The notes: generated by a model from the sequence alone, not told the origin. A stretch of DNA of 36,266 nucleotides from Candidatus Bathyarchaeia archaeon (GCA_049517415.1 JBEKSC010000028.1:1-36266), one strand, 5' to 3'; shown: positions 1-36,266, counted from the stretch's first letter. Translations and numbers: made by a program.

Positions 1-380
1 ACAAGCGGGATATTCAACTGGGACGCAACATGCAACGCAGCAGCCGTGTTGCCCCCTCCAAGCTCCGAAGCAACCGTTGCCGCGACCTTGCGCTTAAAAT
101 GGCGCTCTACCAATTCCAATGCCACGGCGAAGGGTTCGGATATGGTTACTTTCTTATTCGCCTTAACTCCCGGAGCTATGGATCCAATGTAATATGGGCT
201 TACAATCAGCGCATCATCTGAAATCTCATCAAGATCCACAACCCTAAGCTTGCGGCCAGCTTCCAAATCATTTTCGAGAGTCTTTCTCCCAGTTTCTGGA
301 CTACCTCCGCCGCCTGTCCCAAGGATGGTAGCTCCAACGACAAGATTGTCGATGGCATCCTTATTTTCGATTGAAAACAA
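1..380 (-). CDS. DUF917 family protein, N-terminal part (runs off the window edge)
   Basis: Not in the ORF track. Hand translation from TTG at 380 (GAGGTG upstream) gives MFSIENKDAIDNLVVGATILGTGGGGSPETG...VASELGGGNTAAALHVASQLNIPL. GxxxLGTGGGG and ExGGxN are DUF917 motifs; the frame is open to position 1. Confidence 0.8.
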   Translation of the reverse strand, partial: MFSIENKDAIDNLVVGATILGTGGGGSPETGRKTLENDLEAGRKLRVVDLDEISDDALIVSPYYIGSIAPGVKANKKVTISEPFAVALELVERHFKRKVAATVASELGGGNTAAALHVASQLNIPL

Positions 381-589
381 CTAACGGCACCTCAGCAAAG
401 GAAACCGTTCACTGGTACTTATCTTCAAACCTAAAGACCTAGCTGAGAATATCCAGGTTGAGAATCTCTTGCCGCATACGTACAATTGTCGGTCTCCAAA
501 GGGAGCCAAACTTGAAATTTGAACAGCTAACTGCGAGGTAAGAGATTTTTATGTAAAGCAAGCGCTTTAACGGTCGAAGGAAGGAGAAC

Positions 590-1360
590 ATGAGTTCAAA
601 AGCTGATGACTTCATTCAACATGCTGATGCAATTCTCGACATCGCGAAGAAGAGACAGGTTGTACTTCGTCTCTTGGGCGCTTTGGCCTTCAGGATTCGC
701 TGCCCCAGTTTCTCGCAGCTATACGGTGCTCTCGGCAGAGAAATCTCTGACATAGACTTTGCAGGTTATAGCTCTCAATCCAAGGATATTGTCACGGTCT
801 TCGCGGAAGCAGGATACATCCAAGATAATGAGGCGATGCATGAGGTTGCACTCTCAGGCAGAATGATCTTTCGGCCCAAGCCGCAGCCGACCCCGCACAT
901 CGACGTATTCCTAGATAAGTTGGAGATGTGTCATACGATAGACTTTCGTGGCAGGCTTGAACTTGATTATCCGACGCTGAACCTCGCTGATATGCTCCTT
1001 GAGAAAATGCAGATAGTTATGATCAACGAAAAGGATATTCAAGATACGATCGTGTTGCTGCGGGAACACGGGGTATCTGAAGTAAATGACAAGAACAATA
1101 TTGAGGTTGGCCATATCGCGAATCTTCTTGCCAACGACTGGGGATTCTACTACACCGTGGTAACTAACTTGGGGAAGGTCGCTGAAGGTCTGAAAAAGTA
1201 TGAAGCGTTGAGCAACTCAGATAGAGAAATCGTAGCTGAAAGGATTCAATCCATTTTGGGCGTCATCGAGGGAACGCCGAAGTCGACGAAATGGAAACTG
1301 CGAGCCAAAATCGGAACTAAGAAAAAATGGTATAATGACATAGAGGAAGTGAAACGCTGA
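590..1360 (+). CDS. Uncharacterised nucleotidyltransferase-fold protein
   Basis: 256 aa. LLGALA ... SDIDF (DxD) ... HIDVF fits a Pol-beta-like NTase acidic triad. GGAG RBS precedes the ATG, with a TATA-like TTTTATGTA about 35-45 nt upstream. Confidence 0.65.
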   Translation: MSSKADDFIQHADAILDIAKKRQVVLRLLGALAFRIRCPSFSQLYGALGREISDIDFAGYSSQSKDIVTVFAEAGYIQDNEAMHEVALSGRMIFRPKPQPTPHIDVFLDKLEMCHTIDFRGRLELDYPTLNLADMLLEKMQIVMINEKDIQDTIVLLREHGVSEVNDKNNIEVGHIANLLANDWGFYYTVVTNLGKVAEGLKKYEALSNSDREIVAERIQSILGVIEGTPKSTKWKLRAKIGTKKKWYNDIEEVKR

Positions 1361-1392
1361 GGGCCGTCCCGGGAACAGGATCGTAGAGCAGA

Positions 1393-2346
1393 TTAGCCAG
1401 ATGTGAACTGGAAATTCTTGATTTTGTTGTCCTCGAGCGTGATCAGTGCTCCCCTAAGAATTCCTTCAGCATATTCGCTTCCCGGATTCAAACATAGAGT
1501 CCGGCCAATCTTCACCGAACCTTTCGATTCGTGGATATGTCCATGCAGGCCTAGCAGTGGTTGATACTTCTCAATCGCAGCTCTTACGGCCGTGCTACCA
1601 ACCGGAATCATGACGACCTCGCCCCCTCCAGATACCACAGGCTTGAGGTCCTTGTCTAACTTGGGTGCTGTATCTATGTTCGAGTCGAAGGGTGGGCAAT
1701 GAAAATTGAAAATGCAATGCTGCATATCTGAAACCTTTGAAGTCATATCCTCAATTCGCTTTGCCAGTTCTTCTTCAGAAATGTCCCTGGGGCAATTCCA
1801 AGGTGTCATGTTCGTGTAGCCTGTGCTGATCATCTCGTGTTCCCCGTCCAGGTTGACGTTCTTGCCCTCAGGGTAAATCACGACGTCTGAGGACTGGAGA
1901 ACGTCATCGATTTCCATCCGGTCGTCGTTCCCGGCATTCAGAATGCACTTAATTGTTGAGCCTCTTAGTTTGTCTTCAGCCATCTTAACCCAATTCTTCA
2001 GCCTCTGTGTCATCAATTCTGAGAATAGTCTGTCGACGTTCTCCCGATCGGCGTTCAAACGTGAGAATTCTTCCGTAGTGGTTCTGAATGGGTAGTACCC
2101 GGCTTGGGAAATGCTCTTCTCAAGTTGGGTCGCTTCATCTTCTCGCTTGACTATTTCCTTTCGGCCAAGGAACTCGGCTTCGTAGCCGCCGTCAGGCGTT
2201 GAAATAAGAGGTACGATCATCTTTCCGGTGATGTCTCCTCCGCAAACGATCACGCTTGCCTTGTAGAACTTACCCGCATTGATGAATTTCAGAAAGCAGT
2301 GGTCAGAACCGTGGAGGTCGGTCGTGAAGAAAATCCTAGTCTGCAA
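1393..2346 (-). CDS. Calcineurin-like (Icc-related) metallophosphoesterase
   Basis: Motifs TDLHG, GGDITG, GNDD, FHCPP, HGHIHE and NPGS. Confidence 0.85.
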   Translation of the reverse strand: MQTRIFFTTDLHGSDHCFLKFINAGKFYKASVIVCGGDITGKMIVPLISTPDGGYEAEFLGRKEIVKREDEATQLEKSISQAGYYPFRTTTEEFSRLNADRENVDRLFSELMTQRLKNWVKMAEDKLRGSTIKCILNAGNDDRMEIDDVLQSSDVVIYPEGKNVNLDGEHEMISTGYTNMTPWNCPRDISEEELAKRIEDMTSKVSDMQHCIFNFHCPPFDSNIDTAPKLDKDLKPVVSGGGEVVMIPVGSTAVRAAIEKYQPLLGLHGHIHESKGSVKIGRTLCLNPGSEYAEGILRGALITLEDNKIKNFQFTSG

Positions 2347-2441
2347 CAGTCCAGAGCTCCGCCGTCACTTCCCAGAAGAGTCATGATGCTAGGTTATAGC
2401 AATGATGCTTTATGCGGCACGTTGTGGCAGTGGGGTTCGAG

Positions 2442-3347
2442 TTAATTCGCGTTTCCAATGATTCCCATAACCTCTTTGATTAGCATCGCTGAAGCGAAGG
2501 CAGTCGTTCGCGCATTCGAGTCGCAAACTGGTGAATATTCAACGATATCAGCCGCAACTATATCAAGTCCTTTGATGGCGTGCAATATCTCAAACACCTG
2601 CCTCGTGGTCAAACCGCCTGGTTGAGGGTTTCCAACTCCAGGCGCATAAGCGGGGTCGAGGCAGTCAAGGTCGATCGATAGGTATACAGGTCCACCTTGC
2701 AGCCTATCCTTTACCGAAGAACCGACTGCATCGCAACCTTTTGTGTAAACGTCGTGCGCCGTGTATTGACTGAGGTTAAGGGACTCGATGCGTTCATCTT
2801 GTTCCTTCGTCGAGGCTCTTATGCCAACGTAGCAAACCACTCCCGAGCTAGAACTTCCTTTTCCGTCCAGTATCCTCGAGACAACGGTGGCGTGAGAATA
2901 TGGGCTATTGTCATAACTTGCATACAGGTCTGGATGTGCATCGAAGTAAAGCAGTGATAGTCGCTTCCTGCGAATTTCTGATACGACCTTAAAGGCTGGA
3001 TATGTGACAAAATGATCTCCCCCAAGGAAAAGGACTGGGCACCTGTCATGGTCGTGAAGAGTTGTTGTCGAGTAGAGAGCTTTGTAGAGGCTAGAGGGTG
3101 TCGTGACTTTCTTTACATTGCCGTGGTCGCAGACCTTCCAAAGATTGGTCAAGTCATCTCCTCGTTCTGTGAAGTGATTATAGAGGAGGCTACTCGTTGC
3201 TCGTCTGATGGCGTCTGGGCCAGCGGCGGCACCGCGCATGTACGAAGAAGTGGCGTCCCAGGGTATCCCTACCACCACGAAATCCTTGCCATGAGAACGA
3301 GTTAGGCCAAAAAAGCTCTCGCTCTGTTTGACTCTAATTTTTCGCAA
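2442..3347 (-). CDS. speB: Agmatinase (ureohydrolase/arginase family)
   Basis: GIPWDATSSY, GPDAIR, GGDH, DAHPD, SHA, DLDCLDPAYAPG and DIVE motifs. The exact substrate cannot be proven from sequence. Confidence 0.8.
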   Translation of the reverse strand: MRKIRVKQSESFFGLTRSHGKDFVVVGIPWDATSSYMRGAAAGPDAIRRATSSLLYNHFTERGDDLTNLWKVCDHGNVKKVTTPSSLYKALYSTTTLHDHDRCPVLFLGGDHFVTYPAFKVVSEIRRKRLSLLYFDAHPDLYASYDNSPYSHATVVSRILDGKGSSSSGVVCYVGIRASTKEQDERIESLNLSQYTAHDVYTKGCDAVGSSVKDRLQGGPVYLSIDLDCLDPAYAPGVGNPQPGGLTTRQVFEILHAIKGLDIVAADIVEYSPVCDSNARTTAFASAMLIKEVMGIIGNAN

Positions 3348-3449
3348 GCTTTCTCATGATGAGAAGCCTGTTTTCCCTAAAAGTTGTTTTGTGGCTTTAG
3401 ATATCTCGTTCGTCCGATCGGTTCTAATCGTATAATCCTTCTCTCCAAC

Positions 3450-4382
3450 TCAAATTCCGAGTATATGGGTTGCATTTGTCCCTAGGATTCCTTCCTTCTC
3501 TTCCTCGGAAAGGATTGGAAGCGCTTTCACTAGCTCTATAGTTCGGTCTAGGTCGTACCAGGGGAAATCGGTGCCCATCATTACTCGCTGTGGGCCGACG
3601 TCCTTAATGAGTTGGGCTAACTCGCGAAAGGTTGGAGCCGATGGCGCTCCAACCCATTCTATGACCTCAGAACAATCGAAGTATGCGTTCTGGTATTTGC
3701 GGGCAACTTCCAATGTCTGTTGCCACGCGGCTCCCCCGAGATGCGCCAGGACTAATGTAAGTTTGGGGAACTCACGCAATACCTCAACGAAAGCTCGTGG
3801 TTCAGCATATTGCTTCGAGCCACGCGCTGCGCCACTGTGGCTAAGAATTGGGATTCCCAACTCAACGCACGTCCTATAGGTCGGCCACATCCTCTTGTCG
3901 CTTGGGAAGAATTGCTGGATCACCGGGTGGAGCTTTACACCTCTCGCACCGTGATTCGCTACCATTTCACGCAAACGTGCTTCCGATTCGTCCGGGCTAA
4001 GCGCGTAAGGGTCGATTATGATGAAGGGTACCAGTTCAGCATGCTTTCGTGCGAGTTCACAGATTGAAACATTTGAATCATTCAACATTTGAGCGATCTT
4101 CACCTCGGTGTCTATTGCCTGATTGGTCGACCGGCCGGAAGGTTCGGTATTCCCCCGGAGGTTAGCGATGGTTACGAGGAGATGGCTCATCGCTACTGCT
4201 TTTGATGTGCCAGATTCTCGGATGGCTTGCAAAGCGTCGTCCAAATCACCATCGTACTTGCTTAGGCGAACCTCCGGTTTATGGCCGTACTCCCAAACGT
4301 CGTAAGTCTGTTTTTCTTCGCGGCCGAGTGACTTTGTTGGATAGATGTGCATATGACAGTCGATGACGACATTCGCTGTCAT
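3450..4382 (-). CDS. Amidohydrolase_2 family metal-dependent hydrolase
   Basis: IDCHMH, GVKLHP, HSG, LAHLGG, GTDFP and ILGTNA motifs. Confidence 0.85.
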   Translation of the reverse strand: MTANVVIDCHMHIYPTKSLGREEKQTYDVWEYGHKPEVRLSKYDGDLDDALQAIRESGTSKAVAMSHLLVTIANLRGNTEPSGRSTNQAIDTEVKIAQMLNDSNVSICELARKHAELVPFIIIDPYALSPDESEARLREMVANHGARGVKLHPVIQQFFPSDKRMWPTYRTCVELGIPILSHSGAARGSKQYAEPRAFVEVLREFPKLTLVLAHLGGAAWQQTLEVARKYQNAYFDCSEVIEWVGAPSAPTFRELAQLIKDVGPQRVMMGTDFPWYDLDRTIELVKALPILSEEEKEGILGTNATHILGI

Positions 4383-4447
4383 ATCGTTTCTAACCTAGCA
4401 TCAACTCTAGCTACAGGAACGCTTGAAGAAATGAAAAGAGATGGGTT

Positions 4448-6043
4448 CTATTCGACGGGAACCTCTTTGAAGAGCAGGTCAACATCGATGCCCTGTCTCT
4501 TCCTTACGGCGCGGATCGCATAGAACAGAACAAAACCCATCACGAATATGCCGAAGACCGTCATCATGGAGGTGAGTGAGTTCGCGCCAGCTCTGGCGTC
4601 GGTCAGAATTATGTAAAGTATCACTAAGTTAGATACAACGTTCACCCCACCGGCTATGCTTATCACAGGAATACCAGCGAGTTCCCAATTGATACCTGAC
4701 CGCTTATACAGGTCCTTGCGCACGAACGGAAATACGACCGCTGATACGGAAGCAACGATAATCGCGATTCCGAATCCAATCGTACCGGAAAGGATGCCCA
4801 GATACGTCGTGTACGACAAGCCTGCCAGGAATATTAACGACCCTATTCCGCCTACGATGATAGTCGTCACTGGTGTTCTGAACCTCGGATTGACATAAGC
4901 GAAGGCACGTGGGGCCATGTTATCAATTCCCCAGGCAAATGCAACCCGAGTTGTGTATAGGAACGATGTTCCCAAGACGAGAATGAACCACATCAGCCAA
5001 CCGAAGAGTATGAAGGCGCTTACGCCCACGTTATCGGTCAGAAGAGCTCCCAGAAGGTTGTACCAAGGTGTTACAGGGATTGTTAGCGCCGTTGGGTTGT
5101 TTAGCATAAGGTAAGCTGTGGCTCCAAGAAAATTGTATCCAAAGACCCTTCCCCCCAACGAGGCGAGTAGGAGGAAGATTATTCCACAAATAACAGCTGA
5201 CCCTAGCATCCCGAACAGCTGACTCTTCTTTACGCCCTTTACTTCTCCTGAGAATGACGCCGAAAGAAAGCAATACCCTATCGCAAACCATGGCCAGACG
5301 AAGAAGAACACCGTCTGCAAGGACGAATACGGCGCGTTCACAGCGTATCCTCCTTGGGACGCGCTAGTTATGATGGAGTGGTATGTGTCTGTGGAGTTGG
5401 AGTATGGCTGCGCGAGGGCATTAAAGCGCGCTATGAAAGTCGATTGGCTAGTCGTAGCCATGAGTACTATTACAACAAGTGTGCTTAAGATTGCAATCGC
5501 GAAGACTACCTTCTGGTATAGGAAGTAACTCTTGTTACCAGATATCAGTAGCAGCGTCATTAGAACAACGGCGACGCCTCCTACTGCGAAAAGTCCGTTG
5601 GGCGTTCCTGCCCACGCTCCCATCGAAATCAGATTTTGACTGTTTGTTAGCAAACCCATTCCGCCGAGGAAAGGACTCACACCCCAAATGCCCACTGTCC
5701 AAGCGTTAAGTCCCGTAGAGAAAATGAACCAGACCCACCAGGTCCAACTCATAGAGAAACCAAGAGATGGATTGAGTATTCTAGATACGTAGACATAGTC
5801 AGCGCCAGATCGCGGATAGGCGGCGGCTAACAGAGCATAGGTCAAACCCTGGAAGAGGCCAAGAATTATTGAAATCCCAACTGCTACTTCCAGGCTCGCG
5901 CCGGGATAATTAGCCCAGAAAAGAAACATGAACAACGCATAGCCGATGCTTATCAGGCCAATATTGTAAAACAAGACGTCGAAAGCTGAAACCTCTCTTA
6001 CGAGGCCAGATGCTCGCCTAACAAACGTCTTTGAATCTGCCAT
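4448..6043 (-). CDS. APC family amino acid/polyamine permease
   Basis: 531 aa, about 12 hydrophobic segments. FVRRASGLVRE N-terminus, YPRSGADYVYVSR, GEVK, R-FAW-D and a VPVE C-terminus. Confidence 0.9.
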   Translation of the reverse strand: MADSKTFVRRASGLVREVSAFDVLFYNIGLISIGYALFMFLFWANYPGASLEVAVGISIILGLFQGLTYALLAAAYPRSGADYVYVSRILNPSLGFSMSWTWWVWFIFSTGLNAWTVGIWGVSPFLGGMGLLTNSQNLISMGAWAGTPNGLFAVGGVAVVLMTLLLISGNKSYFLYQKVVFAIAILSTLVVIVLMATTSQSTFIARFNALAQPYSNSTDTYHSIITSASQGGYAVNAPYSSLQTVFFFVWPWFAIGYCFLSASFSGEVKGVKKSQLFGMLGSAVICGIIFLLLASLGGRVFGYNFLGATAYLMLNNPTALTIPVTPWYNLLGALLTDNVGVSAFILFGWLMWFILVLGTSFLYTTRVAFAWGIDNMAPRAFAYVNPRFRTPVTTIIVGGIGSLIFLAGLSYTTYLGILSGTIGFGIAIIVASVSAVVFPFVRKDLYKRSGINWELAGIPVISIAGGVNVVSNLVILYIILTDARAGANSLTSMMTVFGIFVMGFVLFYAIRAVRKRQGIDVDLLFKEVPVE

Positions 6044-6166
6044 GTGACTACGGAAAACACTTGGATATTTATCACTTTCCTATCCGCTACTTTGGTATGA
6101 ACTCCGTCTGAACTAGGTAGGTTCACATCCTAGCGGACCCGCTACGTTTGCGTCAACCTTTGCGAA

Positions 6167-6360
6167 CTACGACTCCTGTCCTAAGGCACAAGCGGCTTTC
6201 ATATCTTGGAGCTTCAGCGAGGCATAGGTGAACTCATTCACCGGAGTGGACACGGAGAGCTGCCGACCCAGTTTACATACCAACCCGCTTAACGCTTCAA
6301 CTTCAAGTCGTTTGCCCCCTTCCAAATCACGTAGTATCGATAATTTCGTGGTTTTGTCTA
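6167..6360 (-). pseudogene. C-terminal remnant of 2-dehydropantoate 2-reductase (PanE/ApbA family)
   Basis: KLSILRDLEGGKRLEVEALSGLVCKLGRQLSVSTPVNEFTYASLK matches the ApbA_C pattern SMxxDxxxGRxxExxxxxGxVxxxG...TPxN. No N-terminal Rossmann domain upstream; the 5' boundary is approximate. Confidence 0.7.
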
Positions 6361-6603
6361 CACGTTCAGTTTGTAATCCGTTGCACGGCAAGAACACGTG
6401 ATCATCATCGTACAGATTGAGAGTTGTAGCTTTTGGTGTATGTCAAGTTCCAATCTTGGAACTGAGTTAGATTTGATCAACGTTTGCGTTGCATCAATTT
6501 TGTCAATTAGAAATCTCCAATCCAACTAGTCGCGCATCCCACCATGCGTCTAAACACTTTATGAAAATTCTCACATCCGCACCTAACTTAGGACGGCGAG
6601 TTT

Positions 6604-8235
6604 TTGGTCGCAATAGGCAGACGAGCGATAGTTGCCCTAGTATTCCTAGCACTGGCCGCCAACTTCACTTTAGTCCAACTCACACACTCCATCAGTCCCT
6701 CGCCGCCCATCACTAGTCTAGCTCCTTCCAATGCGCGATACCTTGAGCAGGTCGGAACCTTCAGCTATAACTCCCATATCACACCCGTTCTCGGTATCAT
6801 CCGCGTGCTAGTTATCGCTGTGGCTTTTCCAGACGTTAAGCCGACCTTGAGTATTGATGCGATAAAGCAGGAGTGGTTCGGAACGGTCCCCGCGTACTAT
6901 CATGAAATATCTTATGGGAAGTTGACGATTCAAGGGAGCGTTTACGGGTGGTACGTGCTCCCACACCCTGAATCGTATTACGGTAAGGATTGTCACGCGA
7001 TCAACGACGCTGATTGCAGCGGGACTAATCAATCGTGGAAAATTGCAAACGACATAGTACCTCTAGCCATGAAGGACGTTAACTTCAACAACTACGACTA
7101 CTTCGTCTTCATCCACTCCGGTGCCGGCCAGGAAACTAGCCTCATGCGAAACGACGTATGGTCAGTAACCTACCTAGATGCATCCGTGAAAGCGAATTCG
7201 AGGACACTCACAAGGTTCAGTATTGTCCCGGAACTAGAGGCGCCGCCAAATGCTCCGAACGGTGTATGGTGCGTCGAGTTCGCGCACGACCTCGGAGTGC
7301 CAGACCTTTACAATACTACGAAGGGGCCGGACCACGGCAAGCCGATTCTCGGTCCGTGGGAACTCATGGATAAAGGGTCTTGGAACGGCGACCCGCCGGG
7401 TTCCCTTCCTGCTCATATGACAGCTTGGCCGAAAATTCAACTTGGGTTCATTAGCGGCCCAATGCTAGAGACAGCTTCGCCCGGGCTCTCCACCATCATG
7501 GTGGACCCAACTGAGGTCCCTTCGAACAATGTCCACGCCATTAGAGTACCCATTGGCGGTTCGCAAAATTCAAGTCAATATTATCTGGTTGAAGTGAGAA
7601 AACAAATCGGTTTCGATTCCGCACTTCCAGGCGCTGGCGTTCTAATCACGTTTGTGAACGAAAGCTTCTCGGTCGGGGAAGTCCAATTAATTAATAGCGA
7701 TCCCGGGGTTCCCGATTTGGAGGACGCGGCTTGGCACTTGGGCCAGGCGTTCACTGACGGCCGCCACAACCTCACCATCACGGTATCAGGCCAAACGGGA
7801 AACTCCTACGAAATCACGGTAAACAGAGGCACCAGCCCTACTGCTGTACAACTGGCTGCAAACAATTCTACAGCTCAGGTCGTGATAGCGGGAGTTCGTT
7901 TGACTGTTGAACTCGCCACGACCCTCCCCGCTCAGGAGCGTGGCCTCTCCGGATTGCCATCGCTACCCAGTGACGAAGGGATGTTGTTCGTCTTCGACCA
8001 TGATGACTACTGGGGATTTTGGATGTTCAACATGAATTTTCCCTTGGACATAATCTGGTTCAATTCAGCTAGACAAGTGGTCTGGACTGAACCTGAGCTA
8101 AAACCATGCCCAAGCTATGATTGCCCGGTTATCATGCCAGATGTAAAGTCAATGTACGTTTTAGAAGTGAACACTGGCTTCATCGCGGCCCATGATATTA
8201 CCTTGGGAACTACCTTCTGCTTCTCGACCGCGTAA
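6604..8235 (+). CDS. Secreted M6-family (immune inhibitor A-like) metalloprotease domain fused to a C-terminal DUF192 domain
   Basis: Signal peptide; YYHEISYGK, IHSGAGQE, EFAHDLGVPDLY, WELMDKGSWNG, YYLVEVRKQIGFD. The C-terminus (VELATT..QERGL..GMLFVF..FWMFNMNFPLDIIW..YVLEVNTG) is DUF192-like. Confidence 0.85.
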   Translation: MVAIGRRAIVALVFLALAANFTLVQLTHSISPSPPITSLAPSNARYLEQVGTFSYNSHITPVLGIIRVLVIAVAFPDVKPTLSIDAIKQEWFGTVPAYYHEISYGKLTIQGSVYGWYVLPHPESYYGKDCHAINDADCSGTNQSWKIANDIVPLAMKDVNFNNYDYFVFIHSGAGQETSLMRNDVWSVTYLDASVKANSRTLTRFSIVPELEAPPNAPNGVWCVEFAHDLGVPDLYNTTKGPDHGKPILGPWELMDKGSWNGDPPGSLPAHMTAWPKIQLGFISGPMLETASPGLSTIMVDPTEVPSNNVHAIRVPIGGSQNSSQYYLVEVRKQIGFDSALPGAGVLITFVNESFSVGEVQLINSDPGVPDLEDAAWHLGQAFTDGRHNLTITVSGQTGNSYEITVNRGTSPTAVQLAANNSTAQVVIAGVRLTVELATTLPAQERGLSGLPSLPSDEGMLFVFDHDDYWGFWMFNMNFPLDIIWFNSARQVVWTEPELKPCPSYDCPVIMPDVKSMYVLEVNTGFIAAHDITLGTTFCFSTA

Positions 8236-8365
8236 CGGAGGTCTGTTCAAGCCTTGTCGCGTCGAGTTGAGTGGGCGACCAACTTGCAGTGGCACTAACA
8301 TTTTCCTTTTGGGTTTCGTCTCCTCGATTCGTGCCTAGAAAGATTGAAGAGCCATCCCTTGATGG

Positions 8366-9337
8366 CTAATTTGGCAGTTTCTTGGTGCGCACTAGCTTAT
8401 GCTTATGATTGTGAGCTTGGAGGAAAATTAAGGCCAGAGCCACCGAGACCATAGTTATTATCCAGTCAGCTTGAAATTCGGGAGTTTGTACTGAAGAGAT
8501 AACTGGGCAGTATCCAAGACCTTCGGGGATAATGTTCGTAAGTTGAAAGAATATTTGACCGGGCATGTAGCCGTTTGATTTGGGAGTTACGTCAACCACT
8601 TTCACAGCTATGTTAGGCATGTATTCGAAATTCACTGGGGCATACTCATTGGCACTGATAACATACATCACGGTATCACTTGTCACCGTTAGACCTGAGT
8701 CTGTCCAAATCGGGTTAAGCACACTTGGGTAATCCGGACTGTACTGGTAGTACTGGAACTGCAACATGTCACCATAGAGCCCCCTTTCAACCAGAGGCCC
8801 CGTAAAGGTCACCTGCACATCCGTGCAAAGCCAATACGAAGGGTTGAAACTGATCGAATAACTGGCACTGCTGCCAAGCGTGAAGGTTTTCGTAACCGTA
8901 GGGTCGTCATTCTGAGTTACGTCAGGGGCCGCTGGATTAATCGTCGTGGCTGATGCAAAGGAAGATGTCGATGTCTGAGTCGAGCCTGGTGTCGCCGTCA
9001 GATTTGAAATTGAGTCAATTGTCATTGAAATTGTAGTTGTCATTTGAGTAGAGTTTGTCGTCGTTGGCGTGGTGGATGATGTCGAAGAGGGACTTGCAGT
9101 TGTCGTTATAGACATACTACTCTGACCTGAGCTTGTTGAGGTCGAATTTAGGAGACTGGTTGTTGAAGTAGAGGTCGAATTCATGTTCTGGTCAACCCGC
9201 GCAAAGTTATACGCTTGTAAAACGTTTAGCGAGCTAAGATCGGGAGCTGCCGCTGTCTGATTGATTGCTAAATTGCTAAGTAACGAGAGCACAATAAGAA
9301 TTAGAGCGATTGAAAGGAGATGGTTCGAGCTTAGCAA
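8366..9337 (-). CDS. Secreted Ser/Thr-rich surface protein with PEF-CTERM-like sorting signal
   Basis: N-terminal signal peptide, long S/T low-complexity linker, then C-terminal TPEF, a hydrophobic helix and a basic tail. Confidence 0.7.
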   Translation of the reverse strand: MLSSNHLLSIALILIVLSLLSNLAINQTAAAPDLSSLNVLQAYNFARVDQNMNSTSTSTTSLLNSTSTSSGQSSMSITTTASPSSTSSTTPTTTNSTQMTTTISMTIDSISNLTATPGSTQTSTSSFASATTINPAAPDVTQNDDPTVTKTFTLGSSASYSISFNPSYWLCTDVQVTFTGPLVERGLYGDMLQFQYYQYSPDYPSVLNPIWTDSGLTVTSDTVMYVISANEYAPVNFEYMPNIAVKVVDVTPKSNGYMPGQIFFQLTNIIPEGLGYCPVISSVQTPEFQADWIITMVSVALALIFLQAHNHKHKLVRTKKLPN

Positions 9338-9371
9338 CTCAGCTCACGAGGCTTGAATCCAATTAGACCCG

Positions 9372-9386
9372 GCTACGCGGCGCAGT
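9372..9386. promoter_or_regulatory. Degenerate copy of the ACTACGCGGCGTAGT palindrome in the promoter of 8366..9337
   Basis: GCTACGCGGCGCAGT (13/15 match). On the minus strand it abuts a TATA-like TTAAATA on the downstream side. Confidence 0.5.
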
Positions 9387-9583
9387 TATTTAACCGGAGT
9401 GGATGAATCATGCACCAAGTCCGTGAGCCCGCTGGTCCATGCGACTGAGCACGTGACTTGGCTGGATCCTAGCTTGCTAGAGTGCTGGGGTTCGGTGCCC
9501 GGATTAGTGTTTGCAGCCACTTGAGCGAGGAAAATCCATAAGGCATACCGTCAGATAAGCTATCAAATGCGTATCTCGAACCG

Positions 9584-10552
9584 TCAATCTTCAAGCTGTG
9601 GTCGCAGGAGTGATCCCAGTTCGATAGCCTCCGCATTCGGGTTTAGTGTTCGGTCCAACACTACTATTCGGTTGCCGTCGTAGTGACCATTCGCGAGTCT
9701 CTGAAGAATAATTGACTCGGCCTTGCCACGGCCGATACAGGTGCCTGCAGAGTAATGCAGACTAAATCCGATAAGGACTATGAGCGCATAGTGGTAAGAA
9801 GTAGGTGCTCCTGCCGAGAGAACTTTGTAGAAGATTCCTAGCAGACTGACCACGATGTTGAGACCGATAATCGGTCCCAATACAGCGGTTAGAAGAGTTG
9901 AGTGAAATGGTCCTGAATTTATGCCAATAATCTTGAACCGCCTGAAATATGGAAGGGCGATCGAAGGGGCCAAGCCCGAGATCACAGTGATCGCGACCAA
10001 CGCCGGTGTAAGCCGGAGGGAAAATAGAACACCGGTCGCATGCTGAGGAGTAGCCAAGAAGTTCAATGAACGCAGTACCAGCCTTAGCATTGCGGGCTTG
10101 CTGGTTGTGGTCCTTGACGGGTCAGCAATGTAGATGTCCCATCCTAGGGCAATGGACGTGAAGAACAATACTAGGGGTAGGTAGACTAAGTGAGATTTCT
10201 CGATCAGAGCTTTTCTTAGCTGCAAGGGTTCTTCCTCTTTAGGTCTGATCACTTGCTTCGTCTTAGTGAGCCGCGAAATCAATCCGGCTATGTTTAACGA
10301 GCATATGCCTCCGAGGAGTACGATTGACCCATAGCCCAGGCCTATGACCAGAAGCCCCATTATTGACGTCAAGAGTGCGATTCCAAGCGGATCAAGACCA
10401 ACAAGTGTAAGTTGGGGGATTGAAAACGTTGAAACCGCAGCGACAATATACGCGCCGAAACCTAGGATCAGCGGCGCGGTCGAATCGGTAACCATTCCAT
10501 GTCTTCTAAGTTTTCCCTTGATCTCAGTTTGCGCTACCATTCTCGGAGTCAT
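9584..10552 (-). CDS. Hypothetical multi-pass membrane protein
   Basis: 322 aa ORF with about 6 hydrophobic segments. No family recognised; start uncertain. Confidence 0.65.
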   Translation of the reverse strand: MTPRMVAQTEIKGKLRRHGMVTDSTAPLILGFGAYIVAAVSTFSIPQLTLVGLDPLGIALLTSIMGLLVIGLGYGSIVLLGGICSLNIAGLISRLTKTKQVIRPKEEEPLQLRKALIEKSHLVYLPLVLFFTSIALGWDIYIADPSRTTTSKPAMLRLVLRSLNFLATPQHATGVLFSLRLTPALVAITVISGLAPSIALPYFRRFKIIGINSGPFHSTLLTAVLGPIIGLNIVVSLLGIFYKVLSAGAPTSYHYALIVLIGFSLHYSAGTCIGRGKAESIILQRLANGHYDGNRIVVLDRTLNPNAEAIELGSLLRPQLED

Positions 10553-10793
10553 CCTGTTCTCGCGGCAGACTAGCTTCTGTAGCGTTCGTCAAATCCTTTT
10601 CCAATTATGAACGTTACGGCATCCGACCACAATTACTAGTTCGAGTGCTGCTGGGAGTGTAACTCTGACATCACGTTCGCTGTTTCTTCGAACAGAGCTT
10701 AGATTCTGGCGTAGTATTTCGGAACGTATGAATGATTCGTCCACAACAACTAATTAACGGCAATCCCAACTACGAGCTATAGTTTCCAGCGAG

Positions 10794-11006
10794 GTGAGAA
10801 AGTTGAGTTTAATCGAAACAGTTCTGCAGACTGCTCCTCGGTACGCTGGGCGAGGCATGGGGTTTGGTGGATCGTTCATCTTCGGAGCCATCGGTGCTGT
10901 CTCAGTCCTCCTAATCACTATAGGCGTCTTCTACGTTTTAATAAAACTCGGAAGCCTCCTAGACGCAATGAAGGAGAAAACGGAAGCTGGTTCCGCAAAG
11001 AAATGA
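10794..11006 (+). CDS. Small single-pass membrane protein
   Basis: Gly-rich stretch, one TM helix and a charged tail. The true start may be TTG at 10803, after GAGGTG. Confidence 0.6.
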   Translation: MRKLSLIETVLQTAPRYAGRGMGFGGSFIFGAIGAVSVLLITIGVFYVLIKLGSLLDAMKEKTEAGSAKK

Positions 11007-11058
11007 ACCCCGCGAAGTCGTAGACTGGGCGAGGCTTAGTTGGACCACGCCCAAACAC

Positions 11059-11068
11059 CTTTTTTTCT
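11059..11068 (+). terminator. Possible oligo-T terminator after the small membrane-protein gene
   Basis: A run of T residues about 55 nt after the stop codon, typical of archaeal intrinsic terminators. Confidence 0.3.
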
Positions 11069-11525
11069 GATCTGAACATCCGCATAGGCAACCTCCAGCA
11101 CGTTGACCCCAAGAGCGAAGCGTGAAACAACCAATCAATTTCCTCCCCTAACGTTGTCGATGTCGGGAATCTTATGGATACGGCACATCGCGAACGAGAT
11201 CGTTATGCACATAACGCAAACGGTGGACTGAAAAATAGAATCAAAGTGAGGTGCTCCTCAAGTCTTCCCGAGAAATGTTACAATCTTCTTTATGGGATTC
11301 CAATGATCAATCATCCTTAGAACAGAGACGTAGGCAGTCAAGTGAAGACTGGACTTTGCTGTCCAACTCGTATTGAAAAATACAATGCGAGGGAAAGGTA
11401 AAGCACGATTTCCAATGTGTCCGGAAGAATGTAACTGAAGGACCGAGCATTGGTCGCCACCCAACTCACCGCCATATCAATCGTGGTCCTAAGATTGTGC
11501 ATTAATTCCGACTTCTGCGATGTGA

Positions 11526-11540
11526 ACTACGCGGCGTAGT
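11526..11540. promoter_or_regulatory. Perfect 15-bp palindrome ACTACGC-G-GCGTAGT, copy 1
   Basis: Exact inverted repeat, followed by AT-rich AATATTTATT; identical copy at 11701..11715. Confidence 0.55.
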
Positions 11541-11700
11541 CAATATTTATTCAAAATGGATGAATCATCCTAGCGCGTTGCGTTCTACCAAGCAACGAAA
11601 CATTTCCAACCCCTCCCGCTGTTCATCTTCGCTGCAAGTGAATTCTGGGGAAGTAGTGGACGATTCGTCCATACCGATTATATATGGAGTGAAGTTGCGC

Positions 11701-11715
11701 ACTACGCGGCGTAGT
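11701..11715. promoter_or_regulatory. Perfect 15-bp palindrome ACTACGC-G-GCGTAGT, copy 2
   Basis: Exact repeat of 11526..11540, ending 3 nt before the likely ATG at 11719. Confidence 0.55.
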
Positions 11716-11718
11716 TTA

Positions 11719-12582
11719 ATGGCTAAGATTGAGCAGCACCATACCGTCAACAGAAGGCTGCTCGTTTCTCTAGCCCTCATTTTTTGCAGCGTCATGTCGC
11801 TATACAGTTACTTCGGTAACGTGGCTGCTCAAGCGCAAACAACAACATCATGCACAGATGTTCATGGGCCATATGTTCTCGAAGGGAACGACGGCGGGCT
11901 ATACGGGATAGTTGGGATACCTTTCAATCTCCAAGTAAGCAATCACACTAGCGCAACAATATCAGGCACTCTAGTTCCAAGCACACCTGGCGAGGTCAAA
12001 ATTTTACCTGCGTTTCGAGGCGACATATTCGCGACAGAGTGGCTGATTAACGGAAACACCTACAGTTTTGCGCAAACCTACACAATTCGCCAAGGAACAC
12101 AAACGACAACCACGACAATGACAAACCAAGTAGTTTCGCCAACAACGATCTCCAGAACGGCACATACTTACTCAGTGACAATAGAACTATCAAGTACAAC
12201 GACAATTAGGTTTGTTGTAGTGGGACAGCAAACAACCGTAGTGCTTGCCCCTGTTACGGTTACAGGCTATTTGGACTACCTCTCAGAATTTTGCTTCAGT
12301 CTTAGTTCTGTTTCTGTTTCAACGGTTACGTCAGAACAATTAATTTCAACAACCCAATCAAACTCCTTGTTGCTATGGGCTTTAGTCATTGCAGTTGTTG
12401 TCGTTGTCGCGATTGTGGTCGTGCTCGTCGTTCTGTTGCATCGCAGACCAAAAAGAGCAGCGCCTCCATACTTAGCACCATATGCCGTAGGAACTTCTGA
12501 TATGATGTTTTGCCCGTCATGCGGAGCCTCAGTGAAAACCGACGCCAGTTTCTGTCAATCATGCGGCAGTAGACTCAAGTGA
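11719..12582 (+). CDS. Membrane-anchored Thr-rich surface protein with a cytoplasmic zinc ribbon
   Basis: Start moved from 11560 to the in-frame ATG at 11719 so the signal peptide is N-terminal. TM helix, then CPSCG..DASFCQSCGSRL. Confidence 0.8.
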   Translation: MAKIEQHHTVNRRLLVSLALIFCSVMSLYSYFGNVAAQAQTTTSCTDVHGPYVLEGNDGGLYGIVGIPFNLQVSNHTSATISGTLVPSTPGEVKILPAFRGDIFATEWLINGNTYSFAQTYTIRQGTQTTTTTMTNQVVSPTTISRTAHTYSVTIELSSTTTIRFVVVGQQTTVVLAPVTVTGYLDYLSEFCFSLSSVSVSTVTSEQLISTTQSNSLLLWALVIAVVVVVAIVVVLVVLLHRRPKRAAPPYLAPYAVGTSDMMFCPSCGASVKTDASFCQSCGSRLK

Positions 12583-12772
12583 TCCAAGTAGCCCATATGC
12601 CATCTGACCTCGCTGTGTGAGTTCACATGACTCCGATGGTCGCACAAGAGAAAATAACTTGAAAATTGGACGACATTAATGGTCCTTGCAAGAACAGAGC
12701 AACACGGGACCGCAAACATTCAAGAAAGTATTCGAACGCAGGGCACGAATATCTCGCTGAATTATAATGGCA

Positions 12773-14191
12773 TTAACGGTATTTGTAGTGTCCCTCGAAT
12801 ATGTCGCGGGTCTTCTGTCCCTCTTCGTAGTATTCGTCGTCGAAAGCTGGCACCGTGAGGGTGGAAGCGAAGTCGTAGTTGCCTGACCACTTCAGGTCTA
12901 TGATTCGTCGGATGCGTCTTGCCACCTCGGGAACCGGAATGCGTTCCACGAGTGGTTCGAAGAATCCGACTATGATAAGTTTTTTCGCTTCGTCTTCCGA
13001 GAGGCCTCTGGCCATTAGGTAGAAGATTTCTTCTTCATTGATTTGCGCAACCGACGCTGAATGCGTGGCCTTGACCTCGTTCGTTTCGATCTCGAGGCCG
13101 GGGATTGCGTCGGCTAGGGCGTCTTTGCTGAGTATCATGGCGTGTTCTGCGAGGTAGGCTCGTGAGTTCTTAGCGTTCTCCTCGATTCTAATCATGCCCT
13201 TGAAAATTGCCTTTGCCTTATCTTTGACCACTCCTTTTGAAATTGCGTGGCCGCTAGTATTTGGTCCGCTATGAGTAATGTTCGAGACAGTGTCGAAGCG
13301 TTGTGTTCCAGCCCCAAATACAACCTCTACGTTCTCAGAGGACGCACCGGATTCCTTCATGACGCTCTCTAAGCGGGACCTTGTATAGGCGCCCCCGAGC
13401 AATCCTGTGGACCAAACGATCTTGCTATCCCGTTCCCCTATTGACTTCTTGTTCGAGAATATGTTCACGTTTTGGGATAGGTTGTTTATACTTCCGAAAG
13501 TAACTTCTGCGCCTTCGTGCAAATAGACTTCAGAGAGCCCACTGTAAGTGGATTTCTTCGATTGATCTGTTGAGCGAGTCGAATACAACTCTTCGAGGAC
13601 TGTAAACTTACTCCGATTATCCCCCATCACAAGGTTCTGGGCGAAAACCCCGTGCCCCTCCGAGTCGAGTATGGTTACAACCCTGAATGGGACGATTACT
13701 TCAAGTCCCTTCGGGACATGTAAGTAGAATCCTGAAGTGAAGAGCGCGTTGTTCAATGCCGCGAACTTATCATCTTCAGGGAGAATTGCTTTCTCCAGGA
13801 AATAGCGCCGGAATAATTCTGGTTCGCTTCGAATCGCAGTCCCGATATCCGTAAAGATTACGCCTTCCTTTCGGAGAGCTTCGGGCATCTCGGCTGGGAA
13901 CGTTTTCGATTCAATTTGAAAGATCGTGATCGCCTTGTCAGACTTCAGCTTCACCATAACGTCCTCCACTTGTGACTCGGACGGCTCTGAAGGGGCTAAG
14001 CTGACTGATTCGAAGTCGACGCCTGAAAGATCCGCGTACTTCGTATACAAGCTTGAGAGTTCGACGGGAAGTTTGCGAAACAGGTTGAGTGATTTGATGC
14101 GAAATTCCCGTAACCATTCGGGTTCATGCCTGGATTCCGCCAAGGAGCGGATGTGCTGTTCGCTTGCTTTTGTTAATGTCAACTCCGACAT
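12773..14191 (-). CDS. sufD: Fe-S cluster assembly protein SufD
   Basis: SufBD beta-helix; DKFAALNNA, IPGLEIETNEVKATHSASV, FYLMARG; follows sufB. Confidence 0.92.
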   Translation of the reverse strand: MSELTLTKASEQHIRSLAESRHEPEWLREFRIKSLNLFRKLPVELSSLYTKYADLSGVDFESVSLAPSEPSESQVEDVMVKLKSDKAITIFQIESKTFPAEMPEALRKEGVIFTDIGTAIRSEPELFRRYFLEKAILPEDDKFAALNNALFTSGFYLHVPKGLEVIVPFRVVTILDSEGHGVFAQNLVMGDNRSKFTVLEELYSTRSTDQSKKSTYSGLSEVYLHEGAEVTFGSINNLSQNVNIFSNKKSIGERDSKIVWSTGLLGGAYTRSRLESVMKESGASSENVEVVFGAGTQRFDTVSNITHSGPNTSGHAISKGVVKDKAKAIFKGMIRIEENAKNSRAYLAEHAMILSKDALADAIPGLEIETNEVKATHSASVAQINEEEIFYLMARGLSEDEAKKLIIVGFFEPLVERIPVPEVARRIRRIIDLKWSGNYDFASTLTVPAFDDEYYEEGQKTRDIFEGHYKYR

Positions 14192-14253
14192 TGCTCGAAC
14201 GCCTTCTCAGGTTACAAGTACCGGTACGGGTTGCGTGAGTAAAAAAGAGGTGT

Positions 14254-15657
14254 CTAGCCGACGGAGCCGGCCATTTCCATTTGGATGAGCCTGTTCAATT
14301 CAATCGCATATTCCATCGGCAGTTCCTTGGTGAATGGTTCCATGAAGCCCATGACGATCATGCTAAGTGCTTCTTGCTCAGAGAGGCCTCGTGACATCAA
14401 GTAGAAGAGCTGGTCGTCTCCGATCTTGCCAACCGTTGCCTCGTGGCTTGTCGTCGCGTCGTCTTCGTTGATCTCGTTGTATGGGTAGGTGTCGGTCTTT
14501 GAGTATTCGTCGAGTAGTAGTGCGTCGCATCTCACGGTTGACTTGACCCCCTTAGCTCCTTTAGCAACATGTAGTAGGCCTCGGTAAGTTGTTCTTCCCC
14601 CATCTTTGGAAACGGACTTGGAAGTGATTCTGGAAGTCGTGTGTGGGGCGAGGTGTACCACTTTGCCGCCGGCGTCTTGGTGTTGGCCTTTACCTGCGAA
14701 AGCGACTGAGAGGATTTCGCCCTTAGCTCCCGGCCCGAGCAGGTAGATGGACGGGTACTTCATTGTGAGTTTGCTGCCGAGGTTTCCGTCAACCCATTCA
14801 ACAGTTGCGTTGGCATAAGCGTAAGCTCGCTTCGTGACCAAGTTGTAGACGTCATTAGACCAATTCTGGATAGTCGTGTAACGCACGTACGCACCCGGTC
14901 TGGCTATGATTTCGACGACCGCTGAGTGCAGGGAATCGGTTGAGTAGATTGGGGCCGTGCAGCCTTCTATGTAGTGTACTCGGCTGTTCTCGTCAGCTAT
15001 GATTAGTGTTCGCTCGAATTGTCCCATGTTTTGCGTGTTGATTCTGAAGTATGCTTGGAGGGGTACTTCGACGTTGACGCCTGGGGGAACGTAGATAAAG
15101 CTTCCACCGCTCCAGACCGCGCTATTCAACGCTGCGAACTTGTTGTCTTCCGGCGGGATTACGGTTCCGAAATATTTCTTGAAAATTTCCGGGTACTCTC
15201 GGAGTGCGGTGTCGGTGTCTGTGAAAATGATGCCCTTCTTCGCCAGGTCTTCTCTAAGGCTGTGGTATACAACTTCGGATTCATATTGTGCGCCCACGCC
15301 GCCGAGGAATTTTCTCTCAGCTTCGGGAATGCCCAGCTTATCGAATGTATCCTTAATGTACGAAGGCACGTCTTCCCATGAACGACTTTTCTTTTCGGTT
15401 GAGCTGGCATAATACAACATGTCGTCAAATTTGAGAGTGGTCAAATCGCCCCCCCACATGGGCAACGGTCTCTTGATGAAATGATCGTAAGCCCGTAGTC
15501 TGAACTGGAGCATCCAGTCAGGTTCCTTCTTTATCTTAGAAATCTTCTCGACAACCTCACGCGTGAGGCCCTTCGGAAACTTGTACTCGTAATCTTCGGT
15601 GGAATCTCTGAAGTTGTACTTAGTATAGTCTATGTCTAGGGTTTGCTTAGTTGCCAT
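14254..15657 (-). CDS. sufB: Fe-S cluster assembly protein SufB
   Basis: [55 protein letters not shown]. Confidence 0.97.
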
Positions 15658-15678
15658 AGCGAATCAACAACCTCTCTC

Positions 15679-15692
15679 ATGACATACGTAAT
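15679..15692. promoter_or_regulatory. Putative operator ATGAC-N4-GTWAT upstream of sufB
   Basis: ATGACATACGTAAT in the sufC-sufB gap; 13/14 identical to the sufC site. Confidence 0.6.
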
Positions 15693-15703
15693 AAGCGTTC
15701 CTT

Positions 15704-16501
15704 TCAAGAGGCTGTAGCTGCAGCCTCTTGTTCCACCCACGAGTAACCCCTTTCTTCTAGGATTTTGGCTAATTCCGGTCCTCCCGAGCGGAATATGCGC
15801 CCGTTCACCATAACGTGGACGAATTGGGGTTTTATGTAGTCCAAAATCCGCTGGTAATGCGTTATCAGAAGCACGCCCATCTCCGGCCCAGCCATGTGGG
15901 CAACCACCTCAGCCACCTTCCTGACCGCGTCAATGTCCAACCCGGAATCAGTTTCATCCATAATCGCGATTGCCGGTTGAAGGATTGCCATCTGGAGGAC
16001 TTCGGCACGCTTCTTCTCTCCGCCGGAGAATCCTTCGTTTAAGTAACGTTTCGCGAAGGCAGGATCCATGTCAACCTCCTTCAACTTCTCCTCGAGCTTC
16101 TTCTTGAACGCAAGGGCGGAGATCATCTCGCCGCCGACACCTTTCGAGTCAGCGTTCTTCTGCGTCTCGCCCCTCAGTGATCTGTACGCGGAGCGTAGGA
16201 ACTGCGCAAGTGGGACGCCTGAGATTTCAAGGGGGTACTGGAAAGCTAAGAAGAGCCCTTTCTTGGCTCGGGCGTCGGGGGTTAGGCCGACGATGCTCTC
16301 TCCATTTACGAGGATGTCGCCGCTGTCGACCTTGTATTTGGGGTGGCCCATGAGCGTGTTGGCTAGTGTGCTCTTACCGGACCCGTTTGGGCCCATGATC
16401 GCGTGAATTTCACCTTGTGTGACTTTCAGGTTGACTCCTTTCAGAATCTGTTTGCCCTCGATGCTTACGTGTAGGTCTTTAATCTCAAGCGTAGTTGGCA
16501 T
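15704..16501 (-). CDS. sufC: Fe-S cluster assembly ATPase SufC
   Basis: GPNGSGKST, LAFQYP, NEGFSGGEKKR, DETDSGLDIDA, ITHYQR. Confidence 0.97.
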   Translation of the reverse strand: MPTTLEIKDLHVSIEGKQILKGVNLKVTQGEIHAIMGPNGSGKSTLANTLMGHPKYKVDSGDILVNGESIVGLTPDARAKKGLFLAFQYPLEISGVPLAQFLRSAYRSLRGETQKNADSKGVGGEMISALAFKKKLEEKLKEVDMDPAFAKRYLNEGFSGGEKKRAEVLQMAILQPAIAIMDETDSGLDIDAVRKVAEVVAHMAGPEMGVLLITHYQRILDYIKPQFVHVMVNGRIFRSGGPELAKILEERGYSWVEQEAAATAS

Positions 16502-16556
16502 TACTGGTCACATGTGGTTTGTTTAGCGCGGTAGAACTTAGCTGTCGCTATTAAAT

Positions 16557-16570
16557 ATGACGTACGTAAT
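16557..16570. promoter_or_regulatory. Putative operator ATGAC-N4-GTWAT at the sufC promoter
   Basis: Near-perfect palindrome ATGACGTACGTAAT, directly upstream (minus strand) of TATA-like TTTAATA at about 16549..16555. Confidence 0.65.
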
Positions 16571-16576
16571 AAAAAA

Positions 16577-16681
16577 TCAGAATGGAAGCGGCGACGACTT
16601 CCTGTAAGGACCGCGAGTACGCTTCCGGGCCTTCGTTCTCTTTTCGATCTTGCGCTCTATCTTATCGGTGACATCTGACAT
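16577..16681 (-). CDS. Small basic protein (34 aa)
   Basis: Below the ORF-track cutoff. MSDVTDKIERKIEKRTKARKRTRGPYRKSSPLPF; GGGAG just upstream of the ATG, and the stop is followed by a T-run. Confidence 0.65.
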   Translation of the reverse strand: MSDVTDKIERKIEKRTKARKRTRGPYRKSSPLPF

Positions 16682-16734
16682 TGTTCTCCCGTTACTAAAC
16701 TGGGGACTAGAATTTCAATTTTAGGACAGGTTCA

Positions 16735-17229
16735 CTATGATTTCTGCTTGTTCACGCGCTCATACGCAACGCCCATGCTGCCCTTGTTGCCGTGAAGGAC
16801 TGACTGGTATTCGCCAATGTTGGTTGCTGGCCTCGAAAGGCGTTCCGGGCTCCAGAGAAGTAGCTCACGATCATACTCAGCCAACTCATAATCGGGCGTA
16901 TAGTCCAGCGCCCCAGTTGGACAATAATCTGTGCAGAAATGGCAAAAACAGCAGCGGGCGTACCAGTACTGTGGAAATCTCTTCTCAGGGTTCTGTGGAT
17001 ATTCCTTTTGGTCAGTGACTGGAACCATGCTTATGCATCTCTCGGGACAGATCCACGCGCAAATTCCGCAGCCAGTACATTTCTCCATGTAAAGCTGGTG
17101 TCGGCCTCTGTACCCTTTCGGAAGCAAAATTTTCTGGTAGGGGTACTTCAAAGTGAATGTTCTTTTGAACATGTGTTTGATTCCTTCGTACATTGCCCCG
17201 AAAACCAAGTCGATTGTGCCTCCAGTCAC
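16735..17229 (-). CDS. nuoI: Complex I-like subunit I (2x[4Fe-4S])
   Basis: TLKYP, RGRH, CTGCGICAWICP, CCFCHFCTDYCP. Confidence 0.88.
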   Translation of the reverse strand: MTGGTIDLVFGAMYEGIKHMFKRTFTLKYPYQKILLPKGYRGRHQLYMEKCTGCGICAWICPERCISMVPVTDQKEYPQNPEKRFPQYWYARCCFCHFCTDYCPTGALDYTPDYELAEYDRELLLWSPERLSRPATNIGEYQSVLHGNKGSMGVAYERVNKQKS

Positions 17230-18374
17230 CTGTCCGCCTCGACGGGCCAGTAGTCCAAGCTTCCATAGATGATTGGCATATCGGCAACATGCACGTTGCG
17301 GATGAGGTAGGGTAGTGCGATTAAGTTTCGGAAGGAGCCGTTCATGATTTTGACTCGGTACGGCTTGTCGCTATTGTCGCCCATGACCATCACCGTATAT
17401 TCTCCGCGAGAAGATTCAACGCGACCAGTTGCTTCACCTTCGGGTGCGACGAGCGGAGCTTTTCGAGCGATGGGCCCTTTCGGAATTTTCTCGAGTGCCT
17501 GTCGGAGGATCTTGATGCTCTGTTTCATCTCCTCAAATCTTACCATGAACCTAGCATAGGAGTCGCCCTCTTCATAGGTAGGAATCTCAAAATCGAGATC
17601 CGCGTACGCTCCGTACGGTTCGACCTTTCGAACATCATACTTAACGCCTGAGCCTCGGAGCACTGGGCCTACTACGCCTAACTCTATTGCTTCCTGCCGC
17701 TTGAGCACACCAATTCCCTTAGCGCGCGCGACGACGAGTGGATTACTGAAGAAGATTCGGTCGTACTCGACGAGCCTCTTCTCAAAGTAGTCGAGTAGTT
17801 TGGTGAGTTTCTCTCCAAATCCCGCGGGCAAATCTCGCCTGGGGCCGCCTGGCGGAAGAAACGAGTACGTTAGGCGCGCACCTGTCAGCATCTCTGCGAG
17901 TTCAATGAATAGATCTCGGTCGCCGAAGGCCCACATGAAAATTGTTGTGTGCCCAGAGAATACTCCGGCGTTTATTGCCACCCAATATAGGTGGTTCATT
18001 ATGCGGTTCATTTCAGCCGCGATGGTTGAGATATATTGGCCACGGGGTGGAACTTCGACGCCTTGGAGTTCTTCAACGGGGAGCACGTAGCCCCAGTTTA
18101 GGTGGATCGCGTCAATGATGCATGGCCTCTCAAGATGCGGGATGTTACTCACGTAATTTCGATACTCAGCGATCTTCTCGCAGCCCCGGTGAACATACCC
18201 TATGTCGGTGTCTACGGAGACGATGTAGTCACCGTCGACACGGATGAGCATTCGTAAATGACCGGATCCTGGGTGTTGCGGCCCAACGGATACGTCCAAG
18301 GTCGACGGTTCCGCGGTCTTAGTAATCGTGATGGGAGGGGCTGGAGGCTTTCTCTCAGCGGGGGGTGTTGTCAT
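17226..18374 (-). CDS. nuoD: Complex I-like subunit D
   Basis: GPQHPGSG, GYVHRGCEK, GPVLRGSGV.YDVRK, ESSRGE, C-terminal SLDYWPVEADR. No paired CxxC Ni-binding motifs. Confidence 0.9.
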   Translation of the reverse strand: MTTPPAERKPPAPPITITKTAEPSTLDVSVGPQHPGSGHLRMLIRVDGDYIVSVDTDIGYVHRGCEKIAEYRNYVSNIPHLERPCIIDAIHLNWGYVLPVEELQGVEVPPRGQYISTIAAEMNRIMNHLYWVAINAGVFSGHTTIFMWAFGDRDLFIELAEMLTGARLTYSFLPPGGPRRDLPAGFGEKLTKLLDYFEKRLVEYDRIFFSNPLVVARAKGIGVLKRQEAIELGVVGPVLRGSGVKYDVRKVEPYGAYADLDFEIPTYEEGDSYARFMVRFEEMKQSIKILRQALEKIPKGPIARKAPLVAPEGEATGRVESSRGEYTVMVMGDNSDKPYRVKIMNGSFRNLIALPYLIRNVHVADMPIIYGSLDYWPVEADR

Positions 18375-18865
18375 CGTTGCCCCATCTCCGGGAACTTAAT
18401 GTCCTTCAACATAGGGGGTGGCCCATCCCAATTGTCCAGTGTGAGTAATTTTCTTAGGTCGGGATGCCCCTCGAATTTTACCCCGAACATTTCGAATGTT
18501 TCCCGTTCGTGGAAATGCGCGCTTTGCCACACTGAAACGACTGAGGCGATCGATGGGTTATCCCGTGGTAATTCTGTTTTCAGAATAACGACAAGGTCTT
18601 GAATTTCCGGTTTTGAGAATGAGCCCGTGAAATACAGTACTTCTATCTTCTTGTGGGTTGGGTAGTCGATGCCTGCGATTCCTTTTACGTGGTCGAAGCC
18701 AGCTTGGTCTCGCATGAATGTTGCAATTTCTTGGAGGTGGTCCTTGTCAAAGGTGATGGTTACGCGCCGCGCTCGGTCGACCTTGGTTTCTTTGATCGCT
18801 TCCGGAAATTGGTCTTTCAGTTGATTGATTATTCCTTCTTCTCGGGGAAGCGCGACTTGGGTCAC
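18371..18865 (-). CDS. nuoC: Complex I-like subunit C
   Basis: GIDY, ERETFEMFGVKFEGHPDLRKLL, PMLKD. Confidence 0.9.
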   Translation of the reverse strand: MTQVALPREEGIINQLKDQFPEAIKETKVDRARRVTITFDKDHLQEIATFMRDQAGFDHVKGIAGIDYPTHKKIEVLYFTGSFSKPEIQDLVVILKTELPRDNPSIASVVSVWQSAHFHERETFEMFGVKFEGHPDLRKLLTLDNWDGPPPMLKDIKFPEMGQR

Positions 18866-19383
18866 TAGGCGAAGACCTCTTCTCTTCGTATTTTCTCCCG
18901 GAGCTTCACAATAGCGCTGAGGAGTGCTTCGGGCCTAGGTGGGCATCCGGGCACGTACACATCCACCGGGAATATCTTGTGCACGTCATTTACGATACTG
19001 TATGAATCATGAAAGAGGCCCCCAGAACAAGCGCAGTCCCCCATTGCAATTACATACCTTGGCTTGGCCATCTGCTCGTAAACAATTTTGAGGCGCTTGG
19101 CCATTTTCTTCGTAACGGTACCTTCCACAATGATTAGGTCGCATTGCCGAAGGCCCCCCGCAACTGCCTGTAGACCAAACCTTTCAGGGTCGAGCCGAGG
19201 GCCCATCATTGCTCCAAACTCCGTGCTGCAACAAGCTGTGGTAATGTGCACTGGCCACAGCGCATACATTCGGCTCCAGTTGATCAAGTACTTGATAGGG
19301 CCTGAACCAGTTATCGTTCTAACGACTTCGCTGATCTTTCCAATCCAAACCCCAGCGAAGTCCAGCAGTGTTTCTTGACTCAC
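18865..19383 (-). CDS. nuoB: Complex I-like subunit B
   Basis: TACCSTE, DPERFG, VIAMGDCACSGG, PVDVYVPGCPPRPE. Confidence 0.92.
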   Translation of the reverse strand: MSQETLLDFAGVWIGKISEVVRTITGSGPIKYLINWSRMYALWPVHITTACCSTEFGAMMGPRLDPERFGLQAVAGGLRQCDLIIVEGTVTKKMAKRLKIVYEQMAKPRYVIAMGDCACSGGLFHDSYSIVNDVHKIFPVDVYVPGCPPRPEALLSAIVKLREKIRREEVFA

Positions 19384-19502
19384 CTGTTAATCCACTGCCC
19401 CTATCGAGTGATAATTATGGAAACGGGAGTCTGTAAGCATTGAAAAGGTTTGCCAGATTCTTGAGGGGGCGTGTCGCTTCAATGACAGACAGGACTTCGG
19501 CT

Positions 19503-19961
19503 TCAGGCTAGTTCCTTTAGGGCTGCTACGACTTCCTCGGTGTGCTTGGAAACGTCAACCTTAGGGAAGACTTTTGCCACCCTCCCATTCTTGTCAATGA
19601 TGAAGGTTATGCGGTTCGTGGACGACCCGATATCTTTGAGGACACCGTAGGCCGTAGCAACTCGCTTGTCTTTGTCGCTAATCAATGGGAACGGTAACTG
19701 GAATTTCTTTGCGAATTTGTCGTGGGACTGAATGCTGTCGAGGCTGACGCCTACTATTTCTGCGCCCATGTCTCTAATTGGTTGTATATTGTCCCTGAAG
19801 CTGCAGGCTTCCCTCGTGCAGCCTGGTGTATCGTCCTTGGGGTAAAAGTAGAGCACGACGTTCTTCTTTCCAACAAAATTCTTTAGTCCTAATCTGCTGC
19901 CGTCCGAGGTTGGCCCTTCAAAGTCGGGAGCTTTGTCTCCTGCTTTGACTTTAATTTCCAT
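19503..19961 (-). CDS. bcp: Peroxiredoxin, BCP/PrxQ type
   Basis: GDKAPDF and VLYFYPKDDTPGCTREACSFRD. Start moved to the ATG at 19961 (MEIKVKAG). Confidence 0.92.
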   Translation of the reverse strand: MEIKVKAGDKAPDFEGPTSDGSRLGLKNFVGKKNVVLYFYPKDDTPGCTREACSFRDNIQPIRDMGAEIVGVSLDSIQSHDKFAKKFQLPFPLISDKDKRVATAYGVLKDIGSSTNRITFIIDKNGRVAKVFPKVDVSKHTEEVVAALKELA

Positions 19962-20001
19962 TGAATGATACACTCCGAATCTTAGGCTTGTTTGGGTGGA
20001 A

Positions 20002-20385
20002 CTATTGTTCACATACGTGGCAGGAATCTATGTCCATGCCTGGTTCTAACTTCTTGTGAAGGTCACACATGTATCTATTTCTGCGAACGTATTCGCACGC
20101 AGCCTCAATTCTGCTCATGACTTCGACCGGTTGTGCTTTCTGGGAAGAGACCATTTCGGCGATTTCCGTGGTGGCTTGGTCGATTTCCCTTATGCCAATG
20201 AGCCTAATCGCGGCGCCTCGTTTCTCGTGGAGGTATTTGCTCACTGCGGGTTGCGTGACTCCTAGAAGTTTAGCCGCTTCCTGTTGTGTCATGCCGTGAT
20301 CTTCGACCAGCCTCTTCACGATAAGCGCTCTAATGGCTGGTATGACGGATTTCGAAGCTAACTCTTCGGGGAGTATCATAGGCAA
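20002..20385 (-). CDS. HTH transcriptional regulator (COG2522-like) with C-terminal Cys/His cluster
   Basis: IPAIRALI..GMTQQEAAKLLGVTQPAVSKYL.EKRG; tail C..MCDLH..CHVC. Confidence 0.85.
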   Translation of the reverse strand: MPMILPEELASKSVIPAIRALIVKRLVEDHGMTQQEAAKLLGVTQPAVSKYLHEKRGAAIRLIGIREIDQATTEIAEMVSSQKAQPVEVMSRIEAACEYVRRNRYMCDLHKKLEPGMDIDSCHVCEQ

Positions 20386-20408
20386 GTTGAAGTTCCACGA
20401 CTCCGAAT

Positions 20409-20422
20409 ATGACGGAGGTTAT
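20409..20422. promoter_or_regulatory. Putative operator ATGAC-N4-GTWAT at the regulator's own promoter
   Basis: ATGACGGAGGTTAT, overlapping the downstream edge of minus-strand TATA TTTATAT (about 20421..20427). Confidence 0.55.
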
Positions 20423-20449
20423 ATAAACGTGCTCTGGCCGCTTTCATAT

Positions 20450-21940
20450 TCAGAGTCTTTCTTGCGTTTCACTCGGTAAAAGAATATCATGCGGTCGCGC
20501 CTCTTCAGCACCTGAAGGGCTAAGGGCTGCAAGTTTTGCTTTCGACCATAGTTCCTGTATGTTTCTTGCGCCGGCGTATCCCATTGAGGCCTTCAAACCT
20601 GAAACGAGTTCATCTAGGACGATGCTCACTTCGCCTTTGTATGGAACCCAGCCTTCCACGCCTTCGGGAACGCCTTTAGATGGCATGCTGTACCGGTCAA
20701 GCGAGTAACGTTTCGCGCGCGCAGTTTGGCTTCCCATCCCTCTATATTGCTTGTAATATCGTCCGCCTATCGTGATTAATGTCCCAGGGGATTCCTTGCA
20801 GCGCGCGAAGAGGTTCCCTACCATAACTGCCGACGCGCCTACAGTTAGCGCAAGGGCAACATCTCCAGGCGTACGAATTCCCCCATCAGCGATGATTGGT
20901 ATCTTTGCGCCATATTTCGTTACGGCGTCTGAAACTTGCGCAGTTGCGAACAGCGTCGGAGACCCTGCCTTGGTTACTTCGGTCGTTGTACAGATCGAGC
21001 CGGAACCAATCCCCACTCTGAAGCCACCGACCTGTTCAAGCTCGGTAATCACGTCTTCAGCTGCCTCGTACGTCCCGATGTTGCCGACAACCACATCCGC
21101 GGAGACTTCTGATATAAGTTTCTTGGTTGACGTGAAGACGTTTTCATTGTGAAAATGTGAAACGTCAGTGACTAGAATGTCGGCGTATTCGTCGAGCTTC
21201 TTCGCCCTATCTAGGTCGAACGGTGACACCGCCGCGGCACAAAGTAGTTGCCCATTCTCGTCCCGAGCGGCGTCTGGGTATTTCCCTCTGAGTAGTATGT
21301 CCTTGAATGTTATGAGCCCTGTCAGTTCTCCGGTTTTTTTCACAATCGGGAGCTTCTCGATTTTGTGATCTCGAAGCAACCTCTTAGCTTCGTCGATGTC
21401 GATTCCTTCTTCAGCCTTCACAACTTCTTTCGTCATTACCTGTCTCACGGAGAGGCTCGGTTGGGCGAACCTAACGTCCCGCCCGGTCACAATGCCAGCA
21501 AGCCTTGTTCCATCAACTACGGGAAGCCCTGAAATGTTGTGTTCTTGCATCAACGCTAAGGCTTGGCCTACACTGTCTTCGGGCGTAACCGTTATGACAT
21601 CTCGGATTATGAGTGCTTCAGCTCTCTTAACGCGTTTCACCATCTCGACTTGTTCTTCCGCTGCGCAGTTCCGGTGAACGACGCCTAGGCCACCCTGTCT
21701 CGCAACAGCGATTGCCATGTCGCTCTCCGTCACCGTGTCCATAGGTGATGAAACGAAGGGAACATTCAAGCCGTGGTTTTTGGTTACGCGTGTCCTTACG
21801 TCAACCTCACTCGGTTCAGCTTCTGCGCGCCCTGGAAGAATCATTACATCCCGGAAGGTAAGGGCAACCTGTATCCCTTCGAATTTTGCGCGAAATGAAT
21901 GCCTCAGCGTTTCCTCAGTTTTCAACGAAGGAACCTGCAA
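20450..21940 (-). CDS. guaB: IMP dehydrogenase with CBS pair
   Basis: LTFRDV, SSPMDTVTE, VGIGSGSICTT (catalytic Cys), IADGGI, YRGMGS, VPEGVEG. Confidence 0.95.
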   Translation of the reverse strand: MQVPSLKTEETLRHSFRAKFEGIQVALTFRDVMILPGRAEAEPSEVDVRTRVTKNHGLNVPFVSSPMDTVTESDMAIAVARQGGLGVVHRNCAAEEQVEMVKRVKRAEALIIRDVITVTPEDSVGQALALMQEHNISGLPVVDGTRLAGIVTGRDVRFAQPSLSVRQVMTKEVVKAEEGIDIDEAKRLLRDHKIEKLPIVKKTGELTGLITFKDILLRGKYPDAARDENGQLLCAAAVSPFDLDRAKKLDEYADILVTDVSHFHNENVFTSTKKLISEVSADVVVGNIGTYEAAEDVITELEQVGGFRVGIGSGSICTTTEVTKAGSPTLFATAQVSDAVTKYGAKIPIIADGGIRTPGDVALALTVGASAVMVGNLFARCKESPGTLITIGGRYYKQYRGMGSQTARAKRYSLDRYSMPSKGVPEGVEGWVPYKGEVSIVLDELVSGLKASMGYAGARNIQELWSKAKLAALSPSGAEEARPHDILLPSETQERL

Positions 21941-21992
21941 TCAAAGGAGATAGCGGCGTTCAGAATTTAAGCTCTAGTTCGGGTCGGGTGAA

Positions 21993-22735
21993 CTAGAATT
22001 CGATCGTAGCTAGATCTGTCCCTATTTGAAGTTCATCACCATAAACGCCCATGGCTTCGTTGTGGAATTCGTTTTCCCTATGTTCGTTAGGAGGAGGGAT
22101 ATGGAAGAGGGCCAAACGCTTCGCATGAACTTCCTTCCCCACACGCCCCACCATACGTGCGGTAGAATGCTTTGTTAACTTCGTGATGTTCAACTGATCT
22201 TCTAGGAACGTTGCTTCGTGCACTAGGAGGTCTACGTTTCTGGCGAGTTCAACGACCGAGGGGCAATAAGTTGTGTCGGCGCTGTAGCAGATCGACTTTC
22301 CTACTGATTCGATTCTGAAGGCTAGGGTAGGGACCGGATGGACCGTGCGACAAGTCTGAACTTTCTCCGCCCTTTGCCCGTAATCCAGTTCGGAGATGGT
22401 TAAGGAAAACTTGAAAAAATCATTCGGGGTGCATGTGTCTTCCAGTAACTTCTGAAAGATCTGTCTGAAACCCTGGGGGCCATAAACCTGTGAGAGGTCT
22501 TGCGGCCATCTATTTGAATTGCCTACAAGAACGGGACCAAGTCTGAGATATGGTCGGCGTGACAATGGGAGATGAAAACGGTGGTCAAGCTTTCTGGGTT
22601 GAGGCCAGAGATTCGTAGGTTTCTCAACGACCCAGGACCCAAGTCGAGCAATATTTCGTCGTCCACCACGATCGAAGGACATGCCCGTTTTGCACTAACC
22701 GAGGAACCACCAGAGCCCAAGAACGTGAGCTTCAA
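21993..22735 (-). pseudogene. RNase Z-like MBL-fold metallohydrolase, disrupted by an in-frame TAG and a frameshift
   Basis: N-part MKLTFLGSGG..LLDLGPG..SHCHADH ends at TAG (22523..22525). That frame continues AIQIDGRKT, then homology (VYGP, TVHPVP, YSADT, LLVHEATF, HST, LFH) resumes in another frame near 22490. Confidence 0.85.
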
Positions 22736-22830
22736 GAAGTTGTCCGCCTTCGAGTCTTGGCTTTCGATCGCTTCGGACGCTTGCGTCTTGTGGGTGGCGG
22801 ATAGATCGGAGTGACGACTTCATCGCTCAA
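22732..22830 (-). CDS. Putative small basic protein (32 aa)
   Basis: MSDEVVTPIYPPPTRRKRPKRSKAKTRRRTTS. TTG start after GGTGA; the stop overlaps the next gene's TTG start (TTGA). Confidence 0.45.
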   Translation of the reverse strand: MSDEVVTPIYPPPTRRKRPKRSKAKTRRRTTS

Positions 22831-23069
22831 AGCATTCACCTTGGCTGTGAAATAGCTGTATCCCTAAGGATTCCCAACGGACGTATTTCATTATCGTAAG
22901 AGAACACCAGGATCCTCGAAGGGACTGTGCATATAACGACCCAGAATTGTAGGTCAGGGTGTAATAGACTCGACTATGATTCACCTGGATAATCCGTTCT
23001 CTCGGCTACGATAAGCACAAATAGAGCAAGCCAAAGGTTGGCTATCGCTAACCTGAGAAGTGACACCTT

Positions 23070-23507
23070 GTGACCAATGGCGCCAGCGGCTTGTTTGCCG
23101 CACGAAAAACAACGAGAGACCGAAGCCGTTTCAGGTGGCACTATAGACCGTACAAGCGTCGTATGTTAGGGTTGGACTCTAAGGCCGACCCATTGCAGGG
23201 AGCGCCGCAGGGCCGCGGCATCGTTCTTGAGAAAGTGGGTGTTGAATCACGCCAGCCGAATAGCGCTGTGCGCAAAGCAGTCCGTGTTCAGTTAATTAAG
23301 AATGGGAAAGTTGTGACGGCGTTTGTCCCAGGCGATGGAGCGCTGAACTTCATCGACGAGCATGACGAGGTGTTGATTGAAGGGATCGGCGGCGCTGAAG
23401 GTAAAGCGATGGGCGATATTCCTGGCATACGCTACAAGGTCTATGGAATTAACTCAGTTTCTCTAGACGCTCTAATGAAGGGGAAGAAAGAGAAACCTAG
23501 GCGCTAA
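23070..23507 (+). CDS. rps12: 30S ribosomal protein S12 (uS12, archaeal type)
   Basis: [58 protein letters not shown]. Confidence 0.97.
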
Positions 23508-23532
23508 GCCTATCATTTGCAGGCTTGCTGAA

Positions 23533-24567
23533 TTAGCTCTTTCCGCCTTTCTTCTCACTTGACGCGAAAACTTGAACCGATAAAGCACCGAGCAACAGGA
23601 AACTAAGCACAGCCACAACTGTGGCCGAGGTAAGTAGTAACGGCGAGCCTATCTCTTCTCCCACAAGGATTCCGAATGTTGAGACTATGCAGCAAACTAC
23701 GTCCAGCTGCTTCATAGTTGACCATAGCGAATTAACTTTAGGTCTGCCAAGGCGGCTGCAAATGACGGCTATTGGCCCGATATAGACCGCCCCAATTCCA
23801 AGGGCCGCAATGATTCCGGAGATCGTGATTGCGAGTTCCGCGTTGAACGATAAAATTTGAAAGATTTTGCTAGAAAAAAAGAGGATTCCGATCAACGGGT
23901 AGAGAGCAACCTTCATGGATGACCTTACTATTCCATTAGCAGAGATGAAGGATGCGACTTGGGGGCTGAAACTATAGTAGAAGGCGTTGAAGGCTTTCAT
24001 GAAACTTGTACCCGCCGATGTCCTGAGCACCTGGGCGTCTCTGAAGTAACGTAGTAGGGCAACTTCAGGCGCAACTTCGGAACCATAGGTTGCCGTTGCG
24101 ATGAAGCATTGGCCCGGTGGGCCGTTCGATTGAGAAGAAGAAGACGAAGATGAAGGTGTCGACGAAGATGATGAAGATGTTGAAGTTACGTTGGTCCGTG
24201 GCAGGATTGTGAATTGAGTTTGTCCTTGTGACGATGAGTACCCGGCTCTGCCAACTGACGCGTACACCGTGTATGAGCCTGGAGCAGCACTTGTTGGTAG
24301 AATGAACGCGTCCAGGTAGGCCCCTGAATTATCCGAGTATACCAGATCTATGTGCATCGGCGGGTCGCCCACTTGTATGGAAACGGTTGCACCAGCGACC
24401 GGGTTATTTTGTGAATCCAGAACCTTTCCCGAAATATTGACGGTCCCACCTTGGAGGTAGTGAGGCTGATCTGTGGAAACGGTAACCGTCAAGGATCCTT
24501 GCGAAAACACTAGAGGGACGGCCAGTAGAAGGGAGACGACGAGAAGCAATGGAAGCAATTTTGGCAA
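23533..24567 (-). CDS. Surface protein: Ig-like domain, Ser-rich linker and CFI-box-CTERM domain
   Basis: Signal peptide; STDQPHY..GTVNISGKV domain; CFIATATYGSEVAPEVALLRYFRD..FNAFYYSFSP; several C-terminal TM helices. Confidence 0.85.
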   Translation of the reverse strand: MPKLLPLLLVVSLLLAVPLVFSQGSLTVTVSTDQPHYLQGGTVNISGKVLDSQNNPVAGATVSIQVGDPPMHIDLVYSDNSGAYLDAFILPTSAAPGSYTVYASVGRAGYSSSQGQTQFTILPRTNVTSTSSSSSSTPSSSSSSSQSNGPPGQCFIATATYGSEVAPEVALLRYFRDAQVLRTSAGTSFMKAFNAFYYSFSPQVASFISANGIVRSSMKVALYPLIGILFFSSKIFQILSFNAELAITISGIIAALGIGAVYIGPIAVICSRLGRPKVNSLWSTMKQLDVVCCIVSTFGILVGEEIGSPLLLTSATVVAVLSFLLLGALSVQVFASSEKKGGKS

Positions 24568-24653
24568 GGATGACAGCTAGTTCACCCGTTCCCTTGAAGC
24601 TTTCAGAAGTGTCGGCTAAAGATTTAGTTTATGTTCTTCAAGCTCGTCGGGAC

Positions 24654-25688
24654 TTACTCCAATAGGCCAAGTAGCTTCGCGTCTGCGATTTCCCCACTCG
24701 TCCCGTTGACTATTACTTCTCTGGGGACGAGTCCTCTTTGCATTGGAACCCTTATTATTGGGACATAGATTCGCTTCAACTCTGTTATTTGCAGCTTGTT
24801 ACTGAGGACTTGCTTGAAGCGTTCGGGCATGCTAACCACGTTTTCTCTGAATCTAGTCAAGACTGCTTCTTTTGAAATCGAGTCACGAACACTTACTTTC
24901 ATGCCTCGAACCTTCAGGCCTTCTATGTCGAAGATACGCTTGGTACGCCAAGAGGTTAGCTCAGTTTCTTCATCTCGGGATAGAGAACGACCTGTATTGG
25001 TTACGACCAGCTCACCCTCTGATCTCTTTGTAGCGAGTTCGAGAGCGTCGGCTACTACGAAGTACTTTGATTCGTTTGATAGGAATGAGCCTAATTTTTG
25101 GAGTCGTTCCAGAACGGCTGCGGGGATCAGCCGGCTGTGCTTCCGTTCTAGTATCAAATCCCTGCTCTTGCCTTCCACCTCGACTGCAACAACGTCCTCT
25201 TTGACGTTCACCCTGTAGGAATTGGTTCTAACGTAGTAGCACTCGTGGAAGCCTTTCACTTTCCAAATTGCGACATATTCAACGGTCGGCGTCCCAACTA
25301 TTCGCACTTCATCTTTTGGGCGTTTGAAAAAATCTGAAAGGCGTTCTTTCACTTTTCGATCCGACGAGACAGTAATCTCCACGGCACGTTTGATTGATAT
25401 AGGTTCGATTTTGAAGACGAGTTCTACGACTTGGTTGGCATCCCAACCATTCCCAGTTTTCAAACCTTTGATTTCTTTCTTCTCTGCGGCAACTTCCCCA
25501 ATTTGCTGTAAGCGGCTCGCTAAGTATTCTTCGAGCGCAAGTGAGCGTTGTTCATCCGCGGGCAATTTGTCCTTTGAAGCGTCCAACCCATCTGGAGATG
25601 ACGCCGTTACCGTTTGGCCCAATTCCTCACGTATGTTATTCAGGTCTGAAATTATGTCAGCAAGATCGTAATGTTTCGGGTGCGACAT
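24654..25688 (-). CDS. Hypothetical cytoplasmic protein
   Basis: 344 aa, charged, no TM or signal peptide. Starts 4 nt after the upstream stop codon, so likely co-transcribed. Confidence 0.8.
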   Translation of the reverse strand: MSHPKHYDLADIISDLNNIREELGQTVTASSPDGLDASKDKLPADEQRSLALEEYLASRLQQIGEVAAEKKEIKGLKTGNGWDANQVVELVFKIEPISIKRAVEITVSSDRKVKERLSDFFKRPKDEVRIVGTPTVEYVAIWKVKGFHECYYVRTNSYRVNVKEDVVAVEVEGKSRDLILERKHSRLIPAAVLERLQKLGSFLSNESKYFVVADALELATKRSEGELVVTNTGRSLSRDEETELTSWRTKRIFDIEGLKVRGMKVSVRDSISKEAVLTRFRENVVSMPERFKQVLSNKLQITELKRIYVPIIRVPMQRGLVPREVIVNGTSGEIADAKLLGLLE

Positions 25689-25692
25689 TTTC

Positions 25693-27234
25693 TCAATCCA
25701 TCAAAGCAAATTGGGTTTGCGCTTCCGCCAGGAACGTGCCGCCTTGGGAGATCATTTTGTCAGAAACTAGGGCGTCGACACGATAAACACCGTGGGCTGC
25801 GTTGTTCGGAAGAGTGAAACCTAGGCCATCTTTGATAGTTTCGCCTGAAGTGAGGGTTTCAATGTGAATTCCAATTTGAACAGGCATGCCATTTGGATCA
25901 TGAACTTGAACCCAGACCACTCCCTGGAATGTGGCGCCATTGTTATGGACGACGGCCCAAATCCATACAGTTTGGCCAGCAGAGACTGTTGGCACTGGGT
26001 TGCCAGAGCTGTCTCCAGCGTAGACGGCGCTGATGCTGACGCTCGGAGTGGTTGAGGCCCCGACTACGAATGTCGCACGGGCGGCGGTGCTCAGGTAACC
26101 TACCTGGCTCGCAGTAGCGAAGACGGTGTATGTGCCCAGCGTGGCGCTGGCCGGGAGCATGACTTGTGCTTGGAAAGTTCCCGCCGAATCCGTCTGAATG
26201 CTCTCGAAGAAGACCTGCGTGCCAGTTGGTGAATCAACTTGGACTGACACCGCAGCGTTGGTTATTGCGCTTCCCGTAGCATCGGTAACCTGACCTTGCA
26301 CGGTGACTGTTGCGTTTGGCTGATATTGAGTTTGGTCTGTGGTAACGGTCACGTACAAGTTCGCAGCAGTAGACATGGTCATAACCGTGTTTGCACTTGT
26401 GGTCGCCGTTATCTCTAAGGCGACTTGTGTAGAGAATTCTTGCCCATTGACCCGAGCTACGACTGTAACCTCGTAATTGTCAGCGGGTGTGTTAGGGGAA
26501 GTTACGATAGTTAATGTGGAGTTAAATTCAGGGTCTGCCACGCCTGCGTCGGGCGTGAAGATCGCGACGCTACGTGGTGGGACTCCCCTCGCCACCAGAT
26601 AGATCACTGCTGAAATATCAGCGTTAGGTCCCTGTTCGATTCGGATGTTGAATTTCGCGAAGCCGCCTGCTGAAATGGAGTTCGAAACTGGTTCCACTCC
26701 AAGCACGAATTCCGCAGAGGTGCTGGTTGAGACATTGTTTTCAGATTCTGTTGATGTGCTTAGGGTTGTAGATCCAGATGAAACGGTAGTGGACGCGGAA
26801 ACGATCCCCCCAAGGTTGAATGAGGCGGTTGCGGTTGTGAATTGTACGAGGTCGGCTCGTAACACTTCGAAAACTCCGACATATGCTCCGGAACTCAATA
26901 TTCCTTGAGCGTTGCCCTCTCCACCTTGATCAGTTACGATTGTTGCAACTTGGACACTTGCTGAAGTTGAAGCGGATAAGAAGAGGGCAGTGTAATTTGA
27001 GTCAGGTGTCGCCTGATGAAGTTGTAGGGTCACCTGGCCATTATCTAGGTTCAGGTGTACAGTTCCATTGGCCGCTAGCGGTTCCGTGCTTGTAGGTGAT
27101 CGGAGAAGTTCTATTGATAGGATATTATTAGCTGAAACTACGACGGGTCCGATTCCACCCGCTTGGGCCGCGGCGAATGCCGCTATAGTGCACAGGAAAA
27201 TTGCAATGTTGTTGGCCCGGAATCGGAGGGACAT
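25693..27234 (-). CDS. Secreted multi-Ig-like-domain protein
   Basis: Start moved to the ATG at 27234 (MSLRFRANN; AGAGG upstream; TATA-like TTAAATA near 27273..27279). Signal peptide, about four beta-rich domains with S/T linkers, no C-terminal anchor. Confidence 0.8.
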   Translation of the reverse strand: MSLRFRANNIAIFLCTIAAFAAAQAGGIGPVVVSANNILSIELLRSPTSTEPLAANGTVHLNLDNGQVTLQLHQATPDSNYTALFLSASTSASVQVATIVTDQGGEGNAQGILSSGAYVGVFEVLRADLVQFTTATASFNLGGIVSASTTVSSGSTTLSTSTESENNVSTSTSAEFVLGVEPVSNSISAGGFAKFNIRIEQGPNADISAVIYLVARGVPPRSVAIFTPDAGVADPEFNSTLTIVTSPNTPADNYEVTVVARVNGQEFSTQVALEITATTSANTVMTMSTAANLYVTVTTDQTQYQPNATVTVQGQVTDATGSAITNAAVSVQVDSPTGTQVFFESIQTDSAGTFQAQVMLPASATLGTYTVFATASQVGYLSTAARATFVVGASTTPSVSISAVYAGDSSGNPVPTVSAGQTVWIWAVVHNNGATFQGVVWVQVHDPNGMPVQIGIHIETLTSGETIKDGLGFTLPNNAAHGVYRVDALVSDKMISQGGTFLAEAQTQFALMD

Positions 27235-27382
27235 TTCTTTTCCTCTTAGCCTTCGTATAGCGCATGGCTCCGTATTTAAGTGCTTTTGCGTGCCACACAA
27301 CTACACTTAGAGATGCTGTCTACGTGTGGCGCTAACATACTTCATATATCCTGGCAACTCACGGTTTCTGTGTGAGTTTCCG

Positions 27383-27757
27383 GTGAGCTCTAGGGGTGCT
27401 GACTCCGTCCTAGTTGATTTGCTAAAGAAGATGAATAGAAATATGGAAACAATCTCGAAGAAACTGGACAGGTTAATAGAACTTCAGCGGCCCAGTGGTG
27501 GACAAGGAGCCCGCCCAAATATCTCGCTCCCCGAAGACATGCCCCTTGACGTAACCACTCTGCTCTCTCTTCCGGATCACTTACGTAAGTCAGCCTTGGG
27601 TCTGGCTACACTTCGGGAGGCTACGGCAACTGACCTTTCGAAGGAGACGGGCAGGGTCAGAGCAGTGGAAAGCGATTACCTAAACCAGCTTGTGTCCATG
27701 GGCCTAGTGAAGAAGAAACGTAAGGGTAGAGATGTGTACTTCTACGTGGAGACTTAG
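27383..27757 (+). CDS. Coiled-coil + winged helix-turn-helix protein
   Basis: Heptad-like LVDLLKKMNRNMETISKKLDRLIE, then ATATDLSKETGRVRAVESDYLNQLVSMGLVKKKRKGRDVYF. Start GTG 27383 chosen because TTCATATAT at 27341 looks like its TATA box; the track starts it at 27326. Confidence 0.8.
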   Translation: MSSRGADSVLVDLLKKMNRNMETISKKLDRLIELQRPSGGQGARPNISLPEDMPLDVTTLLSLPDHLRKSALGLATLREATATDLSKETGRVRAVESDYLNQLVSMGLVKKKRKGRDVYFYVET

Positions 27758-27769
27758 GAAGCGGCGCGA

Positions 27770-28552
27770 ATGGGCAAGAGTTTAGCTTTTCACTCCTACA
27801 AGGGTGGAACGGGAAAGACTTCCCTCGTGGTAAACCTTGGCGCACTATTTGCGAAGCAAGGGGCAAACGTGTGCCTGTTAGACTATGACTTTCGCGCTCC
27901 CAGCTTGAATGTTCTATTCAAAGCGAAACCAAAATTCTGGTTAAACGATTACCTTGAGGAAAAGTGCGGAATCATAGATACCCTTGTTGACGAGTCGGAC
28001 CGACTGAACTTACGAGGCAAACTTTGGGTCGGTTTCGCAAATCCCTTGCTCGAAGCTTTGAAGGATATAATGAGTAAGGATAGAAAATGGGAAGTGAAAG
28101 CCCTAACCAAGACGCTCGCATGCAAGAAAGAAATCTTCGAAAAGAAGAAGGTCGACTACCTGCTATTCGACACAAGCCCGGGCGCACAATATTCATCCAT
28201 AAACGCTCTAGCTGGAGCAGACTTGATTTCGCTAGTAATGAAGGCCGACGAATTTGATTTGGAAGGAACGAAAGAACTCTCGAAAGGCGTCTATGAAGCC
28301 CTTGGAAGGAAGTCCGGTATTGTCCTGAACAAGATTCCGATAGAGCAAATAGCTGCAGGTGGCGGCGCAGAGAAGTTCGGAAAGCAGATCGAGTCGGATA
28401 TGGGGCTTCCATTGGTCGGAATGATACCTTGCATGTGCGAACTAATGGCGTACGGCGGCAAAATCATCTACACGATAGAGAAACCCGAACATACATTCAC
28501 AAAATCACTAAGCGAGATTGGTGAAACGCTCAAGAAAATGTCAGTCACTTAG
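27770..28552 (+). CDS. MinD/ParA-family ATPase
   Basis: Deviant Walker A SYKGGTGKT, LLDYDFRAPSL, DYLLFDTSPG, IVLNKIP. Confidence 0.9.
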   Translation: MGKSLAFHSYKGGTGKTSLVVNLGALFAKQGANVCLLDYDFRAPSLNVLFKAKPKFWLNDYLEEKCGIIDTLVDESDRLNLRGKLWVGFANPLLEALKDIMSKDRKWEVKALTKTLACKKEIFEKKKVDYLLFDTSPGAQYSSINALAGADLISLVMKADEFDLEGTKELSKGVYEALGRKSGIVLNKIPIEQIAAGGGAEKFGKQIESDMGLPLVGMIPCMCELMAYGGKIIYTIEKPEHTFTKSLSEIGETLKKMSVT

Positions 28553-29525
28553 ATTTCTCGAGCCGCTTCTCATATTCCCTCCTCAGTCGTAGATACGTAG
28601 ACTCGTCCACCCTGTCCATCGCGCGCAATTCTTCAAGTCTAGCGATCGCTCTAGCAGTTGCGACGTAGCCCTTGTCGGCGGATGATTGTTTGATCAAATC
28701 TTCGACCGCAGCTTCCTTACGCTTCTGCTTACCACGGCGCCTCAAGAGGAGAAACAACACAAGTACAAGAATCACAGTGAATCCAATGAACAGGTAAACT
28801 GCCTGAATCAGTCCGGGAGCAATGTTGAGCTCGAATGAAACTTTGTGGCTCACGGATCCAGATACGCCAAGAAGTGTTATAGTGTAATTGCCGGGGACAG
28901 CAAAAATGGACGATGCAATGTTGACGGTTACGGTTCCGCCGGGAGCAATTGAAGCGGGCTTGAACTGAAGGCTAACGCCCGCCGGGAGTTCAAGGGCAGT
29001 TAGGTTCACTGGGGCGTGAAAGCCACGAAGACCGAATACCGTAACGCTCACCGTCCCCGTTCCACCCTGACGGAGCGACAATGCGGAAACGGAGGTTTGG
29101 AGTGCGAAGTCGGGCGAAGAGTATGTGAATACTAGTGTCACACGGGCTGTATCGTACCCTGGCTTATCCGCCACCAAGAAGGTTGTGTAATTTCCGCCAG
29201 GGGAATTAGATCCGATAAAGAACGTATCTTGGAAGGAGCCACCGAGGTTAGTGTAGGCGATGGCTAGGTGAACACTCGTTCCTTGGGGGTTATTGACTTG
29301 AATTGAAATTACAGTGCTCGGGATTGAGTAGTTAAGGGTGTCAAATACCCGGCCGGTGATTGCAACGGTGACTCCTTGGTCGGTTTGGGTGGGGTTGAGG
29401 GTTGCCTGCATGAGCATTTTTCTTGCTGCGAAAACTGGAAGTGGAGAGGCCACAGCCATGAGCAGGAGAGTAATTAGCGCTAAGTGAAGATAGGTAGTGC
29501 GCAAAGCCCATGGCCGCCTGTTCAT
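28545..29525 (-). CDS. Type I membrane protein with two Ig-like domains and a SHOCT-like cytoplasmic tail
   Basis: Signal peptide, two beta-rich domains, TM helix followed by RRRGK, then tail ARLEELRAMDRVDESTYLRLRREY. Confidence 0.75.
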   Translation of the reverse strand: MNRRPWALRTTYLHLALITLLLMAVASPLPVFAARKMLMQATLNPTQTDQGVTVAITGRVFDTLNYSIPSTVISIQVNNPQGTSVHLAIAYTNLGGSFQDTFFIGSNSPGGNYTTFLVADKPGYDTARVTLVFTYSSPDFALQTSVSALSLRQGGTGTVSVTVFGLRGFHAPVNLTALELPAGVSLQFKPASIAPGGTVTVNIASSIFAVPGNYTITLLGVSGSVSHKVSFELNIAPGLIQAVYLFIGFTVILVLVLFLLLRRRGKQKRKEAAVEDLIKQSSADKGYVATARAIARLEELRAMDRVDESTYLRLRREYEKRLEKSK

Positions 29526-29592
29526 ATTCGAATTATCTGCGCTTATTCTATATTGTTTCCAGCCTTAACCATGAGTACCGGAGCAGATCGAC

Positions 29593-30273
29593 TTGACGCC
29601 TGTCTTCATTCACGGTGCCGGGGCAAGCCCTATTGTTTGGCGGCTCCAGCTACTGCATTTCAAAGGGGGCCTGGCAGTGGAACTGCCTGGGCACCCATCG
29701 GGCCTAGGATGCAGCACAATCGAAGACTATGCCTCATCAGTTGAGGAACATATCAGGGAGAGGGCCGTAAATGCCCCCGTTCTTGTCGGGCATTCGATGG
29801 GTGGAGCGATCGCAATCACACTCGCCCTGCGAAACTCCGATTTGGCGGGACTCGTTTTGGTTGGCACTGGAGCCCGGCTTAAAGTTGATCCCAGCATACT
29901 AACTGGGATCAAGGAAAACTACGAGGAGGTCAGCAAACTCGTAGGGAGATGGTCTGTGTCACCACGCTCGGATCCTGTAATAGCCGAAAGGATTGCGGAA
30001 GATTTGTGTAAGGTGAAACCTGAGGTCGCCTACGGCGATTTCATCGCATGTGACAGGTTTGACCGAATGAACGATGTGCAGAAAATAACTTGCAAAACTC
30101 TAATCGTGGTGGGGGCGGATGATCGGATGACACCGGTAAAGTATTCGCAGTATCTTCATGAAAAGATAGTTAACTCAAGACTCGTTGTAATCCCAGATGC
30201 CGGGCATAGCGTCATGCTCGAGAAACATCGAATGTTCAATGCTGCGGTTGAGGCTTTCCTGGACTCACTGTGA
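29593..30273 (+). CDS. Alpha/beta hydrolase
   Basis: FIHGAG, GHSMGG nucleophile elbow, GADDRMTP, DAGH. Confidence 0.9.
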   Translation: MTPVFIHGAGASPIVWRLQLLHFKGGLAVELPGHPSGLGCSTIEDYASSVEEHIRERAVNAPVLVGHSMGGAIAITLALRNSDLAGLVLVGTGARLKVDPSILTGIKENYEEVSKLVGRWSVSPRSDPVIAERIAEDLCKVKPEVAYGDFIACDRFDRMNDVQKITCKTLIVVGADDRMTPVKYSQYLHEKIVNSRLVVIPDAGHSVMLEKHRMFNAAVEAFLDSL

Positions 30274-31369
30274 GTTTCTGCGCTCGTAACTTGGAGCTAA
30301 TGAGGCTTAGGACCTTATCCAGGTTCTGGCCTGTCTTGATGCTCGCCGGGACGATATCTTCCGTAATGAAATACTTTCGAATTATCGAAATAGATTTTTC
30401 AAGTTGCTCGCTAGAAACTAGATCCATTTTGTTCGCGCAAACTATTATTGGTGAAGTAATGTCGATCTCACGAAGGATTTGGCTGCACGCCCGAATCTTT
30501 CTTTCCAAAGGGAATTCTGTGTCGCTCGCGTCAATGAACAACAAGACTAGGTCGGCAGTCGCAAGCTCCCCAAGTGTAGCGTGAAACGCCTTCAAAATTA
30601 TGGGATGCATATCTTCTATGAACCCAATTGAGTCGATGAGAATGAACTCCGGCGAGTCAGGGTCCGTGTTCATGTCGGCCCTGCGTGCGAACGTGCCGAG
30701 TGTTGTGAACGGCCCCATGCCAACGGTCTTGTCTTCGTGTGTTACCAAATTGAAGAAACTGGTCTTGCCGGCTTGAGTGTAACCGGTGAGCGCAACGATT
30801 GGGAACCCAAGTTCCCGCCTTCGGTCCCGCTTGAGCATCTTCTTCTTGTAGATGTCATCAAGCTCATCTTCTATTCGGCTAATTCTGTTCCTGGCCGCGC
30901 GGTAGTATTCTTGGTATGGGTAGTCCCCTGGTCCCATCCAACCCAACTGTTCGCCCATAATGCCGCGGAGCTTGATGAACTCCCTGCCCCAGGATAGTGT
31001 GTACTTTAGCTTGGCTAGGCGAATCTGGAGCTTTGCCTCATTCGTGAAAGCTCTTTTGTCGAATACTTCGAGTATCAGTAAGTTGCGGTCTATGACGCGC
31101 ACTTCTCCGCCTAGATATTGAGTTAGCTTGAAGACGTGGCTGCTGGTGAGGGGGTTTGCAAATATGACCGTGTCCGCTTCCGTTTCCTCTACGAGTCGTT
31201 TGAGGTCATTCAGCCTACCCGGCCCTATTGTGTATGAGTGGTGGACGCTCTTCCTCCTTTGAATGAGCGTCCCTCCCACCTCGTAGCCGATGTTCTCAGC
31301 CATGGTCCTAGTTTCTTCCGCTAAAGGTGGAAAGGCTGGAAGCTTCAGCTCGACGATTACTGCTCGCAA
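30236..31369 (-). CDS. hflX: GTPase HflX
   Basis: IDRNLLILEVF..EAKLQIRLAKLKY, GPG, GYTQAGKTS, FTTL, DSIGFI, NKMD. Confidence 0.92.
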   Translation of the reverse strand: MRAVIVELKLPAFPPLAEETRTMAENIGYEVGGTLIQRRKSVHHSYTIGPGRLNDLKRLVEETEADTVIFANPLTSSHVFKLTQYLGGEVRVIDRNLLILEVFDKRAFTNEAKLQIRLAKLKYTLSWGREFIKLRGIMGEQLGWMGPGDYPYQEYYRAARNRISRIEDELDDIYKKKMLKRDRRRELGFPIVALTGYTQAGKTSFFNLVTHEDKTVGMGPFTTLGTFARRADMNTDPDSPEFILIDSIGFIEDMHPIILKAFHATLGELATADLVLLFIDASDTEFPLERKIRACSQILREIDITSPIIVCANKMDLVSSEQLEKSISIIRKYFITEDIVPASIKTGQNLDKVLSLISSKLRAQKLTVSPGKPQPQH

Positions 31370-31438
31370 ACCCTCTTAATTCACCGGGAAACTTTTCTGC
31401 TACGACCCACATTTGAAGCTGCGATTATTTAGACATGC

Positions 31439-31729
31439 ATGGACGGATGGACTGTGAAGGCAAGAGCACACGTTTACGTAGGCGGTAGGGTCCAGGGCGT
31501 ATTCTTCCGCGCCGAGACGGCGAACTTCGCCCATCGCCTCGGCCTTGCGGGATGGGTGCGTAACTTACCCGACGGGCGTGTCGAAGCACTCTTTGAAGGA
31601 GAACGGGACAAAGTCGAGGAAGCGGTTGCCTTCTGTCACCGCGGTCCACCGGGTGCCCACGTTCAAGACTTTGACGTCAAATGGGGGGAATGGAGAGGAG
31701 AATTCAAAGACTTCCGGGTAATCCACTAA
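31439..31729 (+). CDS. acyP: Acylphosphatase
   Basis: GRVQGVFFR, GWVRNLPDGRVE, GPPGA. Confidence 0.95.
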   Translation: MDGWTVKARAHVYVGGRVQGVFFRAETANFAHRLGLAGWVRNLPDGRVEALFEGERDKVEEAVAFCHRGPPGAHVQDFDVKWGEWRGEFKDFRVIH

Positions 31730-31771
31730 CACGAAAGAACTTAATGCATGGAGTGCGTCGATTGCCGCAGT

Positions 31772-31924
31772 GCTCCGGTGGTGTAGCCCGGTTAGCCATG
31801 CTGGGCCGACAGCATAGTGGCCTTTCGAGGCTCGGTGCCGGGGAAATCATTCCCCTTTAGTCACTGATCGCGGGTTCGAAATGGCACCTCAAAAAGTGCC
31901 AAGAAATTCCCGCCCGGAGCACCA
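31772..31924 (+). tRNA. tRNA-Glu(TTC) with three introns and encoded CCA
   Basis: Acceptor stem GCTCCGG/CCGGAGC+ACCA, D stem GTGT/GCAT, anticodon stem GTGGC/GTCAC with TTC at 31824..31826, T stem GCGGG/CCCGC. Removing 31795..31810, 31828..31858 and 31881..31907 yields a 79-nt cloverleaf. Confidence 0.9.
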
Positions 31925-31998
31925 CATCTACTTCCGTGTAGTATCCTACGTGAAATGATGGGGCGAACTTCAGCAAGGGACTGCAGGAAGCCAAGCGC

Positions 31999-32565
31999 CT
32001 AAGTTTTCTTCTTCTTAGATTTTGTTTTCAAGAGCTTCTTTCCAAGCGAGTGCTTTCTGAGCAATTTTGCTCCCAGTCTGGCCCACATCACGAAAGAGGC
32101 TGGTCTCCTTCGGATCTCTGCTAGGGTTTCCTCAAGGGATGCCCATCTGAAACCGTAGGTTACCCTAGGGTTCGCTTTCACCTTGCCATCATATTTCCCG
32201 ACTATTAACGCGCAGTGTTCATTCTCGCATTTCTTTCCCTGCGGGGCGAAATAGTTGAAGGCCCCTACCTTTCTAAACGAGATTCCTCTGAGCCCGAACT
32301 CGTCCCTCACGCAACGGGCCGCAGCTTCTCCATACGACTCATTTCTGCTATGGAGTCGGAGCGGGTGGCTCGCCCCCGTAAGATCCCATAGATTGGAGAA
32401 TAGTGCGTGTTTCCTTCGTTGGAGCAGGATCTCTCCCTTACTATTGTAGAGTGCGATCACAAAAGCCCTGTGGCGTTTTCCCTTGCCGGTGTGGCATATG
32501 CTTCTCGGCGCGTAACCCAGAATCTTATCCTTGTCATCTACAAGTATCAAGGTCTGCTCCATCAA
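31999..32565 (-). CDS. idi: Type 1 isopentenyl-diphosphate isomerase-like NUDIX protein
   Basis: LILVD..D..LG, CH..G.RHRAF, ILLQRR, WD...ASHP, AAARC...EFG, ENEHC. The usual catalytic Cys is absent. Confidence 0.7.
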   Translation of the reverse strand: MMEQTLILVDDKDKILGYAPRSICHTGKGKRHRAFVIALYNSKGEILLQRRKHALFSNLWDLTGASHPLRLHSRNESYGEAAARCVRDEFGLRGISFRKVGAFNYFAPQGKKCENEHCALIVGKYDGKVKANPRVTYGFRWASLEETLAEIRRRPASFVMWARLGAKLLRKHSLGKKLLKTKSKKKKT

Positions 32566-32957
32566 CGATTCCTGCTCGCCGTATTCACGGGGACGGATTG
32601 AGCTTAAAGACTTGCACTTACTTTCAGGCGGTGGAGGATGGCGATGAGCAGCACTCCGAGTGCTTAAGACCCTGTAGAGTCTCTTGGGTTATGGAAGCCG
32701 CCAGCCTGGAATTCTTAAGCTACTTGCTCTTCGGTTGGTTCAATGAGCGGAATAATATCTCTTGTTCGCAGCTTAGTTGGTTTGCGTTTACTAGCCAAAT
32801 GAACCGCTTCCTATTCGTGCGTACGATGTTCACATTGCTACCTACCTAACTCTGCGTAGAGAAAAAGCAGCGAGGAGAGTTCTAGGCCTATTTCCACCAT
32901 TTAGAGGGCAGGCCTTAATTGTCATGCCATCAAACGATACGCACGCATGAGACTAGG

Positions 32958-33950
32958 ATGCTGGAGATGAAGAAAGAGATTCTTGGGGTCCACCATGTTA
33001 CCGCAATAGCAGGCGACCCGCAGCGGAACGTGGACTTCTACTGTGGCGTTCTAGGCATGCGATTGGTAAAGGTAACAGTGAACTTTGATGAGCCCACGAC
33101 CTACCACCTATACTATGGGGACGAGCTAGGCGACCCAGGCACAATCCTAACTTTCTTTGCATGGCCCGGCGGCCCAAACGGTCGCATAGGAACTGGTCAG
33201 TTGACAGCAGCTTCCTTCTCCATCCCTGAAACGGCGATTAGCTTCTGGATAGACCGTCTCAAGAATCATAACATCCAATTCCAGGGCCCGATTGCACGCT
33301 TCAATGAGCAGGTAATTTCATTCTCCGATCCTGATGGCCTCCAGCTGGAGCTTGTAGCCGCTCAAAACGGCCGATTGGATAGGGTATGGAAAGATGGTCC
33401 AGTTCCGCCCGAGTATGGCCTGAGAGGCTTTCATAGCGTTGCGGTTTCGGAGGCAGGCCCTGAACGAACGTCGTCCCTCCTGACTGAAACGATGGGTTTT
33501 CGACGAGTTGGGCAGATTGGGAACCGGTATCGGTTTGAGGTTGGGGAAGGCGGAGCAGGTGCCATCGTTGATGTTTTCACGGACCTCGACGTTCCCCGCG
33601 GAATTGTCAGTGTAGGAAGCGTACACCATGTTGCATGGCGCACACCGGAGGATGAGCAGCAGAAAGCTTGGCGGGAAGAGCTAATCGAAGCCAGCCTGAA
33701 CGTGACGCCTATCATCGACAGGAAATATTTCCATTCTATCTATTACCGTGAACCTGGGGGCGTACTGTTTGAAATTGCCACCGACCCTCCTGGTTTCGCA
33801 GTCGATGAGCCTGTTCAAGATTTGGGTGGACGCCTCATGCTACCATCCTGGCTGGAACCACACAGGTCAGAGATCGAGGAGACTTTACCGCCTCTGACTC
33901 TCCCGGGCGTCCTCAAAACACAATCATCAAAACGGGATCCCCCGTTCTAG
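32958..33950 (+). CDS. Ring-cleaving dioxygenase (VOC/glyoxalase, MhqA/O-like)
   Basis: GVHHVTAI, LVKVTVNFDEP.TYHLYYGD, VHHVAWR, IDRKYFHSIYYREPGGVLFEIATD. Start is ATG 32958 or 32967. Confidence 0.92.
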   Translation: MLEMKKEILGVHHVTAIAGDPQRNVDFYCGVLGMRLVKVTVNFDEPTTYHLYYGDELGDPGTILTFFAWPGGPNGRIGTGQLTAASFSIPETAISFWIDRLKNHNIQFQGPIARFNEQVISFSDPDGLQLELVAAQNGRLDRVWKDGPVPPEYGLRGFHSVAVSEAGPERTSSLLTETMGFRRVGQIGNRYRFEVGEGGAGAIVDVFTDLDVPRGIVSVGSVHHVAWRTPEDEQQKAWREELIEASLNVTPIIDRKYFHSIYYREPGGVLFEIATDPPGFAVDEPVQDLGGRLMLPSWLEPHRSEIEETLPPLTLPGVLKTQSSKRDPPF

Positions 33951-34019
33951 GTCTGACGTTCAGCTAACTCGTTATATCTGTTGGGTCATATTCACCTAGG
34001 AAGTGTGAGACCTGTGGCC

Positions 34020-34211
34020 ATGAAATCTGTCGGAACCAAAGTCGCTACAACCATATTCTTTATGGTATTTTGGTTTGCTTTCATCGTGCTTTACCTCGCA
34101 TTCTTTGCTGGGGGCTTCAATCTTTGGCAAAAGGTTGCCGTGTTCTTGGCGTCAGGAGCGATAGCTAGCGGCATAATCGCAGTCCTCTGGGTTAAATGGA
34201 CGATGAAGTGA
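34020..34211 (+). CDS. Small two-TM membrane protein
   Basis: Two hydrophobic helices around GFNLWQKVA; start moved to the ATG at 34020. Confidence 0.65.
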   Translation: MKSVGTKVATTIFFMVFWFAFIVLYLAFFAGGFNLWQKVAVFLASGAIASGIIAVLWVKWTMK

Positions 34212-34289
34212 TCAGCAAGATTTCTCTAACCAGTTTTCTCTTATATTCGCCCGACAAGTTAACAGTAATTATCCTGAGATGCATTTACT

Positions 34290-34721
34290 ATGGTACTTGT
34301 TGCGAAGGACATAGTAGAGAAAGACTTCCTCTCAATGCGGCGAGACACAACAGCCCTTCAAGGCGCAAAACAAATGCAATCCAACCGTCACGGCTTCGTC
34401 GTCGTGACCACAGCTGACGGAAAACCTGAGGGTATCGTAACCGAATGGGATTACGTATCAAGAATCGTGGCCGCGGAGAAGGATCCGGCGCGGGTGAAGT
34501 TAGAAGAAATTATGAGCGTGAATCTTGTAACCGTTAAAGCGGACGAAGATTTGGATGAAGTGGCACAGTTGATGGCGGGGAAGGGAATACGAAGGATCTT
34601 GGTAACTCAGGATGGGAAGATTTTGGGGACGATAACAGCGAGAACTATGCTGGCAAGATTGAAAGACTATATTGACAGTATCTCTACCCAAATAGCCCGA
34701 CTTCAGGTACCGAGAGCTTAG
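34290..34721 (+). CDS. CBS-domain pair protein
   Basis: AKDIV, GIVTEWD, EEIMS..LVTV, GIRRILV, GTIT. Confidence 0.9.
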   Translation: MVLVAKDIVEKDFLSMRRDTTALQGAKQMQSNRHGFVVVTTADGKPEGIVTEWDYVSRIVAAEKDPARVKLEEIMSVNLVTVKADEDLDEVAQLMAGKGIRRILVTQDGKILGTITARTMLARLKDYIDSISTQIARLQVPRA

Positions 34722-34732
34722 AGTTAATTCTA

Positions 34733-36124
34733 ATGAAGTTTGCAACCGTCAACCCTGCGACTGGCGAAAAACTCGCTGAACATGAGATGGCCACGCCGGA
34801 TCAGGTGAAGAGTGCAATCGAACGCGCCAGGAAGACTTTCCATGAATGGCGTCGCCTTACGCCCGCTGAACGTAGCAAGTATATTTCGAAAGCCGCTGTA
34901 ATTCTAAAGGAGCGAAAGGAAGAATTTGCCCGTGATATGACGAACGAAATGGGGAAGATAATTCGGGAGTCGACGGCGGAGGTTGCTAAATGCGCCTTGG
35001 CTTTTGATTATTACGCGGAGAATGCAGAGCGCTTTCTCACCTCTGAGCCTGCACAGACTGATGCTGTGAAGAGTTACGTGGCCTTCGAGCCGCTGGGTGT
35101 TGTTGCCGCTATCATGCCATGGAACTTTCCGATGTGGCAGCTGGCAAGGTTTGCCGCGCCTGCGCTCGCGGCAGGAAACACCACCATCTTCAAGCCTGCA
35201 AGCGCAACCCCACAGAGCGGAGTAAACCTGGAAACGGTTTTCAACGAGGCTGGTTTGCCAACAGGATGCTTCAAGACGGTTTTAGGTGATTCGCGAATCG
35301 CTGACCAGATGATTGATGGTGATACAGACGCAGTAACTTTCACCGGAAGCGTCGGCGTCGGAAGCAAGGTAGGGGAACGAGCTGGAAGGAGCCTGAAGAA
35401 ATTCGTGCTCGAACTCGGCGGAAGCGACCCATTCATCGTACTTGAGGACGCAGACCTGGACCTAACATCCGGCGGCGCCGTCGCAGGGCGCTTCATTAAC
35501 TGCGGCCAGAGTTGTATTGCCGCGAAACGCTTCATCGTCGAAAAAACGATTGCCGAGAGTTTTATCAATCAATTTGTGTCGAAAGTTGAGAAGCTCAAGA
35601 TAGGTGATCCATTGAGCCCTGAAACAGACGTTGGACCCATGGTTAACGAGAGTGGTGTCAAGGAGGTAGACAGGCAGGTAAGGGATTCCGTGAAGATGGG
35701 CGGACGAGTGATGGTGGGTGGCCATCGCCTTGAGCGTAAAGGCTTCTTTTACGCCCCAACCGTCATGACCAAGGTAACTCGCGACATGCCAATGATGCGC
35801 GAGGAAGTCTTCGGACCCGTAGCCCCTGTCATTGTCGTGAAAGATGCCACGGAAGCAATTGAAGTGGCGAATTCCACCGAATTCGGTTTGGGCGCCTCTA
35901 TCTGGACGCAGAATCTTTCAAAGGCTGAGAAACTATGCAGGGAAATCCAGAGCGGCGTGGTCACGGTAAACAATGTTGTTGCATCTGACCCACGTGTTCC
36001 ATTTGGCGGAGTGAAGAAGAGCGGAATTGGAAGGGAATTAGGTAGGTACGGCCTTCTCGAATTTACTAACGTCAAGACGATTAGGCTATACGAGCGACGC
36101 GCCGAGAAAATGGCTGTGGAATAG
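34733..36124 (+). CDS. NAD(P)-dependent succinate-semialdehyde dehydrogenase-like aldehyde dehydrogenase
   Basis: NPATGE, PLGVVAAIMPWNFP, FTGS, LELGGSDP, GQSCIAAKR, EEVFGPV, PFGGVKKSG.GRE. Confidence 0.9.
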   Translation: MKFATVNPATGEKLAEHEMATPDQVKSAIERARKTFHEWRRLTPAERSKYISKAAVILKERKEEFARDMTNEMGKIIRESTAEVAKCALAFDYYAENAERFLTSEPAQTDAVKSYVAFEPLGVVAAIMPWNFPMWQLARFAAPALAAGNTTIFKPASATPQSGVNLETVFNEAGLPTGCFKTVLGDSRIADQMIDGDTDAVTFTGSVGVGSKVGERAGRSLKKFVLELGGSDPFIVLEDADLDLTSGGAVAGRFINCGQSCIAAKRFIVEKTIAESFINQFVSKVEKLKIGDPLSPETDVGPMVNESGVKEVDRQVRDSVKMGGRVMVGGHRLERKGFFYAPTVMTKVTRDMPMMREEVFGPVAPVIVVKDATEAIEVANSTEFGLGASIWTQNLSKAEKLCREIQSGVVTVNNVVASDPRVPFGGVKKSGIGRELGRYGLLEFTNVKTIRLYERRAEKMAVE

Positions 36125-36172
36125 ACGGGCGTCTTCGGAGCACTACGAAATGGGCGTTAGGAGGCGAGTACA

Positions 36173-36266
36173 TTGAAACTTGCACACTACATTAAGAATG
36201 GGGAAGTCAAGGTCGGTATTGTTAAGAATGGCTTTCTTTTCGACGTTCGAGAAGCAAGCGAGAGAC
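36173..36266 (+). CDS. N-terminus of a probable fumarylacetoacetate hydrolase-family protein (truncated by the window edge)
   Basis: AGGAGG RBS, TTG start, MKLAHYIKNGEVKVGIVKNGFLFDVREASER. Resembles FAH-family N-termini, but only 31 codons are visible. Confidence 0.45.
   Translation, partial: MKLAHYIKNGEVKVGIVKNGFLFDVREASER

Follow-up and report, generated by a model that had tools for sequence, protein, structure and literature searches.

A palindrome of 14 bp is conserved at the promoters of Fe-S cluster assembly and sulfur-supply genes in Bathyarchaeia, and comparison of the sequences indicates that a 127-aa helix-turn-helix (HTH) protein encoded near the suf genes very probably binds it. 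In the mechanism we propose, a dimer of the HTH protein is predicted to bind the palindrome and would cover the TATA/BRE region, repressing transcription while a Cys3His site of the protein holds an Fe-S cluster. Should the clusters fail, whether from oxidative damage or from a shortage of iron or reduced sulfur, the protein in its apo form would release the DNA. This release would turn on sufC, sufBD, sufS, the genes for a rhodanese, a ZIP metal importer, and the regulator itself, and that for cysteine synthase where present, with bcp being switched on by read-through from the regulator promoter. The whole chain, from operator and HTH repressor to Fe-S cluster signal and release on cluster failure, is given a probability of about 0.4.

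The window analyzed is a stretch of 36,266 nucleotides from the genome of a Candidatus Bathyarchaeia archaeon. A sequence-only reading had described three copies of ATGAC-N4-GTWAT, and these were found exactly at 15679, 16557, and 20409 on the plus strand (14 bp each), with no fourth copy in the window. Each stands before a minus-strand gene, namely sufB, sufC, and the HTH gene (Table 1), and all three are conserved in the genus. The shared orientation of the sites, which the reading had remarked on, is real but uninformative, since the true consensus is the symmetric palindrome (T)AT[G/A/T]AC-RTAY-GT[C/T/A]AT(A/G) and the orientation reflects nothing more than its better half-site. The positions relative to the TATA-like boxes were as described, when read from the sequence: at sufC the box TTTAATAG begins one base downstream of the site, and at the regulator gene the box TTTATATA shares three bases with it. 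The sufB site is likewise accompanied by a TATA-like box, CTTATTAC. It is likely that sufD is read together with sufB, and that bcp is co-transcribed with the regulator gene. One metatranscriptome (word share 0.05) yielded 11 contigs, from a relative, that map to sufD, sufB, sufC, and the junction between regulator and bcp; one of them crosses this junction, a weak observation.

Table 1. Coordinates of the operators, TATA-like boxes, and genes in the window.
Feature	Position	Strand	Basis or remark
sufD	12773..14191	-	TIGR01981 above cut-off
sufB, Fe-S scaffold	14254..15657	-	TIGR01980 above cut-off
Operator, internal sufB promoter	15679..15692	.	ATTAC-GTAT-GTCAT on gene strand
TATA-like box of sufB, CTTATTAC	15688..15695	minus-strand gene	overlaps sufB site; read from sequence
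sufC, Fe-S assembly ATPase	15704..16501	-	TIGR01978 above cut-off
TATA-like box of sufC, TTTAATAG	16548..16555	-	sequence; columns conserved in 19 loci
Operator, sufC promoter	16557..16570	.	ATTAC-GTAC-GTCAT on gene strand; over BRE positions
bcp/PrxQ-type peroxiredoxin	19503..19961	-	40 nt behind regulator gene; profile matches
127-aa XRE/HTH_3 regulator, stand-alone relative of ThiR N-terminal domain	20002..20385	-	HTH_3 E 2.9e-7, above cut-off
Operator, regulator's own promoter	20409..20422	.	ATAAC-CTCC-GTCAT on gene strand; overlaps TATA-like box
TATA-like box of regulator, TTTATATA	20420..20427	-	sequence; columns conserved in 19 loci

One hundred shuffles of the window gave a mean of 0.10 matches to the pattern and a maximum of 1. 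Because the pattern was picked after the sites had been seen, and because the whole 2.65 Mb genome holds 16 matches versus approximately 10 expected by base frequency (an estimate), the window count is weak alone and the proof is comparative. In the same genome the matrix found, at a score of at least 16, 11 matches, 9 of them outside long ORFs, as compared to 3 and 0 for the reversed matrix and means of 4.0 and 1.8 for 20 permuted palindromes. The sufC operator was the top matrix match of the genome.

Examination of the regions upstream of orthologous suf and regulator genes revealed that the motif is conserved while its flanks drift. Within the genus the operator was found at 20 of 21 regulator loci and at 22/22 loci each for sufC and sufB; its columns are at least 90% conserved save for the variable core and position 3, and the downstream flanks drop to 30-70%. 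Across 25 genomes of the family the strict pattern gave 92 sites versus 4 for the reversed control, although about half of the 92 are the suf sites from which the pattern was drawn, and the genomes compared are kin whose counts are therefore not independent. The internal sufB promoter proposed earlier gained support from its presence at every genus locus and from another genus in which sufB stands apart with its own site (L085). Autoregulation is supported as well, since the operator stays with the regulator gene where synteny is lost, in other genera and other families of Bathyarchaeia.

The reach of the operator beyond suf was estimated with a matrix trained on 74 regulator, sufC, and sufB sites only, at a cut-off score of at least 8. 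Sites were found before 23/25 rhodanese, 15/20 ZIP transporter, 15/29 sufS, and 5/16 cysteine synthase genes, with control promoters at 0/18 (guaB), 2/20 (nuoB), 0/19 (bcp), and 0/10 (rps12) and shuffles at about 1.5%; in the genome of the window sufS, rhodanese, and ZIP all bear sites. Two of the 14 sufS loci without a site were unreadable (contig end, masked), and of the other 12, sufD precedes four, sufC another four, and a different ORF or none the last four. Further targets in relatives are sulfite reductase, a ThiS-ThiF-rhodanese fusion, MetF, an Mrp/NUBPL protein with a FeS_assembly_P domain, a stand-alone FeS_assembly_P protein, ferredoxin, a flavodiiron protein, and a hemerythrin-domain protein; molybdopterin oxidoreductases are also among the site-bearing targets. 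The sites at sulfur-supply genes extend the regulon from suf to Fe-S assembly plus sulfur supply. The Fe-S regulon originally suggested thus stands with regard to the operator shared at suf and is too narrow in scope, the ZIP transporter and small repeat-peptide genes being included as well. The inclusion of bcp as a target was not upheld, as no upstream region of bcp carried a site and regulation is possible only through read-through; moreover, bcp adjoins the regulator gene in this genus only. Weaker matrix matches in the genome of the window lie at NiCoT, hemerythrin, UbiX/Lrp, and secreted proteins at C39, C1, and C8. A classical iron regulon was considered and rejected, since 13 ferritin-like and 14 DtxR loci showed no promoter sites, only six scattered scores of 9-11.

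The assignment of the HTH protein as the binder rests on the company that site and gene keep. Every row of one clade (27/27, 14 of them found by protein search alone) has the site before the family gene, as do 7/7 genus rows. The N4 site was found before 0/13 ThiR-type fusions and 0/7 short forms, and 11 other family genes, including 5/7 of the short forms, are preceded by these half-sites at a spacing of 3 bases. No gene among 64 rows shows both spacings, and shuffles gave 4/320 and 8/320. It is very unlikely that a separate, unlinked transcription factor binds the palindrome and that the HTH gene is a mere member of its regulon, although binding by the HTH protein is itself predicted, many full-length homologues lack a site before the gene, and a site also accompanies an HTH paralogue of 246-248 aa in some relatives. 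In a quick tree (83 rows, 131 columns) the genus also groups (SH 87) with mostly site-less homologues and not with the 27-row clade. An unlinked factor would nonetheless have to account for a site that, often in tandem, tracks the gene from one unrelated locus or family to the next, and for a spacer that shifts with the subfamily; the 248-aa paralogue, moreover, was not found in the genome of the window. The regulator gene and sufC are 3.5 kb apart here, the former placed behind complex I-like genes; two other genera have them on different contigs.

Promoter geometry suggests that the HTH protein probably acts as a repressor at all sites. The operator either shares bases with the TATA-like box or, where it lies upstream of the box, occupies the BRE positions. 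The sequence-only reading had taken the two placements as a hint of activation at sufC versus repression at the regulator's own gene. In the genus the sufC site does always precede a TATA-like box (22/22), but in two other genera it lies downstream of the box in 6/6 loci (four found via the pattern) and the regulator site lies upstream in 3/4 loci, a comparison in which the TATA patterns were defined after inspection of the data and 13/15 sufS and 11/23 rhodanese sites fit neither class. Since site and box swap sides between genera, repression everywhere is favored over activation at sufC. A dual regulator that would activate sufC by recruiting TFB, and repress where the TATA box is overlapped, is accordingly put as distinctly unlikely; it concerns direction only and would fit any signal. 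The box following each genus sufC site would suit it, as would the lack of a purine-rich BRE in the sufC promoter, weak BREs beside activator sites being known in archaea. Yet the sufC site stops one base short of the box, which places it on the BRE, both the sufC site and the regulator's own site change sides in the other genera, and one would hardly expect sufC and sufBD, which encode subunits of a single complex, to be regulated in opposite directions.

The repressor candidate is the sole member of its HTH family in its genome, and the family is near-universal in Thermoproteota (142/151 genomes); homologues are annotated in the sources just as "predicted transcriptional regulator" or HTH protein. 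The AlphaFold model (pLDDT 95.8) is all-helical with no wing strands. Searches against the PDB gave no Foldseek match at E ≤ 0.001 and only short HTH matches by phmmer; the fold relatives proposed by VIA-align (best Z 5.3) were unrelated helical bundles and were discarded. The Cys/His-rich end noted earlier was borne out as C97..C107xxH110..C122xxC125, with bcp following 40 nt on. The putative metal site C107-x2-H110...C122-x2-C125 lies near the C-terminus and reads CxxC..CxxC in many homologues. The second, three-Cys site of the family (C7, C94, C97) is occupied in the regulator by E7, E94, and C97 and in a relative (L019) by Glu, Glu, and Ser, so that C97 is replaced by Ser in at least one relative; the Cys-to-Glu changes are conserved within the genus.

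The closest likeness was to ThiR, an archaeal thiamine regulator in which an HTH domain is fused to ThiN, according to the available part of PMC12029414. All 127 residues, including CxxH..CxxC, align to the N-terminal domain of a ThiR-type protein (L173:3001-3927) encoded beside thiD/tenA (hhalign 99.7%, E 3.8e-25, 127 columns). The regulator ORF, however, stops at residue 127 with no ThiN domain, and the ThiN profile PF10120 had no match in the genome, with matches in 5/14 controls. Its targets are Fe-S and sulfur genes, in contrast to ThiR, and the fusions lack the N4 operator; thiamine genes were absent from the targets examined, and the genome shows only partial Thi4 matches. C107, H110, C122, and C125 are kept in 13/13 of the ThiR-type fusions, which carry a separate effector domain, and the match to a domain retaining CxxH..CxxC makes an Fe-S cluster one candidate ligand among several.

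That the signal may come from an Fe-S cluster and not from Zn or mononuclear Fe is held tentatively, at somewhat under even odds. The logic of the targets favors it, as does the finding that ferritin and DtxR loci are free of sites, two DtxR-family proteins being encoded in the genome. The paired CxxH..CxxC layout resembles zinc or rubredoxin-type mononuclear sites. With the same protein and operator, zinc at the Cys3His site could form a thiol-redox or persulfide switch in which cysteine oxidation or sulfuration frees the repressor; RsrA and Hsp33 are precedents for zinc-thiolate switches. The Cys3His site is invariant in the ThiR-type fusions, as for structural zinc, and the targets include the peroxiredoxin (by read-through), rhodanese, the flavodiiron protein, and the molybdopterin oxidoreductases. 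The core targets are nonetheless Fe-S assembly and sulfur supply, the ferritin-like loci that an oxidative-stress regulon could contain have no promoter site, and the adjacency of bcp is limited to this genus, leaving such a switch rather unlikely. Unlikely also, and more so, is a mononuclear-metal sensor, with Fe(II) or Zn bound either by Cys3His or in an E7/E8/E94/C97 pocket, and with importer and suf repressed in metal plenty. The sites at ZIP transporters would fit, and iron might enter through ZIP, since a search of 5 genus genomes turned up feoB in none; the presence of the operator at His-rich peptide genes and the conserved Cys-to-Glu changes also point that way. Against it stand the two DtxR-family proteins already present, the site-less ferritin and DtxR loci, and the sulfur-supply targets, above all rhodanese, unexpected in a plain metal regulon.

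An Fe-S-sensing repressor would have analogues in bacteria. IscR, of the Rrf2 family, is an autoregulated controller of Fe-S biogenesis that binds [2Fe-2S] on three Cys and one His. The 127-aa protein likewise has, in silico, an operator before its own gene and Fe-S biogenesis genes, and conserves three Cys and one His, but it differs in fold, ligand spacing, and operator, and the Rrf2 family was absent from the 16 Pfam and 6 NCBIfam matches at E ≤ 0.01. Bacterial IscR is covered in the available parts of PMC12594620 and PMC11475020. SufR (COG2345), in the part of bioRxiv 10.64898/2025.12.26.696629 available, is a winged-HTH suf repressor with an AT-hook (GRP), whose [4Fe-4S] cluster is bound by three Cys near the C-terminus and one ligand other than Cys; its operator is CAAC-N6-GTTG or ACACT-N5-TGTGA with A/T-rich flanks, and putative archaeal homologues lie directly upstream of suf. 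Relative to that account, the regulatory logic proposed here is the same (a suf repressor with C-terminal Cys), whereas our protein belongs to the XRE-type HTH proteins and has neither GRP nor wing strands, its operator is ATDAC-N4-GTHAT, and its gene is removed from sufC. The archaeal DtxR family (TroR/Idr/SirR), as far as given in the portion of PMC10783522 available, differs in family and in motif (TTTAGGC-N3-CCTAAA), and the palindrome does not occur at the DtxR loci of the genome of the window. The literature searched held no account of this protein, operator, or regulon, though primary ThiR papers or RegPrecise may hold a mention; for archaeal SUF control, the available parts of the sources described only halophile DtxR-network regulation and putative SufR homologues, and those of PMC10746257, PMC8351635, and PMC13325395 had nothing further on the subject.

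The operator is also found in front of small genes for repeat peptides, some of them His-rich. Two of the peptides tested had no Pfam match, and Atlas matches for one (0.77) were within chance. As peptide maturases, the MNIO family was not found in 5/5 genomes searched, and SPASM proteins of the peptide-bearing genomes were rejected, having the look of sulfatase-maturase-type or other radical SAM proteins unlinked to the peptides. A broader claim, improbable as a whole, would join these strands: the near-universal Thermoproteota family would be the archaeal counterpart of IscR/SufR on an unrelated fold, with one half-site and an N4/N3 subfamily spacer code, two modular Cys sites, and direct Fe-S sensing, and in this lineage would also turn on mobile cassettes of short His-/aromatic-rich repeat peptides as precursors of metal-scavenging peptides when Fe-S supply fails.

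If the mechanism proposed for the repressor holds, archaeal Fe-S biogenesis would be under a kind of control that we did not find described in the literature, and the metal site in the ThiR N-terminal domain would gain a function. The regulator is small, widespread, and unstudied, and with it come a defined operator, a natural spacer switch, and targets in scaffold, sulfur supply, and metal import. With a soluble protein of 127 aa and three native 14-bp sites, archaeal Fe-S sensing becomes testable, and in uncultured Bathyarchaeia the operator could serve to find new Fe-S and sulfur genes, with a 125-aa unknown and the repeat peptides as candidates.

Examination of the window located three 14-bp palindromes where the sequence-only reading had placed them, each preceding a minus-strand gene (sufB, sufC, and the gene for a 127-aa HTH_3 protein). 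Three occurrences compare with 0.10 expected by shuffling, a comparison made post hoc. Genome-wide, the pattern as first proposed stood out far less, with 16 matches in 2.65 Mb, not far above chance, so that the case for the operator rests on relatives. There the predicted conservation held. The site was present upstream of the regulator gene in 20 of 21 genus loci, and of sufC and sufB in 22/22 each, own genome included, and the single regulator locus without it (L020) carries one extra base in the spacer. In alignments of 19 loci for each of the three genes, site columns were conserved to at least 90%, apart from position 3 and some core positions, against 30-70% in the downstream flanks. 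In two other genera, the regulator gene and sufC lie on different contigs, and the site is kept at both. The consensus reads (T)AT[G/A/T]AC-RTAY-GT[C/T/A]AT(A/G). A stricter form of it occurred at 92 sites in 25 genomes of the family (about half being the suf sites that yielded the pattern) versus 4 with the reversed pattern; in 16 genomes from other families the corresponding counts were 3 and 2. A related pattern was found in 46 of 121 genomes of the class, mostly within a few families. The operator is real and conserved.

From comparison of homologues, the 127-aa HTH protein is very likely the regulator that acts at this operator. It is the sole member of its family in its genome, where two further matches (E 0.09 and 0.25) span the HTH only. 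The family occurs in 142 of 151 genomes of the phylum, in full-length, short, and fused forms. Within a set of 83 rows, the site with the 4-base spacer preceded the gene in 27/27 rows of one clade (14 from protein search and 13, hence biased, through the pattern), in 7/7 genus rows, and in 2/29 other full-length rows; it was absent from all 13 fusions of the type of ThiR, the archaeal thiamine regulator, and from all 7 short forms. Half-sites alone were then scored in the 64 rows from protein search with a cut-off of 10 or more. Spacer 4 reached this score in 15 rows and spacer 3 in another 11, among them 5/7 short forms; spacers 2 and 5 did so in 1 and 2 rows, and shuffles gave 8, 4, 2, and 7 of 320 for spacers 4, 3, 2, and 5. 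One half-site with a spacer varying by subfamily would be the trace expected of a family of dimeric binders. Counting against the assignment, a quick tree from few columns clusters the genus with homologues mostly lacking the site (SH 87).

The targets were assessed by a held-out test that avoids circularity, in which a matrix built from 74 regulator, sufC, and sufB sites of relatives only was run over positions -150 to +10 of other genes (score at least 8). A site was found at 23/25 rhodanese loci (one dropped as too short), 15/20 ZIP loci, 15/29 sufS loci (one dropped; two misses unreadable), and 5/16 cysteine synthase loci, versus 0/18 for guaB, 2/20 for nuoB, 0/19 for bcp, 0/10 for rps12, and about 1.5% in shuffles. 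The 12 readable sufS loci without a site lie behind sufD (4), sufC (4), or another ORF or none (4). In the own genome, sufS, rhodanese, and ZIP scored 11.5, 10.5, and 16.3, and neither cysteine synthase-like gene had a site. Matches scoring at least 16 numbered 11, of which 9 lay outside long ORFs; the reversed matrix gave 3 and 0, and 20 permuted palindromes averaged 4.0 and 1.8.

Among the matches listed, 35 loci with non-training strict sites were fetched (a further 20 sites fell outside the listing), their target genes being confirmed for representatives and otherwise assigned by visible similarity. Fe-S or sulfur genes followed the site in 13 (sufS 4, rhodanese 4, cysteine synthase 3, sulfite reductase, and a separate sufB), one cysteine synthase site being divergent with a ThiS-ThiF-rhodanese fusion. 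Other fetched loci among those listed placed the site between metF and an HTH paralogue (2), before a ZIP transporter (1), before repeat peptides (2), within a coding region (2), or near no assignable gene (about 7). Elsewhere in Bathyarchaeia, sites preceded genes for Mrp/NUBPL with an FeS_assembly_P domain, a stand-alone FeS_assembly_P protein, ferredoxin, molybdopterin oxidoreductases, and a Cys-rich winged-helix protein divergent from the regulator; several loci in this search of other lineages are coding-region or unassigned matches. Sites adjoining the regulator also face a hemerythrin-domain gene or, in other classes, a flavodiiron gene. A classical iron regulon was considered and rejected: the ferritin-like and DtxR loci examined had no promoter site, two DtxR proteins are present in the genome, and feoB was found in 0 of 5 genomes searched. 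This target set and the site-less ferritin and DtxR loci thus define a regulon of Fe-S assembly, sulfur supply, and one metal importer.

The sequence-only reading had seen a hint of activation at sufC versus repression at the regulator's own gene. By TATA patterns written after inspection, the site in this genus overlaps a TATA-like box at 20/20 regulator and 22/22 sufB sites and lies upstream of it at 22/22 sufC sites; in other genera the positions swap, the sufC site overlapping the box in 6/6 (four found via the pattern) and the regulator site preceding it in 3/4. An upstream-placed site ends one base from the box, on the BRE. In archaeal promoters, a site at the TATA box or BRE would block TBP/TFB or polymerase loading. 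Since both positions would do so, repression throughout is predicted, and a dual mode with activation at sufC appears quite unlikely. Control of bcp, also proposed, could act only by read-through: bcp lacks a site of its own (0/19), and one relative's RNA contig spans the regulator-bcp junction, a weak hint in that direction.

As to the signal, we put the probability of an Fe-S cluster at roughly 0.4. The regulator carries no further sensing domain, and a cell running out of clusters would need the products of its targets. Two sets of Cys positions recur in the family. Site B (C107, H or C110, C122, C125) is found in every full-length row and in 13/13 fusions, and is absent from the 7 short forms; at site A, positions 7, 94, and 97 read C/C/C throughout the 27-row clade and in 7/7 short forms, E/E/C in this regulator, and E/E/S at locus L019. 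Over its full length, the regulator aligns with the N-terminal domain of a ThiR-type protein, and that domain retains site B. Kept there beside a separate effector domain, site B may be structural zinc, and its retention weakens the proposed analogy to the ligands of IscR and SufR. A zinc-thiolate redox or persulfide switch is a possible though doubtful signal, and a mononuclear metal an unlikely one. The regulator shares the regulatory logic of IscR and SufR but fails their domain tests, and it shares the DNA-binding domain of ThiR but lacks ThiN. Its predicted structure is confident and all-helical; structure and PDB sequence comparisons found no solved relatives.

At two places in the own genome (C6:12420 and C49:180), a strong site overlaps the TATA-like box of a 44-51-aa ORF; the ORFs have a common leader and in-frame repeats. 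Three relatives contribute four more loci of this kind (G002, G003 twice, and G005). All 6 have the operator (score 14-21), 47-55 bases before the start in the five with measured distance, together with a ribosome site and a 3' hairpin with U-tract. The cassettes are non-syntenic, in unrelated contexts, and their repeats vary in number, with diverse His/aromatic units (for example IAHLGGLHYFQPQM, LLHAGIGWQGYVSY, HNRDLTWLF, IPWAHSNLF); metagenome copies of one locus hold 1, 3, or 4 units of a 14-residue repeat, in frame every time. Exact-pattern search found such loci in only 3/59 family genomes. The peptides look like precursors of modified or metal-binding peptides; no maturase was found in the genomes searched. 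About 420 bases behind the C6 cassette is a group of three genes (threonine synthase-like, MoaD/ThiS, and ThiF-rhodanese); the stretch between holds, on the opposite strand, a 55-aa remnant resembling cysteine synthase.

Further features near operators are collected in the table. The 112-125-aa protein, a candidate new sulfur-handling protein, is preceded by the operator in four genomes, in two of which a cysteine synthase-like gene lies divergent to it; it was not found in the own genome, and the copy at L086 had no Pfam or NCBIfam match. The 246-248-aa HTH paralogue, which matched no Pfam family, is divergent from ZIP or metF in some relatives, with a site in the promoter region they share. 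In several Bathyarchaeia families, the gene divergent from the regulator encodes a 310-350-aa protein combining winged-helix repeats with a Cys-rich N-terminus, and the junction often holds tandem operators about 20 bp apart. In two relatives the operator precedes the gene of a 41-51-aa protein that has a pair of CxxC-like motifs (no Pfam match at L118). Strong or medium matrix matches also lie near secreted or membrane proteins. Within the window, nuo-like genes lie between bcp and sufC with no membrane subunits nearby. Between nuoI-like and sufC is a basic ORF, smaller than the usual gene-calling size, ending ...RTRGPYRKSSPLPF; most relatives within the genus have a GPYRKS-coding stretch upstream of sufC.

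Coordinates of the operator sites and associated features (L, fetched loci; G000, source genome; C, its contigs)
Feature	Location	Strand
Operator before sufB	window 15679	
Operator before sufC	window 16557	
Operator before regulator gene	window 20409	
Regulator gene	window 20002-20385	-
bcp	window 19503-19961	-
34-aa ORF	window 16577-16681	-
nuoB, C, D, I-like genes	window 16735-19383	-
Peptide cassette, G000:C6	L058:1572-1727	+
Peptide cassette, G000:C49	L066 near 1-140	-
Other peptide cassettes	L112, L113, L081, L080, L329-L333	
Genes behind C6 cassette	L121:6045-8765	+
112-125-aa protein	L086:1202-1579	-
112-125-aa protein	L089:1201-1578	-
112-125-aa protein	L092:1165-1509	-
112-125-aa protein	L207:1237-1575	+
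246-248-aa HTH paralogue	L095:728-1468; L104:683-1429; L114:1663-2409; L206:985-1725	
310-350-aa Cys-rich winged-helix protein	L191, L195, L197, L203, L225, L230, L126	
41-51-aa CxxC-like protein	L102:1403-1528	-
41-51-aa CxxC-like protein	L118:1335-1490	-
Matches near secreted or membrane proteins	G000:C8:86566, C39:1791, C1:188331	

In the literature searched, which did not extend to the primary ThiR papers, no description of this regulator or operator was found. At loci L187 and L216, from two genomes of one family, TFB and NrpR genes diverge from an intervening operator, which may connect it to a basal transcription factor or to nitrogen control. The present analysis adds the sulfur-supply and ZIP targets from the held-out test, the swap in site position, the analysis of two ligand sites with ThiR, the spacer code by subfamily, and the peptide cassettes.
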